From a virus (lineage: Duplodnaviria > Heunggongvirae > Uroviricota > Caudoviricetes): 36,227 nt of DNA. The stretch lies in IMG/VR virus record IMGVR_UViG_638341087_000024. One strand, given 5' to 3'. Shown in pieces: positions 1 to 36,227 of the stretch; positions within the stretch are counted from its first letter, which is position 1, and the number at the start of each line of letters is the position of its first letter. The translations under genes and the position numbers were made by a program. The notes beneath the pieces were generated by a model that was given only the letters and a program-made list of their open reading frames with translations, made no database searches and was not told the origin of the DNA.

Positions 1-62
1 GGTATCCGTTCTGCTGAAGTGTCATGGCGTTGATTTTACGGTGACTCTTCGACAGTGAAAAG

Positions 63-83
63 AAAAAAGGCCGCAGAGCGGCC
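63..83 (-). terminator. Intrinsic terminator for the leftward int-distal transcript
   Basis: Hairpin GGCCGC-AGA-GCGGCC (69-83) preceded on + strand by A6 (63-68), i.e. followed by a T-run on the minus strand; lies downstream of the minus-strand ORF ending at 209. Confidence 0.5.
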
Positions 84-208
84 ATAAACACAAGTAAAAA
101 TCAATAAGTTAGATAATTATCAAAGACTTACGGACACACAAAAACACAGCCAACCACAACAAATAACAGGGATGTGGTCACTTTGTGGATCATATCGCCG
201 CCATAAAT

Positions 209-649
209 TTACTTAATAACAGTAACCACAGCCACAAGCACGGCCATCGCAGACAGGACAATACCTGTGAGTAACCAAGTCTGATTTGCAAATGATTTCT
301 GAAGTTCAGTACGATGCTCAGCCATCTCAACTTTCAGAGACTGGCGTAAATCAGCCATCTCAGACTTCAGGGATTGGCGAGATTCTGCCATCTCAAGCCT
401 CAACCCTTCGCGAATCTCCAGTACATCAGATTTGGTAGCAAAGGATTCGCTTCTTGTGGTGAGAGTAATCAGGTTGTTTTTGATTTCAGTCACATCACTT
501 TCCAGGCAACTGACCCGCCGTTCAAGGTCGTCATTCATGCCATCACCTCCATCATTACCACTTCCTGTTACTTGGTTGTTGGATACATTATAGGCATTCT
601 CTTTCTTTTTTCTGAACCGCGAAATATGTGCAACATTCTCTGCCATCAC
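209..649 (-). CDS. Hypothetical coiled-coil protein with C-terminal transmembrane anchor
   Basis: 146-aa ORF; tandem heptad/11-mer-like repeats (LRLEMAESRQSLKSEMADLRQSLKVEMAEHRTEL) and hydrophobic C-terminus (LLTGIVLSAMAVLVAVVTVI). Start overlaps the upstream ORF stop (646-649). No family assignment possible by eye. Confidence 0.45.
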   Translation of the reverse strand: MMAENVAHISRFRKKKENAYNVSNNQVTGSGNDGGDGMNDDLERRVSCLESDVTEIKNNLITLTTRSESFATKSDVLEIREGLRLEMAESRQSLKSEMADLRQSLKVEMAEHRTELQKSFANQTWLLTGIVLSAMAVLVAVVTVIK

Positions 650-1008
650 TTCTCATCACCCTGCTTGCCTACCCAGTTCATAAAGGCCCGGGCCGAGTAA
701 CGATGAACAAACCCACATCTGTTACAGGTAAGTCGGAATTCATAGTTATGGATATTTTCCCGATCATGTCCCTCATATCCCGGATACCCAGTAAATGGAC
801 CGATATAATCAAGCATAACAAGAGTGCCTAAATCACACTCCTCAGCAGTTTTCGGCTCAGGCCCCACCTCAACAATATTCGTCAAATACATGTACATATC
901 CGTATCGCCACACGACAAACATTTTTCATTCGTAGACGACTCATTGAGAAAACGCGCAAAATTATCGAGCGTTGCCATTCTTTTAAGTTCATCTAAATGA
1001 AACTTCAC
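646..1008 (-). CDS. Hypothetical protein downstream of int (cargo)
   Basis: 120-aa ORF with Cys-rich segments (CLSCGD..., CNRCG); first codon at 1006-1008 is GTG, alternative ATG further in. Tightly packed behind int stop (1011). Confidence 0.4.
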   Translation of the reverse strand: MKFHLDELKRMATLDNFARFLNESSTNEKCLSCGDTDMYMYLTNIVEVGPEPKTAEECDLGTLVMLDYIGPFTGYPGYEGHDRENIHNYEFRLTCNRCGFVHRYSARAFMNWVGKQGDEK

Positions 1009-1010
1009 TC

Positions 1011-1988
1011 TTAAGCACCTCCTAGTGGATTAAACCTCACCGCATCCTGCAGGTAATCCGGCGCAAGATGGGCATAAATCATCGTTGTCTGAATCTTTGC
1101 GTGCCCCAGAATTTTCTGGAGCGTCAGAATATTGCCGCCGTTCATCATGAAATGACTGGCGAAGGTGTGGCGCAGCGCATGAACAGCCTGGCCGTCAGGA
1201 ACATCAGGTGCGACCGTTTTGATGACATCGCGAACCAATGAATAATCCAGCGTCGGAAACACCAGTTTCCCGCCCCGTTTTTTGATCTTTTCAAACAGGC
1301 TTTCAGAAATAGGAACGGTACGGTTTTTGCTGTTCTTCGTTTTTGAAAAAGTGATTCGACAATGAAGAACACGGCGCTGCTCCAGTGCCGCTACCTCGCC
1401 CCATCGCGCCCCGGTCGACAGAAGGATTTCGACAGCCAGCCGTTCATCGGGATTTTCAGCCAGTGCATCCAGCAACTGAACACATTCAGACTTACTCAGA
1501 TATCCCATTTCGCGCTCGTTAACCTTCATTCCTTTAAGGCCTTGAACGGGGTTATCGTTAAGAAAATGGCCGGATGAGATGAGTGCGGTAAACATCGCGC
1601 TTAACGCCCCAATCTCTCGATTTATGGTGCTGGGCTGTATCCCCTGCTCTATCCTGGACACACGTAGCTCGGTGAGCATCGTTGTATTAAGTTTATGCAC
1701 GCACGGGTCATCCATTGCCTCACTCAAGCGCAGCAATTTAAGGCGCGTGTTATGCCCTGACTTCATTAGCTGGCCGTGGTATTTCCACCACAAGTCAATA
1801 AGCACTGACAGCGGACGGCGATCAATGGAGTTTCCTTTCCACTCATTGTTATGCTGTTGCGCCAGCACCCACCGCTCATATAAAACTGCATCCGATTTCG
1901 TTTTAAATTTTTTACGAATGCGTTTGCCTTTACGCCCCTCCGGGCGCATGTCAAGAAGATACCCTCCCGGAATTGATTTTATGCTCAT
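1011..1988 (-). CDS. int: Tyrosine site-specific integrase, P2/186 family
   Basis: Translation from internal Met (MSIKSIPGGYLLDMRPEGRKGKRIRKKF...) parallels the 186/P2 integrase N-terminus. C-terminal catalytic motifs HALRHTFASHFMMNGGNI...LGH...TMIYAHL are typical of tyrosine recombinases. The longer 1011..2138 ORF would overlap the repressor gene, so the 1988 start is preferred. Confidence 0.93.
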   Translation of the reverse strand: MSIKSIPGGYLLDMRPEGRKGKRIRKKFKTKSDAVLYERWVLAQQHNNEWKGNSIDRRPLSVLIDLWWKYHGQLMKSGHNTRLKLLRLSEAMDDPCVHKLNTTMLTELRVSRIEQGIQPSTINREIGALSAMFTALISSGHFLNDNPVQGLKGMKVNEREMGYLSKSECVQLLDALAENPDERLAVEILLSTGARWGEVAALEQRRVLHCRITFSKTKNSKNRTVPISESLFEKIKKRGGKLVFPTLDYSLVRDVIKTVAPDVPDGQAVHALRHTFASHFMMNGGNILTLQKILGHAKIQTTMIYAHLAPDYLQDAVRFNPLGGA

Positions 1989-2037
1989 TCGTGAAACCCC
2001 AGCGTTACAAGACCACCATGCCCCCAGCGCTCCATGA

Positions 2038-2346
2038 TTAGCCGGGCTGTGTGCCAGTCTTGCGGGGTTTTTGAGAAGGCGATGTGCTTTTTGGCCCATC
2101 AGGGGAGAGAGACGGACTGATCTGCCCAGCAGCCTCATTTGTTTTTCCCGTCATAAGCCAATTCATGTACTTAAAAAAGCGAGGGTGATTAACAATCTTG
2201 ATAAGCACTTCGCCCCCTATGTTTTCAATCCGCCCCGTTTCATAACGACGCAAAGTGCCGATAGGCACATCAATCAGGCCGCAAAATTCTTCGCGCGTTA
2301 AATCCTCTGATTCACGAATCACTCTAATTTTTTCACCGATAAGCAT
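2038..2346 (-). CDS. Immunity repressor, P2 C-like (HTH)
   Basis: About 102 aa from MLIGEKIRVIRESEDLTREEFCGLIDVPIGTLRRYETGR...; size, HTH segment and position (adjacent to int, divergent from a cox-like gene) match the P2 C repressor. Start chosen at ATG 2344-2346 rather than the ORF-track start at 2382. Confidence 0.8.
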   Translation of the reverse strand: MLIGEKIRVIRESEDLTREEFCGLIDVPIGTLRRYETGRIENIGGEVLIKIVNHPRFFKYMNWLMTGKTNEAAGQISPSLSPDGPKSTSPSQKPRKTGTQPG

Positions 2347-2354
2347 TGACAGTG

Positions 2355-2405
2355 TTCCTATAAGTACACTAAGCTTGCGCACAAGGTGTACTTATAAGTA
2401 CACCA
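2355..2405. promoter_or_regulatory. Candidate lysis-lysogeny switch operators between the divergent C and cox-like genes
   Basis: Perfect 18-bp palindrome GTGTACTTATAAGTACAC (2386-2403) plus a direct copy of TATAAGTACAC at 2359-2369, about 33 bp apart, in the 96-bp divergent intergenic region. Confidence 0.5.
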
Positions 2406-2442
2406 AGTCACAAACAACCACAGATAGCGCAGGTTATCACAC

Positions 2443-2721
2443 ATGGCAAAAGTCCTGAACACACACGAACAGGCAGACTTTGAGCGTTTAGCAGCGTTCT
2501 ATCCCTACCGCGATGAGCATGGGTTACCAGTACTTGAAGAAAGCCTGAAAGATTACGCAAAGCGTACCAACCAAGCTGTTAACACAGTGAAAAGACAGGC
2601 TGACAGAGGTTCAATTCCCATCAACCAGGATGAAAAGAACTCAAGACGCACAGTAAATCTCTTCGCTCTTTTCCTGAAAACAATCAGGAGCGCAGAAAAA
2701 TACGTGCAGATGACAAAATAA
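2443..2721 (+). CDS. Putative Cox/Apl-like early regulator (excisionase-like switch protein)
   Basis: 92-aa ORF, first gene of the rightward early operon divergent from C. Called by position and size only; no clear sequence match recalled. Confidence 0.4.
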   Translation: MAKVLNTHEQADFERLAAFYPYRDEHGLPVLEESLKDYAKRTNQAVNTVKRQADRGSIPINQDEKNSRRTVNLFALFLKTIRSAEKYVQMTK

Positions 2722-2735
2722 CGAGGTGTCATTTT

Positions 2736-3074
2736 ATGCTGAAGCAACGCCGTAATTTTCGTATCGGAACAGAACGCCACGCTAACCGTTTCACTACCAG
2801 TGCATCACGCAGCAACATCCGCTACAGCCTGAGTGATACACACGCAACGCCGGATGGCTACCCAGTAAAACAAATCGGCGAGCACGTCTGGCTGATTGAG
2901 AAAGCTGGAATCGTGATCCACAAATGCCCACGCAATCCGTTTACCGGAAACCGCATTTTTGCATTGAGCTGCGGCGACAATCAATTCGGGCAGGATTTCA
3001 CATTATACGAAGCACTTCGCACGGTTGATCGTCTGCTTCGTGGGCAAAGTTTTATTAAACAGGCTGATTTATAA
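2736..3074 (+). CDS. Hypothetical early protein
   Basis: 112-aa ORF in the early rightward operon with coding-like composition. Confidence 0.5.
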   Translation: MLKQRRNFRIGTERHANRFTTSASRSNIRYSLSDTHATPDGYPVKQIGEHVWLIEKAGIVIHKCPRNPFTGNRIFALSCGDNQFGQDFTLYEALRTVDRLLRGQSFIKQADL

Positions 3075-3084
3075 CAGGTGCTTT

Positions 3085-3363
3085 ATGACCAAAGAGCATG
3101 CACAAGGTGTATTTATCCGTTTTATTGATTTTCGCGGTGAACTGTTATTACGCGCATCAGCCATTGACGGAGTTGTTCCATCCGAAAAAAACGCAGCTAC
3201 TTACGTTTATCTGAACGGTACGCGCCTGACTGTGGAGCTTCCGTACCAGACCGTACGAGAAATCATTAGCGAAGCTGAAAAGGCACGTCAGGTTAATGGC
3301 GATGAACCATATATCGAAATTATTTGTATGGATTCAGAAGCTGAAATTCAGAAAGCAGATTAA
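3085..3363 (+). CDS. Hypothetical early protein
   Basis: In-frame ATG at 3085 (MTKEHAQGVFIRFIDFRGELL...), 92 aa; the longer track ORF from 3025 overlaps the previous gene. Confidence 0.5.
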   Translation: MTKEHAQGVFIRFIDFRGELLLRASAIDGVVPSEKNAATYVYLNGTRLTVELPYQTVREIISEAEKARQVNGDEPYIEIICMDSEAEIQKAD

Positions 3364-3374
3364 AGGGCGTTGCG

Positions 3375-3617
3375 ATGGGCAAAGAATATAAAACTCTCAT
3401 TAACAAAGCACTTGAACGATTTTATTTTCGCTTAAGTGCATCAGGCGCTCATGCTGAACGTGCAGCTCGTGACTCATTGACCAGGGCAATCCGGAGTTTG
3501 TATGACGTCGCTTTTTACGCTGATGATCTGGATGCACTTAACGAACTTTCCGAGCTGATCTGTGCCGCAGAATGCGGGGAACATATTGAACCGTATAAGC
3601 TGGGGAATATCGCATGA
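3375..3617 (+). CDS. Hypothetical early protein
   Basis: 80-aa ORF, tightly spaced in the operon. Confidence 0.5.
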   Translation: MGKEYKTLINKALERFYFRLSASGAHAERAARDSLTRAIRSLYDVAFYADDLDALNELSELICAAECGEHIEPYKLGNIA

Positions 3618-3727
3618 GTATATTTATCTCATGGCTTGTTCTGATTATTTCGGTGGCCTGCGCCATTGGGATTATGCGAATTATTCATTCAGTAAAAAAG
3701 ATTGAACGCTTTTTCACTGACGAATAA
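3614..3727 (+). CDS. Small hydrophobic peptide (37 aa), putative membrane protein
   Basis: ATG overlaps the upstream stop (ATGA); translation MSIFISWLVLIISVACAIGIMRIIHSVKKIERFFTDE is a single predicted TM helix with a charged tail. Below the ORF-track length cut-off, found by reading the sequence. Confidence 0.35.
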   Translation: MSIFISWLVLIISVACAIGIMRIIHSVKKIERFFTDE

Positions 3728-3819
3728 CAGCTTAAACAAAACACCAGATTAAACCCGAAAACCTGAAAACTATCCGCATTCGCGGAGGTATTCGCACACG
3801 TAAATAACGGAGATATAAA

Positions 3820-4236
3820 ATGAACGCAAAAGAAGAAGGCATTATCAACACATTAAAAAAAATATCAGAAGCGGAAGATGAAATGGCTAAAGATGCCGTG
3901 AAGCGTAGCCAACATATGGCAGCACTTCACGCACTGACCATTGCAAAAATCACCGCTGACGCAGCCAAAATTATTGAGGAACAGAGCAAAGAAATCGACA
4001 CTCTTAAAACACAGTCAACAGTTGCAGTCATGAATCCGTCCAGCATTGGACGCTGCATTTATATTCTTGGTTCAGCAATGATGCCGCAATACACCATTAT
4101 TGCCGAACTGCACGGCAAATACCTGATAACGCCTTACCACACAAAAGAGTCTGAGCTTCTGACAAATCTCCGCCTGACAGAACGCTCTCAAGCTGTATTC
4201 ATTGATGACGCGCAACGTGCCGTATTTAACGCATAG
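3820..4236 (+). CDS. Hypothetical early protein
   Basis: 138-aa ORF; A-rich Shine-Dalgarno-like sequence (ggagatataaaATG) upstream. Confidence 0.5.
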   Translation: MNAKEEGIINTLKKISEAEDEMAKDAVKRSQHMAALHALTIAKITADAAKIIEEQSKEIDTLKTQSTVAVMNPSSIGRCIYILGSAMMPQYTIIAELHGKYLITPYHTKESELLTNLRLTERSQAVFIDDAQRAVFNA

Positions 4237-4259
4237 GGTTACTGGACAAAGGGGGCGCA

Positions 4260-4463
4260 ATGGCAATTAAGCATTTTTCCGTCGTTCGCTTTACCTCCAG
4301 AGGGCGCGAATACGAGGTCGACGAACGCCTGATTACCACTATCGACAAACATCGTTCGGAAAAGGATGCGCACCACATCTACCTCACTGACGGCACTTAT
4401 TTCTGCGCCACCAACGTGGCGCGGGTGAATCTTATCCGACAAGTACAGGAGCCACGCAGATGA
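4260..4463 (+). CDS. Hypothetical small protein
   Basis: 67-aa ORF, translationally coupled to the next gene (ATGA overlap at 4460-4463). Confidence 0.45.
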   Translation: MAIKHFSVVRFTSRGREYEVDERLITTIDKHRSEKDAHHIYLTDGTYFCATNVARVNLIRQVQEPRR

Positions 4464-4726
4464 CCATTCTGGACTACATCGCTACTCATCCGGGGTGTAG
4501 CGGCGGAGAGATCGCCGCAGCACTGAATACTCCAACCACAGCCATTAATGCTGAGTTACGCCAACTTTGGCGCGGCGGCTTAGTCATCAGAACAAACCGC
4601 AGCACAGGTGGTCGCGCTCGCAAAACTGGAGGCCAGGCTTCTTACCACGTAAACCCGATGCCGTTCGGGTGTAGCAATCCACTTACTCACATGTTTAACC
4701 AGCTACTGAAGGAAGCCAGAACATGA
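4460..4726 (+). CDS. Putative winged-helix DNA-binding protein
   Basis: 88 aa; N-terminal segment (ILDYIATHPGCSGGEIAAALNTPTTAINAELRQLWRGGLV) resembles MarR/ArsR-like winged HTH. Confidence 0.45.
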   Translation: MTILDYIATHPGCSGGEIAAALNTPTTAINAELRQLWRGGLVIRTNRSTGGRARKTGGQASYHVNPMPFGCSNPLTHMFNQLLKEART

Positions 4727-5022
4727 GCACCATCAACCACCAGAAGCTACGCGAACTGGCATTTGCCCTGCAACGAATGGCAACACCTCAAAAATTACTG
4801 GCATTTCGCGCAATGCTCTCGCCGTCTGCTGTGCTGGCATTGCTGGATGAGCTGGAGCACGCCAGAACCACGGCTCCTGCCATTCGCCTGACGCTCCATC
4901 ATGAAATCGCTGATTTCTGCGCGACATTGGAGGCGCCAGGCGAACCGGAAACGCCGGAAGCAATACAGCAAGAGCTGCTGCAACGCATTGACAAGGTTTT
5001 TGATTTTTTTCTGAACCAGTAA
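4723..5022 (+). CDS. Hypothetical early protein
   Basis: 99-aa ORF coupled to the upstream gene. Confidence 0.5.
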   Translation: MSTINHQKLRELAFALQRMATPQKLLAFRAMLSPSAVLALLDELEHARTTAPAIRLTLHHEIADFCATLEAPGEPETPEAIQQELLQRIDKVFDFFLNQ

Positions 5023-5140
5023 GAAACCAGAACATGCACACACAAAAAAACCGCTTGCCATGCCGCAATCAGTCAGGTTACATTTCCGCTGCACCCCATA
5101 AAACGGGTGCCGGGATTTCCACCCCGCTGACTAGCAAAGC

Positions 5141-5169
5141 GCACAACCGCGCCAGCGGTTTTTTTGTGC
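5141..5169 (+). terminator. Candidate intrinsic terminator in an early-region non-coding stretch
   Basis: AACCGC-GCCA-GCGGTT hairpin followed by TTTTTTGTG; outer GCACAA/TTGTGC can extend the stem. Confidence 0.45.
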
Positions 5170-5344
5170 GTACCGTATCGCCACGTCTTTTTCGCGTCAG
5201 AATTATGGTGGGGCGTATGGGGCCGACTTCGGTCGGGCCGGGTTCTTTGCTAGCCGGTTGTGGAAACCCTGTACGTCTCACCACCCCGAGTTTTCCACCT
5301 CTGGATGGTGAGTTTTTAAAACTTACTAGCAAAGAGGCCACACC

Positions 5345-5575
5345 ATGGCAAACCGCAAACAGCATCGCGCTATCGCGGAGCGTCGTCACATCCAGACTGA
5401 AATCAACCGCAGACTTTTCCGCGCATTCCGCGTCGCGCAAATCATGCACATCAATATGCTGCATGAACGCAGTCACGCACTATCGAACAGCTATTCCGCC
5501 TCTGTTTTCAGCTATCTGGCGGATGATCTGCGCGAGCTTCAGCAGCTCATCCAGCAGCAAAACAAACTCCATTAA
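5345..5575 (+). CDS. Hypothetical small protein
   Basis: 76-aa ORF with basic, helical-looking N-terminus; follows a 320-bp structured non-coding region. Confidence 0.4.
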   Translation: MANRKQHRAIAERRHIQTEINRRLFRAFRVAQIMHINMLHERSHALSNSYSASVFSYLADDLRELQQLIQQQNKLH

Positions 5576-5647
5576 TTCCTGTTCCGGGCCTTTCCTGCAC
5601 CTTGCGGCGGGAGGCCTTCGCACATCTGTAGTAAAGAGAATTGCAGC

Positions 5648-6037
5648 ATGATTGACACTCATGACTTCACAAGATGGGTGCGCACACAGGACACCCGTCT
5701 GGCTCCCGTTCTTCAGGGATTATTTGATCTCTACATCCGTGGTCGTGACAACAGAGCACGCACCACAAAACCAGAGAATGCAGACACCCTTTATTTCACA
5801 GTAGACGACTGCTACCGCGTGGACTTCACACCACACGGGCTGGCGTTGCACTGCCTGACACCACACGGCGAATCACTACTGGCGTATTACGACTCCCCGG
5901 CCTCCGTATTTGCGGCAATGCTGGCGCATCGCACTGCTGGCGGGTGTGCCTCGCTGAGTGAATACACCGCTGAATTTAACCGCCTTTCCACCCTCTTCTC
6001 GCAGGAGTGGCAGCGCGTGACGGGATACCAGCCATGA
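5648..6037 (+). CDS. Hypothetical protein upstream of replication gene A
   Basis: 129-aa ORF; stop overlaps the A start (ATGA at 6034-6037). Confidence 0.5.
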   Translation: MIDTHDFTRWVRTQDTRLAPVLQGLFDLYIRGRDNRARTTKPENADTLYFTVDDCYRVDFTPHGLALHCLTPHGESLLAYYDSPASVFAAMLAHRTAGGCASLSEYTAEFNRLSTLFSQEWQRVTGYQP

Positions 6038-8874
6038 GTGAGTTTGCATGGAGCTGGAATGAACCACGGCCAGCCATTGATCCAGCCAGATTTACGGAGC
6101 ACAGGCAGGAAACTGAAACCGACCTGCAACGCGCCATCCGTTACTACCTTGAGGCGGACAAAAGGGCACAGAAAGAACAGGAAGCGAAGGAAGAAGCCTT
6201 TTTCGCACAATCCGCCATGGGTAAAAAACTCATGGCATCCCTTGAGGAAGCCGGACAGCGTGAAAAGCTGGCACAGAGCATCATCAGTAAGCGCCGGGCA
6301 ACAGAACAAGACCCGGTAGCCCGTGCCTTTGCCACACTGAAGGCGCTTCCCGTTTATCTGCGAGAACCTCTGAGCCGCCACCTCTCTTTCCTGCGCAAGA
6401 AGCAGGAAGCCGATCGTCAGAAAGGCAAAAAGAGCTGGCAGGCGGAACGCTATGCACGCGGAACCCTGCGCAAAATATTCGAACGTCTGGAGCGCACCGA
6501 CAGCCGCTGGCTGACACCGGGTTATCGCTCCCTTGCCGGACGCGAACGCCTGGACGATTTGGTTTACCTGCCGCAGCTCAACAAACACCAGATACAGACG
6601 CTGGCCACCATGACGGCGGCGATGTTCAGCAGCACCTTCGAAAAACTCTGCGATGGCTTTGGCGCGACTGATGGCGAACTGACCATGGATGTAACGCTGA
6701 AGGCGTATCAGATGCTGGCCCGCATGGCGTTACACCTGCACGCCATGCCTCCACATTATGACGCACTGACAACAGACAAAGACCGGAGGAACGAACCGGA
6801 CACGGAGCTGCTGCCGGGCGCAATCCTTCGCCTGACCTGTGCGGAATGGTGGAAACGCAAACTGTGGCTGTTACGTTGCGAGTGGAGAGAAGAACAACTC
6901 CGCGCCGCCTGTCTGGTTTCCAGAAAAACATCACCCTATCTGAGCCAGGACGCGTTAAGCGAGTTTCGCGCACAGCGCGAGAAAACACGCGATTTCCTGA
7001 AAAGTTTCATGCTGGAAAATGAAGACGGGTTCACGATTGATCTCGAGACGGTGTATTACGCGGGAGTAAGTAACCCGGTTCACCGTAAGGCAGAAATGAT
7101 GGCCACCATGAAGGGACTGGAACTTCTGGCCGAAGCCCGTGGCGACAGAGCGGTGTTTCTGACTGTCACCTGCCCGTCAAAATACCACGCAACAACGGAG
7201 AACGGTCATCCGAACCCCAAATGGAACGGGGCCACCATGCGCGACTCCAGCGATTACCTGGTTAACACGTTTTTTGCGGCGGTCCGCAAAAAACTGAACC
7301 GCGACGGTCTGCGCTGGTATGGCATCCGCACGGTGGAGCCTCACCATGACGGCACTGTACACTGGCATATGATGGTCTTTGCACATCCGGACGAGATTGA
7401 AACCATCGTGTCCCACGTCTGCGATATTGCCATTCAGGAGGACCGCCACGAGCTGGGCGATGACATAACTCCGCGTTTTAAGGCGGAGTATGTCGACGGC
7501 TCAAAAGGCACACCAACCAGCTACATCGCCACCTACATCGGAAAGAACTTGGACAGCCGCGCCGTGGATGGCATCGACCCGAAAACGGGCAAGCCACGCG
7601 TTGACCACGAAACCGGAAAATCAATGGCCGAGAGCGTGGAACGCGCCATCGGCTGGGCGCGCCTTCACCGGGTCCGCCAGTTCCAGTTCTTTGGTATCCC
7701 CTCCCGTCAGGTGTGGCGTGAACTGCGCCGCCTTGCCAGCCAGATGGCACGCAACCCGGAAGGCCCGCAACGGCTGAAGGATAACGCAATGGATGCGGTA
7801 CTCGCTGCCGCTGATGCCGGATGTTTTGCCACCTACATAGAGAAACAGGGCGGCGTACTTGTTCCACGCAAGAACTACCTGATTCGCACCGCCTACGACC
7901 TTGCAGATGAGCTGAACGATTACGGCGAGCAGAGTGTACAGATTTACGGGATCTGGTCGCCGCTCATCGGGGAGTCTTCCCGTGTGTGCACACATCCGGA
8001 TAACTGGAAACTGGTAAGACGTAAACCTGAAGCAGAAGACAGCGCCCGCGAAAATGGTTTTGACCTTCAGGGCGGCCCTGCCGCCCCTTGGACTCGTGGC
8101 AATAACTGTCCCCGTGTACAGGAAACAGACAACAACGGGACAGAACAGCCGGAAGAACGGCCAGCACCGTGGCCGCAGCTTCCTGACGGCATTGAAGTGA
8201 ATGAATGGATGCACTCACTGAAACGGCACGAACGCCGGGCGCTGATGCGTTCGCTGCGTGACAAACAGGCCAAAAACAGCAGCGATGAAATGCAGAACTG
8301 GACGCAGAGCCGCAAACAGCCGCGGCCTTTGCCTGATAACCACGAGTTACTCGCTAAAGAATGGCGGGAGTCTGCTGAATCTCTCGGCCTGCATATCGGT
8401 GAACAGCAGATGCTGCACCTGTTACGGGGTGGCAGTCTGTACGTTGACGGCAGCATCATTGCACCGCAGGGATTTGAAATTGTACGCAAACCGGATACCC
8501 GCCCGGACAGCCGAATCACGCAGCTCTGGCAACGCCTGAGCCGTAATCACGGCGTAAGCAGCACGGAGATCCGCCATAACCCGGTCGCCAGCTATCTGGA
8601 ACAGCTGGGGGCATCAGACCCTGAAGCCGCCGCACGCCTGGCATCCACACTTCAGCAAGACCAGAACACCATGAAAACACCCGTTACCGTGCTTTCTGAC
8701 ATGCTGCGCGCCATCCGCGACGCAGAGCACGCACAGAGAATCAGTGAAACCACTGAACGCGCCCGCCGCAAAGCATACCTGCTGCGGGGTGGCCTGACCA
8801 GTGGAAACAAAAAACAGACAGAAACGGGATTCACAAATCCCGTAAATGAGCAAAAAACGCGCCGCGATATATGA
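6034..8874 (+). CDS. A: Rolling-circle replication initiation endonuclease, P2 gpA family
   Basis: HUH-type motif (TVHWHMMVFAHP) and tandem-tyrosine motif (YIATYIGKN) typical of P2 A / phiX174 A-type initiators. Start taken at ATG 6034 (MSEFAWSW...). At about 946 aa it is longer than P2 gpA as recalled. Confidence 0.85.
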   Translation: MSEFAWSWNEPRPAIDPARFTEHRQETETDLQRAIRYYLEADKRAQKEQEAKEEAFFAQSAMGKKLMASLEEAGQREKLAQSIISKRRATEQDPVARAFATLKALPVYLREPLSRHLSFLRKKQEADRQKGKKSWQAERYARGTLRKIFERLERTDSRWLTPGYRSLAGRERLDDLVYLPQLNKHQIQTLATMTAAMFSSTFEKLCDGFGATDGELTMDVTLKAYQMLARMALHLHAMPPHYDALTTDKDRRNEPDTELLPGAILRLTCAEWWKRKLWLLRCEWREEQLRAACLVSRKTSPYLSQDALSEFRAQREKTRDFLKSFMLENEDGFTIDLETVYYAGVSNPVHRKAEMMATMKGLELLAEARGDRAVFLTVTCPSKYHATTENGHPNPKWNGATMRDSSDYLVNTFFAAVRKKLNRDGLRWYGIRTVEPHHDGTVHWHMMVFAHPDEIETIVSHVCDIAIQEDRHELGDDITPRFKAEYVDGSKGTPTSYIATYIGKNLDSRAVDGIDPKTGKPRVDHETGKSMAESVERAIGWARLHRVRQFQFFGIPSRQVWRELRRLASQMARNPEGPQRLKDNAMDAVLAAADAGCFATYIEKQGGVLVPRKNYLIRTAYDLADELNDYGEQSVQIYGIWSPLIGESSRVCTHPDNWKLVRRKPEAEDSARENGFDLQGGPAAPWTRGNNCPRVQETDNNGTEQPEERPAPWPQLPDGIEVNEWMHSLKRHERRALMRSLRDKQAKNSSDEMQNWTQSRKQPRPLPDNHELLAKEWRESAESLGLHIGEQQMLHLLRGGSLYVDGSIIAPQGFEIVRKPDTRPDSRITQLWQRLSRNHGVSSTEIRHNPVASYLEQLGASDPEAAARLASTLQQDQNTMKTPVTVLSDMLRAIRDAEHAQRISETTERARRKAYLLRGGLTSGNKKQTETGFTNPVNEQKTRRDI

Positions 8875-8919
8875 AGCGCGCACAAAACAGGCAAAAACGG
8901 GATTTCAGAATCCCGTAAA
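8822..8919. promoter_or_regulatory. Two 25-bp palindromic boxes flanking an AT-rich core: candidate parC-like centromere/operator (alternatively a replication-related site)
   Basis: AAACGGGATT-CACA-AATCCCGTAAA (8822-8846) and AAACGGGATT-TCAG-AATCCCGTAAA (8895-8919), 73 bp apart, flanking a core containing ATATAT, immediately upstream of parM. Box 1 lies inside the 3' end of A. Confidence 0.5.
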
Positions 8920-8950
8920 CGATTAATTAATCAACATAAGGAAAAGCGAC

Positions 8951-9910
8951 ATGAAAATTTGTATCGACGACGGCTCCACCAACATCAAGCTGGCATGGAC
9001 TGAGAACGGCGAACGCCGCAACGCCATCAGCCCGAACAGCTTCAAGTCGGAATGGTCTGCGCCGTTCGGTGGCACGCAGCCCGCGAACTACATGCTTGAT
9101 GGCGTGCGCTATGGTTTTGATCCGGTCAGCGATCGCTTTGTCCAGACGACCGACACGCAATACCAGTACAGTGATGTGAATGTCATTGCCATTCATCACG
9201 CACTGGTCAAATCAGGCATCACGCCACAGGAGGTGGATGTGGTTGTCACCCTGCCACTGAGCGAGTATTTCGACACAAACGCACAGCCGGACATGGCCAA
9301 CATCAACCGCAAAAAAGCGAACGTCATGCGCCCGGTGGAGTACCAGAACGGCGAAGCATTCACTATCCGTAACGTACGGGTTATGCCTGAATCCATTCCG
9401 GCTGGCTTTAAGGCACTGGCTGACATGAGTCCGTTTGAATCCCTGCTGATTGTGGATTTGGGCGGAACCACGCTGGATGTGGCAAAGGTTCAGGGGCAAC
9501 TGGCAGGTATCAGCCAGGTGTTTTGCGATCCACACGTAGGCGTTTCTCTGATGGCCGATGCCGTACTGTCGGTGATGGCCACTAACGGTATGCGCACCAG
9601 TCACCACATCGCCAATACCATTATCGAACATCGCCATGATGAAGCCTGGCTGCGCCAGCACATCCACAATGACGCGCATTACGACAGCCTGATGGCGGTT
9701 ATTCGTGAAAAGGAAGAAACACTGAAACAACGAGTGATCCGCGCGCTGGCGGGTTTTTCGGGTTACGGGCGGGTGATGGTTGTCGGTGGAGGGGCGGAGA
9801 TTGTGGCACCCGCTATCCGCGAAGCCTGCGGAGTTAATGCGACTTTCATCGCGGACGGGGTGCCACAGTTTGCTCTGGTCAATGGTTTGTACGCAATGGA
9901 CAAGGAGTAA
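8951..9910 (+). CDS. parM: ParM/StbA actin-like segregation ATPase (type II partition)
   Basis: N-terminus MKICIDDGSTNIKLAW... and internal motifs (YSDVNVIAIHHAL, VMPESIPAGF, LIVDLGGTTLDV, VMVVGGGAE, LVNGLYAM) closely track plasmid R1 ParM. Confidence 0.9.
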   Translation: MKICIDDGSTNIKLAWTENGERRNAISPNSFKSEWSAPFGGTQPANYMLDGVRYGFDPVSDRFVQTTDTQYQYSDVNVIAIHHALVKSGITPQEVDVVVTLPLSEYFDTNAQPDMANINRKKANVMRPVEYQNGEAFTIRNVRVMPESIPAGFKALADMSPFESLLIVDLGGTTLDVAKVQGQLAGISQVFCDPHVGVSLMADAVLSVMATNGMRTSHHIANTIIEHRHDEAWLRQHIHNDAHYDSLMAVIREKEETLKQRVIRALAGFSGYGRVMVVGGGAEIVAPAIREACGVNATFIADGVPQFALVNGLYAMDKE

Positions 9911-9914
9911 ACCA

Positions 9915-10226
9915 ATGACGACACCAACCAGACGGATAAGTTTCTATCTGAAGCCCGCCGCCGTCAAGAACGAAGGCGAAGCATGCGCCTGGCTGGACAG
10001 CCTTACACCAGAAGCCCGCAAAAGCGGCCAACGCGTGGCTTTTCTGGCCGGGCTGGCACTTCTGAAAATGAATCCGGCAGAGGCTTACCGACTGGCTGCA
10101 TGGGCTGACGATGAAGCGTTATCAGTGACACAAACCAGGGCAGAACGCCACATGTTACAGACAGCCCCCACCGCACAGATAACCAGTCAGATGGCCGGAA
10201 ATATCCGGGCGTTATTTCCCGATTAG
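9915..10226 (+). CDS. parR: ParR-like centromere-binding adaptor (ribbon-helix-helix)
   Basis: 103 aa from ATG 9915; RRISFYLKP...LDSL...AFLAGLALL and C-terminal NIRALFP parallel R1 ParR; directly follows parM. Confidence 0.75.
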   Translation: MTTPTRRISFYLKPAAVKNEGEACAWLDSLTPEARKSGQRVAFLAGLALLKMNPAEAYRLAAWADDEALSVTQTRAERHMLQTAPTAQITSQMAGNIRALFPD

Positions 10227-10295
10227 AACTTTGCACGGGAGGTTTCCAGTTCTGAAAACAATCAACAAATAAGGAGTCGAACGTCAAAGATATAA

Positions 10296-10325
10296 GGCCG
10301 CCTAGCTGGCGGTCTTGTGTCTTAA
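10296..10325 (+). terminator. Candidate intrinsic terminator after parMR
   Basis: GGCCGCC-TAGCT-GGCGGTC hairpin (one G-U pair) followed by T-rich TCTTGTGTCTT. Confidence 0.45.
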
Positions 10326-10356
10326 AATATGTTTATCTTAATGAGGACTATTATTT

Positions 10357-10875
10357 TTATAAAAAATAATCATCATGAGAGGAAACATGAAAATTATAAT
10401 CTCTCAATTGGGGGATAATCCCTCTACTCCAAAGCAACGTTTTATTTAGTCCAAGTCCATCTAATTTCATCATCCTGTTGCGCAGCGCAATGAATTCATT
10501 CTTGAAGTTATCTGCAGAGATGATCTTTGGGCAAAAACAAGAATACAACTTTCTATTACTTACACCACAAGCATTGGCAAGCTCATCCTCAAAATTGCTT
10601 GTTTGTTGAAATAGGTGGATTGTGTGTTTTTTCGCCTTTAATAGATTGAGATTATTCTTAAATCTATCAAGATTCTCAATCCTATCCGTATCAAAAACCA
10701 CTATGATTTCGCTATTTTCGGTTAATGCTGGCATGTATTTATTTATATTAACATTCCATAAATTAGCAATTACTATTTTCTTAATAGGATAGCCTAGCAA
10801 TGTTTTGAAATCCTGAAACAATGCTTTTTCCGTATCTCCCTCAACAAGAATAATAGCAAATTTCTTAACTGCCAT
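10357..10875 (-). CDS. Small TOPRIM-like putative nuclease (OLD / DUF4276 / DUF4435-like), distal gene of a two-gene cassette
   Basis: 172 aa from ATG 10873-10875 (the track's TTG-initiated ORF extends to 10881). N-terminal strand with conserved acidic residue (FAIILVEGDTEKALF) and a downstream DxD (IIVVFDTDRIE) match the TOPRIM core signature. Markedly AT-rich; starts 2 nt after the ATPase stop. Confidence 0.6.
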   Translation of the reverse strand: MAVKKFAIILVEGDTEKALFQDFKTLLGYPIKKIVIANLWNVNINKYMPALTENSEIIVVFDTDRIENLDRFKNNLNLLKAKKHTIHLFQQTSNFEDELANACGVSNRKLYSCFCPKIISADNFKNEFIALRNRMMKLDGLGLNKTLLWSRGIIPQLRDYNFHVSSHDDYFL

Positions 10876-10877
10876 AA

Positions 10878-12077
10878 TCAATCCTCAAATAGCATCTCTT
10901 CGATTAATGAAACGTCAGGTATTGTTGCAAAACAGTCATTTTTTACTTTATTTAAAAGATTGCGATCATTCTTTTTATGATGTGTGGTAGCTTCAACAAA
11001 AGTGGTTACACCATCTACTTTTTTAGTAAAAGTATATGAATGCGTAGGCAGATCTAAGCTCAAGATATCATAATTATGTGTGGTGTATATAAATTGACCA
11101 TATCTGCAAAGCTTAGATATAATCAGCGTGACCATCATTTTTTCTAATTCAGTATGAGTGAAGGCCATTTTCTCATCCAAAAAGTACACCCCACTGCAAG
11201 GGAAATTGAACTCTCGCTCTTCTATTTTATCTTCAAGCACTCCTGACAGGAGATGGGATATTTTTACTGCCTCATAAGTACCACGAGACAGTCTATCTTT
11301 ATTTGTTATATCACCTTCCATATCAATAATAACTCTATCTCCATTATTGAAGACTACTGAATAACCCTGCAAATCCTCCTTTCCCTCATCATCTTTAAGA
11401 GTGAGTCCTGAGACAGATTTAACAGTATTGTCAAAGGTTTTTAATATGCTATTAAGCACATTCTTCTTAATTCGTGATATTTTATCCGTGTTCTCTTGGT
11501 TTTCAGATAGAATGAAATGCCAACCAAGAACAAAGTCCAAACCCTCTAAATATTGGGAAAATTCTTTTGAGTTAGCGTTTTCGGTTGAAAAAAATCTATT
11601 TTGACCATTTAATTCAAACTTTTGCGCATCCCACACAGCATCCAGTCTTTTGGTCGTCTTTGCGCATGATTCCGAGCTTCTTAAATCAACAGATGCCATT
11701 GCAATTTTTTCTACAACAACAGACTCATCCATAGCCCTAAGCCAGACACCTGCCCTAAACAAACATTTTAAATGACTCTGGAAAAAGTCAACCTCTATAT
11801 ATGCAGGTTTTCTTTTGTCAGTAATTTTTAACGGTTCTGGATTGAAAACACCACTACTGAGAAAACGCAACACAGAAAGCATCACGCGACCAAGAGATGT
11901 TTTACCAGATGCATTAGCACCAGAAACGATGCAAACCTTTTTGAAGTAGAACTTTTCAAATCCATCAATGTACTCACCTTCCAGTGAGCTGTTGATCGGG
12001 GGTCTGGAGAAGCTTAAGTCAAGGATGCTATTTTCAAAGCAAAACAGATTATCGATTCTGATTTTTGTAAAAGCCAT
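10878..12077 (-). CDS. ABC-type ATPase (AAA_15/AAA_21-like, SMC/OLD-family fold), proximal gene of a two-gene cassette
   Basis: Walker A GANASGKTS (nt about 11895-11921), signature-like LSRGTYEAV, Walker B VYFLDE, H-loop IYTTHNYD. Shine-Dalgarno AAGGTGG 7 nt upstream of ATG 12075-12077. AT-rich relative to flanking phage genes. Confidence 0.8.
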   Translation of the reverse strand: MAFTKIRIDNLFCFENSILDLSFSRPPINSSLEGEYIDGFEKFYFKKVCIVSGANASGKTSLGRVMLSVLRFLSSGVFNPEPLKITDKRKPAYIEVDFFQSHLKCLFRAGVWLRAMDESVVVEKIAMASVDLRSSESCAKTTKRLDAVWDAQKFELNGQNRFFSTENANSKEFSQYLEGLDFVLGWHFILSENQENTDKISRIKKNVLNSILKTFDNTVKSVSGLTLKDDEGKEDLQGYSVVFNNGDRVIIDMEGDITNKDRLSRGTYEAVKISHLLSGVLEDKIEEREFNFPCSGVYFLDEKMAFTHTELEKMMVTLIISKLCRYGQFIYTTHNYDILSLDLPTHSYTFTKKVDGVTTFVEATTHHKKNDRNLLNKVKNDCFATIPDVSLIEEMLFED

Positions 12078-12163
12078 TTTGTTCCACCTTTTGGAAGTAA
12101 ATATTGCTACCTGTTGAGTTTACATGTAATGAGCTGGTAAGCAATACAGGGATTCGATTTAGC

Positions 12164-12189
12164 GCACAATAGTGCACAAATTTGCACAA
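12164..12189. promoter_or_regulatory. Three helically phased GCACAA hexamers upstream of the ATPase gene
   Basis: GCACAA at 12164, 12174 and 12184 (exact 10-bp periodicity) within GCGCACAATAGTGCACAAATTTGCACAA, about 90-110 bp upstream of the cassette start codon. Candidate regulator site. Confidence 0.35.
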
Positions 12190-12259
12190 TTTTTTTGAAC
12201 GAATTTTTGCCCTTCTGGCCCGCGTGGCGGCTGGATCCGTCAGGGATCCGTGCGTGCAC

Positions 12260-12284
12260 AAAAAAACGCGCTTTTTCTGCGCGC
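12260..12284 (-). terminator. Intrinsic terminator insulating the ATPase/TOPRIM cassette from leftward read-through
   Basis: Read on the minus strand: GCGCGC-AGAAAAA-GCGCG hairpin followed by T7; located between the portal gene end and the cassette promoter region. Confidence 0.5.
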
Positions 12285-12445
12285 AGGTGACGGGGGAACA
12301 GCCCGCGTTTCAGGGGGTAAATAGCATTCCCTGAACGATGTCGCAGAGACACAACAGAATGGCTGTATTTCTCACGCTGAGCATGAAAAATACGTGAGGG
12401 ATTCTGATTTGATGGGGTGAAAGGTAAGGCCGTCAAAATCGCACT

Positions 12446-12464
12446 GAGGCGGCGAAGAACATGC
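12446..12464. other. Candidate cos-like site (tentative)
   Basis: GAGGCGGCGAAGAACATGC loosely resembles the P2/186 19-nt cohesive end (GGCGAGGCGGGGAAAGCAC as recalled) and lies where cos is expected, between the accessory locus and Q. The match is imperfect. Confidence 0.2.
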
Positions 12465-12561
12465 AGTCAACGCGGTGGGATTGCGTAAGAGTCTGACCGC
12501 CGATGATGGCAATAAGCAGAAAAGCGTCGTGAAATTATCTGATTGATACAGGAGCTGGAGA

Positions 12562-12590
12562 GCCGGGGCATAAATTTTTTATGCCCCGGC
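12562..12590. repeat. Perfect 13-bp inverted repeat hairpin downstream of the portal gene
   Basis: GCCGGGGCATAAA-TTT-TTTATGCCCCGGC; no flanking U-tract, so not a classical intrinsic terminator. Possible RNA stability element or packaging-region structure. Confidence 0.5.
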
Positions 12591-12614
12591 GAAGCAGCAG
12601 ACAAGCGAAGCGCG

Positions 12615-13661
12615 TCAGGATGTGGGCTGGGTATCTAACAGTGCGTAAGGGTTAAAGCGGATCACCTCTTCGCCAAGCCAGTCATTGATGTGCTTCATGG
12701 CCTCCATGACGGGCATCAGCTCGTTAATTGCGTAAACCCGCGCGGCCTTCTCCACATCACCAAACGCACTTTTTTCACCCGGCATCGCCCCCATCAGTTG
12801 CGGCGGAACGCGGTGCGCAGCCAGCACATCATCACGGGATGCCGCCTTAACATTCATGAACTCATCCTTTGCGGTGATCTGCTGGAACGGCAAAATTTGC
12901 ACCCCCTCTTTACCCCCGTTGGGCGCATGAATGAGCACGTTTTTAAACGCACCGCCACCACGTGCACCCTGTAGCGTTTCTTTCAGGGAGTCCATGCTTT
13001 CGCGGTTTACCTGCGCTGCACCGATGTAGATGATGCACCCGGCGTGGGATCCGTTGTCGTAATACAGTTTTCTGAACATGTCCGCCGAATGAGACAGGCT
13101 GGCCGAGAGTAATGCGCCGAGATATTCCGGCATGCCGTAGATTTCCTGGTTAATGTCAGGATTCATCAGGTGGCACACTTTGCCAGGGCGAAACTGGAAC
13201 GCATCCTTGCCATCCTGCACATACCACCATGATTCAAGATCGCTACCGCGTCGCATGTATTTCGCCAGGGCGTGCCGTAATTTAAGCGGTTCGCCGAGCA
13301 TATTGCTTCGAAGCTCAAGGAATGCGTTACCGAACACAAACCAGTCCAGCGCCAGCGCCGAGAAATCCTGCCGGGAAAGCAGCGGGTGCGGGATGTAGCA
13401 ACCGAGTAATACATTGCGCTTAAAGTAAAGCGCAGACTGATGCCAGGACGTTTGCCGGGCAGCTCTTGCCAGACCGTACCAGTCCACCGGGGTTTCATAC
13501 CACCGCCCGTTATCAGCACAGTACATATTGTCCAGCAGGTCATGCCCGGTCAGGCGATAAGGACCATCAAATGTGAATGCACTGAGCGACGATTCTTTCC
13601 TGAGCGCATCAGCGAGATCAATGCGTGAACTCATGCGCACTTTTTTATTTTTTCTGCTCAT
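12615..13661 (-). CDS. Q: Portal protein (P2 gpQ)
   Basis: 348 aa; extensive colinearity with P2 Q (FTFDGP..., NGRWYE, VFGNAFLE, NPDINQEIYGMPEYLGAL, HRVPPQLMG, EVIRF). Confidence 0.92.
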   Translation of the reverse strand: MSRKNKKVRMSSRIDLADALRKESSLSAFTFDGPYRLTGHDLLDNMYCADNGRWYETPVDWYGLARAARQTSWHQSALYFKRNVLLGCYIPHPLLSRQDFSALALDWFVFGNAFLELRSNMLGEPLKLRHALAKYMRRGSDLESWWYVQDGKDAFQFRPGKVCHLMNPDINQEIYGMPEYLGALLSASLSHSADMFRKLYYDNGSHAGCIIYIGAAQVNRESMDSLKETLQGARGGGAFKNVLIHAPNGGKEGVQILPFQQITAKDEFMNVKAASRDDVLAAHRVPPQLMGAMPGEKSAFGDVEKAARVYAINELMPVMEAMKHINDWLGEEVIRFNPYALLDTQPTS

Positions 13662-15412
13662 CAGAACTCCATAACCGTGAAACGCTCGTTTTCTCCTTCG
13701 CCGCCAATCGGTTCGTTAATGACAGCGAGCATGGTTGCCCACGCAAGGTCGCCGTGGCTGATCCCCCTCGCGCGGTCCGTTTCGTAAGTGATAAAGCCGC
13801 CCGGTGTTTTCACCTTACGCACGGCGTTAAAGGCCGCGACCAGCTCGCGTTCGGCGCGATCGTATTCCCACCGCCCGGCACGCATTATTTGCAGCATTTT
13901 CAGTACCAGCGACCGTTTTGATGACAGCGTGAAGGTGTACGGAATAGCAGCAGGGAAAAACCGTTTCACTATCTGATAAACAGCCTCCCCGTTCCCGCCC
14001 GTCACATCAATGCCGATGTGTTCCACGTTGTAGCGACACGTGAACTCTTCAATGACTCTGGCCTGTTCTTCAAACTCCAGCCCCTGAACGCGTCGCGTCT
14101 CCACCGTTCGAAAACGGCCACCAGGAACAGCCGGAGGAACCACCACGGACACAGCGCCGCTGTCGCCGTTGCCACTGCTGCCGTTTGCGTCATACCCAAT
14201 CCATACCGGACGATTCCCCATCGGGTGGGGAGCAAAAGGTTTCCAGTCTTTCCAGTCGTCGTATCCGTCAACGCCACAGCCAATCAGGATATTCAGGTTA
14301 AATGCCGATTCCCCTTCGCGGACAAACTCACACATATAGAGATTGAGGAACTCGTCTTCGGTGTTTTCATCACGAATTTCATCAATATCGGTGTGTTTCC
14401 AGCCGTGATTAACCACATCTTCCAGCGTGACAATTTGCCGCCACGTCCGGTCAGGGCAGATAAGCCCGTTATGCAGCGTTTTCCAGTCCACAGAAAAACG
14501 CTGGCGTTTATGCGAGGCCTTTTTCTCGTTCCAGCGGTCGCCGTTCCAGTAGGCGTATGCCTCGTGCGTTTCGGTGGATGGCGTGGAGAAGTAGGTGCGC
14601 CGCAGTCCGCTGAGGGTTGCCATAGCGCCAGCCACCTTGCGCAGTTCAGCAAAGCGACTGACCCAGAAAAATTCATCAAAATAAAAATTGCCCGTATAGG
14701 ACTGTGCCGACGCAGCAGAAGTGCCGAGAAAATGCAGCTCTGCGCCGTTGGAGAGGATGATTTTATCGCCCCCTTTCAGCTCCACATCAACTTCAGCCGC
14801 GGCCTTCTGAATAATGCTTTTAAACTGGAACGCCTGACGACGCGACGCAGACAAAAAAATCTGGTTACGCTGGTAAGGTTGCGCCACATCGTCACGCAGC
14901 GCCATCAGCAGTGCTTCCTGTGCAAAATACCAGGTCGCCCCAATCTGTCGGGATTTCAGGATCATCCTGTTACGTATCCCGGCTTCCCTGCAAAGGGTCA
15001 GGGAGTCAAACCAGCTCCGCTGATGCCACTCCAGCCTGCTGATGATTTTTTCCCGCAGTGCGGCAATCTGTTCCGGCGTGAAATGATTTTTGAGTTTTTT
15101 CGCCCGGCCTTTCTTTCCTGCGGCCATCACATCCGGCTGGCCATCATGCAGCTTTTTAAGCTGCCGTGTCAGCAGGTCTATTTCCTTAAAGTCACCGCCT
15201 GTTTTATTCTGTTTTTCAGTAAGCTGGATGAGGCGCGCATCGATGGACTGCGTGACACGCTGCACGGGTGGCGTTTCATCCCACTGGTCACGTTTTTTCC
15301 ACGCATAAATCGTGTTCGGGTTTATTCCCATCAGACGTGATATTTCTGCGGGCGGATAACCCTGCCAGTAAAGTTGCCGCGCACGCTGGCGCACAAAAGC
15401 GTCCTGAATCAT
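13661..15412 (-). CDS. P: Terminase large subunit / ATPase (P2 gpP)
   Basis: 583 aa; N-terminus RQRARQLYWQGYPPAEISRLMGINPNTIYAWKKR matches P2 P; stop overlaps Q start. Confidence 0.9.
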   Translation of the reverse strand: MIQDAFVRQRARQLYWQGYPPAEISRLMGINPNTIYAWKKRDQWDETPPVQRVTQSIDARLIQLTEKQNKTGGDFKEIDLLTRQLKKLHDGQPDVMAAGKKGRAKKLKNHFTPEQIAALREKIISRLEWHQRSWFDSLTLCREAGIRNRMILKSRQIGATWYFAQEALLMALRDDVAQPYQRNQIFLSASRRQAFQFKSIIQKAAAEVDVELKGGDKIILSNGAELHFLGTSAASAQSYTGNFYFDEFFWVSRFAELRKVAGAMATLSGLRRTYFSTPSTETHEAYAYWNGDRWNEKKASHKRQRFSVDWKTLHNGLICPDRTWRQIVTLEDVVNHGWKHTDIDEIRDENTEDEFLNLYMCEFVREGESAFNLNILIGCGVDGYDDWKDWKPFAPHPMGNRPVWIGYDANGSSGNGDSGAVSVVVPPAVPGGRFRTVETRRVQGLEFEEQARVIEEFTCRYNVEHIGIDVTGGNGEAVYQIVKRFFPAAIPYTFTLSSKRSLVLKMLQIMRAGRWEYDRAERELVAAFNAVRKVKTPGGFITYETDRARGISHGDLAWATMLAVINEPIGGEGENERFTVMEF

Positions 15413-15566
15413 TGCTCCCCCTGAGTAATTACAGGAAGATTACCCGCGCGCGAAACTGTTCTCCTTAACCCTCTGTTCTGGCCGTTTTCTTACAACAAAA
15501 GCCCTTTGTATCAGCCTGTTACGCTTTGCCATCATGACTGAAGAACCAGTCAGAGGGGCAAAAACT

Positions 15567-16403
15567 ATGGCTAATGAAAAAAAGACATCCCGCAAAAAGT
15601 TTCGCGTGGCTGTCTCCGGATCAACTGTTGATGGCCGTGAAATCAGTCCGGTGCATCTGCGTGAAGCCGCCGAGAACTTCAACCCGGATGTTTACGCCGC
15701 CCGCGTGAACGTTGAGCACTATCTCTCGCCATGCCCGTCAAGCGAATTTTCCGCAATGGGTGATGTCACCGCACTGAGTACGGAAGATATTACGGAAGGC
15801 CCGCTGGCCGGACGTACTGCGCTGTATGCAGAAATCGAACCGACCGAGCGCATGAAGCAGCTTGTTGCGGACGGCAAGAAAATCTATTCCAGTATCGAAC
15901 TGCACCCGCAGTTCTCCGTTAACGGGCGCGCCTATCTGGTCGGGCTGGCGATGACCGACACCCCGGCAAGCCTGGGCACTGAGCGCCTGAAATTCACGGC
16001 ACAGCAACGTCAGGCGGTGATGACGTTTAACAGTATCCAGGGTGAAGCGCCGCTTATCTCCGAAGCCATCGAGTCTGAAATCATCGAAATGGCAGAACAA
16101 CGCCAGGAAGAAGGCACCCAGTGGTTTAACCGCGTAATGGGGATTATTGGCCGTGGCCGCAAAGCGGATGACGCCAGTTTTTCCCGTATTCAGGAAGCGG
16201 TGGAAGGCGTCGCAACGTCACAGGCCGACATTATCGACCGTTTTAATGTGCTGGAAACCCGCCATCAGCAGGACCGCCAGAAAATTACGTCACTGACCAC
16301 AGAGCTGGCAGCACTGAAGGAAAAACTGCGCACGCAGGACGGCGATCCGCAGAACCGCTTCACCGCAACGGGCGCAGCCTCCGACCAGCTGGCCGACTTC
16401 TGA
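15567..16403 (+). CDS. O: Capsid scaffolding protein (P2 gpO)
   Basis: Start at internal Met (MANEKKTSRKKFRVAVSGSTVDGREISP...) parallels the P2 O N-terminus; divergent from P as in P2. Confidence 0.85.
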   Translation: MANEKKTSRKKFRVAVSGSTVDGREISPVHLREAAENFNPDVYAARVNVEHYLSPCPSSEFSAMGDVTALSTEDITEGPLAGRTALYAEIEPTERMKQLVADGKKIYSSIELHPQFSVNGRAYLVGLAMTDTPASLGTERLKFTAQQRQAVMTFNSIQGEAPLISEAIESEIIEMAEQRQEEGTQWFNRVMGIIGRGRKADDASFSRIQEAVEGVATSQADIIDRFNVLETRHQQDRQKITSLTTELAALKEKLRTQDGDPQNRFTATGAASDQLADF

Positions 16404-16426
16404 TTAGACAAAGGAGCAAATTTTTT

Positions 16427-17479
16427 ATGAATCTGGTGATGTCAGATATTACCCGCAACAAGCTGGGTTGCTATATGGCGCAGCAGGCGTCGCTTAATAA
16501 TATCCCGGTATCTGCACTGGTGTCGCGATTTACCGTGGAACCCGCGGTGCAGCAGCGTTTTGAAAACGCCTCAAAGGAAAGTACCGAATTTACGAAAAGA
16601 ATTAACGTGATCGGCGTGACCGACCAGAAAGGCGAAAAAATCCTCCTGGATACCACAGGACCGATTGCGCGCACGAATACCAGTTATGACGGCACAAAAC
16701 GCCGTAACCCGAATAACGTGGTTGATCTGAAAAACCGCAAATATCAGTGTGAACAGGTGAACTACGACACGTTTATTTCGTATCCGCAGCTTGATGCCTG
16801 GTCGGCACACCCTGATTTTCAGTCCCGCATCAGCGCACAGATTGCCCGACAGGTGGCGCTTGACCGCATCATGATCGGTTTCAACGGCACGTCTCACGCG
16901 GATGAGTCCAACTTCAGCACCAATAAGCTGCTTCAGGACGTTAACGTGGGCTGGCTGGAGCACATCAGAACCGACGCCAGCGAACGCGTTATGAATGACG
17001 TGACGCTGACCTCCCGCAACATGGACAACACCGTGGCGCACGCGGGTAAGTATGCGAACGCTGATGCACTGGTACAGGACGCGCGTTCATCCCTGCTGGA
17101 TGAATGGCACAAGGAAGCTGACGACCTCGTGGTGATTATGGGGCGCAACCTGTTTAACTCGCTGCGTCTGCCCGTGCTGAACAGCATCAGCGGCCAGAAT
17201 CCCAATGCGGAATTACTCGCCGGGCAGCTCATCCTGTCATCGCGCACCATTGGCGGGCTGGGCGTGTTCCTTGCGCCGTTCTTCCCGGATGCAACGATGC
17301 TGATCACCTCGTTCAACAACCTGTCGATTTACTGGCAGAAAGGTTCAATGCGTCGCCTGATGAAAGACGAGCCGGAATACAACCGCATCGCCACCTACCA
17401 GTCCATCAATGACGCTTATGTCGTTGAAGACTATGGCAAGTGCGCGATGGTTACTGGCCTGAAGTTCGCCGACAGCTAA
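16427..17479 (+). CDS. N: Major capsid protein (P2 gpN)
   Basis: 350 aa; FTVEPAVQQ..., GFNGTSHADES..., VGWLE..., LSIYWQ... colinear with P2 N. Confidence 0.9.
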   Translation: MNLVMSDITRNKLGCYMAQQASLNNIPVSALVSRFTVEPAVQQRFENASKESTEFTKRINVIGVTDQKGEKILLDTTGPIARTNTSYDGTKRRNPNNVVDLKNRKYQCEQVNYDTFISYPQLDAWSAHPDFQSRISAQIARQVALDRIMIGFNGTSHADESNFSTNKLLQDVNVGWLEHIRTDASERVMNDVTLTSRNMDNTVAHAGKYANADALVQDARSSLLDEWHKEADDLVVIMGRNLFNSLRLPVLNSISGQNPNAELLAGQLILSSRTIGGLGVFLAPFFPDATMLITSFNNLSIYWQKGSMRRLMKDEPEYNRIATYQSINDAYVVEDYGKCAMVTGLKFADS

Positions 17480-17524
17480 TCAACTCACGGCGGGCATCAT
17501 GCCCGCCTGTAACGGAGAGAAAAA

Positions 17525-18325
17525 ATGATTACTCCTGCACAACAACACTGGCAGAACGTGATGGCACAGCGCGCAGGCCGGGCGAATGAAGGCGTGGACC
17601 ACGCCGCGCGTACCGCGCATGAAGAGGTGCTGTATCGTCTGCGTCTGGCACAGGCCCGGCTTAAGGGCGTACAGGCCAGAAGCGCGAAAGCCGCCATCAA
17701 AAAAGAGTTGTTGCCGGATTTTTCCGGCTGGATTGAGGGAACGCTGGAGGCTGACGGCGGGCAGCAGGATGAAGTGATTGCCACGCTGATGGTGTGGGCG
17801 ATTGACTGTGGCGATCTTCCGCTTGCGCTGCGTATCGGCGCGTATGTGGTCCGTCACAACCTCATCATGCCGGATAACTTTGGCCGTACTGCTGCCACGG
17901 TACTGACCGAAGAAATCTGTAATCCGGTACTGACGCAGGCCGGGACGGATGCCGACGCGGATTTGTCCGCCTTTATCGAACCACTGGACACCCTCCGGGA
18001 GATTGTCACCGACCAGGACATGCCGGACGAAGTGCGCGCCAAATTATGCAAAGCGTGCGCCTTTGTCCGCCGTGGCCTGAGTGATGCGGACAGCATGGCC
18101 CTGTCACTGAAGCTGCTGCGCGAAGCAATGCACCTGAACCCGAACGCAGGTGTGAAACGCGAGATTGCAACCCTTTCCCGCGCCCTGAAAAAAGCCGATT
18201 CCGCAGCCGCACCAGAAGACGCCAGCGCACAGCAGACGCAGGACGAAAGCAGCAAAAGTAAAAAGACAACGCGGAAGCCTGCAACACGAAAAACCACCGC
18301 GACGCAGAAGGCGAAGCGCGGTTAA
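17525..18325 (+). CDS. M: Terminase small subunit / endonuclease subunit (P2 gpM)
   Basis: 266 aa; position after N and before L; basic C-terminal tail. Confidence 0.8.
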   Translation: MITPAQQHWQNVMAQRAGRANEGVDHAARTAHEEVLYRLRLAQARLKGVQARSAKAAIKKELLPDFSGWIEGTLEADGGQQDEVIATLMVWAIDCGDLPLALRIGAYVVRHNLIMPDNFGRTAATVLTEEICNPVLTQAGTDADADLSAFIEPLDTLREIVTDQDMPDEVRAKLCKACAFVRRGLSDADSMALSLKLLREAMHLNPNAGVKREIATLSRALKKADSAAAPEDASAQQTQDESSKSKKTTRKPATRKTTATQKAKRG

Positions 18326-18426
18326 CGACTGACCCCGTCAGCGGGCGGCGTGCGCGGTGTTCCGGTTTGACTCCGTGACCGTTTACGCCGCGTACCCACC
18401 GCCCGATTTTTTCAGGAGTGAACCCC

Positions 18427-18921
18427 ATGAGTATGGTTGCCAGAACTGAACCCAGACCCGCAGAGGACGACATCACCGACACCGATGATGGCGATACCCG
18501 TATTTCAGCGGGTGCATTCTGGCCGGATATTGTGTTGCGCGAGCTGCGTCTGGCGGTACGACTGCCGGGCCGCGTGACCACCTCCCGCCTGCTGCATACC
18601 GCCACCGGGGCCGTGGCCCACGTTACCCGCGAGCTGGAAGCATGGCAGCAGGAACAGCAGGCGGCTGGCCATCAGACGCTGGCCGATGTTCCGGCATCAG
18701 TAATTAACGGAGAAAGCGTCAATCTCTGGCACTGGCGCAATGCTGTTTATACCGCCACACGCGCCCTGATTCTGGAGCGTTATCGTGATGCAGACACAAC
18801 GGACAAGGGCGAGCGCCGGGCAGACGCACTGGACGCACAGGCCGCAGACCTGTGGCGCGATGTGAGCTGGGCCATCTCTGACATTCTGGGGCGACCACGA
18901 ATGTTTGCGGAGTTGTGCTGA
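18427..18921 (+). CDS. L: Head completion/stabilisation protein (P2 gpL)
   Basis: About 164 aa from ATG 18427 (AGGAG 8 nt upstream); size and synteny with P2 L. Confidence 0.75.
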   Translation: MSMVARTEPRPAEDDITDTDDGDTRISAGAFWPDIVLRELRLAVRLPGRVTTSRLLHTATGAVAHVTRELEAWQQEQQAAGHQTLADVPASVINGESVNLWHWRNAVYTATRALILERYRDADTTDKGERRADALDAQAADLWRDVSWAISDILGRPRMFAELC

Positions 18922-19121
18922 TGAAAGTGAAGGCACTGGAAGGCGACACCGTGGATTCGCTCTGTTTCCGGTACTACGGCACGACGCAGGGCGTCACCGA
19001 AAAGGTGCTGGATGCCAACCCCGGACTCTGCCAGCAGGTATTTCTGGACGCCGGACAGGAAGTGGAGATGCCGGAGCCGGAAAAGAAGAAACGAGAAATG
19101 ATTCAGTTGTGGGGGGAGTAG
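18921..19121 (+). CDS. X: Tail protein X (P2 gpX)
   Basis: 66 aa, MKVKALEGDTVDSLCFRYYGTTQGV... closely parallels P2 X; ATG overlaps the L stop by one nucleotide. Confidence 0.8.
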   Translation: MKVKALEGDTVDSLCFRYYGTTQGVTEKVLDANPGLCQQVFLDAGQEVEMPEPEKKKREMIQLWGE

Positions 19122-19123
19122 CA

Positions 19124-19447
19124 GTGAGCACCATTCAAACAGGGATCACAGAGCAGGTTATTGCGTGGCTCTTTGACCACCTGCCAACGGTGTATGCAGT
19201 AGGCGCGGCGGTCAGCATTTCCGCGCTGATGAGTCTTTATGACGGACGAACACTGGTTCAGACCGTAACGGGATCGCTGGCGTGCGGCGTTCTTGCCATG
19301 GCCGTGGCCGGGTCGTTGCGCTTCTTCGGATTTCCTGAAGATGCCGTGACGTTTATCGGCGCATCAATCGGTTTTATGGGCGCAGAGAAAGCACGCGACA
19401 AGGTTATTGCAGCCTTTAATCGCAGGGTGAAGGAGAAGGACGAATGA
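19124..19447 (+). CDS. Holin (putative)
   Basis: About 108 aa from GTG 19124 with two or three predicted TM helices and a charged C-terminus; immediately precedes the endolysin. Start codon uncertain. Confidence 0.6.
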   Translation: MSTIQTGITEQVIAWLFDHLPTVYAVGAAVSISALMSLYDGRTLVQTVTGSLACGVLAMAVAGSLRFFGFPEDAVTFIGASIGFMGAEKARDKVIAAFNRRVKEKDE

Positions 19448-19836
19448 GCAACACATTTAAATTCAGCAGCCGGAGCGAAAAGAATTTGCAGGGTGTAAAT
19501 CCTGATCTGGTGAAAGTGACCCGACGGGCACTGGAAATCTCGGAAGTGGATTTTGGTATCACCGAAGGGTTGCGCAGCCGTTACCGCCAGAAGCAACTTG
19601 TGGCCACGGGTAAGAGCCAGACCATGAACAGCCGCCACCTTACGGGGCATGCCGTGGATGTTGTGGCTTATGTCGGCAGCCAGGTGTCATGGGAATGGCC
19701 GCTGTACGAAAAAATCGCAGCAGCATTCAGACAGGCCAGCCGGGAACTGAATATTCCGGTGGAATGGGGCGGCGACTGGAAGACCCTGAAAGACGGACCG
19801 CATTTTCAGTTACCACACGGAGCCTATCCGGCATGA
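19444..19836 (+). CDS. Endolysin, peptidase M15-like (L-alanyl-D-glutamate peptidase type)
   Basis: 130 aa; zinc-ligand-like SRHLTGHAVDV and C-terminal DGPHFQL typical of M15/VanY-type phage endolysins; replaces the P2 K-type lysozyme. Confidence 0.75.
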   Translation: MSNTFKFSSRSEKNLQGVNPDLVKVTRRALEISEVDFGITEGLRSRYRQKQLVATGKSQTMNSRHLTGHAVDVVAYVGSQVSWEWPLYEKIAAAFRQASRELNIPVEWGGDWKTLKDGPHFQLPHGAYPA

Positions 19837-20240
19837 AGCTCTGGCCCACGCTGGGCGTCGCTTTCCTTCTGATTGCCGCATGGGGAACATCCATGCGTCT
19901 GTCGTGGTCGCTGGGCCGGGAGAACGCCAGAAACGAAGCGCAGGCCAGCACCCTGAAAAGTACCGTCGACACCCTGAATATCATCAGCACCGGGGTACAG
20001 GATATGCAGCAGGTGCTGGCGCAACTCCGCGTGGAAAATCAGCAACGCAATCAGGACGGAGAAGCCAGACGTGAACAGCTACGCAACGATATTGCAAAAG
20101 ATGAATGCGCCCACGCTTTGCCTGATGCTCGTTTTACTGACAGGTTGCGCAGGCACGCAGAACGCGCCACGGCCAGCGCCGTCAGTCCGGCTTATACCGC
20201 AGACGCTGACCATACCGGTAACGCCTCCCCCCTTCCCTGA
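19833..20240 (+). CDS. i-spanin (Rz/LysB-like)
   Basis: ATG 19833 overlaps the endolysin stop; N-terminal TM (MKLWPTLGVAFLLIAAWG) followed by charged coiled-coil-like region. Confidence 0.6.
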   Translation: MKLWPTLGVAFLLIAAWGTSMRLSWSLGRENARNEAQASTLKSTVDTLNIISTGVQDMQQVLAQLRVENQQRNQDGEARREQLRNDIAKDECAHALPDARFTDRLRRHAERATASAVSPAYTADADHTGNASPLP

Positions 20241-20391
20241 CACTCCCACATGGGGAAATCTCGGTATATGGGGCGACCGCCTTCTGGATGCACTGGAAAC
20301 CTGTAACGCAGATAAATGGGCCATTGAATTACTGGAACAGCGCAGGCTGCAACGACTGAACAACGAGGACAACAACCATGCTGAAAACTGA
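20071..20391 (+). CDS. o-spanin (Rz1/LysC-like lipoprotein), overlapped architecture
   Basis: Begins inside the i-spanin gene in another frame and extends past it; lipobox LLTGC and proline-rich mature region. Start could be 20071 or 20101. Confidence 0.55.
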   Translation: MNSYATILQKMNAPTLCLMLVLLTGCAGTQNAPRPAPSVRLIPQTLTIPVTPPPFPDTPTWGNLGIWGDRLLDALETCNADKWAIELLEQRRLQRLNNEDNNHAEN

Positions 20392-20845
20392 TTCCCTGCG
20401 TGAAGCCATGACCCGTTCATGCCGATGGTGTCAGGCCAACCCGGAAAAATTCACCATTTTCGTGGAGAGCGGCAACATTGAAACGACCGGAGAAACGCCC
20501 TCGTTTGTTTACCGCTATCAGATGGTGATGTTTGTCATGGATTACGCCGGGGAGCTGGACGACCTCACGCTGCCGCTACTGGCGTGGTTATCAGAAAATC
20601 AGCCACAGTTGTTGCTCAATCCGGAGCGTAATCAGGACATCAAATTCTCCGCCGTTATCAATGACGATGACAGCGCCGATCTCCTGTTTACGCTCCCTCT
20701 GCGGGAACGCGTTCGCATCACGCGCAGCAGTCAGGGCACGCCGCAGGCAGAACACCTGCCGGAGCCAAAACCCCGCCTGCCATCTTCCGAAGGCGACTGG
20801 TCGCATGTATTCCAGGATGTGACGTGGGGTGAAAGCGATGGATAA
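20378..20845 (+). CDS. R: Tail completion protein (P2 gpR)
   Basis: 155 aa, same length and position as P2 R. Confidence 0.8.
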   Translation: MLKTDSLREAMTRSCRWCQANPEKFTIFVESGNIETTGETPSFVYRYQMVMFVMDYAGELDDLTLPLLAWLSENQPQLLLNPERNQDIKFSAVINDDDSADLLFTLPLRERVRITRSSQGTPQAEHLPEPKPRLPSSEGDWSHVFQDVTWGESDG

Positions 20846-21473
20846 GGCATTCACCCGCGTGGATGAAACCTTTGAGGCCATCCGCGACAGCCTGAATCAG
20901 CAGGCCATCAATAACATCGCCAGAAAGCTGGCACAGGATTTACGCCGCGCCCAGCAGGCGCGTATCCGGTCACAGAAAGCGCCGGACGGGACCGCGTGGA
21001 CACCACGCAGACGCCGCGTAACCCGGATACAGGAACGCATTCGCTTTATCTGGAATAACGAAGCACGCACGCTGAAAAACTGGCATCACGACACGGGGAA
21101 ATACGGGCGAACCATTACCGGGTGGGATGAGGATAAAAACAATATCCGCACGTTTTACCGGGATGACATCGACCGTTTTCTGGAAATACGCACCCGGCGC
21201 ATCAACCAGGACAGCACCAGGCGCGTCCCCATGTTCGTAAAACTGCGCACCGCCCGCTACCTGAAAGCCCGTGCAGATGCTTCCGGTGTGACGGTGGGTT
21301 ACAGCGGCGTGGCCGCACGTATTGCACGCGTTCATCAGTTCGGTGAGCGCGATCAGGTTGCGCCGGGCATTTTCACCGATTACCCGGTACGTGAGCTGCT
21401 GGGTATCAGCCAGGCAGATGAACGCCTGATTTATAACACGGTGCTGGGCCGGATTGCGGAGGTTGTACGGTGA
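20838..21473 (+). CDS. S: Tail completion / virion morphogenesis protein (P2 gpS-like)
   Basis: ATG 20838 overlapping R stop; synteny between R and V. Confidence 0.7.
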   Translation: MDKAFTRVDETFEAIRDSLNQQAINNIARKLAQDLRRAQQARIRSQKAPDGTAWTPRRRRVTRIQERIRFIWNNEARTLKNWHHDTGKYGRTITGWDEDKNNIRTFYRDDIDRFLEIRTRRINQDSTRRVPMFVKLRTARYLKARADASGVTVGYSGVAARIARVHQFGERDQVAPGIFTDYPVRELLGISQADERLIYNTVLGRIAEVVR

Positions 21474-22051
21474 GCGCAGAACTCATGCGACTGCTGAGCA
21501 ACATCATCCGCACCGGGATCATCTCTGAAGTTGATGAGGAATCCTGGTGCGTGCGCGTTCGCAGCGGCGAACTGGAAACAGGCTGGTTGCGCTGGAACAC
21601 CACGCGCGCGGGAGCCTTCAATGTGTGGCTGCCGCCATCACCAGGCGAACAGGTGGTAATTGCCTGCATTGGCGGCAACCCGGAAACCGCCATGATAATT
21701 GGCAGCCTGTGGAGTGATGCCATTCCGGCCCCCGGCAAAAGCCTGAAAGAAATCGTGGTCAGCGCGCCGGATGGCGCGGTGTTCCGCTACGACGCGGCCG
21801 CAGGCGCACTGAGCGCCAGCGGCATGAAAACAGCCACCCTGCAGGCATCCGTCAGCGTGACACTGGATACGCCCGTCGTGGAATGCACAGACCTTCTGAG
21901 AACGGCGACGCTTGACGTCACAAAAGGGGGAAAGATGAGCGGCAATATCACGCACAGCGGCGGCAATTTCACCTCAAACGGCATCACAGTGCATACGCAT
22001 AAACACGGTGGCGTTAAAGGTGGCAGCGATTCGACAGGAGGCCCGCAGTGA
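21470..22051 (+). CDS. V: Baseplate hub/spike assembly protein (P2 gpV)
   Basis: 193 aa; GTG start with GGAGG 9 nt upstream; glycine-rich C-terminus typical of gpV. Confidence 0.8.
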   Translation: MSAELMRLLSNIIRTGIISEVDEESWCVRVRSGELETGWLRWNTTRAGAFNVWLPPSPGEQVVIACIGGNPETAMIIGSLWSDAIPAPGKSLKEIVVSAPDGAVFRYDAAAGALSASGMKTATLQASVSVTLDTPVVECTDLLRTATLDVTKGGKMSGNITHSGGNFTSNGITVHTHKHGGVKGGSDSTGGPQ

Positions 22052-22398
22052 CAACCCGCTACACAGGAATGAACCCGGACGGAACGGGAAACCTGAACGA
22101 TATGGAGCACCTGAAACAGTCAGTCAGGGACATCCTGACCACCCCGCTGGCCAGCCGGGTTATGCGACGGGAATATGGCAGCCTTGTGCCTGATTTGATT
22201 GACGAACCCATGAATAACACCACGCGTCTGCAATGCATGAGTGCTGCCGTGATTGCGCTGACACGATGGGAACCCCGCATTGCCCTGGACGCCATCGACG
22301 TTGTCTGGAAGGCAGGAGGCCGCGCCGGGGTGACGCTGTCGGGCACTGTCATGCAGACCATGCAGAATGTTGAATTAACCATCACGCTGAGAGAGTAA
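22048..22398 (+). CDS. W: Baseplate wedge protein (P2 gpW, GPW/gp25 family)
   Basis: 116 aa, GTG start overlapping V stop, AGGAGG upstream. Confidence 0.8.
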   Translation: MTTRYTGMNPDGTGNLNDMEHLKQSVRDILTTPLASRVMRREYGSLVPDLIDEPMNNTTRLQCMSAAVIALTRWEPRIALDAIDVVWKAGGRAGVTLSGTVMQTMQNVELTITLRE

Positions 22399-22401
22399 AT
22401 C

Positions 22402-23298
22402 ATGCCTGCTGTTGACCTTTCCCAGTTACCGGAACCCGCCATCATCGCGGAGCCTGATTTTGAGGCAATTCTGGCTGACACAAAGGCCATGATGATTGCG
22501 TCCTATCCCGCCGAACAGCGTGAAGCCGTCTCCGCCGCGCTGGAGCTGGAATCGGAACCCCTGAACGTTATCGCTCAAACCATGTCTTTTCGTGAAATGC
22601 TGTTACGCCAGCGGGTTAACGAGGGCGCACGCGCCTGCATGTTAAGCCACGGTTCAGGGACAAACCTGGACAACCTCGCGGGCAATATGAACACAAAGCG
22701 CCTGGTTATCACTCCGGCAACGGATACCACCGACGCGGTGATGGAGAGCGACACCTCGCTGAGATTGCGGGCGCAACGGGCGTATGACGGCCTGAGTGTT
22801 GCTGGCCCGTCAGGTGCATACGAGTATTTTGCACGCAGCGCCAGCGGTCTGGTGCGTGATGCGCGGGCCATCAGCCCGTCTCCGGCCTGTGTGACGGTTT
22901 CCATCCTGTCCACTGAAGGCGACGGCACAGCAACGGAGGCGTTGCTTAATACCGTTCGCGCCGTTCTGAATGCAGAGGATACCCGCCCGGTGGCCGACCG
23001 CCTGACCGTACAGAGCGCCAGAATCGTGACATGGCGGCTGAATGCAAAACTGTACTTTTACCCCGGCCCGGAATCCGAACCTATTCTGGCCGCGGCTGAA
23101 TCGTCGTTCAGGAAGTGGCTGGCTGAGCAGGGGCTTATCGGTCAGGACGTGGCGTTGTCCGCCATTGCTGCCGCACTGCATGTGCACGGTGTGCAACGCG
23201 TGGAGATAATCGAACCCACACAGAATATGGCCATCAGCGACATACAGGCGGCGCGCTGTGAGTCATTCACCATCAGCGAAGGTGGACGCAATGAGTAA
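22402..23298 (+). CDS. J: Baseplate wedge protein (P2 gpJ)
   Basis: 298 aa; size and synteny with P2 J. Confidence 0.85.
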   Translation: MPAVDLSQLPEPAIIAEPDFEAILADTKAMMIASYPAEQREAVSAALELESEPLNVIAQTMSFREMLLRQRVNEGARACMLSHGSGTNLDNLAGNMNTKRLVITPATDTTDAVMESDTSLRLRAQRAYDGLSVAGPSGAYEYFARSASGLVRDARAISPSPACVTVSILSTEGDGTATEALLNTVRAVLNAEDTRPVADRLTVQSARIVTWRLNAKLYFYPGPESEPILAAAESSFRKWLAEQGLIGQDVALSAIAAALHVHGVQRVEIIEPTQNMAISDIQAARCESFTISEGGRNE

Positions 23299-23899
23299 TT
23301 CGTTGTTACCACCATCAGCCAGCAATTTCATGCGTTGTGCCGAAGCCGTCGGAACACGCATTACAGACATTCCGGTAGACCTCAACACGCTGTGGTCGCC
23401 GGACACCTGCCCGGTGCATCTGCTGCCTTATCTCGCCTGGGCGTTTTCCGTTGACCGCTGGGATCGCAACTGGCCGGAAGAGACAAAGCGACAGGTGATT
23501 CGTGATGCATGGCTGATACACCGACACAAAGGGACCATCAGCGCACTGCGAAGAGCCGTGGAGCCTCTCGGCTACCTGATTGAAGTAAAGGAGTGGTGGC
23601 AACTCAACGAGGAGCCGGGAACATTTCGCATTGTTGTCGGAGTACTTGATCAGGGCATCACCGATGAAATGTATCAGGAACTTGAGCGCCTTATTGCGGA
23701 TGCAAAACCAGTAAGTCGCCATCTGACGGGGCTGGCGATCAGCCTGAGTGTGAACGGAAAGATTTTCGTTGGTACGGGATGCTATCACGGCGATGCCCTG
23801 ACGGTTTATCCCTACACCCCGGAGTCCATTATTGTCGAAGGGGATTATTTCCCTGCCCCAGCCATTCATTTAATTGATAATCTGAGAGTAAACGCATGA
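23291..23899 (+). CDS. I: Baseplate protein (P2 gpI)
   Basis: ATG 23291 overlapping J stop (ATGAGTAA); synteny before tail fibre H. Confidence 0.8.
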   Translation: MSNSLLPPSASNFMRCAEAVGTRITDIPVDLNTLWSPDTCPVHLLPYLAWAFSVDRWDRNWPEETKRQVIRDAWLIHRHKGTISALRRAVEPLGYLIEVKEWWQLNEEPGTFRIVVGVLDQGITDEMYQELERLIADAKPVSRHLTGLAISLSVNGKIFVGTGCYHGDALTVYPYTPESIIVEGDYFPAPAIHLIDNLRVNA

Positions 23900-25536
23900 C
23901 AGTGAAATACTACGCCATTCTGACTAATCAGGGCGCGGCACGACTGGCTAACGCGACGATGCTCGGCAGTAAGCTGAATCTGACGCAAATGGCCGTTGGT
24001 GATGCAAATGGTGTGTTACCAACACCAGACCCTGCACAAACAAAACTGATTAACCAGAAACGCATTGCACCGCTGAATCTTCTGAGTGTTGACCCTAACA
24101 ATCAGAGCCAGATTATTGCGGAGCAAATCATCCCTGAAAACGAGGGAGGATTCTGGATCCGTGAGATTGGTCTTTATGATGATGAAGGTGTACTCATTGC
24201 GGTGGCAAACTGCCCGGAAACGTACAAACCGCAGTTGCAGGAAGGCAGTGGACGCACCCAAACTATCCGCATGATTCTGGTTGTCACGAACACCGAAGCC
24301 ATCACGCTGAAAATTGACCCGTCTGTGGTTCTGGCAACCCGCAAATATGTGGATGATAAAATATCAGAGCACGAACAGTCACGACGTCACCCGGACGCCT
24401 CGCTGACCGTAAAAGGTTTTACTCAGTTAAGCAGTGCAATTAACAGTGAATCAGAAACACTGGCCGCAACACCGAAAGCGGTTAAGGCTGCATATGACCT
24501 GGCTAACGAGAAATATACCGCCCAGAACGCCACCACTACACAAAAAGGGATTGTTCAGCTCAGTAGCGCCACGAACAGCACGTCTGAAACACTGGCAGCG
24601 ACACCAAAAGCTGTTAAGGCGGTAATGGATGAAACGAACAAGAAAGCACCATTAAACAGCCCGGCACTGACCGGAACGCCAACAACACCAACAGCGCCAC
24701 AGGGGACTAATAGTACCCAGATCGCAAGCACGGCTTTCGTTATGGCCGCGATTGCCGCACTTGTAGATTCGTCACCTGATGCACTGAACACGCTGAACGA
24801 ACTGGCTGCGGCGCTGGGCAATGACCCGAATTTTGCGACCACCATGACTAACGCGCTTGCGGGTAAGCAACCGAAGGATGCCACCCTGACGGCGCTGGCG
24901 GAGCTTGCTACATCAGCAGATAAACTCCCATATTTTACAGGGGCAGATCGTGCCGCGTTAACCGCGTTGACAAGTGTTGGACGTGCCATTCTTGGTAAAA
25001 CCAGCACTCAGGGAGTTCTTGATTACCTTGGTTTGGGAGAAGGCTCTGCATTACCGGTTGGGGTGCCTGTTCCGTGGCCTTCAGCCACTCCGCCAACAGG
25101 CTGGCTGAAATGCAATGGTGCGGCTTTTTCTGTTGAAGAATACCCGGAACTGGCAAAGGCTTACCCGACCAATAAATTGCCTGATTTACGCGGTGAATTT
25201 ATTCGTGGCTGGGATGACGGTCGCGGGATTGATACTGGTCGCGCTTTGCTTAATTGGCAGCCACACACAATTTTGGACCATGCACACTATATGGAATTAT
25301 GGACAGGGGACGGACTCGCCGCAGGAAGTGCACGGGAAGGAGTAAACCCAGGAATACTGGCTACATACGGTGACGGGGGAATAGTTAAAACGGACGAACC
25401 CGGTCTTAAGGTGCCTTCCTCACTACGAGCTATTAGCTCTCGTAGTGTTAAACGTTATGGTGAAATTAGTGAAAATGTAGGTACAGAAACTCGTCCTCGT
25501 AACATCGCTTTTAATTATATTGTAAGGGCCGCATGA
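23896..25536 (+). CDS. H: Tail fibre protein (P2 gpH-like) with invertible C-terminal domain
   Basis: Conserved N-terminus MTVKYYAILTNQGAARLANA...; internal repeats SETLAATPKAVKA (x2); the C-terminal part downstream of the crossover site at about 25028 is the currently expressed variable domain. Confidence 0.88.
   Translation: MTVKYYAILTNQGAARLANATMLGSKLNLTQMAVGDANGVLPTPDPAQTKLINQKRIAPLNLLSVDPNNQSQIIAEQIIPENEGGFWIREIGLYDDEGVLIAVANCPETYKPQLQEGSGRTQTIRMILVVTNTEAITLKIDPSVVLATRKYVDDKISEHEQSRRHPDASLTVKGFTQLSSAINSESETLAATPKAVKAAYDLANEKYTAQNATTTQKGIVQLSSATNSTSETLAATPKAVKAVMDETNKKAPLNSPALTGTPTTPTAPQGTNSTQIASTAFVMAAIAALVDSSPDALNTLNELAAALGNDPNFATTMTNALAGKQPKDATLTALAELATSADKLPYFTGADRAALTALTSVGRAILGKTSTQGVLDYLGLGEGSALPVGVPVPWPSATPPTGWLKCNGAAFSVEEYPELAKAYPTNKLPDLRGEFIRGWDDGRGIDTGRALLNWQPHTILDHAHYMELWTGDGLAAGSAREGVNPGILATYGDGGIVKTDEPGLKVPSSLRAISSRSVKRYGEISENVGTETRPRNIAFNYIVRAA
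25016..25041. promoter_or_regulatory. Invertase crossover site (hix/gix-like), left
   Basis: TTCTTGATTACC-TT-GGTTTGGGAGAA resembles hixL as recalled (TTCTTGAAAACCAAGGTTTTTGATAA) and is an inverted copy of the right site (15-bp identity TTGGTTTGGGAGAAG); falls on the shared GLGE codons of the two alternative fibre ends. Confidence 0.65.
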
Positions 25537-26138
25537 TGAATAAAGCTGTATTAAATAGCGAACTCATTGCCATAAAAGCGGGAGATATTACCGTTTATAA
25601 TTATGATGGTGAAACGCGGGAATATATTTCTACATCAACTGAATATCTCGCTGTCGGCGTCGGTATCCCGGCATGTTCTTGTTTAGATGCACCAGTTACA
25701 CATAAAGCTGGTTATGCAATCTGCCGTTCTGCAGATTTTAACTCATGGGAATATGTGCCAGACCATCGCGGTGAAATCATCTATAGCACCGAAACAGGAG
25801 AATCGAAAGAAATCACAGCTCCGGGTGATTATCCTGAAAATACAACCACTATCGCCCCGTTAACGCCATACGATGAATGGGATGGTGAGAAATGGGTGAC
25901 AGATACTGAGGCACAGCATAGCGCCGCAGTAGGCGCGGCAGAAGCACAGCGTCAGTCACTGATTGATACTGCAATGGCTTCCATTAGTCTGATTCAACTG
26001 AAATTGCAGGCCGGGCGGAAGCTGATGCAGACAGAAAACACCCGACTTAACGCTGTGCTGGATTACATTGACGCGGTGACGGCAACAGATACCAGCACCG
26101 CGCCGGACGTCATCTGGCCTGAACTGCCGGAGGCGTAG
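25533..26138 (+). CDS. G: Tail fibre assembly protein (P2 gpG / Tfa), expressed orientation
   Basis: 201 aa; follows H with overlapping stop/start; C-terminal motif APDVIWPELPEA typical of Tfa chaperones. Confidence 0.8.
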   Translation: MMNKAVLNSELIAIKAGDITVYNYDGETREYISTSTEYLAVGVGIPACSCLDAPVTHKAGYAICRSADFNSWEYVPDHRGEIIYSTETGESKEITAPGDYPENTTTIAPLTPYDEWDGEKWVTDTEAQHSAAVGAAEAQRQSLIDTAMASISLIQLKLQAGRKLMQTENTRLNAVLDYIDAVTATDTSTAPDVIWPELPEA

Positions 26139-26529
26139 GCCATTCAATATCTGGCGCACCGGAAGTATCGACCAGTTCCAGTGCGTCCAGATAATCCAGC
26201 CACAAATTATATTGCGCCAGTTCCTCACCTTTCAGGCGACCAATCGCCGCTTTACCTGGCCATTGTCTGCTGTTCATGTGCTCGTTGGCTTCATTAATAA
26301 GTTTTCTTTTTTTCAAATCCGCCAATGCAATAAGGTTTTCTTTTGATAAAGGTGGTTGCTCTGTCAAAACCGGATATCCCTCCTGATTGCTGACTATTTT
26401 CATGCCATTATCCTGACCATCCAGTAGTAACAGCCATTCATCCGTGGTTATCTCAACAGCATCTGAAGGTGCTTTATTTAAATCGGTAAAAAAACCATTT
26501 TCTTTTTGTGAATAGAAGTATCTATCCAT
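26110..26529 (-). CDS. Alternative tail fibre assembly protein (Tfa'), silent orientation
   Basis: 139 aa, convergent with G; C-terminal APDIEWPTPPA motif; inside the invertible segment. Confidence 0.75.
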   Translation of the reverse strand: MDRYFYSQKENGFFTDLNKAPSDAVEITTDEWLLLLDGQDNGMKIVSNQEGYPVLTEQPPLSKENLIALADLKKRKLINEANEHMNSRQWPGKAAIGRLKGEELAQYNLWLDYLDALELVDTSGAPDIEWPTPPAVQAR

Positions 26530-26532
26530 TTA

Positions 26533-26934
26533 TTAATCTCCAAAAGCAATCCAGTAAGCAAAAGGATTTATTCCTTGCTCAGTCACAGATGACATCAGGG
26601 AAAATTGCGATGGTGAAACAGGTAACGCTGCAAAACTAACCATTGTTGACACACCTGACCGTGCATTATCGTACGATGCAACAACACAATAATTGGTATT
26701 GCTGAAAGATATCGGCAGGGTGATATTTACAGGTGAGCCTAATGGCCCTGATGCTGATATTCCCATTTGAATGATGGTTCCATCAGGCAATTTTCTCCAG
26801 CGATTAGAACTCGGATTTCTTTTCCAGGCTGACATATCCGGTATCTGATTTTCTCCTGTGCCCACATCCCTTTTCGCCGCTTCTCCCAAACCAACGTTTA
26901 AGAAAATGCAGAGATTACGGCTAACTGGCATCAT
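26533..26934 (-). CDS. Alternative tail fibre C-terminal cassette (Sv'-like), promoterless in the current orientation
   Basis: Minus-strand ORF whose translation shares GLGE at the crossover site with H; inversion would fuse about 26533..26893 to the constant part of H. Confidence 0.7.
   Translation of the reverse strand: MMPVSRNLCIFLNVGLGEAAKRDVGTGENQIPDMSAWKRNPSSNRWRKLPDGTIIQMGISASGPLGSPVNITLPISFSNTNYCVVASYDNARSGVSTMVSFAALPVSPSQFSLMSSVTEQGINPFAYWIAFGD
26881..26906. promoter_or_regulatory. Invertase crossover site (hix/gix-like), right
   Basis: Reverse complement TTTTCTTAAACG-TT-GGTTTGGGAGAA matches the left site; lies about 55 bp upstream of the invertase gene. Confidence 0.65.
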
Positions 26935-26961
26935 CCCCGGTTTTTATTCAGGGGATCCATC

Positions 26962-27561
26962 ATGCTTATTGGCTATGTCCGCGTATCAACAAATGACCAG
27001 AATACAGAATTGCAGCGTAACGCGCTGGAGTGCGCAGGATGTGAACTAATTTTTGAAGATAAAATCAGCGGAACGAAATCAGCCAGACCGGGATTGAAAA
27101 AACTGATCAGAACGCTATCAGAAGGAGATACGCTGGTTGTCTGGAAGCTGGACAGACTGGGCAGAAGTATGAAACACCTGATCACGCTTATTGAGGAATT
27201 GCGGGAAAAAGGTGTTAATTTCCGTAGTCTGACGGACAGCATTGACACATCAACACCCATGGGGCGTTTCTTTTTTCACGTCATGGGGGCTTTAGCCGAA
27301 ATGGAACGTGAATTAATTGTAGAGCGTACCCTGGCCGGGCTGGCAGCAGCACGCGCACAAGGACGCATTGGCGGACGTCGCCCGAAGTTGACAAAAGAAC
27401 AACACGAGCAAATAGCGAGGCTGATTAAAAACGGTCATGACAGGAAACAACTGGCGATCATTTACGACATCGGCATATCGACGATTTATCGTTATCACCC
27501 TGTAGGCGATATACAGGCTGAAGAAACAACCAGGCAGACTCAGGAAAATGAAAACCGCTAA
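26962..27561 (+). CDS. Serine DNA invertase (Hin/Gin/Cin/Pin family)
   Basis: MLIGYVRVSTNDQNTELQ..., LVVWKLDRLGRS, and C-terminal HTH with GGRRPKLT are hallmark resolvase/invertase motifs. Confidence 0.95.
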   Translation: MLIGYVRVSTNDQNTELQRNALECAGCELIFEDKISGTKSARPGLKKLIRTLSEGDTLVVWKLDRLGRSMKHLITLIEELREKGVNFRSLTDSIDTSTPMGRFFFHVMGALAEMERELIVERTLAGLAAARAQGRIGGRRPKLTKEQHEQIARLIKNGHDRKQLAIIYDIGISTIYRYHPVGDIQAEETTRQTQENENR

Positions 27562-27587
27562 TCTGACCATTAGCGGTTTTGCGTTAA

Positions 27588-28082
27588 TCAAAACAGCCCT
27601 TTAACGGAGCTGGCCGCGCTGTTAAGGGATGATGTGACCTTATCTTTGAAGCCGGACAGCATATCACTGAACGATGAGGATTGCAGGCGCTCCCGCAAAT
27701 CCTCATCACAGCGTTCAAGGGTCAGTGAAAATTCTATCTTTTTCGCCTTACCGTAGCGATCAAACTCGGAACGGGTCGTATTCGTTCCAGTCAGGACATA
27801 CATGCCGTAAATCTGCCCGACGCCATCAATCAAAGGCCAGGGTCGTCCTGTATAAGCCTGCGTGGTCAGCAGCGACAGCGACACTTCGCCACCTGTAATT
27901 TCAGGATAAAGCACACCAGAAAGAACGATGCGATCATCACCTGCACCGATATACTGCCAGCTTGCTGAACGGTTAATGCGTTCATTTTTCACATGCCGCC
28001 AGCTTTTGTTTTGCTGTAACTGCTGATGCGGCAGCGTGCGCAGCTCAAAAACAAACATGCCGTAGATCATCATCATGGCCAT
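27588..28082 (-). CDS. U: Tail protein U (P2 gpU)
   Basis: 164 aa; MAMMMIYGMFVFELRTLPHQ... and WPLIDG..., GMYVL... parallel P2 U. Confidence 0.8.
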   Translation of the reverse strand: MAMMMIYGMFVFELRTLPHQQLQQNKSWRHVKNERINRSASWQYIGAGDDRIVLSGVLYPEITGGEVSLSLLTTQAYTGRPWPLIDGVGQIYGMYVLTGTNTTRSEFDRYGKAKKIEFSLTLERCDEDLRERLQSSSFSDMLSGFKDKVTSSLNSAASSVKGLF

Positions 28083-28088
28083 GACTCC

Positions 28089-30905
28089 TCAATCTTTATC
28101 GTAAAAACTGCCACGCCCGGCACGGGCGCGCCGTTCCATTTCTGCCCTGACCATTTCACCGACCAGTTTCGCCAGTTCGCGGGGATTCTGCGTAACAACG
28201 TTATGCAGATGAACATGAATTTCACCACCAAATTCGGAGGCAACAGGCTCCCGGTTACGGGAAGTTACAGGAACTGATGCCACTGGAGATCGTATAGCCT
28301 CCGCCACCGGGCGGGAGCTGGCCGCAACAACAGTGACCAGCGCCGGAGGCAGCGGAGCCGGGACCACGGGTGTGATATTAATTGCGGGGGCAGGCTTACT
28401 GACCTGCGCAATCTTCCGCTCCTGCCACTCCCCACGAACAGCAAGTGCCCGGGGCAGGTTTTTAAAGACAATATCGCCGGGGCCAATGCGTTTTTTCGTC
28501 TCCTCAACCAGCTTACCTGTGTTATCAGCAATTTTGCTGAGTCTGCGCAGCGTACCGGTATTGCTGTCTGTGAGCGGTTTATTGTCTTTGGGGTTATCAC
28601 CTCCGGTGCCATTGCCATTTTCCACAGGCTTCGGCGGATTGATTTTCGCCAGGTCCCCCTGAAGCAAGGCAACCTTGTCCTGAAGAATGGCCGCACGCTG
28701 TGCGTCTTCGATTTTCTTGCGCGCCCTTTCCGCTTCATCCGGAAGCACACCAAGCTTTTCAAGTATCCACGCCAGCGTATCCAGCAACATTTTTGCAGGT
28801 GTCAGAACAAGTTGTAACGCACCGCCAAGAACGTTACCGAATATCTCGCCAGCACTGGTACATTTATCCAGAGTTTCCTTGCTGGACTCCATCGGTGACA
28901 GCAGCGATTTAAACCAGTTAAACACCTGGCTGATCCCACTCCCGATTGCGTCAAAAACAGGACTAAACCGTTCAAAGGTTTCGCGCAACGGGGTCAGCCT
29001 TTCCATAATCCCACTGAACACCCCGGCATAAAACGCCTTGATGGGTTCCCAGTATTTCCAGATGAGAACCGCCGCAGCGACAAACGCTGCAGCAATCAAC
29101 CCGACCGGACTGAACAGCGCCCCGACAGCGCCTCCCAGTAACGAGATGGAGCCTGTCACCATTCCCCATAATGCAGGCAGAACCCTGACAGCATTCATTG
29201 ATCCGGTCAGGAGAGAAAAACCAAGACGCAACGTGGCCAGCTTCCCGTGAAGCACTCCAATAACCAGCGACAACGAGCCAACCGTTGCAGTCATTGCCAG
29301 CAGCGCACCGCCTGCTATCAGTAACTGGCGCGTCAGTACCGGATGGGCCTGTGCCAGCGCCGTCACCTTTGAGACCACCCGCGTGAGCCACTGCGTGACA
29401 GAACGCAGCGGACCATCAATCAGATCTGCAATGCGGATACGCAGCCCTTCCCATGCACTGCCGAGTGATTTCAGGTCGCCATCAAGGTTATTGGCCATAA
29501 CCTTTGCCGTGCGTTCAGCCTCACCGCGCGCACCTTCAAGTTCTTTTCTCAGTTTGGGTAAGGAGCCGTCACCTGCCGCATCAACGAGGGCCATAAATGA
29601 TGTGAAAGCCTCTTCTCCGGCAATGTCCTTAAAGAACGATACCCGGTCAACTTCCCCGTATTTGCGGGTGGCTTTATAAAGGTCAGCCAGCACATCCTCC
29701 ATCGGGCGCATTTTGCCCCCGGCATCCGAGACAGACACGCCAAGCTCTTTCAGCGCCTCTGCTGCCGCCTTTGGCGGTGATGCCAGACGAGCCAGGCTGG
29801 CACGCATTGCCGTACCAGCATCACTACCCCTGATACCCATATTCGCCAGCACGCCCGCCATCGCTGCGGCCTGCTCCAGCGATATTCCCAGCTTACCCGC
29901 CACCGGACCTGCATATTTCATGGTTTCACCCAGTGCGCGAAGGTCAGTGTTGGTACGGGTAAACGCTGCGGTAAGTGTGTCACCGACCCGGTCCATCTGG
30001 TCAGCAGAAAGGCCGAACTGCGTCAGGATATTTGAGCCAATATCCGCCGTCTCGCCGAGATCCATACCGCCAGCCGTTGCCATGCTCAGCACGCCCGGAA
30101 GCGCAGCCTGAATGGCCTGCGGTGTGAAGCCAGCCATTGCAAGAAATGCCTGCCCACTGGCGGCATCGCCTGCGGTGAACTGCGTTTCAGAGCCAAGTTT
30201 TAACGCCTGCTCACGCAGCGCCTTAAACTGCGGGCTGTTTTTGTCGATTCGCGTCAGTGCCTGAACGCGGGACATCTCTTTCCCGAACCCGATCGCAGGC
30301 TGCAAAAAACGCCCGGCAGCATAGCTGCCAGCCGCTGCCGCACCAATTGCCAGCGCACCACCTGTTTTCAGTTTTCCCGCGGTTTCCTGCGCGCGCGAAT
30401 ACCGCTCACGCGCACGTGTTACACGCGCAAGCGCCTGCCGTTCGCGTTCAAGCTGGTTGTTGTACTGTTCGGTGCGTCTGATGGCCTGCTGGATGGTGTT
30501 ATCGCTGCCTGTCAGGGAAATGCCGTGGCGTTTCAGCTCTCCGCCAAGCTCCCGCATTTTCTGAATTTCCCGTGTACGCGATTCATTCAGGCGTTCAAGC
30601 CGGGTGCTTAACTGCTGCATCAGCTTTTGTTGTTTTTCGCTGAGCACTGTACCCGTGCGTTGTAACTGATTAAGGGCGTTAAGCTGGCGTCGTGCTTTCA
30701 CGATGCCCGCATCCGCTTTACTGACAGCGTCGCGGGCGCGCTCAAATGATCGCGCCTGACGCTCGAGATTTTTGATCGCCCCCTGCGTTCGCTGGATGGA
30801 GTCACCAAACTGCCCCATCAGGCGGCGGGCGTTTTCGGCAGGTCGGGTCAGCCTATCAACGGCGCTGAAAGCGACCCGGATATCAAGAGTCTTCATTGTC
30901 TGCAT
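28089..30905 (-). CDS. T: Tail tape measure protein (P2 gpT)
   Basis: About 938 aa, coiled-coil N-terminus and Gly/Ala-rich hydrophobic central region. Start uncertain (ATGs at 30932, 30905, 30896). Confidence 0.85.
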   Translation of the reverse strand: MQTMKTLDIRVAFSAVDRLTRPAENARRLMGQFGDSIQRTQGAIKNLERQARSFERARDAVSKADAGIVKARRQLNALNQLQRTGTVLSEKQQKLMQQLSTRLERLNESRTREIQKMRELGGELKRHGISLTGSDNTIQQAIRRTEQYNNQLERERQALARVTRARERYSRAQETAGKLKTGGALAIGAAAAGSYAAGRFLQPAIGFGKEMSRVQALTRIDKNSPQFKALREQALKLGSETQFTAGDAASGQAFLAMAGFTPQAIQAALPGVLSMATAGGMDLGETADIGSNILTQFGLSADQMDRVGDTLTAAFTRTNTDLRALGETMKYAGPVAGKLGISLEQAAAMAGVLANMGIRGSDAGTAMRASLARLASPPKAAAEALKELGVSVSDAGGKMRPMEDVLADLYKATRKYGEVDRVSFFKDIAGEEAFTSFMALVDAAGDGSLPKLRKELEGARGEAERTAKVMANNLDGDLKSLGSAWEGLRIRIADLIDGPLRSVTQWLTRVVSKVTALAQAHPVLTRQLLIAGGALLAMTATVGSLSLVIGVLHGKLATLRLGFSLLTGSMNAVRVLPALWGMVTGSISLLGGAVGALFSPVGLIAAAFVAAAVLIWKYWEPIKAFYAGVFSGIMERLTPLRETFERFSPVFDAIGSGISQVFNWFKSLLSPMESSKETLDKCTSAGEIFGNVLGGALQLVLTPAKMLLDTLAWILEKLGVLPDEAERARKKIEDAQRAAILQDKVALLQGDLAKINPPKPVENGNGTGGDNPKDNKPLTDSNTGTLRRLSKIADNTGKLVEETKKRIGPGDIVFKNLPRALAVRGEWQERKIAQVSKPAPAINITPVVPAPLPPALVTVVAASSRPVAEAIRSPVASVPVTSRNREPVASEFGGEIHVHLHNVVTQNPRELAKLVGEMVRAEMERRARAGRGSFYDKD

Positions 30906-31412
30906 TCCCGCTGCGAAGTGCCGCCCGCTCACGCCAGCTAACCACTTCGCCGGGCGTCATCATGAAGATTTCGGCGGGCGACCAGTTAAAAATGGCGGCA
31001 ATATCCGCCACAAAGTCTTCTATGTGCTCAAAGCACACAACCGTGATCAGGCTTCCGTCGCCTGTTCGTTCTTCCCGCCAGAGTCCGCACCGCTCAAAAA
31101 ATTTACGGCAACCACACATAACTGAATAAAGTCACGGGATGCCATTTTTTTGATCGTCACTTCATCCAGTCGCGGTGATGTCACGCGTGACAGCAGCGTA
31201 AACATGGATTCCGCTTTCAGATTCAGCACATCAGACAGCGACAAATCTCGCAGAGATCCAGCCTGCTCAATAGCCCCGGTGATCTCCACATACGTGATTT
31301 TTTCGCCGCCTCGCTCAATTGGTTGGGTAAGTTTTACGCCACGCTCACTGGTTTCTTTCACAGTGTCAGTAACTACCGTGTTTTCGGTATCGATGTTTTT
31401 CGTCTCTTTCAT
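30883..31412 (-). CDS. E: Tail assembly chaperones E and E+E' (-1 programmed frameshift product); E alone is 31047..31412
   Basis: E ORF (31047..31412) carries a T6G slippery heptamer on the minus strand; the -1 frame (30883..31119) continues to the start of T, as in P2 E/E'. Confidence 0.7.
31095..31101 (-). other. Slippery heptamer TTTTTTG for -1 programmed ribosomal frameshift (E to E')
   Basis: Minus-strand ...GTA AAT TTT TTG AGC... inside E; the overlapping ORF 30883..31119 is in the -1 frame. Confidence 0.65.
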
Positions 31413-31466
31413 CAGGAAACTCCTTTCAGTCAGAGGCGACGCACTGCGCCGCCTGCATATTACTTA

Positions 31467-31979
31467 TCAGCCAAGCCCAAGCGCGGAACGGATACGGTCA
31501 GGCACGATGTCCTTGCCGTCCTTCCGGTAAATGAAGTTCAGCAGGTCAATCTCCCACAACGGGCGATCGTTAACACTCAGCTTGTAGTAGGTGTTTTTAA
31601 TGGCGTAAGTGTGTGATGTGGCTTCGCCCTGTTTGGCTTCCCCCATATCAATTTCCGTCACACGTCCGCGCATTTCGACTTCATACAGGTCGCTTTCTGC
31701 ATCGGTGTAATATTCACCCGCAAAACGCAGCAGCGTGCCGTCAATCGTGCCACCATACTTAAGGAACAGCTCACGAACTGCGCCCCCCATGACAAAGCTC
31801 GCATCAAGCGCGGAGTCGTCCAGACCGAGATCAATACTTACCGCCCCCATCATGCCACCACCACGGTAGCTGTCGGTTTTGCGCGTCAGCTTAGGCAGAG
31901 TGACGGACGTCACCTTACCCACTTCGTTTTCACCATCCACAAACAGCGTAAAAAAGCGAAGATGTTTTGGCACAGCCAT
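31467..31979 (-). CDS. FII: Tail tube protein (P2 gpFII)
   Basis: 170 aa; size and synteny immediately after the sheath gene. Confidence 0.85.
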   Translation of the reverse strand: MAVPKHLRFFTLFVDGENEVGKVTSVTLPKLTRKTDSYRGGGMMGAVSIDLGLDDSALDASFVMGGAVRELFLKYGGTIDGTLLRFAGEYYTDAESDLYEVEMRGRVTEIDMGEAKQGEATSHTYAIKNTYYKLSVNDRPLWEIDLLNFIYRKDGKDIVPDRIRSALGLG

Positions 31980-33163
31980 CAGGCACCTCCCAGCACCGCA
32001 AATGCGGGTTCAAAGTATTCATCAGTAAACGTCTGGTAAAGCTCCATGTCTTCCAGTGGCGGAACGGGCGTATATTTGTAGCGAATACGCACACGCCCCT
32101 GACGTAAATCCGTGGTGCTGTTATCCACCACGTCATACCAGCACTCCGCGCCAATCAGTTTCCCGACAGTAACCAGTGAATCCAGTTTTGCCCTGATGGC
32201 ACTGATAACATCCTTCACGTTCGCAGGCGTCAGTGGACTGTCGATGGTTTCAAACTGCGCTTCCGCAATTGAATCAGCCAGCACCTGTGCGGTTCGGGTA
32301 TACACCTCAAAGATGTAGGCGTTCGTTTCCGGTGTGCGGTTGCCCCAGAAGCGGAACCCGTTGCGACGAATAATGGTCGTGATTTCTTTGTTGTTGAGGC
32401 TGTTGGCATCGCTGTCTTCGGCCTGCAACGACCAGAACACATGCCTCGACATCCCCAGCACATTTTTAACCGGAACGTTGGACAGTGATTTGTGCCATCC
32501 CTGCTCATGGTCAATGTACGCACGAAGGCCGCACGCATAGGCAGGCGCGGGGAACGTTTCGTTTTTGCCACTTTTCGGGTTGTAGGCGATGAAGTCCGGC
32601 CATAAGAGCATCACCTCACGTTCGTTGAATTTCTGGCGGTAGGTAATCGCCTCAGCCATCGTGTTACAGCCGTGACATGAGGCATACACAAACGCGCGCA
32701 GTTTACCCGCAATCACGCACAGGGATTTTGTCACCGCCTCCGTGTCCAGCTCCGGCGCGGCCAGAATACGCGGACGGTATCCGATGCTTTCATCCTGCTC
32801 TGCAACAAGCAGCGCATACATCCCCGTATAGCTGCCGTCATCCTCAGAACCACCGATAACCAGTTGATCCTGCGTCTTTCCGTCTTCTTCTTTGTGTTCA
32901 GCCACGCGAACGACGATCACCTTTGTGCTCACCTGGTCTGCGATGGCCTTAAGCGCACGATAAAGCGTCCCCGTTGTCCCGCATTTTCCCAGCACGTCAT
33001 TGACGCGGGTCAGCAGTGTTGGCTTGTTCAGCGGGAACAGCTTCGCGTCCGCATCATCCGCCGTTGCCACGATACCGATAACACTGGAATCAACATCGTT
33101 AATCGCTGTTACCAGGTCGGTATTTTCCGTAACACGGGCACCATGAAAACGAGTTTCACTCAT
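31979..33163 (-). CDS. FI: Tail sheath protein (P2 gpFI)
   Basis: 394 aa; colinear with P2 FI (FPLNKP, ADQ, KLRAF, WPDF, EQGWHK, RRNGFRFWGNRT, TPVPPLE). Confidence 0.92.
   Translation of the reverse strand: MSETRFHGARVTENTDLVTAINDVDSSVIGIVATADDADAKLFPLNKPTLLTRVNDVLGKCGTTGTLYRALKAIADQVSTKVIVVRVAEHKEEDGKTQDQLVIGGSEDDGSYTGMYALLVAEQDESIGYRPRILAAPELDTEAVTKSLCVIAGKLRAFVYASCHGCNTMAEAITYRQKFNEREVMLLWPDFIAYNPKSGKNETFPAPAYACGLRAYIDHEQGWHKSLSNVPVKNVLGMSRHVFWSLQAEDSDANSLNNKEITTIIRRNGFRFWGNRTPETNAYIFEVYTRTAQVLADSIAEAQFETIDSPLTPANVKDVISAIRAKLDSLVTVGKLIGAECWYDVVDNSTTDLRQGRVRIRYKYTPVPPLEDMELYQTFTDEYFEPAFAVLGGA

Positions 33164-36227: not shown

Follow-up and report, generated by a model that had tools for sequence, protein, structure and literature searches.

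A probable IsrK-C4 RNA immunity module in the early operon of a P88-like prophage

Two Rfam-matched RNAs between small early genes

The stretch considered here, positions 5023-5344 on the plus strand, is flanked by a 99-aa gene (4723-5022) and a 76-aa gene (5345-5575) in a viral DNA record of 36,227 nucleotides, the whole of which we call the window. The window is a P88-like Peduoviridae (P2-family) prophage, with 95-96% identity to P88 and its relatives over the conserved parts, and elements related to it were present in 1402 of 5426 complete E. coli genomes. Upstream genes in the window include an integrase, a 114-aa HTH_3 repressor on the minus strand (2038-2382) and a Cox-like gene. Public annotation either leaves the region blank or holds doubtful ORFs: RefSeq has no annotated feature here, the P88 record has a minus-strand hypothetical CDS, Stx phage records carry an anti-repressor gene annotated as extending over both of the RNAs described below, and an “ash family protein” is annotated here in some records.

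A preliminary description, made from the sequence, had noted a terminator-like hairpin with a T-run, a GC hairpin with a UUCG loop and three copies of a 9-mer, the middle one inverted. All of these features exist, at positions 1-4 bases away from those first given. It had further suggested a small RNA, an attenuator or a cluster of protein binding sites, and had named RNA folding and an Rfam search as checks. We performed an Rfam scan of the region and found two families, both at full length, above their gathering scores and on the plus strand, in agreement with the small-RNA option. The first is isrK (RF01394) at 5091-5165 (65 bits against a gathering score of 50, E = 2 × 10−13, model positions 1-77 of 77), and the second is C4 (RF01695) at 5201-5288 (78.8 bits against a gathering score of 45, E = 1.4 × 10−15, model positions 1-87 of 87). 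Matches to STnc410 (4987-5035, E = 0.39) and Ms_IGR-4 (E = 6.6) were far under threshold and were disregarded.

The first match, an IsrK/P4-SeqA-like small RNA, is predicted to fold into hairpin 1 (5091-5110), hairpin 2 (5111-5126), a linker and, at the 3′ end of the match, an intrinsic terminator (5145-5165, plus strand). This is the terminator seen earlier; it reads AACCGC-GCCA-GCGGUU followed by a U run, with its stem at 5145-5160, a GCCA loop and a run of 7 T at 5159-5165. Scanning for promoter consensus sequences, we identified a putative internal sigma-70 promoter on the same strand (5055-5084; TTGCCA, an 18-nt spacer and TACATT) that matches the consensus at 9 of 12 positions and ends 7 nt 5′ of the first base of the IsrK match. 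The transcription start predicted from it, at about 5091, is that first base. Conservation is the support for calling this a putative sigma-70-type promoter: it is almost invariant in the 57 relatives described below, and P4, N15 and two Stx phages each have a comparable −35/−10 pair similarly placed 5′ of their isrK match.

The second match corresponds to the C4, P4-CI or N15-CA-like antisense RNAs. Its architecture consists of a basal stem (5206-5222 with 5267-5283), hairpin 1 (5223-5236) and hairpin 2 (5237-5258). Hairpin 1 is the UUCG hairpin of the preliminary description, CCGAC-UUCG-GUCGG, which sits within the longer GGCCGAC..GTCGGGCC element at 5221-5239. When the 88 nt from 5201 to 5288 were folded independently of Rfam, the minimum free energy (MFE) structure was the Rfam C4 structure (−44.1 kcal/mol, z −3.4), and none of 200 shuffled sequences was equally stable. 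The 5′ end of the RNA has two in-frame AUGs, at 5205 and 5217. Processing of C4 by RNase P is reportedly documented for P1, by Hartmann et al. in 1995; the possible processing context visible here consists only of a tRNA-acceptor-like stem followed by A-CCC (5283-5286). Other P1 papers are those of Citron and Schuster (1990) and Biere (1992).

Six short segments that pair and covary

The 9-mer CTAGCAAAG occurs exactly three times in the window, at 5131-5139 (plus), 5245-5253 (minus) and 5326-5334 (plus), compared with 0.23 expected occurrences, and none of 100 dinucleotide-preserving shuffles reached three. We found a second triplet that the preliminary description had overlooked: TTTCCAC at 5116-5122 and 5292-5298, with its complement GTGGAAA at 5260-5266. 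By itself this 7-mer is at chance level in the window (12 matches against 5.5 expected); it derives its meaning from position and covariation.

Placed on the two RNAs, all on the plus strand, these repeats become two sets of three segments, which we label a and b. In the IsrK-like RNA, a1 (UUUCCAC, 5116-5122) occupies the loop of hairpin 2 and is the complement of a′ in C4, while b1 (CUAGCAAAG, 5131-5139), the first of the noted 9-mers, lies in the linker before the terminator and is the complement of b′. Within C4, b′ (UCUUUGCUAG, 5244-5253) is the loop of hairpin 2 and contains the inverted 9-mer, and a′ (GUGGAAA, 5260-5266) is the single-stranded joint that leads from hairpin 2 into the 3′ half of the basal stem. 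Downstream of C4, a2 (UUUCCAC, 5292-5298) is in the loop of a further hairpin, and b2 (CUAGCAAAGAG, 5326-5337), which includes the third 9-mer, overlaps the Shine-Dalgarno sequence AAGAGG (5332-5337), itself located 7 nt before the ATG at 5345. Segment a′ pairs with a2 over 7 bp. Segment b2 pairs with b′ over 11 bp including one G-U, with a predicted duplex energy of −21.3 kcal/mol, and this pairing covers AAGAGG.

A search of viral contigs with the conserved C4 core yielded diverse modules and, from them, a covariation set of 59 distinct a′/b′ combinations, in which we scored exact complementarity of at least 7 nt. By this measure, b1 and b2 were complementary to the loop in 58% and 71% of the 59 combinations, and a1 and a2 to a′ in 92% and 83%; the corresponding values for permuted loop-target pairings were 2-4%, and their maximum was never above 11%. 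A second, alignment-based analysis covered 57 unique sequences from the phage group of the window. These P88-like sequences contain 21 a/b combinations, and all three copies vary together: in almost all of the 57, a1 equals a2 and both are the complement of a′, and b1 equals b2 and both are the complement of b′, with the few exceptions maintaining pairing through G-U. A conservation map of the same set shows an almost invariant scaffold and promoter, with variation limited to the six a/b islands. The combination of the window (a = TTTCCAC, b = CTAGCAAAG) was absent from all others of the 57; P88 has an a segment identical to that of the window and a different b segment, CAACTACAG. In nearly all relatives, b2 ends in or beside the Shine-Dalgarno sequence of the first downstream gene.

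As the three copies change jointly across relatives while Watson-Crick complementarity is kept, we infer that the CTAGCAAAG copies are RNA-RNA pairing sites. The pattern matches the published heteroimmunity logic of P1 and P7 c4 (PMC12197685). The binding-site cluster of the preliminary description, and with it the reading that an early DNA-binding protein (Cox-like or MarR-like) uses the copies as operators, does not hold up. It is true that there are three copies within 200 bp, one of them inverted, and that DNA-binding genes lie upstream. The sites nevertheless occupy RNA loops, including the hairpin loop with the middle copy, and the Shine-Dalgarno sequence of two Rfam-matched RNAs; more than 50 different sequences are found at these positions in relatives with the complementarity between middle and outer copies always kept; and the DNA-binding proteins encoded nearby do not vary along with them: P88 has a different b, and its early region is otherwise about 95% identical. 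The triple complementary covariation leaves operators practically ruled out, and gel-shift assays (EMSA) with Cox-like or winged-helix proteins, proposed earlier as a check, would be misdirected if the copies are RNA pairing sites.

The hairpin that presents a2 (5277-5310, plus strand) is followed by a U5 run, so that the terminator-like element spans 5277-5316. Its 5′ arm, CUCACCA at 5277-5283, doubles as the 3′ arm of the C4 basal stem, and this shared arm makes the a2 hairpin and the C4 fold mutually exclusive. An a2-presenting hairpin is kept with altered stem sequences in 28 of 49 diverse modules compared with 2 of 49 shuffled controls; the U run after it occurs in the P88-like group only. 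In structural terms, the a2 hairpin with its U5 run looks like an intrinsic terminator, one that would be fully formed only when the C4 scaffold is not. The attenuator option raised in the preliminary description thus has a counterpart in this attenuator-like alternative hairpin. Folding of the read-through RNA (5091-5360) gave an MFE of −106.7 kcal/mol (z −3.8) for a structure in which a1 and b1 are paired with a′ and b′ in cis, the a2 terminator hairpin is formed and there is no C4 scaffold. Given this cis pairing, a free, trans-acting C4 is not guaranteed.

The presumed regulated gene and a possible read-through frame

The gene whose Shine-Dalgarno sequence is covered by b2 (5345-5575, plus strand) encodes a 76-aa product that is probably a homologue of the P4 epsilon derepression (anti-repressor) protein. 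We base this assignment on a borderline score against the Pfam model PF25738 “Derepression” (27.9 bits against a cutoff of 27, where P4 epsilon itself, which lifts repression of the helper P2, scores 170 bits) and on 27% identity to P4 epsilon by BLASTP (E = 6 × 10−7). As a member of this family it would be expected to bind and inactivate a P2-type C repressor, and the window encodes the 114-aa HTH_3 repressor noted above. RefSeq and the P88 record name the homologue “derepression protein,” and NCBIfam has no model for either the 76-aa epsilon-like protein or P4 epsilon. The reading frame has a coding signature in relatives, with 38 synonymous variant codons compared with 11 and 15 in the other frames. 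Scanning genome contigs with the epsilon-like alignment returned 3 loci only, too few for added power. In other modules, the genes under b2 encode an Ant/Rha-type anti-repressor, a P4 kil-like ORF, or an epsilon-like or other small protein.

Two more plus-strand genes follow. The next gene (5648-6037) encodes a 129-aa product that belongs to PHROG 3237 and has no Pfam or NCBIfam match, and its ATG overlaps the TGA of a 205-aa ORF described below. We considered this product as a homologue of P4 orf151 and rejected the assignment, as there is no similarity. After it comes a P2 gpA-type replication gene (6007-8874).

In position and frame, the 205-aa ORF (5034-5651, plus strand) is the counterpart of P4 eta (Pfam “Ash”). 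It begins at an ATG located 11 nt past the stop of the upstream gene and 5′ of the −35 element at 5055, traverses both RNAs and then the epsilon-like gene out of frame, and terminates in an ATGA that overlaps the start of the 129-aa gene. Among the 57 unique P88-like relatives, the frame is open in 56. In relatives it always opens 5′ of the internal promoter, at a distance of 11 nt from the stop of whichever gene precedes it, and always closes with an ATGA that overlaps the start of the following gene, even if that following gene differs. Chance openness is about 0.054 for 5034-5344 and about 0.06 across the epsilon overlap. The same C4-scaffold frame, which is also that of P4 eta and of the N-terminal “extension” of the annotated Stx anti-repressors, stays open from end to end of the module in 31 of 52 diverse cases, compared with 4 and 8 for the other two frames.

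The substitution pattern in P88-like relatives gave no sign of protein-level constraint on this frame and no synonymous excess: synonymous changes numbered 13 of 110 in the module and 11 of 108 in the epsilon overlap, compared with 38 of 106 in the epsilon frame. We therefore rejected the ORF as a conventional protein gene on this pattern. The translation reached 25.9 bits against the Pfam model PF10554 (Phage_ASH), just under the cutoff of 26. We take this family to have been built on the old P4 ash/cI ORF, and that ORF overlies the P4 CI RNA. The preliminary description had found no convincing ORF in the region and had held that a conserved protein-coding gene across it would speak against a regulatory or RNA-encoding locus. 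Its view stands as far as protein-level constraint is concerned; it does not do justice to an open frame that is conserved across the region and Ash-like, a conservation that in the lack of protein constraint is formal only. As it lies in the frame of P4 eta, the ORF may be translated as a read-through frame. When eta is translated from an upstream promoter in P4, termination is prevented and transcription escapes immunity (PMC10111431, summarizing Forti et al. 1999). By analogy, a similar override on early-promoter transcripts of the P88-like prophage is plausible, though we lean slightly against it.

Proposed immunity module and its relation to known systems

We propose that this stretch is very probably an IsrK-C4 (P4 seqA-CI) RNA immunity module in the early operon of a P88-like prophage. 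Every sequence-testable characteristic of the C4 and isrK families is found here. For C4, these include exposed segments complementary to same-strand targets, the downstream one at a ribosome-binding site, and a position 5′ of an anti-repressor or immunity-relevant operon; for isrK, they include a middle part complementary to a downstream C4/CI-like RNA.

By analogy with P1, P4, N15 and Gifsy-1, the internal promoter at 5055-5084 would be constitutive and would yield a short IsrK-like RNA. Most transcripts would end at 5165, and read-through of this terminator would give a C4 precursor, from which trimming would leave a stable RNA some 77 nt long. In lysogens, C4 would pair with a2 and b2 on any transcript getting this far, which would block translation of the anti-repressor gene; the pairing would also curb transcription into the 129-aa gene and gene A, either by Rho-dependent polarity or by termination at the a2 hairpin with its U5 run. 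Since decoys of both targets are present in the IsrK-like RNA, this RNA could titrate C4, or refold it in cis, and so relieve repression. The short and highly polymorphic a and b segments would define immunity specificity. Less certainly, ribosomes on transcripts that start at the early promoter may follow the 205-aa frame from one end of the module to the other, as with P4 eta, and such translation would make these transcripts insensitive to C4. Candidates for the dominant route, as judged from the sequence, are a translation block in trans, Rho-dependent polarity and attenuation in cis.

The last of these routes could also be the main one, with the module acting as a cis-acting attenuator on the Gifsy-1 model and processed C4 not being an important free repressor. 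Under this reading, cis pairing of a1 and b1 with a′ and b′ would prevent the C4 scaffold and free CUCACCA for the a2/U5 terminator before the epsilon-like gene, and the short IsrK would be an activator in trans. The MFE fold of 5091-5360 shows exactly this cis pairing together with the full terminator hairpin, the a2 hairpin is conserved and shares an arm with the C4 stem, and the genetics of Gifsy-1 are read this way (PMC4825925). Weighing against it, the C4 scaffold is strongly conserved at 78.8 bits; in P1, P4 and N15, the RNAs matched by this Rfam C4 model have been reported to act as immunity factors (PMC12197685, PMC10111431); the overlap of b2 with the Shine-Dalgarno sequence, kept in nearly all relatives, is unneeded by a pure terminator switch; and the local C4 fold would be favored co-transcriptionally. 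We consider mainly cis-acting attenuation unlikely, while still a real competitor. Far less probable is that the functional product is a 205-aa Ash-family protein and the RNA features are incidental. Its near-universal openness among P88-like relatives, the Phage_ASH score close to the cutoff and the “ash family protein” of some records would fit such a product, but the frame has none of the synonymous excess seen in the epsilon frame, the a/b islands vary freely at the amino-acid level, and the triple complementary covariation has no protein explanation. Moreover, in P4 the ORF of this kind overlies an RNA whose processed form is the immunity factor (PMC10111431).

Building on the favored IsrK-C4 module, we also offer a broader and more speculative model, which as a whole we think somewhat unlikely to be correct. 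Helper-type phages like P88 might carry a rearranged P4-style RNA immunity layer besides the C repressor, which would gate the epsilon-like anti-repressor and, by polarity, gene A. In this model, the U5 terminator would be toggled by the C4 scaffold versus the cis pairing of a1/b1 with a′/b′; the 205-codon frame, always open though not conserved in sequence, would be translated on early-promoter transcripts across both RNAs and, out of frame, across the anti-repressor gene, and this translation would override immunity and couple to the next gene through ATGA; and the a/b combinations (21 in 57 sequences) would work as a combinatorial code for heteroimmunity between P2-like prophages and P4-like satellites that share a host.

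A literature search turned up no paper that describes this module in helper phages of the P2 family, P88-like or other. What is new is the copy of the module in a P88-like phage, where current annotation misses it and a plain Rfam run would reveal it; the class of mechanism is known, and no new kind of mechanism is revealed. Recognizing the module gives a testable account of how the anti-repressor, and perhaps the replication gene, may be controlled in these P2-like prophages, and the a and b segments could serve as a simple sequence read-out of immunity type. It also links helper phages with their P4-like satellites, in which this RNA system and the epsilon family are likewise present. Points of modest interest are the presence of a P4-like cassette and an epsilon homologue in a helper-type phage, the many specificity combinations, and the conserved out-of-frame read-through ORF.

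This class of mechanism has been known since the 1990s, and the published mechanisms vary: P1 blocks translation, P4 and N15 use termination, and in Gifsy-1 the RNA refolds in cis, with IsrK as an activator. The tandem isrK and C4 pair was also found by Rfam in P88, two Stx2 phages, mEp460, P4 and N15. The name “IsrK-C4 immunity system” and its equation with P4 seqA/CI come from Barquist 2013 (PMC3632133).

The closest arrangement is that of P4 (L126 in our set), in which isrK (2933-3010) and C4 (3118-3205) belong to the same families and stand in the same order as in the window; the two RNAs are named seqA and CI, and CI is a stable processed immunity RNA (PMC10111431). The immunity region of P4 is ordered PLE, seqA, CI RNA, seqC, kil/eta, epsilon, orf151 and alpha, and the order in the window, IsrK, C4, epsilon-like gene, ORF and replication gene, comes nearest to it. 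Both elements have targets of the antisense RNA on its upstream and downstream sides, an epsilon-family gene followed by a replication gene, and a long ORF in the same scaffold frame that begins 5′ of the internal promoter and crosses the RNAs (PMC10111431). They differ in that P4 is a satellite, whereas the element in the window is a complete P2-type helper-like phage; in that kil is first under b2 in P4, whereas the epsilon-like gene itself is first here; and in that P4 has the alpha primase where the window has a gpA-type replication gene. Unlike in P4, the read-through ORF of the window uses a different frame from the regulated gene, covers it fully and ends on the next start, and the a2 hairpin has a U5 tail. 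P4 orf151 is unrelated to the 129-aa gene.

In the immI region of P1 and P7, the order is c4 antisense RNA, icd and ant. A 93-kb viral contig that is probably P1-like (L020) has an Rfam C4 match, as the window does, and no isrK match above threshold. The shared logic is that a′ and b′ pair with a2 and b2 at the ribosome-binding site of the first gene of the anti-repressor operon, on the same strand; the regulated proteins are Icd and Ant in P1 and P7 and epsilon-like in the window. In these phages, differences in specificity result in heteroimmunity, and c4, listed as trans-acting in a 2025 review, stops ant translation at the ribosome-binding site (PMC12197685). N15 also has both Rfam families in tandem 5′ of an anti-repressor operon, as in the window, with its second RNA named CA RNA and the operon antA-C. 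The downstream genes of N15 differ (gp31 and Ant), and its frame-0 ORF begins only at the 5′ AUG of C4.

Finally, the isrK-orf45-anrP locus of Gifsy-1 in Salmonella provides the founding member of RF01394. IsrK of Gifsy-1 has its own promoter and a leaky terminator, its middle pairs with a downstream conserved RNA, and an anti-repressor gene follows (PMC4825925). Hershko-Shalev et al. 2016 described IsrK as a structural homologue of P4 SeqA RNA and the processed STnc1160 as CI-like; translation downstream rose about 140-fold when IsrK was supplied in trans, and the compensatory mutations map to positions equivalent to the pairing sites here (PMC4825925). Both IsrK and the C4-like STnc1160 are strongly expressed in Gifsy-1 lysogens (PMC7067206). 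The MFE fold of the full transcript in the window agrees with “structure A” of Gifsy-1 (PMC4825925), and the “orf45” starts correspond to the C4 AUGs of the window at 5205 and 5217. Gifsy-1 orf45 is short, with a stop that overlaps the anrP start, whereas the same frame in the window is 148 codons long, crosses the epsilon-like gene in another reading frame and has its stop at the start of the following gene. Gifsy-1 is lambdoid, and the phage of the window is P2-like.

Segment diversity and the left edge of the module

To compare the short RNA pairing sites (a and b segments) of the IsrK-C4 module across one closely related phage group, we collected 57 unique P88-like sequences (from L128-L210) covering the module upstream of the epsilon-like gene. 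These carried 21 a/b combinations, in which at least 6 a segments and at least 12 b segments were recombined with each other, and the combination present in the window was unique among the 57. This pattern suggests that the specificity of RNA immunity is under strong diversifying selection in the P88-like group.

The left edge of the module, exactly where the read-through ORF has its ATG, is a recombination boundary, because similarity to the window begins only at query position 19 for P88 and 12 for Citrobacter phage Shae_phiSM (approximately 5034-5041), and because the gene upstream of the module differs, being Ead/Ea22-like in the window and encoding an SPFH-domain protein in P88. A P88-like module with its epsilon-like gene (89% identity) was found on a 226-kb contig (L130, NZ_JBQPOM010000071.1) whose genome is labelled Vagococcus sp. 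WN89Y, a Firmicute; this record is probably a contamination or a mislabelled assembly.

Protein annotations across the RNAs

In P88 (L001), a hypothetical protein (AIZ95121.1, 3056-3244, minus strand) is annotated opposite the IsrK and C4 RNAs and is probably a spurious call. The corresponding 322 bp are without any feature in RefSeq E. coli records. The 205-aa read-through frame that crosses the IsrK-C4 module (window 5034-5651, plus strand) scored just below threshold against Pfam PF10554, Phage_ASH (25.9 bits vs a cutoff of 26), a family presumably founded on the old “ash/cI” CDS of P4 (L126 3041-3457), which spans the P4 CI RNA. Given this near-cutoff score and the position of the “ash/cI” CDS over the CI RNA, “Ash family” annotations may often represent translated RNA modules and not conserved proteins.

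In phages Stx2a_1447 (L002 2146-3297) and mEp460 (L003 2141-3292), a 383-aa CDS annotated as “antirepressor” or “Rha” begins approximately 360 nt before the isrK match is reached, and its reading frame crosses both RNAs. Since the Shine-Dalgarno sequence under b2 marks the start of a 181-aa product instead, the N-terminus in these annotations either represents an extension of the eta type or results from a wrongly called start.

The ALIL pseudoknot family is an insertion-sequence frameshift element. In Stx2a phage Stx2_131990, a strong match to it (120.9 bits) is located approximately 2 kb downstream of the C4 module (L004 4566-4682, minus strand), and an insertion sequence is therefore probably present at that site; this match is unrelated to the IsrK-C4 finding.

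Start codons in the C4 scaffold

The C4 scaffold has two in-frame ATGs at its 5′ end, separated by 12 nt (window 5205 and 5217). The first was kept in all 11 of the P88-like relatives checked; the second was often ACG or ACA. These ATGs are the counterparts of the two “orf45” start codons that were mutated in Gifsy-1 (PMC4825925).

Follow-up and report, generated by a model that had tools for sequence, protein, structure and literature searches.

The window, by which we mean the whole 36,227-nt stretch analyzed here, is a P88-like (Xuanwuvirus) P2-family prophage that is 100% identical to an E. coli chromosome and 94–98% identical in DNA sequence to P88, P884B11, phiSM and others. Its intact tyrosine integrase (1011-2138, minus strand), its P2-family capsid, portal and terminase proteins (Pfam) and its gpA bear out the initial annotation of an integrase-bearing P2-like prophage, and place the element among the P2-family temperate phages (Peduoviridae, genus Xuanwuvirus). 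A partition cassette lies directly behind the replication gene, with the following features.

6007-8874, plus strand: gene A (gpA), replication, 955 aa, directly upstream of the cassette (Pfam Phage_GPA, 1.5e-129)
8072-8109, plus strand: likely origin within gene A, with homology to the nick region of the P2 origin
8808-8849, plus strand: repeat unit 1, candidate centromere/operator (‘parC-like’), an A/C-rich arm plus box 1
8822-8846: box 1, AAACGGGATTCACAAATCCCGTAAA, with core GGGATT-N4-AATCCC at 8826-8841
8850-8880, plus strand: inter-box spacer, containing the gene A stop codon (8872-8874)
8881-8922, plus strand: repeat unit 2, carrying palindromic box 2
8895-8919: box 2, AAACGGGATTTCAGAATCCCGTAAA, with core at 8899-8914, 52 nt 5′ of the parM ATG
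8951-9910, plus strand: parM, predicted actin-fold ATPase, 319 aa
9915-10226, plus strand: parR, 103-aa adaptor, with its ATG 4 nt past the parM stop
10287-10323, both strands: bidirectional intrinsic terminator with a 16-bp stem (-26.5 kcal/mol, z = -7.3)

The ParM/ParR gene pair and its transcription signals

The parM gene, preceded by a Shine-Dalgarno sequence (AAGGAA, 8938-8943), encodes a predicted actin-fold ATPase that matches Pfam StbA_N (1.8e-82) and the ParM C-terminal domain (1e-68). Its proposed colinearity with plasmid R1 ParM holds over the full length of the protein, with 46.5% identity over 316 aa by BLASTP and a phmmer match to R1 ParM in the PDB (1mwk) that spans residues 2-316 (E 1.3e-92). 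Alignment, suggested earlier as a check for ATPase residues, revealed every nucleotide-binding motif in the window protein; the phage clade shows no variation at phosphate-1 DDGST (6-10), E147, phosphate-2 DLGGTTLD (169-176) or GGGA (279-282). Among prophages, ParM has a dN/dS of ~0.04-0.05 (~0.04 against the Hafnia copy), indicating strong purifying selection.

The Shine-Dalgarno sequence of parR (AAGGAG, 9901-9906) lies within the 3′ end of parM, and the ParR-like character first assigned to its product is supported by a match to Pfam Plasmid_stab_B (2.4e-24) and by 34% identity over 56 aa to the N-terminal domain of R1 ParR. The N-terminal DNA-binding domain appears to be of the ParR/StbB type, with an invariant RRISFYLKP, and is followed by a variable linker (~64-92) and a conserved C-terminal tail, N-I-x-x-L-F-P. 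In an alignment of six phage lineages and R1, the N-x-x-x-L at the extreme C-terminus is in register with the R1 tail KKNAMKLIN; N96 and L100 are invariant, R1 tail included, and F101-P102 also belong to the conserved motif. In R1 ParR, this tail is reportedly the ParM-binding peptide (the 4A62 work). The P88-type ParR lacks an internal helix (R1 ‘TTFSDIVNILRSLFP’) that is kept in R1 and in longer phage ParRs. A PDB sequence search with ParR gave no match, and an AlphaFold2 monomer model of low confidence (pLDDT 56) has a folded region at 20-61, disorder at 64-86 and a helix at 87-100; the same model shows the expected strand as a helix, as anticipated for an obligate dimer. ParR is intact in 79 of 80 loci and evolves under purifying selection among prophages (dN/dS ~0.2). 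Judged from sequence, the existence of a complete R1-kind (type II) ParM/ParR pair in an integrase-bearing P2-family prophage is supported.

The strong terminator at 10287-10323, which the initial annotation had placed after parR, ends the parMR unit. Beyond it lies opposite-strand cargo of low G+C, here an AbiL-like pair matching PADLOC AbiLi/AbiLii. At the terminator, G+C falls from 53–57% to 31–38%, and parMR has the composition of the phage backbone, unlike the cargo. Scanning upstream of parM, including between the boxes, recognized no promoter; this negative carries no weight, because the same scan misses the known R1 parC promoter. Between gene A and parM (8500-8950), no terminator-like site was found on the plus strand. 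Since parMR follows gene A immediately and no intervening terminator was detected, the cassette is probably expressed along with the replication proteins, as the distal end of an early replication operon; with no promoter recognized, both co-transcription with A and autoregulation are assumptions on our part.

Paired palindromic boxes upstream of parM

The two palindromes reported upstream of parM are present, 73 bp apart from start to start, each with 8-bp arms and a 4-nt spacer and each inside a 42-nt direct repeat (8808-8849 and 8881-8922; 81% identical). The sequence CGGGATT-N4-AATCCCG occurs twice in 36 kb, at the two boxes, compared with 0.12 occurrences expected by chance. The AT-rich core described between them did not hold up: by our own count, the intervening 48 bp are ~50% G+C and form an inverted repeat, rich in GC, with a short ATATAT in the middle.

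Box 1 overlaps the last codons of gene A, as first noted, and the boxes had alternatively been assigned to the replication origin. That assignment is disfavored by the sequence at 8072-8109, which matches P2 around its annotated nick site 29892 (30/38 identity, E 7e-4), occupies the equivalent position in the A protein and lies ~740 bp upstream of the boxes. A P2-type origin is therefore likely to be located apart from the boxes, a placement that we report as new.

Conservation of the boxes follows parM. Both are present in all 85 P88-like loci, with at most one mismatch in the box 1 core, and the spacing is 73 in 84 of the 85. Relative to the parM ATG, the boxes lie at -125/-52 in the window, -124/-51 in Hafnia-1 and -128/-55 in Hafnia-2, where the gene upstream of the boxes is not A. 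In Plesiomonas, diverged direct, non-palindromic repeats (GCGGGACAACAnnAACCC) lie 72 bp apart at the same distance to parM, and in Serratia and Enterobacter inverted 14-20-nt arms lie at about -120 and -57. No change separates the window from Hafnia-1 at the 24 core box positions, compared with differences at 43% of parM synonymous sites and ~30% of the upstream region outside the box cores. Moreover, in two haplotypes with different 3′ ends of A, homology restarts just before repeat unit 1. These comparisons suggest that the boxes travel with parM and not with gene A, which we also report as new. Their placement with respect to parM is retained in different genera, even where gene A is not upstream, which makes them the best candidate for a centromere/operator.

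The palindromes could instead be RNA hairpins or terminators, for example shielding A from antisense, or sites for another protein, with ParR binding elsewhere. Both boxes do resemble intrinsic terminators on the minus strand (8-bp stem, T-rich tail), each scores about -11 kcal/mol as RNA (z about -4), and a position within the A coding sequence would suit such a role for box 1. The plus strand, however, has no T tract, and the nearest minus-strand genes end at a strong terminator 1.4 kb away. Variation also fits a hairpin poorly: natural variants disrupt pairing in the stems (box 1 GGGACT, box 2 AATCCT) with no compensatory changes, and the outer pairs are lost in P88, Salmonella and Hafnia, yet the 6-bp core sequence is kept. 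The direct repeats of Plesiomonas, with their retained spacing, fit a protein-binding array but not a hairpin. Finally, no second repeat family was found in the 300 bp upstream to which ParR might bind. We regard this explanation as unlikely.

Distribution of the cassette and the lifestyle of its carriers

The initial annotation considered a full partition module unusual in a P2-family phage. On the contrary, the cassette belongs to the regular backbone of P88-like P2-family prophages and has been annotated before; of 5426 complete E. coli genomes, 1325 (24%) carry it, which ranks it among the commonest prophage-borne partition systems in this species. PGAP/RefSeq and phage records already name ParM, with Xuanwuvirus records listing ‘plasmid segregation protein ParM / partition protein’, and Rousset et al. 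2022 (PMC9122126) noted the cassette and suggested plasmid maintenance in passing. With genes annotated and prevalence published, little is added here as discovery. Surveying other P2-like prophages at this position, as had been proposed, turned up ParM relatives 54–63% identical to the window protein. The order gpA, zero to two ORFs, parM, parR, variable cargo and portal is conserved down to 54% ParM identity in phages of E. coli, E. albertii, Salmonella, Hafnia, Plesiomonas, Serratia and Enterobacter. These apparent same-slot relatives, together with the absence of the window's ParR type from genuine plasmids among 72,556 records, are to be counted as new.

That absence bears on whether parMRC and hok keep P88-like phages as stable low-copy plasmids and not integrated, as stated in PMC9122126. 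The completeness of the cassette and a Hok/Gef toxin gene in the same phage (36087-36227) are in keeping with such facultative plasmid prophages, as is a 34,461-bp circular PLSDB record comprising an entire P88-like phage. However, the start of this record coincides with the att junction of chromosomal copies, so that it could reflect either an excised circle or a product of the assembly graph; it is the only phage-sized circular ‘plasmid’ record and is ambiguous, and a second small ‘plasmid’ is linear, a fragment bounded by IS1. The integrase is intact, and for replication the phage shows just the rolling-circle initiator gpA; neither a plasmid-type replicon nor copy control was seen. Because 1477 of the 1479 cassette locations in complete E. 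coli genomes are chromosomal, a stable plasmid lifestyle seems quite unlikely. Chromosomal copies, integrase and a P2-type gpA nickase likewise place these phages outside the P1/N15/D6-like phage-plasmids.

An exclusion function, also raised at the outset, would make the cassette accessory cargo of the gpA–gpQ hotspot that serves competition, for example through partition incompatibility or anti-phage activity, and not segregation of the phage's own DNA. The cassette does sit in a P2 defense hotspot (PMC9122126) beside the AbiL-like defense pair, and ParR falls into two strongly diverged allele classes, paired with nearly identical ParM, that would suit conflict-driven evolution. Nevertheless, the ParR DNA-reading strand and the boxes are alike in both classes, which argues that the alleles create no new specificities. 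ParM and ParR match no PADLOC family, they stay beside gpA from genus to genus as the true downstream cargo varies, parMR has the G+C of the backbone, and ParM is under strong purifying selection. We consider an exclusion role highly improbable.

A putative segregation module compared with known systems

We think it probable, though some way from certain, that the locus functions as a type II (ParMRC-like) DNA-segregation module and belongs to the backbone of P88-like and related P2-family temperate phages. This reading draws on the homology and intact motifs of the proteins, on purifying selection and conserved synteny, and on boxes whose number, position and spacing are conserved. ParR dimers would bind the two GGGATT-N4-AATCCC boxes, 73 bp or seven helical turns apart, to form a small centromere complex, with possible autoregulation of parMR as well. 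The C-terminal tails of ParR would hold the ends of ATP–ParM filaments, and filament growth between two ParR-bound DNA circles would push the circles apart. In P2-type rolling-circle replication, protein A gives rise to monomeric circles, and the substrate could be the extrachromosomal circular phage genome after infection or excision, as opposed to a stable plasmid prophage. There are two possible benefits. First, an excised, replicating element would not be lost by dividing cells, as with srpMRC of SXT/R391 ICEs. Second, replicating phage DNA could be spread or positioned for efficient replication, as with AlpAC of prophage CGP3.

Several points weigh against a segregation role. Two palindromes are far fewer than the ten R1 parC iterons, ParR is without the R1 internal helix, and it is not obvious why a lytic phage whose host is dead within an hour should need partition; the searchable literature documents no excised, non-lytic P88-like states. 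It is possible, but doubtful, that a minimal two-palindrome, short-ParR machine partitions or positions rolling-circle monomers, giving an integrating, lytic-capable phage a heritable extrachromosomal state, as a carrier or as an excised element that is not lost, or a spatially organized replication stage. To our knowledge, nobody has asked what an integrating phage uses parMR for. If ParMRC acts on excised or injected circles, the answer would bear on what protects temperate phages from loss at excision and, more broadly, on spontaneous induction, carrier states and the organization of rolling-circle phage DNA, and the site would be an unusually small natural parC for mechanistic work. The two-box site, the short ParR and the inducible phages P88 and phiSM open the question to direct testing.

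In R1 parC, two blocks of five 11-bp direct iterons, ten in all, flank the par promoter. Like R1 parMRC (parA/stb), the type II paradigm, the phage locus has the order cis site (here a candidate), parM, parR, with homologous ParM, a homologous ParR N-terminal domain, an aligned ParR tail and a half-site, AA(A/T)CCC, similar to the AAACCC core of the R1 iterons. The R1 parC-like layout proposed at first is nonetheless a loose likeness, and an R1-type parC architecture was not found: the candidate phage cis site comprises two 16-20-bp palindromes 73 bp apart, with no promoter recognized between them by a scan that also misses R1's. The phage ParR has 103 aa versus 117 aa and lacks R1's internal helix, and the host is an integrating rolling-circle P2-family phage as opposed to a low-copy theta plasmid.

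Among phages, P1 parABS, N15 sopAB and the StbA-type system of the P1-like phage D6, whose ParM is 47.8% identical to that of the window, are also phage-borne partition systems. P1, N15 and D6 live as plasmids and do not normally integrate, unlike the chromosomal P88-like copies. The closest relatives, in P88, Citrobacter phiSM and other Xuanwuvirus members, occupy the same slot, with cassette DNA 94–98% and ParM 96–99.7% identical, and the sole difference is the cargo past parR, here the AbiL-like pair. Mitomycin induces P88, and phiSM shows spontaneous activity (PMC6456863).

In normally integrated elements, srpMRC stabilizes SXT/R391 elements, lowering element loss (Carraro et al. 2015, PMC4489591), and its centromere, srpC, lies upstream of the ATPase gene and comprises four 13-bp direct/inverted repeats, which function pairwise (PMC4489591). 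The phage locus resembles srpMRC in its ParM-type system, its rolling-circle initiator when excised and its few direct or inverted repeats upstream of the ATPase gene. Unlike the phage proteins, which are clear R1 homologues, SrpM is distant from R1 ParM and SrpR is not recognizably a ParR; moreover, the ICE is not lytic, and the stabilization data are the ICE's. In Corynebacterium prophage CGP3, efficient replication of the phage DNA depends on AlpAC (Donovan et al. 2015, PMC4446434), and the alpAC genes are induced early after excision, with the adaptor binding upstream of its own operon (PMC4446434). Like AlpAC/alpS, the present locus joins an actin-like ATPase to a DNA-binding adaptor, here a candidate, in an integrated prophage, but the actin-like lineage, adaptor family and host phylum differ. 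If the doubtful minimal-machine reading is true, the P88-like cassette would be a Gram-negative phage counterpart of SXT srpMRC or CGP3 AlpAC.

The parMR cassette and its distribution

The partition genes lie between two palindromic boxes and a strong terminator, with the following features.

Features of the parMR cassette
8822-8846: box 1, 25-bp palindrome AAACGGGATT-N4-AATCCCGTAAA
8895-8919: box 2, 25-bp palindrome AAACGGGATT-N4-AATCCCGTAAA
8951-9910, + strand: parM, 319-aa ORF (ORF list, raw sequence)
9915-10226, + strand: parR, 103-aa ORF starting four bases past the parM stop
10287-10323: terminator, 16-bp stem, -26.5 kcal/mol, z = -7.3

The ORF list and raw sequence confirm the positions that the initial annotation assigned to both genes and both palindromes, and the terminator that it placed after parR is real and strong. 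Its assignment of the proteins to the R1-type ParM/ParR family was also right. ParM (Pfam StbA_N, 1.8e-82; ParM C-terminal domain, 1e-68) aligns end to end with the crystallized ParM of plasmid R1 (46.5% identity, E 1.3e-92), and ParR (Pfam Plasmid_stab_B, 2.4e-24) is 34% identical to R1 ParR across the first 56 residues. Alignment of the ATPase residues, proposed as a check on the actin-like protein, finds all nucleotide-binding motifs kept: phosphate-1 (DDGST), the catalytic glutamate (E147), phosphate-2 (DLGGTTLD) and the adenosine motif (GGGA) are invariant in phage-clade ParM. Both proteins are classed as 'partition protein' in PHROGs, PGAP labels them 'plasmid segregation protein ParM' and 'plasmid partitioning/stability family protein', and PADLOC models give zero matches for either. 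Source annotations are often misleading, naming ParM a 'recombinase' and ParR a 'peptide transporter' or 'chromosome partitioning protein' (protein clusters P0033, P0062, P0090, P0100, P0120 and others).

The host element is a P2-family prophage, with a tyrosine integrase, HTH repressor, gpA and P2-type capsid, portal and terminase. The par region matches the E. coli CE0021a chromosome at 100% DNA identity; phage P88, Xuanwuvirus P884B11, Citrobacter phiSM and others match it at 94-98%. A partition module in such a phage had been called unusual. That premise is wrong and the finding already known, because the cassette is prevalent (1325 of 5426 complete E. coli genomes, with 1477 of 1479 places chromosomal), is annotated by PGAP and was remarked on in one sentence by Rousset et al. 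(PMC9122126). The phiSM paper has only a table entry for the gene, calling it a 'fitness' factor (PMC6456863); full-text literature searches found this entry and the Rousset remark, and no functional study. For this phage genus the cassette is an ordinary feature that annotation and the literature had already recorded. What we add is a delimited two-box site with comparative support, exclusion of the origin hypothesis for that site, and a ParR lineage, specific to phages, whose adaptor is shortened.

Scans with ParM yielded only three near-identical loci in genome contigs and 80 loci, all 99-100% identical, in viral contigs, and are useful for population variation only. One parM locus, 98% identical to the E. 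coli type, lies in a record labeled as the Gram-positive 'Vagococcus sp.' (L005, NZ_JBQPOM010000071.1) and is probably contamination or mis-binning.

A phage-resident lineage

All ParR variants that we traced occupy one slot, in the order gpA, parM, parR, variable genes, portal. The next-closest ParMs (54-63% identity), from Plesiomonas, Hafnia, Serratia and Enterobacter, also belong to P2-like phages and sit in the same slot; in some, one or two further ORFs separate gpA from parM. As to the suggested survey of other P2-like prophages, parM is found at this position across these four genera and E. coli. ParM relatives below ~53% identity occur in plasmids and one ICE. When the phage ParR was searched by tblastn against 72,556 plasmids, only seven records matched, all with P88-like prophage DNA. 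Because the slot is the same and the plasmid matches involve only P88-like prophage DNA, the cassette represents a lineage of the R1-type system that resides in phages. A neighbor-joining tree places the phage ParMs in two basal groups apart from plasmid and ICE copies; as the tree is unbootstrapped and midpoint-rooted, we do not claim monophyly. At 53-57%, parMR has the same G+C content as the phage backbone, whereas genes past the terminator have 31-38%. Both genes are under purifying selection (dN/dS ~0.04-0.05 for ParM and ~0.2 for ParR), and 79 of 80 loci carry an intact ParR. These features fit a backbone module, not cargo.

Several neighboring features deserve mention in their own right. 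The gpA-portal hotspot contains an AbiL-like defense pair directly past the parR terminator (10357-12077, - strand; G+C 31-38% versus 53-58% in the backbone), comprising an AbiLi/AAA_15 ATPase (399 aa; PADLOC AbiLi 9.6e-28) and a TOPRIM/AbiLii-like protein (174 aa). The gpA protein (6007-8874) has 955 residues, versus 761 in P2, and residues ~760-955 have no P2 counterpart; the par module starts inside the last gpA codons, and gpA of other relatives spans 785-940 aa. A 274-aa ORF between the tail genes and ogr/hok (34635-35459, - strand), with zero Pfam or PADLOC matches, may be further accessory cargo.

Family alignments show that ParR begins with a conserved N-terminal domain (residues 1-63), continues through a variable linker that is probably disordered, and ends in a C-terminal tail that is invariant (N96, L100, F101, P102). 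The last residues of R1 ParR, which we take to be the ParM-binding peptide of the 4A62 structure work, align with this tail. An internal helix of R1 ParR (TTxSxIxxxIxSxxP) persists in the longer ParRs from Serratia, Enterobacter, Hafnia-2 and Plesiomonas, whereas the 103-aa P88-type ParR has lost it. An AF2 monomer model, useful for coarse layout only at a pLDDT of 56, is folded at 20-61, disordered at 64-86 and helical at 87-100.

Within E. coli, ParR falls into two strongly diverged allele classes, at least 85% or ~50-55% identical to the window ParR, and both adjoin ParM copies that are 98-99% identical. Examples of parR in E. coli relatives lie at L006 3716-4030 and L010 5001-5315. DNA homology between the classes breaks at window position 9969, codon 18 of parR, and they are alike in DNA-reading strand, C-terminal tail and box haplotypes.

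A candidate two-box cis site

The palindromes are the cores of a 42-nt direct repeat (8808-8849 and 8881-8922; 81% identity, spacing 73), and the core pattern has no further copy in the 36-kb window, where 0.12 would be expected by chance. Box 1 does lie within the 3' end of gene A, as initially noted, overlapping the last codons before the stop at 8872-8874; the segment between the boxes, described as AT-rich, proved to be ~50% G+C when counted from the sequence. Two IMG/VR haplotypes differ from the window at the 3' end of gene A, and their homology returns just before repeat unit 1, which places the start of the module at ~8808.

Comparison among relatives favors the boxes as a candidate centromere/operator bound by ParR. 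Both are present in all 85 P88-like loci, with at most one mismatch per box over 12 core positions, and their spacing is 73 in 84 of the 85. Hafnia-1 matches the window at 24 of 24 box core positions, whereas its upstream region differs by 27% and its parM synonymous sites by 43%. Hafnia-2, whose ParM is 62% identical, has boxes GGGATTGAGGAAACCC and GGGTTCATTAAATCCC at -128 and -55 from the parM ATG, downstream of an unrelated 167-aa ORF. Plesiomonas carries direct repeats (GCGGGACAACAnnAACCC) 72 bp apart, at -133 and -61, and Serratia and Enterobacter have inverted arms of 14-20 nt, starting GGGAAC, at ~-120 and ~-57. The phage half-site AA(A/T)CCC recalls the AAACCC iteron core of R1 parC.

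Co-variation of ParR and boxes gives no signal within E. coli, where both ParR classes share box haplotypes and DNA-reading strand; none is expected, because that strand (RRISFYLKP) is invariant in E. coli and Hafnia alleles. Between genera, the pairing of RR with GGGATT versus RK with GGGAAC is suggestive only.

Two other readings of the boxes can be weighed against a ParR-bound site. We reject a link to the replication origin, raised initially as an alternative, because the P2 ori nick region has its homologue elsewhere, inside gene A at 8072-8109 (30/38, E 7e-4), and the Enterobacter and Hafnia-2 boxes stay beside parM with gene A one or two genes off. The second reading, as RNA hairpins or terminators, also fares worse. 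Their sequences fold as RNA and score as minus-strand terminators, but natural variants break stem pairs with no compensatory change, and the Plesiomonas boxes are not palindromic. A promoter scan found zero matches in the inter-box segment or downstream of the boxes; in Serratia and Enterobacter, what it scored as 'hits' overlaps the start codon. Because the scan also missed the known R1 parC promoter, it is uninformative here.

Possible roles on circular phage DNA

One proposed role is stable maintenance of the phage as a plasmid. A circular 34,461-bp PLSDB 'plasmid' (L001, NZ_CP148288.1) is an entire P88-like phage, integrase included, yet its start is the prophage/att boundary seen beside pdxB in chromosomes; this coincidence makes the record ambiguous between an excised circle and an artifact of assembly. 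A 26.7-kb Shigella 'plasmid' (L018, NZ_CP049283.1) is a linear, IS1-bounded prophage fragment, and in the large 'plasmids' the cassette reflects only an integrated prophage that the record contains or has been confused with. Because the phage is found integrated in almost every genome, a resident plasmid cannot normally be the substrate, and we regard this role as very improbable. A second R1-type 'plasmid stability' function, a Hok/Gef toxin ORF (36087-36227, + strand, 46 aa, Pfam 4.1e-07), lies at the right window edge and is also annotated in NZ_CP148288.1.

We judge it reasonably probable, instead, that the cassette works as a ParMRC module in which the boxes are the cis site. Its components fit the ParMRC mechanism: ParR, bound to the boxes, would cap ATP-ParM filaments, which would push paired DNA molecules apart. 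Because parMR comes after gene A in the same orientation, and a terminator scan detected none between gene A and parM, the genes are probably expressed with the early replication genes. Replication of P2-type phages produces monomeric circles from the gpA nick, so circular phage DNA present after infection or excision may be what the module acts on. By analogy with two systems studied by experiment, the benefit could be less loss of the excised element, as srpMRC provides for excised, rolling-circle-replicating SXT/R391 ICEs (PMC4489591), or efficient DNA replication, for which prophage CGP3 requires AlpAC (PMC4446434).

What the first reader, a model, noticed from the sequence alone, without database searches (positions are those of the whole stretch)
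10357..12290. AT-rich two-gene cassette (ABC/AAA_15-21 ATPase + small TOPRIM-like protein) at the P2 tin/old accessory position: candidate split-OLD or PARIS-like anti-phage system
Seen in sequence: two translationally coupled minus-strand genes (399 aa and 172 aa, 2 nt apart), visibly more AT-rich than the flanking replication and portal genes, sitting between the partition cassette and cos/portal. The 399-aa protein has an ABC-ATPase motif set (Walker A GANASGKTS, signature-like LSRGT, Walker B VYFLDE, H-loop TTHNYD). The 172-aa protein has a TOPRIM-like signature (LVEGDTE followed by VFDTD). Established knowledge: P2 Old is a single polypeptide with an N-terminal ABC ATPase and C-terminal TOPRIM nuclease; PARIS (AriA ATPase + AriB TOPRIM) and Gabija GajA share this ATPase-TOPRIM logic; the tin/old position of P2-like phages is a known hotspot for defence cargo. 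Inference: the combined length (about 571 aa) is close to P2 Old as recalled, so this may be an OLD-like enzyme split into two subunits; the TOPRIM partner is much shorter than AriB as I remember it, so it may instead be a minimal-TOPRIM system not yet characterised. The cassette also has its own Shine-Dalgarno/promoter region, three phased GCACAA repeats and a minus-strand terminator (12260-12284) insulating it from late portal transcription, which fits lysogen-expressed defence cargo.
Basis: partly seen in the sequence, partly recalled or inferred. Interest (0 to 1): 0.85.

Follow-up and report, generated by a model that had tools for sequence, protein, structure and literature searches.

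The report
AbiL-like ATPase plus TOPRIM prophage cassette
An E. coli P2-like prophage carries, in its swappable cargo slot next to the packaging site, a two-gene pair (an ABC-type ATPase and a small TOPRIM nuclease) that looks like an untested relative of the known AbiL/RloAB/PARIS anti-phage systems, not a new kind of system.

Summary
The two minus-strand genes are real: A (10878-12077, 399 aa) and B (10357-10875, 172 aa), 2 nt apart, in a 1,941-bp AT-rich insert (10223-12163; GC 0.35 against 0.53). The insert sits between parMR and cos/portal of a P88-like (Peduoviridae) E. coli prophage, which matches the P2 tin/old slot.

A is an SMC/Rad50/PtuA-like ABC ATPase with all motifs invariant. 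Its best match is PADLOC AbiLi (1e-27). B belongs to an unannotated family of stand-alone 160-195 aa proteins that carry the OLD-type two-metal TOPRIM residue set (E12, E16, D62, D64, E96/E98, K125).

B follows A in 41 of 42 assessable loci, in prophages, islands and one type I RM operon. The pair has moved between diverged P2-like phages at this same slot.

It is not PARIS (no DUF4435 hit). It is not a recent split of P2 Old (BLAST not significant). It meets AbiL/RloB criteria only in part (the RloB score is below the curated cut-off).

The GCACAA repeats and the 12266-12284 terminator are conserved phage backbone, not cassette parts.

Most likely function: an ATPase sensor controlling a TOPRIM nuclease for abortive-infection defence. 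This is inferred and untested. I rate it a new member of a known kind, of moderate interest.

The parts
10223..12163 (-). Cargo insert (1,941 bp, GC 0.354) in the variable slot between the ParR-like gene and cos/portal of a P88-like prophage
   Evidence: blastn against phage P88: backbone identity ends at 10222 and resumes at 12164. The cassette is in 6 of 5,426 E. coli genomes, while the right flank is in 1,103. GC values.
10878..12077 (-). Gene A: 399-aa ABC ATPase (Walker A G53-T60, signature LSRGT 263-267, Walker B 297-302, H-loop TTHN 332-335), the presumed sensor/regulator
   Evidence: ORF. Pfam AAA_15 33.9 bits against a cut-off of 32.1. PADLOC AbiLi 9.6e-28, mad3 2.9e-11, AriA 5e-8. 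phrog_5836. Motif residues invariant in 30-35 homologues. AF2 pLDDT 88.5; Foldseek top hits are PtuA, SMC head and Rad50.
10357..10875 (-). Gene B: 172-aa stand-alone TOPRIM protein (E12, E16, D62, D64, N94, E96, E98, K125), the presumed nuclease effector
   Evidence: ORF. Pfam OLD-like_TOPRIM 24.2 bits against a cut-off of 23.2; RloB 17.7 bits, below its cut-off of 31.5. PADLOC hits to the GajA TOPRIM region, AbiLii and mad4. phrog_10204. Invariant residues in 67 diverse members. hhalign places the profile on P2 Old 393-558. AF2 pLDDT 86 with E12 after beta1 and DxD at the end of beta3. RefSeq name: 'TOPRIM nucleotidyl transferase/hydrolase domain-containing protein'.
10876..10886 (-). A/B junction: GAGGA (10886-10882), TGA stop of A (10880-10878), 2-nt gap, then the ATG of B at 10875; probable translational coupling
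   Evidence: Sequence read directly.
12084..12088 (-). Shine-Dalgarno-like GGTGG, 6 nt upstream of the ATG of gene A
   Evidence: Sequence read directly.
10298..10312 (-). GC-rich hairpin 45 nt downstream of the stop of B, inside the cargo; candidate terminator (weak T-tail), possibly bidirectional with parMR
   Evidence: Terminator scan. RNA fold -12.7 kcal/mol, z = -3.15.

Best explanation
This is a horizontally mobile two-gene cargo module of a P88-like (P2-family) prophage. It most likely acts as a lysogen-expressed anti-phage (abortive infection) system of the 'ABC ATPase plus separate small TOPRIM nuclease' kind, and its closest named relative is AbiL/RloAB.

Shown here:
- A is an SMC/Rad50/PtuA-like ABC ATPase with a complete, invariant nucleotide-binding motif set.
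- B is a stand-alone TOPRIM protein that carries the full OLD-type two-metal catalytic residue set.
- The two genes are nearly always adjacent, co-oriented and co-diverging.
- The pair occupies a cargo hotspot and has been exchanged between diverged P2-like phages.

Inferred by analogy with PARIS and P2 Old:
- A dimerises around ATP and holds B inactive.
- A phage-derived trigger (a protein or an aberrant nucleic-acid structure) changes the state of A and frees or activates B.
- B then cuts host tRNA (as AriB and Old do) or DNA. This arrests growth and aborts the infection.
For: - Gene structure and coupling.
- Family assignments: Pfam AAA_15 and OLD-like_TOPRIM above their cut-offs. PADLOC AbiLi 9.6e-28 for A. 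AbiLii hit by all 11 B-family members tested, with E values around 2e-5 to 7e-5.
- A fold: PtuA, SMC and Rad50 at E about 1e-10.
- B catalytic set: E12, G13, D62, D64 and E96 are invariant, and E16, N94, E98 and K125 are at least 90% conserved, in 67 members at 28% mean identity. This mirrors BpOLD E400, E404, D455, D457, T506, E508 and K562 (PMC6755086).
- Co-occurrence: B follows A in 41 of 42 assessable loci. Identities to the window proteins co-vary, rho = 0.96.
- Hotspot: 6 against 1,103 E. coli genomes. Sister prophages carry other cargo in the slot: AAA ATPase plus S8 peptidase, and HTH plus PIN.
- Transfer: cassette homologues 84-88% identical sit in phages whose portal is only 48-69% identical.
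- The geometry is the same as P2 old-tin.
- Other contexts are prophage edges, an island with other AAA_15 pairs, and a type I RM operon.
- Precedent: PARIS AriB and P2 Old cleave tRNA.
Against: - No experiment exists for this family. No paper mentions the two RefSeq proteins.
- The TOPRIM assignment rests on marginal profile scores: 24.2 bits against a cut-off of 23.2. Only 13 of 67 family members hit any TOPRIM Pfam family at E <= 0.01.
- Foldseek found no significant PDB match for B.
- The best PDB sequence hit, the Aquifex RNase M5 homologue 1t6t, has only E = 0.11.
- No promoter was identified, so expression in the lysogen is assumed.
- The complex, the trigger and the substrate are entirely inferred.
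Confidence: 0.68

Rival explanations
1. It is a P2 Old (class 1 OLD) orthologue that was recently split into two polypeptides, and it works as Old does.
For: The combined length is 571 aa against 586 aa for Old. The split point is co-linear with the ATPase/TOPRIM boundary of Old: the B profile aligns to Old 393-558. The slot and orientation match those of old.
Against: BLASTP of A and of B against P2 Old is not significant (E = 0.64 and 1.5). hhalign gives a probability of only 26%. The best 150 of 342 B-family representatives are all short proteins of at most 199 aa, with no fused forms among them, so the split is ancient and stable. A matches AbiLi far better than any OLD or GajA ATPase profile.
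Confidence: 0.04
2. It is a PARIS (AriA/AriB) system that senses anti-restriction proteins such as Ocr.
For: It has the same two-gene ATPase plus TOPRIM logic. There is a weak AriA hit (5e-8). One family member is embedded in a type I RM operon (L004), which fits an anti-anti-restriction role.
Against: PARIS is defined by ATPase plus DUF4435 (PMC9122126). B has no DUF4435 or AriB hit even at E <= 1. B is 172 aa, whereas AriB is a 35 kDa protein. The A model shows no long coiled-coil insert, and AriA is not among the top 50 Foldseek hits. Only 1 of about 50 loci is RM-embedded.
Confidence: 0.05
3. It is chiefly a toxin-antitoxin or addiction module that stabilises the prophage (it lies next to the ParM/ParR partition genes), with no anti-phage role of its own.
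For: It is adjacent to parMR. PARIS behaves as a TA pair (PMC10802264). The pair is also found on a small Acinetobacter plasmid.
Against: Most sister prophages keep parMR without this cassette. The pair also sits in chromosomal islands and in an RM operon with no partition genes. TA-like behaviour and defence are not mutually exclusive.
Confidence: 0.12
4. It serves the phage's own DNA metabolism (replication, recombination or packaging) and not defence.
For: TOPRIM and ABC ATPase domains occur in replication and repair proteins. It lies next to the replication genes and cos.
Against: It is present in only 6 of roughly 1,100 E. coli genomes that carry this backbone, so it is dispensable. Its AT-rich foreign composition differs from the backbone. 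It occurs outside phages. Only 2 of 50,697 phage records carry A.
Confidence: 0.04

Closest known systems
AbiL (AbiLi + AbiLii, Lactococcus) and the RloA/RloB pairs of Campylobacter type I RM loci
   Same: Both are two-gene operons with an ABC (AAA_15/21) ATPase first and a small stand-alone TOPRIM protein second. The best PADLOC hit of A is AbiLi (95 bits, 9.6e-28). All B-family members tested touch AbiLii, and some touch Pfam RloB. One member lies between hsdR and hsdM, as RloAB does. The mechanism of AbiL/RloAB is itself unknown.
   Different: B scores below the RloB curated cut-off (17.7 against 31.5 bits). It matches AbiLii only weakly (E = 7e-5, reported over profile positions 29-53 of 170). 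tblastn with A finds no Lactococcus plasmid, so the relation is visible only at profile level. None of the B-family members listed carries a precomputed Pfam domain.
PARIS (AriA + AriB; class 4 OLD)
   Same: It has a split ABC ATPase and TOPRIM nuclease, and is prophage- or satellite-borne hotspot cargo. It is the likely template for a 'sensor ATPase restrains nuclease' mechanism, with tRNA cleavage as the output.
   Different: There is no DUF4435. B is about half the size of AriB. The A model has no long coiled-coil insert. AriA profile matches are weak.
P2 Old (class 1 OLD nuclease)
   Same: It occupies the same phage slot and orientation next to cos. The domain order is the same, with co-linear lengths. 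B has the OLD-type catalytic residue pattern, and Pfam OLD-like_TOPRIM scores just above its cut-off.
   Different: Here there are two polypeptides instead of one. There is no significant pairwise similarity. The ATPase resembles PtuA, SMC and Rad50 most closely in fold search.
MADS3-4 (mad3/mad4 pair of the MADS system)
   Same: It is an ATPase plus small TOPRIM pair. mad3 scores 2.9e-11 for A. mad4 scores 2.3e-4 for B, covering profile positions 1-91 of 110. The pair is listed with AbiL as an ABC ATPase plus TOPRIM system.
   Different: No other MADS genes flank the cassette, and the scores are lower than for AbiLi.

Membership tests
AbiL / RloAB-type two-gene system | Operon of an ABC (AAA_15/21) ATPase followed by a small partner gene | tested here: met
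   A then B, 2 nt apart. AAA_15 scores above its cut-off. AbiLi 9.6e-28. The pair is conserved in 41 of 42 loci.
AbiL / RloAB-type two-gene system | The partner belongs to the RloB/AbiLii TOPRIM family (Pfam PF13707; PADLOC AbiLii) | tested here: inconclusive
   RloB scores 17.7 bits against a cut-off of 31.5, so it is not met at the curated threshold. Only 5 of 67 family members reach E <= 0.01. AbiLii is hit by 11 of 11 members tested, but weakly (2e-5 to 7e-5) and over a short profile stretch. One UniRef entry names a member 'RloB domain-containing'.
AbiL / RloAB-type two-gene system | Abortive-infection phenotype that needs both genes | not testable with these tools
   This needs cloning and phage challenge.
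PARIS (AriAB) | AriB is a DUF4435 (PF14491) protein (detection rule of PMC9122126) | tested here: not met
   B has no DUF4435 or AriB hit at E <= 1 in Pfam or PADLOC. None of the 67 family members hits it.
PARIS (AriAB) | AriA is an AAA_15/21 ATPase with coiled-coil inserts that form a hexamer | tested here: inconclusive
   AAA_15 is met. AriA profiles score only 5e-8 and 8e-4. The predicted secondary structure has no long coiled coil. The oligomeric state was not testable.
OLD family nuclease, class 1 (P2 Old) | [quoted passage not shown] | tested here: not met
   There are two separate ORFs. The best 150 B-family representatives are all 85-199 aa.
OLD family nuclease, class 1 (P2 Old) | OLD-type TOPRIM with a two-metal acidic set plus a lysine | tested here: met
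   PF20469 scores 24.2 bits against a cut-off of 23.2. E12, E16, D62, D64, E96 and K125 are conserved, matching the BpOLD residues. The profile aligns to Old 393-558. The geometry in the model was not measured.
Gabija (class 2 OLD) | GajA is accompanied by a GajB UvrD-like helicase | tested here: not met
   The cargo holds only A and B.
Septu (PtuAB) | PtuA ATPase with a PtuB HNH nuclease | tested here: not met
   A resembles PtuA in fold. But the partner B has TOPRIM motifs, not HNH, and A has no PtuA hit in PADLOC.
P2-like phage defence hotspot cargo (tin/old slot) | A variable locus between the replication gene region and cos/portal, holding unrelated cargo in related phages | tested here: met
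   The hotspot concept is from PMC9122126.

The most novel reading that the evidence does not exclude
The A/B family is a distinct clade of split ATPase/TOPRIM immune systems that no current Pfam family covers (466 B clusters at 90% identity; 342 representatives of 50%-identity clusters). It would have a compact ATPase without a coiled coil and a minimal 170-aa nuclease. Its trigger and target would differ from those of PARIS and Old, for instance a sensor of anti-restriction or of replication intermediates, given the RM-embedded member.
Probability: 0.3. Interest if true: 0.6.

Novelty: new member of a known kind. Interest (0 to 1): 0.4.

Why it matters
ABC-ATPase plus TOPRIM pairs are among the most widespread defence architectures, yet only PARIS, Gabija and (recently) Old have known mechanisms. 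AbiL, RloAB and MADS3-4 are explicitly flagged as unexplained.

This cassette is a compact E. coli representative (571 aa in total) sitting in a tractable P2-like prophage. It could serve as an experimental model for that unexplained branch.

It also gives a clean example of one defence module being exchanged between diverged P2-like phages at the same hotspot.

It does not open a new category.

Tried and rejected
- Foldseek of the B model against the PDB gave nothing significant (best E = 0.016, generic alpha/beta folds).
- Sequence and profile searches of A and B against PDB sequences gave only Walker-A-level hits for A and the RNase M5 homologue 1t6t at E = 0.11 for B.
- NCBIfam gave nothing meaningful.
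- tblastn of B against phages found no match. A occurs in only 2 phage records and 1 plasmid, so a bona fide lactococcal AbiL could not be recovered for direct comparison.
- Rfam found no RNA in 9900-12700.
- The repeat search found no boundary repeats or att-like sites.
- The promoter scan found no consensus site upstream of A.
- A literature search for the RefSeq accessions and PHROG ids found nothing.
- A search for type I RM genes in all fetched loci found only L004, so I did not adopt the 'RM-linked' idea as the main explanation.
- I rejected the GCACAA repeats and the 12266-12284 terminator as cassette parts.
Full report
**What is in the sequence**

The minus strand carries two ORFs. A lies at 10878..12077 (399 aa) and B at 10357..10875 (172 aa from the ATG at 10875). 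The stop codon of A (TGA, 10880-10878) is followed by 2 nt and then the ATG of B. GAGGA lies 6 nt upstream of that ATG. GGTGG lies 6 nt upstream of the ATG of A. RefSeq annotates the same two CDS in an identical E. coli chromosome region: A as 'hypothetical protein' and B as 'TOPRIM nucleotidyl transferase/hydrolase domain-containing protein'. GC drops to 0.32-0.39 here against about 0.55 in the flanks. The cargo is 0.354 against 0.526 for the rest of the window.

**Where it sits**

The window is a P88-like (Xuanwuvirus, Peduoviridae) prophage, 100% identical to E. coli strain 504838 over the tested 2,251-bp region (10200-12450). The gene order is replication endonuclease, ParM, ParR-like, the cassette, then portal and terminase on the minus strand.

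In P2 itself the order is A, orf91, tin(-), old(-), cosR, and the old-tin transcript starts near cos. The cassette therefore occupies the equivalent slot in the same orientation.

blastn against phage P88 fixes the cargo at 10223-12163, because backbone identity ends at 10222 and resumes at 12164. The right flank occurs in 1,103 of 5,426 complete E. coli genomes, and the cassette in 6. Sister prophages hold other cargo in this slot:
- an AAA ATPase plus an S8 peptidase,
- an HTH protein plus a PIN protein,
- ClpX-zinc-finger, DUF551 and ASCH genes,
- or one small ORF.

This fits the P2-like hotspot described by Rousset et al. (PMC9122126).

The three phased GCACAA copies (12164, 12174, 12184) and the hairpin plus T-run at 12284..12266 are real. 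However, they lie in the conserved backbone, which begins exactly at 12164. They are shared by phages with other cargo, so they are not cassette regulatory elements.

The terminator follows the portal operon. The repeats lie about 25 nt from a cos-like GGCCCGCGTGGCGG. P2 has three similarly phased TGCAT motifs next to cosR, so a packaging-site role is my inference.

No consensus promoter was found between 12078 and 12163. A GC-rich hairpin inside the cargo (10312..10298; -12.7 kcal/mol, z = -3.15) may terminate the cassette.

**Protein A**

- Pfam AAA_15 scores 33.9 bits against a cut-off of 32.1.
- In PADLOC the best hit is AbiLi (9.6e-28, 95 bits), followed by mad3 (2.9e-11) and AriA (5e-8).
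- It matches PHROG 5836, of unknown function.
- Across 30-35 homologues at 26-87% identity, the Walker A residues (G53, K59), the signature (S264, G266, T267), Walker B (D301, E302) and the H-loop (T332, T333, H334) are invariant.
- The AlphaFold model (pLDDT 88.5, pTM 0.88) most resembles PtuA of Septu and retron complexes, SMC heads and Rad50 (E 2e-10 to 1e-7, TM 0.36-0.45). Its insert is beta-rich and has no long coiled coil.

**Protein B**

- Pfam OLD-like_TOPRIM scores 24.2 bits against a cut-off of 23.2. RloB scores 17.7 bits, below its cut-off of 31.5. There is no DUF4435 or DUF4276 hit.
- PADLOC hits the TOPRIM part of GajA (5.9e-5), AbiLii (7e-5), the retron I-B ATPase-Toprim effector (1.6e-4) and mad4 (2.3e-4).
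- An exhaustive profile search found 342 representatives of 50%-identity clusters. The best 150 are all 85-199 aa, so none is fused to an ATPase.
- A second search found 466 clusters. All those listed are unnamed or 'hypothetical' and carry no precomputed Pfam domain. One is called RloB and one DUF4276 by their sources.
- In 67 diverse members (28% mean identity), E12, G13, D62, D64 and E96 are invariant, and E16, N38, N75, Q91, N94, E98, F124, K125 and W149 are at least 90% conserved.
- This reproduces the two-metal set of the Burkholderia OLD nuclease: E400, E404, D455, D457, T506, E508 and K562 (PMC6755086).
- In the model (pLDDT 86), E12 follows beta1 and the DxD motif ends beta3, as in TOPRIM.
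- The B profile aligns to P2 Old residues 393-558, matching VEGKTE and DCD (E = 7e-4, probability 26%).

The limits of this evidence are as follows:
- Foldseek gave no significant PDB hit.
- The best PDB sequence hit is the Aquifex RNase M5 homologue 1t6t at E = 0.11.
- Only 13 of 67 members hit OLD-like_TOPRIM on their own.

I regard TOPRIM as well supported by motif conservation and by consistent weak hits, all to TOPRIM families. It is not proven by fold search.

**The pair is a unit**

In 43 loci with an A homologue, 41 have a B-family ORF immediately downstream on the same strand. One contig ends right after A, and one has A alone. Identities of A and B to the window proteins co-vary (Spearman 0.96, not corrected for phylogeny).

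The contexts include:
- an E. coli prophage edge next to an integrase,
- a Glaesserella type I RM operon, between hsdR and hsdM, which is the RloAB layout,
- Taylorella,
- Acinetobacter phage Ab105-3phi and a gut phage, where the pair lies between portal and terminase,
- Psychrobacter and Eikenella prophages, an Oligella island with two further AAA_15 plus small-gene pairs, and a Lonepinella islet.

Cassette homologues 84-88% identical lie in the same portal-to-RepA slot of phages whose portal is only 48-69% identical. The module has therefore been exchanged between phages at this hotspot.

**Classification**

- It is not PARIS. The defining DUF4435 partner is absent.
- It is not a recent split of P2 Old. 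BLASTP is not significant and the best 150 B-family representatives include no fused forms. The architecture is nevertheless co-linear with Old.
- It is not Gabija, Septu or MADS, because it lacks GajB, has no HNH partner, and has no other mad genes.
- The closest named system is AbiL/RloAB. The ATPase criterion is clearly met. The RloB/AbiLii criterion is only weakly met.

The literature already lists AbiL, RloAB, a Nostoc pair and MADS3-4 as ABC-ATPase plus TOPRIM two-gene systems that are structurally distinct from PARIS and have unknown mechanisms (PMC11464382; PMC10802264; PMC13064643). I found no paper on this particular family.

**Mechanism**

This is inferred. A senses infection and controls B through ATP-dependent conformational change. 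Activated B cleaves tRNA, as AriB does and, according to a 2026 preprint, P2 Old does, or it cleaves DNA. Either would arrest the cell. The complex, the trigger and the substrate have not been shown.

**Verdict**

The core observation is confirmed and the general idea is supported. The specific labels (split Old, PARIS-like, new minimal-TOPRIM kind) and the regulatory attributions are not supported. I rate it a new, untested member of a known kind. Interest is moderate (0.4).

Noticed in passing
window 12164-12189 and 12215-12235: Three TTGTGC/GCACAA copies at a 10-nt period start exactly where the conserved backbone resumes. They lie about 25 nt from a cos-like GGCCCGCGTGGCGG. P2 has three similarly phased TGCAT motifs just inside cosR. 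They may be terminase or cos-binding elements of P2-family phages. The record for phage P884B11 starts at window position 12208.
   Followed up: partly
window 34635-35459 (minus strand): A second AT-rich region (GC 0.32-0.33) holds one 274-aa ORF between the gpD-like tail gene and an Ogr-like zinc-finger gene. It has no Pfam or PADLOC hit. It contains FAAHAL and GMSGG motifs that resemble those of a trypsin-like serine protease. It is probably a second cargo hotspot of the prophage.
   Followed up: partly
L055 991-7706 (Oligella urethralis chromosome): Three consecutive 'AAA_15 ATPase plus small 145-173 aa protein' pairs are interrupted by a transposase. The first pair matches PADLOC candidates PDC-M29A/B and the third is the A/B family. 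It looks like a small island of paralogous ATPase plus small-partner modules.
   Followed up: partly
L004 418-7237 (Glaesserella parasuis): An A/B family pair is inserted between hsdR and hsdM of a type I restriction-modification operon, the same layout as Campylobacter RloAB. It is the only such case among about 50 loci examined.
   Followed up: partly
L046 1163-4446 and L047 2765-4418 (sister E. coli prophages, same slot): Other cargo in the same hotspot: an AAA family ATPase plus an S8 peptidase, and an HTH protein plus a PIN-domain protein. Both look like defence or TA modules and were not analysed further.
   Followed up: no
window 8951-10226: This integrated P2-family prophage carries a plasmid-type ParM/ParR-like partition cassette, conserved in P88-like phages. 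This is unusual for an integrating phage, and its role is unclear.
   Followed up: no
L043 1934-3190 and L054 4178-4414: There are exceptions to the pair rule. One viral contig has an A homologue (418 aa, with a C-terminal extension) and no B. One Eikenella strain has B truncated to 78 aa. These are possibly decaying copies.
   Followed up: no

Follow-up and report, generated by a model that had tools for sequence, protein, structure and literature searches.

What occupies the 537-bp gap between an ATPase gene and the portal gene of a P2-family prophage, and what is the role of the three phased GCACAA repeats within it? The gap (12078-12614) lies in a 36,227-nucleotide stretch of DNA, the whole of which is called the window here, from a P88-like (Peduoviridae) prophage. 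The first-pass annotation had read it as the packaging/cos region of a P2-like prophage beside a defence-like cassette. That reading is upheld, but the cos position then proposed, 12446-12464, is not, the conserved core being found at about 12279-12310. We conclude that 12164-12328 is very probably the cos (DNA-packaging) signal of this P88-like prophage, because the homology boundary, the box geometry of mapped cos sites and a satellite that shares only 12164-12328 all point to it.

Genome context of the gap

P88/P2-like prophages of this kind are common in Escherichia coli, and the P88-like family is present in about 23% of the complete genomes (1224/5426). The lysogen E. coli 504838 (NZ_CP025856) is 99.8% identical to the window in this region. 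From left to right, the window carries genes for a GPA replication protein, ParM, an AAA_15 ATPase with an OLD-like TOPRIM protein (a pair typed as AbiLi/AbiLii by PADLOC), then the gap, portal, TerL and GPO scaffold. The flanking ATPase and portal genes lie exactly where they had first been annotated. The coding features referred to below are as follows.

8951-9910: ParM; a ParR-like protein is also encoded in the window
10878-12077, minus strand: ATPase ORF, left flank of the gap
12615-13661, minus strand: portal gene, right flank of the gap
13661-15412: gpP-like terminase large subunit, with an N-terminal HTH
17525-18325: gpM-like terminase small subunit

Comparison with the annotations of P2 and P88 indicates that the gap occupies the usual place of cos in the P2 family, between the accessory locus on the side of gene A and portal gene Q; the gene order of P2 (old/tin, cosR/cosL, Q, P) equals that of the window, and the cos sites of P2, 186 and P4 likewise lie between an accessory hotspot and the portal gene. 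A cos-proximal defence hotspot has been described in P2-like phages (Rousset et al., 2022; PMC9122126). The divergence of the small terminase subunit was considered as a clue to cos specificity and was uninformative, since this protein, 35% identical to that of 186, has diverged no further than the scaffold (35%) or the capsid (39%).

The left border of the conserved block

In alignments with P88 and over 100 relatives, similarity begins exactly at 12164, the first base of the first GCACAA, and the DNA to its left is unrelated cargo. Dozens of unrelated left flanks adjoin the same boxes, with which the conserved phage backbone opens irrespective of the cargo and its orientation, and the left flank of the window recurs only with the same cassette (in L070, L086 and H70). 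Judged from sequence, the DNA left of 12164 is exchangeable cargo, in this case an AbiL-like ATPase+TOPRIM cassette, whose own promoter probably sits in 12078-12163.

12078-12163, minus strand: cargo-specific leader (86 bp) of the AbiL-like cassette; homology to relatives stops at 12163/12164
12144-12139 (-35, TTGCTT) and 12122-12117 (-10, TAAACT), minus strand: candidate sigma-70 promoter with a 16-nt spacer, read from the sequence
12090-12084, minus strand: Shine-Dalgarno sequence AAGGTGG, preceding the ATG at 12077

The hexamers of the candidate promoter score 8/12, which is under the threshold of the scanner, and hence the promoter is missing from the scan output. As in the old/tin locus of P2, cos has a variable cassette as its immediate left neighbour, and transcription of this cassette, from a promoter of its own (a candidate one in the window), leads away from cos; in contrast to P2, the cassette is of the AbiL-like type, a split form (ATPase plus TOPRIM) related to Old, and the border of the hotspot is resolved to the base in the window (12163/12164).

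It had been suggested that a regulator binds the phased GCACAA repeats as operators and so ties expression of the defence cassette to phage state. The position of the repeats is compatible with such a role, as they lie 20 bp upstream of the candidate -35 hexamer of the cassette, at about -54 to -79 relative to its candidate transcription start, and the mapped old-tin starts of P2 (33424/33426) put the -35 of the old promoter over box 1. However, the repeats persist beside whatever cargo is present, also beside the plus-strand cargo of P88, which ends in its own terminator; they are present in a satellite, where they adjoin a region of ori-like repeats and an integrase gene; the break in homology falls exactly at box 1; and their geometry equals that of mapped cos sites. 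They neither co-vary with the cassette nor are specific to it. A regulatory region of the cassette is therefore an improbable explanation of the repeats, and the boxes may affect cassette expression as a side effect.

Phased boxes and their spacing

The three GCACAA hexamers at 12164, 12174 and 12184 are exact and phased at 10 bp, as had been noticed earlier, and the three-box pattern, with two mismatches at most allowed, was found once in the window, whereas shuffled sequence would give 0.01 occurrences. A fourth box, TGCACAA at 12255-12261, had been missed.

12164-12189, plus strand: boxes 1-3 (GCACAA x3), the proposed terminase recognition array of the cos site
12190-12198, plus strand: T7GA tract directly 3′ of box 3, a conserved A/T tract and possible intrinsic bend
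12209-12221, plus strand: GCCCTTCTGGCCC motif (family consensus GCCCTTYCSGCCC), moderately conserved among 30 representatives
12222-12254, plus strand: variable GC-rich spacer of poorly conserved sequence, with short dyads and the GGATCCGT duplication
12255-12266, plus strand: box 4, TGCACAA followed by an A-run, the counterpart of TGCATTAAAA in the 55-bp cos core of P2/P4

The locus sets used for counting boxes were anchored on the cos core and not on the boxes. All three boxes are exact in 90 of the 122 core-anchored loci, and in 87 of these 90 the distance from box 1 to the core is 123 bp; the other loci nearly all deviate at a single base or run off the edge of the retrieved sequence, apart from two unrelated ones. 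Little or no variation is seen in the boxes, the T-tract, box 4 or the GCGCGCAGGTGACGGGGGAACAGCCC block among 30 divergent representatives (mutually less than 93% identical), the T7GA tract being at least 90% conserved and the TGCAC of box 4 invariant; the spacer and the terminator-like hairpin at 12266-12284 are not conserved in this way. At the place equivalent to the GCCCTTCTGGCCC motif, 186 carries TTGCCCGTTCTGG.

The same layout is found in P2, P4 and 186, for which the ends are annotated: three TGCAT boxes, a spacer, a fourth TGCATTAAAA box and then the nick. The corresponding part of P2/P4 cos has been defined as a "55-bp core" (Ziermann and Calendar, 1990, as cited in PMC5694545 and PMC9594776). 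Boxes 2 and 3 are 10 bp apart, and boxes 3 and 4 exactly 72 bp apart, in P2, P4, 186, the window and the satellite described below; the full series of spacings is 10/10/72 in the window versus 12-13/10/72 in P2, P4 and 186. The mapped nick lies 29 nt from box 4 in P2, P4 and 186, and the predicted nick of the window lies at 29-31 nt.

Satellites sharing the block

Only 12164-12328 of the 36-kb window is shared with a 13-kb satellite-like island in E. coli DLI.6n; the identity over these 165 bp is 79.8%. The island encodes an integrase, an Icd-like protein, a toprim protein, a second integrase, Ogr/Delta, a homologue of the P2-family capsid and MazEF, and carries no portal, terminase or tail genes; islands of this type are present in 55 of 5426 E. 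coli genomes. The pairing resembles that of P2 and P4, in which cos is the only DNA common to helper phage and satellite. Boxes are also retained in P4-like satellite loci (80 fetched through Psu, of which about 75 reach through cos), in which homology stops 7 bp after cos. The P88-type cos is absent from the P4-like satellites found through Psu, all of which have the P2-type. An island with a P88-type cos suggests the existence of helper-satellite specificity groups.

It is very improbable that the conserved block has no sequence-specific function and acts only as a homology arm for the exchange of cargo by recombination. The border of the hotspot does coincide with box 1, and Rousset et al. 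have raised the speculation that exchange is stimulated by cos ends (PMC9122126). Nevertheless, a passive arm would not hold a 72-bp spacing while the spacer sequences of the P2-type and P88-type diverge completely, nor would it be the sole DNA common to phage and satellites.

The probable cos core and the predicted cohesive ends

The part of the packaging signal in which cleavage would take place comprises the core and its right flank, which are followed by DNA peculiar to the lineage.

12279-12310, plus strand: cos core GCGCGCAGGTGACGGGGGAACAGCCCGCG, the most conserved non-coding block in all lineages
12305-12328, plus strand: right flank of cos, GCGTTTCAGGGGGTAAAT..., the last stretch common to the satellite; similarity ends at 12328
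12329-12561, no strand assigned: lineage-specific spacer that holds 12446-12464 and that neither other lineages nor the satellite conserve

Of the letters of the core, only GTGACGGGGG was imposed by the search anchor. By analogy of sequence with known ends, a 19-nt cohesive end GGTGACGGGGGAACAGCCC is predicted at 12286-12304, and the 29-nt geometry of box 4 predicts it at 12284-12302, so that the two predictions differ by 2 nt. GGTGACGGGGGAACAGCCC matches the cohesive end of P2, GGCGAGGCGGGGAAAGCAC, at 13/19 positions and that of 186 at 11/19, which taken alone is not above chance. Aligned locally, the P4 cos module fits best at 12279-12307, with a score within the shuffle range; the scores obtained when the 210-bp cos modules of P2, P4 and 186 are aligned to the gap also lie in this range. 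The assignment of cos is therefore founded on architecture, conservation and the satellite, and not on alignment. The cohesive end of phiRSA1, GGTGAGGCGGGG..., shares its GGTGA start with GGTGACGGGGGAACAGCCC (PMC5694545). GTGACGGGGGAAC was not found in the literature searched, and no definition of cos was found in the papers on P88. Among phage records, IMG/VR contigs and one metagenome scan, none was seen to end at the predicted site, which is a weak test because these are mostly internal pieces of contigs.

Two other positions of cleavage were considered, and both are extremely improbable. The first, at 12446-12464, had been put forward as resembling the cohesive end of P2/186. The sequence is present, about 160 bp too far right of the predicted core, and contains GAGGCGG, which is also found in P2 cos; however, it matches P2 cos at 10/19 positions and that of 186 at 9/19, which is the level of chance (213 sites in the window score at least 11/19 to P2 cos). 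Close relatives differ from one another by an indel in this stretch, its conservation is limited to the P88-like group, and the satellite lacks it. The second, at 12207/12208, is the position at which the linear record of P88_4B11 (LR595891) starts with TGCCCTTCC... and ends with ...GAACGAATTTT. These are ruled out as physical ends, because nucleotide 1 of P88_4B11 was set relative to reference genomes after contig-end repeats had been trimmed and was not mapped (PMC6969025).

The ORFs lying wholly inside 12329-12561 are of 46 amino acids at most. Small ORFs in 12290-12615 (50 amino acids at most, called mechanically) were rejected as genes, as a 1-nt indel relative to P88 breaks the annotated 42-amino-acid ORF. 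A scan of 11800-12900 against Rfam (E <= 1) gave no match.

Relation to other cos sites and a model of cleavage

The proposed cos of the window is an ordinary feature that is neatly resolved, and represents a further example of the cos sites of the P2 family. Like those of P2, 186 and P4, it has three TGCAY boxes, a fourth one 72 bp further on that is followed by an A-run and, about 30 bp past box 4, a G-rich cohesive end (a predicted one in the window) followed by GCG. It differs from them in that the boxes are TGCAC(AA) instead of TGCAT, box 2 follows box 1 after 10 bp instead of 12-13 bp, and a T7 tract is placed after box 3; outside these motifs, it has no detectable nucleotide homology to P2-type sites. 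Because the 72-bp and 10-bp spacings persist in cos sites that do not align, a fixed terminase-DNA architecture is probably common to the P2 family.

In phage lambda, cos is organized as cosQ-cosN-cosB, with R sites for gpNu1 and a bend introduced by IHF. The logic of the P88-type site would be similar, with a nicking site accompanied by repeated sites for the recognition subunit of terminase and bendable A/T tracts between them. The two systems have no homology in sequence or protein, the number and spacing of the repeats differ, and the accessory sites of the window, unlike the flanking sites of lambda, are all on one side of the nick, because the homology of the satellites ends 7-25 bp past it.

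The parC sites of partition systems such as ParMRC of plasmid R1 are arrays of phased direct repeats, and the window encodes ParM and a ParR-like protein; a role of the boxes as a parC-like centromere for this system is nonetheless extremely improbable and was rejected on co-occurrence, as a ParM homologue is found in only 43 of the 77 loci having the module and a complete hotspot, equivalent boxes are carried by P2, 186 and P4 without ParM in their annotation and by the satellite with no ParM annotated and no DNA similarity to parM found, and the array is separated from parM by cargo and does not lie upstream of it.

Packaging from the cos site at 12164-12328 can be pictured as follows. The three helically phased TGCAC(AA) boxes, the T-tract, the fourth box 72 bp further on and the putative GC-rich nicking site about 30 bp later follow one another in this order, and the boxes are probably bound by the phage terminase, composed of the gpM-like small subunit and the gpP-like large subunit. 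Terminase would then cut the circular or concatemeric genome within GCGCGCAG/GTGACGGGGGAACAGCCC/GCG, where the slashes stand for the putative nicks at about 12284/6 and 12302/4, would leave 5′ cohesive ends of 19 nt by analogy with the known sites, and would subsequently package the DNA.

Taken jointly, these observations permit a tentative reading, to which we give somewhat less than an even chance. P2-like phages would comprise at least two packaging-specificity groups, which share one fixed terminase-DNA geometry, differ in their recognition letters and have satellites of their own. P2, 186 and P4 would use TGCAT boxes and an end starting with GGCGAGGCGGGG..., and P88-like phages TGCACAA boxes and an end starting with GGTGACGGGGGAAC..., the P88-type cos being also carried by a possibly undescribed satellite family of about 13 kb in which a P2-family capsid homologue replaces Sid and Psu. 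If this is true, a change in cos specificity would hinder piracy by P4-type satellites or let a phage evade it. The current understanding of cos is not overturned by these findings. They provide a predicted cos map, precise to the base, for the P88-like prophages of E. coli, and fix the exact border of the cos-proximal defence hotspot; the module of about 165 bp would permit the design of cosmids or transducing particles for P88-like helpers, as well as the clean excision of cargo cassettes.

Hairpins and the short duplication

Three further elements of the gap had been pointed out earlier. The GGATCCG(T) duplication is real (12233-12240 and 12244-12251) but near chance: short repeats in the 537 bp give three overlapping counts, two of them from this duplication and one from the boxes, against a shuffle mean of 0.3. 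Only the P88-like lineage has it, and the satellite does not. The other two elements are hairpins.

12266-12284, minus strand: terminator-like hairpin found by the terminator scan (GCGCGC/GCGCGT stem, 7-nt loop, then T7)
12562-12590, minus strand: 13-bp stem without mismatches that encloses a 3-nt loop, located 24 nt past the stop codon of the portal gene

The presence of a hairpin followed by T7 at 12266-12284 was confirmed by the scan, and the "insulating" role ascribed to it is possible but weakly supported. Its T-run is the complement of the A-run of box 4; its stability (-11.8 kcal/mol, z = -1.5 versus shuffles) is unremarkable; and the minimum-energy fold of the region uses up the U-tract. 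Neither the other lineages nor the satellite have this hairpin, and some variants have a shortened stem without compensating changes. This candidate terminator is weak and lineage-specific.

The perfect 13-bp inverted repeat at 12562-12574 and 12578-12590 is highly significant, with -31 to -33 kcal/mol and z of about -6.3 to -6.4, and none of 200 shuffles was as stable. A GC-rich hairpin follows the portal gene in every lineage, each time with a different sequence, and tQ of P2 and tW of 186, which are annotated, are likewise GC-rich hairpins located on the coding strand right after the portal stop codon. By this analogy, the hairpin is proposed to be the terminator or 3′ stabilizer of the terminase-portal late operon, where it would end the late transcript. 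In contrast to tQ and tW, the P88-type hairpin is not a canonical intrinsic terminator, as its stem is followed by CTCTCCAG with no U-tract, whereas some other lineages are canonical (for example, GCGGCGGTTTTTATT). The stem is 11 bp long in most relatives and 13 bp in the window.

Prophage context

The window represents a P88-like prophage within the P2 family (genus Xuanwuvirus, family Peduoviridae), and the gap under study separates a defence-like cassette from its portal gene.

Features of the prophage around the gap
6007-8874, plus strand: GPA-type replication protein
8951-9910, plus strand: ParM
10357-10881, minus strand: OLD-like TOPRIM protein, 174 aa
10878-12077, minus strand: AAA_15 ATPase, 399 aa
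12078-12614: gap under study
within 12078-12163: candidate promoter (TTGCTT, 16 nt, TAAACT) and Shine-Dalgarno sequence for the ATPase gene
12266-12284, minus strand: hairpin with T7, positive in a pattern scan
12615-13661, minus strand: portal
13661-15412, minus strand: terminase large subunit (TerL) with N-terminal HTH
15534-16403, plus strand: GPO scaffold

The ATPase and TOPRIM genes (10357-12077, minus strand), which overlap by 4 bp, are AbiLi/AbiLii-like (PADLOC models, 9.6e-28 and 6.2e-5). The locus between genes A and Q, adjoining cos, is a published defence-gene hotspot in P2-like phages (PMC9122126), and its cargo here is in effect a split relative of P2 Old at the old locus; the order in P2 matches, with old and tin, cosR/cosL and then Q and P, and the P2 annotation puts the start of the old-tin transcript some 150 bp to the left of cos. 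The region was found in 1224 of 5426 complete E. coli genomes. The replication gene and the hotspot flank a ParM/ParR-like partition pair (8951-10226) that only 43 of 77 related loci possess.

Conservation of the boxes

The array of three GCACAA boxes (12164, 12174 and 12184; boxes 1-3) occurs once in the window, compared with 0.01 matches in shuffled sequences when up to two mismatches are allowed, and a fourth box, TGCACAA at 12255, had been missed in the first-pass annotation. Homology to phage P88 and its relatives begins precisely with the opening base of box 1 (12164), and in more than 100 related IMG/VR loci many unrelated left flanks, including plus-strand cargo ending in its own terminator, are all joined to this same box. 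When relatives were gathered again by an anchor sequence within the putative cos core, as a guard against circularity, the exact three-box pattern was present in 90 of 122 matches, and in 87 of these 90 the distance from box 1 to the anchor was 123 bp. Of the other matches, nearly all either deviated at a single base, usually one of box 1, or were truncated where the retrieved sequence ended, and two were unrelated; a metagenome scan found the boxes in every true homologue. Across an alignment of 30 representatives with pairwise identities below 93%, the boxes are invariant or nearly so, as are the T7GA tract, the TGCAC and A-run of box 4 and the block GCGCGCAGGTGACGGGGGAACAGCCC; the spacer holding GGATCCG, the hairpin arm and everything beyond about 12330 are unconserved.

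A satellite-like island shares the module

An island of about 13 kb, found among partial genome matches, lies between hpt and gcd in E. coli DLI.6n (L250 2532-15060; NZ_CP103974.1, about 4030.5-4043.1 kb). It encodes an integrase, an Icd-like protein, an 889-aa toprim protein, a second integrase, an Ogr/Delta-like zinc finger, MazEF, a 236-aa protein without a Pfam match and a 423-aa P2-family major capsid homologue that is 36% identical to the capsid of the window; no portal, terminase or tail genes, Sid or Psu are present on it. When the island was searched at the nucleotide level against all 36 kb of the window, one match appeared, 12164-12328, with 79.8% identity over 165 bp (L247 5001-5165 in the island), and the intergenic region of the island contains three TGCACAA boxes at 10-bp spacing, a T-tract, GCCCATCCGGCCC, box 4 and GCGCGCAGGTGACGGGGGAACAGC. 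This island type is found in 55 of 5426 E. coli genomes, and more than 1100 other E. coli genomes match it only over about 165 bp, corresponding to the cos regions of their P88-like prophages. Because exactly this stretch, and no other, has been retained by a non-autonomous element dependent on a helper terminase, 12164-12328 is probably the packaging signal, and this sharing is the strongest evidence available for that assignment.

The island may belong to a satellite family not yet described, one that supplies its own capsid protein, and a capsid-gene-bearing satellite using a P88-type cos is the more novel side result. Upstream of its cos (L247 4480-4760), many GGTTACAA/TGTAACC repeats in both orientations surround an AT-rich centre, an arrangement that looks like an iteron-type replication origin.

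Comparison with P2, P4 and 186

The annotated cohesive ends of P2, P4 and 186 were joined to read the layout of their cos sites, which proved more regular than had been expected: three TGCAT boxes are followed by a GC-rich spacer containing a small dyad, a fourth box TGCATTAAAA, a short GC-rich stretch, the 19-nt end and TGCGCGC.

Box starts relative to the nick (or predicted end) and spacings between boxes 1-2/2-3/3-4
P2: -123, -111, -101, -29; 12/10/72 bp
P4: -124, -111, -101, -29; 13/10/72 bp
186: -124, -111, -101, -29; 13/10/72 bp
Window, counted from the predicted end at 12286: -123, -113, -103, -31; 10/10/72 bp
Satellite-like island, counted from its own GGTGAC: -123, -113, -103, -31; 10/10/72 bp

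The 10-bp and 72-bp intervals are identical in all five, while the spacer sequences no longer align, and the box core TGCAY is common to both groups. The feature is probably a new P2-family cos site in which the recognition letters have changed and the geometry is preserved. The 55-bp "core" cited for P2/P4 (PMC5694545, PMC9594776) spans box 4 to just beyond the cohesive end and leaves the three distal boxes outside. These distal boxes are kept in about 75 P4-like satellite loci reaching through cos, even where Psu is only 62-64% identical to that of P4, and the homology of these loci ends 7 bp past the cohesive end.

The conserved core is immediately followed in each lineage by a short inverted repeat with arms of differing sequence (12302-12318 in the window and its equivalents in the 30-representative alignment): CCC-N8-GGG in the window, AGCCC-N8-GGGCT and GCCCC-N7-GGGGC in other relatives, and AGCAC-N15-GTGCT in P2. 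This repeat could provide the nicking site with a symmetry element.

Predicted cut position

The first-pass annotation had recognized the cos region of a P2-family prophage, and all five sequence features that it described are present at the positions given, but its interpretation was half right. The cos that it placed at 12446-12464 matches P2 at 10/19 and 186 at 9/19 positions, and 213 sites in the window match P2 at 11/19 or better. The cohesive end is instead predicted at 12286-12304, GGTGACGGGGGAACAGCCC, by analogy of sequence, or at 12284-12302 by the 29-nt geometry, with an uncertainty of at least ±2 nt and an assumed 19-nt overhang. The reference ends begin GGCGAGG (P2), GGCGTGG (186) and GGTGAGG (phiRSA1); since similarity over the 19-mer is not significant alone, the placement rests on architecture and conservation. 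The core sequence was not found in the literature searched. A break at 12207/12208 in the linear P88_4B11 record was rejected as evidence of the cut, because its authors chose nucleotide 1 relative to reference genomes (PMC6969025).

Mechanism and alternative readings

In the most probable mechanism, the phased boxes serve as the assembly site of the terminase: boxes 1-3 share one helix face, box 4 lies about seven turns off beside the nick, and conserved A/T tracts lie between and after the boxes; the large subunit would then make staggered nicks in the GC-rich core. Candidate readers of the boxes are a gpM-like small subunit and the N-terminal HTH of the gpP-like large subunit.

If the conserved block were a passive recombination arm, the fixed spacings and the retention by satellites would be left unexplained. 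The role first given to the GCACAA repeats, as regulator sites (an operator) of the defence cassette, fails because the boxes stay whatever the cargo. A parC centromere also fails, as ParM occurs in only 43 of 77 module-bearing loci and P2, 186, P4 and the island have boxes and no annotated ParM.

Remaining parts of the gap

The segment 12078-12163 is cargo-specific, and its promoter is plausible, mirroring the P2 old promoter, in which the -35 overlaps P2's own box 1. Terminase binding to the boxes could conceivably have a secondary effect on this promoter. In P2, the mapped old-tin starts place the -35 (TTGAAT) over box 1 (L005 3425-3481, P2 33424-33480), and terminase binding and old expression could interfere there.

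The hairpin at 12266-12284 has an ordinary energy (z = -1.5), with its T-run consumed by the minimum-energy fold; it is without a counterpart in other lineages or the island, and in some variants the stem is shorter, with no compensating changes. It might damp late-operon read-through into the cargo. The GGATCCG(T) duplication is real, near chance level for 537 bp and confined to the P88-like lineage. The spacer at 12329-12561 is lineage-specific and has neither an Rfam match nor a credible ORF.

The perfect 13-bp inverted repeat (12562-12590) is very stable (z about -6.3 on either strand) and lies 24 nt past the portal stop codon. A GC-rich hairpin occupies this position in every lineage, each time with a different sequence and in some with a canonical U-tract, and P2 and 186 annotate the terminators tQ and tW there. 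The hairpin of the window is without a U-tract, and its stem is 13 bp compared with 11 bp in most relatives; it is read as a putative terminator of the terminase-portal transcript, or as a 3′ stabiliser. An insertion of about 630 bp separates this hairpin from the portal gene in many relatives, ST131 strains among them, and marks a second small moron site right of cos; in phage vB_EcoM-569R5 (L251 1969-2603, equivalent to 12618-12640 of the window) it encodes a 174-aa plus-strand protein with its own terminator and replaces the last 8 or so portal codons.

Follow-up and report, generated by a model that had tools for sequence, protein, structure and literature searches.

The closest described relatives of the locus analysed here are invertible tail-fibre segments of phages and prophages. 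In the G segment of Mu (invertase Gin) and the C segment of P1 (Cin), a constant Sc part is combined with alternative Sv/U and Sv'/U' cassettes between 26-bp sites; the invertase gene lies directly outside one of these sites and contains an enhancer, and the annotated boundaries enclose ~3.06 kb in Mu and ~4.26 kb in P1. The P segment of e14, served by PinE, shows the order stf tip, tfa, inverted tfa', inverted stf' tip and pin. Phage P88 carries H, tfa, tfa', H' and an invertase gene, followed by gpU on the opposite strand. Inversion driven by PinE and PinQ has been measured by qPCR and sequencing at the e14 repeats, whose 15-nt core is identical to the one described below (PMC12529663), and inversion within a culture was shown in e14 and P2-like prophages of EPEC (PMC4272514).

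The window studied here, which is the whole stretch of 36,227 nucleotides, follows the same logic and very probably contains a two-state site-specific inversion switch of Pin type (Din family) in a P88-like E. coli prophage. The tail-fibre gene H (23896-25536, plus strand) encodes 546 aa with the Pfam domains Phage_tail_fib, Phage_fiber_2 and Collar. The first two domains belong to the constant N-terminal part (23896-25027, plus strand; aa 1-377 up to the crossover), while Collar (aa 389-436) lies in the variable C-terminus, the current StfE-like tip (25028-25536, plus strand). Next come the TfaE-like Tfa, the chaperone of the expressed tip (25533-26138, plus strand; the RefSeq annotation starts it at 25536), and the TfaP-like alternative chaperone Tfa' (26110-26529, minus strand). 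Both match Pfam Caudo_TAP, and their genes converge and overlap by 29 bp. The alternative fibre C-terminus (26533-26934, minus strand; Pfam Gp53-like_C), of which 26533-26894 lies inside the segment, is unfused to H in the present orientation, and its reading frame reaches an ATG at 26934 in fixed DNA. A serine DNA invertase gene (26962-27561, plus strand; 199 aa) completes the cassette region, and a terminator-like hairpin with a perfect 12-bp stem (27551-27580) is found between the invertase gene and gpU, which converge. This order of H, Tfa, inverted Tfa', inverted fibre end and invertase had been read in the earlier note, and every feature was recovered at its position. The constant N-terminus of H joins in frame with either C-terminus, each tip is then followed by its own Tfa, and the two cassettes converge. 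The GLGE codons across the crossover core, also pointed out before, are encoded in both fibre reading frames.

The two crossover sites are pix-like, 26 bp long and inverted relative to each other. Site 1 (25016-25041) reads TTCTTGATTACC TT GGTTTGGGAGAA with its central dinucleotide at 25028-25029, and site 2 (26881-26906) reads TTCTCCCAAACC AA CGTTTAAGAAAA with its central dinucleotide at 26893-26894; the central dinucleotide (TT/AA) is the same in both. An exact inverted core of 15 nt, TTGGTTTGGGAGAAG, is located at 25028-25042 and 26880-26894 and was reported by a repeat finder as an 18-nt arm, 94% complementary. A bare inverted repeat of 15 nt is unremarkable by chance (0.61 expected per 36 kb and 0.023 per 7 kb). 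When the window was scanned with a half-site matrix built only from the annotated gix sites of Mu and cix sites of P1, site 2 scored 23.6 and site 1 scored 21.1, against 12.0 for the next best place. The top score in 300 dinucleotide shuffles was 19.9, and 21.1 was reached in 0 of the 300. The hix-like sites and 15-bp core proposed beforehand were correctly positioned and hold the top two matrix scores, and both sites align with the annotated sites cix, gix and pix. Nowhere else in the 36 kb is the gix/cix matrix matched; as it finds no third crossover site in the window, the switch is taken to be a simple two-state one. From the centre of site 2 to the ATG of the invertase the distance is 69 bp, and a spacing of 68-69 bp is common to the window, e14, O55:H7 CB9615, P88 and Mu.

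The invertible segment extends from 25028 to 26894 and measures 1867 bp, in agreement with the size of about 1.9 kb previously suggested. When this segment is inverted in silico, H stays in frame and yields an alternative fibre H' of 497 aa, which shares aa 1-382 with the present H. The predicted H' is WP_097474492.1 of E. coli strain 504838, with 0 mismatches. The inverted window is collinear with the corresponding locus of this strain (L002; 99.64% over 8802 nt) and with that of a further relative (L003; 98.75%). The native window aligns to strain 504838 in three pieces, one of which, 25028-26897, matches the other strand. The breakpoints fall at 25028-25042 and 26880-26897, and only 2 substitutions and 1 gap separate the two sequences inside the flipped segment. 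The predicted inverted junction is present at 100% over 801 nt in the complete genomes of E. coli 504838 and L3_E36_ETEC, and the native junction at at least 98.5% in CE0021a, WS3294A, APEC37 and 1332KP. Strains 504838 and CE0021a, which carry opposite orientations, have the same RefSeq protein accessions for the invertase, both Tfa, gpI, gpW and gpU. In strain 504838, one nucleotide is missing from a homopolymer run of the unexpressed cassette, which is thereby frameshifted, perhaps through genuine decay, perhaps through an error of sequencing. Because the inverted window is collinear with 504838 and H' matches its protein, both orientations occur in nature. The search for both of them has therefore located the opposite one in two complete E. 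coli genomes, in a near-identical prophage and with breakpoints inside the sites. Judged by this comparison between strains, the segment inverts at the mapped sites, and both orientations exist among near-identical prophages, the breakpoints lying in the 15-nt core.

The earlier note had likened the locus to the G segment of Mu. This holds in that we are dealing with a fibre segment invertible by a Din-family enzyme, but by alignment the cassette and sites are of the e14 Pin/P-segment type and not of the Mu G type. The gene order is that of e14, and the e14 site next to pinE, with the same 15-nt core, differs from site 2 by 1 nt. TfaE of e14 is 90.5% identical to Tfa, TfaP is 53% identical to Tfa', and the translation of e14 stfE is 58% identical to the current tip of H; for the gp53-like tip, no match could be detected in e14 of K-12. 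The similarity extends to an unrelated prophage, since the e14-like pinE region of O55:H7 CB9615 is 92.7% identical at the DNA level to window 25017-27402. The start of the 'MMP...' stub reading frame beside the invertase (the ATG at 26934 here) is conserved in both e14 and CB9615. However, e14 is defective and its fibre gene truncated, in contrast to the complete myovirus prophage of P88 type observed here, whose constant H region spans 382 aa, and PinE has a C-terminal tail that is 15 aa shorter. CB9615 has a different baseplate set, and in both e14 and CB9615 the constant fibre part and the entire phage backbone are unrelated to those of the window. As for Mu and P1, their segments are longer than the 1.87 kb found here, and the cassette proteins have no detectable similarity to the S and U proteins of either phage. 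Neither tip and neither Tfa gave a tblastn match in the Mu G region at E < 1e-5, where only the fibre repeat of the constant part was matched.

According to the alignments, the backbone is that of a P88-like (Xuanwuvirus), P2-related E. coli prophage and not of classical P2: the window is 96% identical to phage P88 from 2.8 to 23.7 kb. Classical P2 has homologues (Pfam) of V, W, J, I, H and G and of FI, FII, E, T, U and D, but it has neither an invertase nor a second cassette; its fun(Z) is placed between G and FI, and the genes from FI to D share the strand of H. In the window, as in P88, the minus strand carries U, T, E, FII and FI, and the plus strand carries D. With FI-FII-E-T-U on the opposite strand, the cassette therefore lies between G and U. 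We accordingly rejected the P2 Z/fun slot, between G and FI, as its position.

It had also been proposed that the switch was a modular acquisition at the Z/fun-equivalent position. Besides the position, the polarity of this scenario is wrong for the invertase, since P88 has an invertase and a cassette at the same place and the invertase belongs to the backbone. From 26951 onward, the window continues as contiguous P88-like backbone at 92%, covering the invertase, U and T. In PhiR44_2, a relative lacking the cassette, the final ~58 nt of the invertase gene can still be aligned, which points to a loss in that phage. What is exchanged relative to P88, to judge from the alignment, is the H gene with the cassette (23735-26950). 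The constant part of H shares 63.6% identity with the N-terminal part of P88 gp39, in an alignment that stops at P88's own crossover site. P88 has its two 26-bp sites at equivalent positions, but its cassettes and sites are of the Mu G type (TTCCTGTAAACC GA GGTTTT.GATAA), with chaperones of 175 and 177 aa. The central dinucleotide is GA in Mu and P88 and AA here, as in pix and cix. For serine invertases, differing central dinucleotides should block productive recombination between sites, and the AA found here should prevent it between the two types.

Homology identifies the enzyme as a serine invertase of the Din family (Hin/Gin/Cin/Pin), with Pfam matches to Resolvase (PF00239, E = 8.9e-52) and HTH_7 (PF02796, E = 1.4e-12) and a match to the Gin structure 4m6f (E = 2.5e-91). 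In alignments it is 86% identical to the P88 invertase, 82% to PinE, 75% to Cin and 72% to Gin. One relative carries a 9-bp duplication in its invertase. Residues Q151/R154/L155 of Hin, together with the basic residues 47/48/51, are reported as unique to the Fis/enhancer-dependent invertases and set these apart from resolvases (McLean et al., 2013, PMC3798978). They correspond to Q150, R153, L154, K46, K47 and R50 here, with an offset of -1 inferred from the N-terminus, and the catalytic S9 is present and does not vary when the enzyme is aligned with PinE, Gin and Cin. The reading frame had been described as intact, and it indeed encodes all catalytic and Fis-contact residues. A probable Fis-dependent recombinational enhancer, placed by homology, occupies 26980-27051 on the plus strand (nt 19-90 of the invertase gene), a location within the gene like that in Mu and P1. 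It agrees with the annotated P1 cin enhancer at 58 of 72 nt, a figure partly confounded by protein-coding conservation. Codons 7-30 exceed the remainder of the gene in synonymous conservation (6/19 versus 8/79, Fisher p = 0.027), although the test is small. The search for a Fis enhancer in the 5' part of the invertase gene has thus delivered a stretch homologous to the cin enhancer, in which no individual Fis site could be reliably assigned by pattern. By these similarities, inversion would depend on Fis and the enhancer.

As the two orientations were seen in different strains, the flips could be old, or they could be catalysed in trans by other Pin-family invertases. If they are old, the segment would no longer flip despite sites and an invertase that look intact, and the strain differences would stem from rare past events or from recombination between prophages. 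It fits this explanation that both orientations were seen between strains only, and that no sigma-70-like promoter emerged from a consensus scan of the DNA upstream of the invertase. The duplication in the invertase of one relative and the frameshifted, unexpressed cassette of another point the same way. Nevertheless, prophages that carry the segment in opposite directions agree at 99.6% over 8.8 kb and show few differences in the segment itself, the catalytic and Fis-contact residues are all intact, and invertases such as Gin and Hin function at very low expression. Moreover, the core is identical to that of experimentally active e14 sites (PMC12529663). We consider a segment that has ceased to flip highly improbable. 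Recombination through RecA at short inverted repeats, instead of a site-specific reaction, deserves hardly any credence. The segment is indeed flanked by an 18-nt inverted repeat with one mismatch, but RecA recombination is inefficient in E. coli at 15-18 bp. The repeats also form part of 26-bp sites, both half-sites of which match gix, cix and pix, the non-repeated outer halves included, the cognate invertase is 69 bp away, and other inverted repeats of like length in the window are without rearrangements.

A stronger competitor, albeit still an unlikely one, is that flipping is mainly the work of other resident Pin-family invertases (PinE, PinQ, PinR or those of other prophages), which would make the adjacent gene dispensable. 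Din-family invertases cross-complement, as Fin and Hin do, and homologous cassettes abound: some part of the query is matched in 3510 of 5426 E. coli genomes, with 2 such places per genome as the median and 12 as the maximum. In addition, PinQ of Qin inverts the e14 P segment, with its identical core repeats, more efficiently than PinE (PMC12529663). On the other hand, the adjacent invertase is intact, its distance to site 2 is kept as in Mu, P88 and e14, and its protein accession is the same in strains of opposite orientation. Action in trans would furthermore supplement action in cis and not replace it. We infer that this prophage's own invertase, and not another resident Pin-family enzyme, does the flipping.

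In the Pin-type switch that we favour, invertase dimers would bind both inverted sites and synapse on the Fis-bound enhancer that homology places in the invertase gene itself, within its first ~90 nt. The enzyme would then cut at the identical central AA/TT and rotate the strands, inverting the segment, while the constant 5' part of H (codons 1-377) and the late transcription from upstream would remain fixed. In the orientation of the window, H has the StfE-like tail-collar tip, followed by the TfaE-like chaperone; in the inverted orientation, H carries the gp53-like tip and is followed by the TfaP-like chaperone. An effect of the tip swap on host range is suggested by the sequences, because the tips carry unrelated domains, Collar and Gp53-like_C. 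The locus is real and probably active, an ordinary member of the Hin/Gin/Cin/Pin family. The fibre switch belongs to a well-known kind of system. With alternating tips, lysogen populations would release two kinds of virions, presumably differing in receptor specificity.

The cassette is flanked upstream by gpI and gpJ and downstream by gpU on the minus strand, as assigned with Pfam. The tail-fibre gene H (23896-25536, plus strand) encodes a protein of 546 aa with Phage_tail_fib, Phage_fiber_2 and Collar domains and is followed on the same strand by a tail-fibre assembly gene, Tfa (25533-26138; Caudo_TAP). A second assembly gene, Tfa' (26110-26529; Caudo_TAP), and an ORF for a fibre C-terminus (26533-26934; Gp53-like_C) lie on the minus strand, and an invertase ORF of 199 aa with Resolvase and HTH_7 domains comes next on the plus strand (26962-27561). 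The gene layout claimed by the earlier note is thus borne out by both the ORF map and the sequence, and the two inverted 26-bp sites that it had described, with their 15-nt core and shared GLGE codons, were found where it had placed them. Site 1 (25016-25041) reads TTCTTGATTACC-TT-GGTTTGGGAGAA and site 2 (26881-26906) reads TTCTCCCAAACC-AA-CGTTTAAGAAAA. The 15-nt inverted core is exact in both (25028-25042 and 26880-26894), and GLGE is encoded over it in each of the two fibre frames. When the segment 25028-26894 is inverted in silico, H stays open and yields a predicted fibre of 497 aa, H', whose residues 1-382 are common with H.

A bare 15-nt inverted repeat is weak evidence, since 0.61 are expected in 36 kb. 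We therefore scored the window with a half-site matrix built from the annotated P1 cixL/cixR sites and Mu G-segment boundaries in GenBank records. The two sites scored 23.6 and 21.1, no other 26-mer of the window exceeded 12.0, and the best 26-mer across 300 dinucleotide-preserving shuffles 19.9. The proposed relationship to gix and cix thus holds for both sites, which have the top matrix scores, above all 300 shuffles. Only these two sites were recovered, as neither a 14-mer search allowing up to three mismatches nor the matrix scan revealed a third one in the window. The absence of a third site indicates a two-state switch and rules out a shufflon or a Min-like multi-inversion system. A multi-inversion arrangement is present in one EPEC P2-like prophage (PMC4272514).

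For the inverted orientation, the junction predicted between the constant part of H and the gp53-like tip (801 nt) was searched in 5,426 complete E. coli genomes. It is present at full length and 100% identity in strains 504838 (NZ_CP025856) and L3_E36_ETEC (NZ_LR882997), whereas CE0021a, WS3294A, APEC37 and 1332KP carry the native junction at 98.5% identity or more. Along 8,802 nt, the in-silico inverted window and the prophage of 504838 are collinear (99.64% identity). In contrast, the native window aligns with this prophage in three pieces, of which 25028-26897 lies on the opposite strand. Neighbouring pieces share 15 and 18 nt at their ends, which places the breakpoints within the repeats. 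The annotated 497-aa fibre of 504838 equals the predicted H' at every residue. The invertase, the two chaperones, gpI, gpW and gpU each have one RefSeq protein accession common to 504838 and CE0021a. Each of the two orientations anticipated by the earlier note has therefore been found, in different isolates rather than in one culture, and these natural inversion variants support its core interpretation of an invertible fibre switch. The kind of system is already established, P2-related prophages included, because inversion of fibre cassettes was detected by sequencing and PCR in clonal cultures for e14 and two P2-like prophages of EPEC E2348/69 (Goldberg et al., 2014; PMC4272514).

The compared isolates also show some local differences. 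In 504838, the unexpressed StfE-like cassette (L002:5787-6289) lacks one nucleotide of a G5/C5 run, corresponding approximately to window 25375-25379, and is annotated as frameshifted in RefSeq; either genuine decay of a copy that is not expressed or a sequencing error in the homopolymer may account for this. The invertase of L3_E36_ETEC (L003:6363-6971), a strain in the inverted orientation, has a 9-bp tandem duplication in its catalytic domain that adds RLG after D64 (KLDRLGRLGRSM). CE0021a is 100% identical to the window over 24700-27600 but differs from it by 13 substitutions in the upstream ~3.3 kb (21700-25042), so that the window probably derives from another strain, closely related to CE0021a.

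The invertase of the window aligns with PinE, Gin and Cin at 82%, 72% and 75% identity, respectively, with an invariant Ser9, and is 86% identical to that of P88. Its closest solved structure is Gin (E = 2.5e-91), and no NCBIfam equivalog model scored above cutoff. Residues exclusive to Fis/enhancer-dependent invertases were defined in Hin as Q151, R154, L155 and basic residues at 47, 48 and 51 (McLean et al., 2013; PMC3798978); the window invertase has Q150, R153, L154, K46, K47 and R50 at these positions. The cin enhancer is annotated in the P1 record at gene nt 19-90, and the homologous stretch of the window (26980-27051) is identical at 58 of 72 nt. As protein conservation confounds this identity, only codons whose amino acid is invariant across five invertases were compared. 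DNA-identical codons make up 6/19 inside the enhancer stretch vs 8/79 elsewhere (Fisher p = 0.027), which lends modest support to a DNA-level constraint on the putative enhancer. The search for a Fis-dependent enhancer suggested by the earlier note yielded a candidate by homology and synonymous conservation; individual Fis sites could not be assigned from G-N13-C pairs 48 bp apart. The only pairs found extend beyond the limits of the annotated cin enhancer and are not present in pinE, and we judged the pattern uninformative. The distance from site centre to invertase ATG is 68-69 bp in the window, e14, CB9615, P88 and Mu. A consensus scan between site 2 and the ATG gave no match for an invertase promoter, which may only mean that this promoter is weak.

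In a megablast search against E. coli, many matches start at query position 325/326, which corresponds to site 1, and are annotated as tfaE, pinE and the like. The pinE region of O55:H7 CB9615, which belongs to another prophage whose baseplate set is different, is 92.7% identical to window 25017-27402 in a single piece. In K-12 e14, the site beside pinE is one base off window site 2 and the partner site inside stfP has the same inner half, whereas the orientation of the segment relative to pin is opposite to that in the window. For the P segment of e14, inversion by PinE and by PinQ has been measured (Kirigo et al., 2025; PMC12529663), and the repeats reported there, TTGGTTTGGGAGAAGG and CCTTCTCCCAAACCAA, have the same 15-nt core as those of the window. 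At the protein level, identity is 90.5% between Tfa and TfaE, 53% between Tfa' and TfaP and 58% between the expressed tip and StfE. No cassette protein matched Mu or P1, which rules out a Mu-type cassette. Judging from these comparisons, the description 'Mu G-segment-like' is apt for the way the system works, yet by descent it is a member of the Pin/P-segment branch.

The pair of inverted sites, the intact catalytic serine and the natural variants are what would be expected if the fibre tip and its chaperone were exchanged by an active two-state switch of the Pin type, and we regard this reading as highly probable. A frozen relic, whose segment no longer flips, would have to accommodate strains in either orientation with otherwise nearly identical prophages, and seems very unlikely. 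Breakpoints within inverted repeats could in principle also be left by RecA-mediated inversion; with both repeats lying in Pin-type crossover sites, this is scarcely credible. The action of PinE and PinQ on e14, whose repeats share the core, raises the idea that other resident Pin-family enzymes do most of the flipping. Such dominance appears unlikely, if far from negligible, and would be compatible with an active two-state switch. An effect of this switch on host range may be expected, given that the tip domains are unrelated and given the known biology of the family.

The window is 96% identical to P88 and its relatives (Xuanwuvirus, Peduoviridae) over 2.8-23.7 kb. In gene content it resembles P2 (integrase, gpA, portal, terminase, capsid, V-W-J-I-H-G, FI, FII, T, U, D), with FI through U on the minus strand as in P88 and unlike P2. 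P2 itself lacks an invertible cassette, as the earlier note had said, as well as the invertase, and carries fun(Z) in their place. However, P2 is the wrong comparator for its proposal of an acquisition at the Z/fun position; gene order and best matches are those of P88, which rules out a P2 backbone with a moron at Z/fun. At the equivalent position, P88 carries a fibre gene, tfa, an inverted tfa', an inverted fibre end, an invertase and gpU, with two gix-like sites whose central dinucleotide is GA. DNA homology to P88 ends at 23734, is patchy across the constant part of H, and restarts at 26951, 11 nt upstream of the invertase ATG, continuing at 92% through U and T. Homology to the e14-type P region, from an unrelated prophage, begins exactly at the crossover site (25017). 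In the close relative PhiR44_2, a P88-like phage, G leads directly to U without cassette or invertase, and the alignment with the window starts at 27503 (L009:26767 onward), so that 27503-27561, the 3'-terminal ~58 nt of the invertase gene, is retained. This remnant resembles a deletion scar, and loss of the cassette by deletion is the simplest reading. The layout of P88, the homology from 26951 and the PhiR44_2 remnant together argue that the invertase is part of the backbone of the lineage. From these alignments, the exchanged unit is the fibre gene plus the invertible cassette, with a crossover site and the conserved invertase gene at the module borders. Crossover sites and conserved invertase genes have long been viewed as joints for the exchange of receptor-binding modules between phages, and the mosaic edges seen here fit this view.

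An in-frame ATG stub (26895-26934, minus strand, starting MMPVSRNLCIFLNV... at 26934) lies in fixed DNA, with site 2 on one side and the invertase on the other, and is always joined to whichever tip H does not carry. Together with the unexpressed tip it makes up an ORF of 133 aa, which RefSeq annotates as a gp53-like protein in its own right. Conservation of the stub extends to e14 and CB9615, whereas a stop codon interrupts it in P88. Its counterpart in e14 is part of the stub-tip chimera StfE2, which reportedly prevents phage T2 from adsorbing once PinQ/PinE have inverted the segment (PMC12529663). Because of this effect and the conservation of the stub, one may speculate that the cassette away from H is not silent and that the switch would also be a reversible superinfection-defence toggle for the lysogen, although we consider this a long shot. 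No clear Shine-Dalgarno sequence was seen ahead of the stub, and a consensus scan found no promoter-like site there. Upstream on this strand, and behind a hairpin (27551-27580), is the FI-U tail operon, and read-through from it might help expression of the predicted ORF.

Three other loci of the window deserve mention. Beside the portal gene, a two-gene candidate anti-phage pair (10357-12077, minus strand) encodes a 399-aa protein with an AAA_15 ATPase domain and a PADLOC match to AbiLi (E = 9.6e-28) and, downstream, a 174-aa protein with weak AbiLii/Toprim-like matches (E about 6e-5); its position recalls the defence hotspots described for P2-like phages. An ORF of 274 aa at the end of the prophage (34635-35459, minus strand) has no match in Pfam, PADLOC or NCBIfam. 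An actin-type plasmid segregation protein resembling ParM is encoded at 8951-9910 (plus strand), downstream of replication gene A, and is annotated in P88 too.

The significance of these results reaches little beyond annotation. With both states on record in public genomes, this intact P88-like prophage is a clear-cut natural illustration of an invertible fibre cassette of the Pin type. Gene callers list the unexpressed tip separately, as a 'gp53-like domain-containing protein', and assemblies of strains with such prophages may show either orientation. For predictions of the host range of this prophage, the 546-aa and the 497-aa fibre should both be considered.
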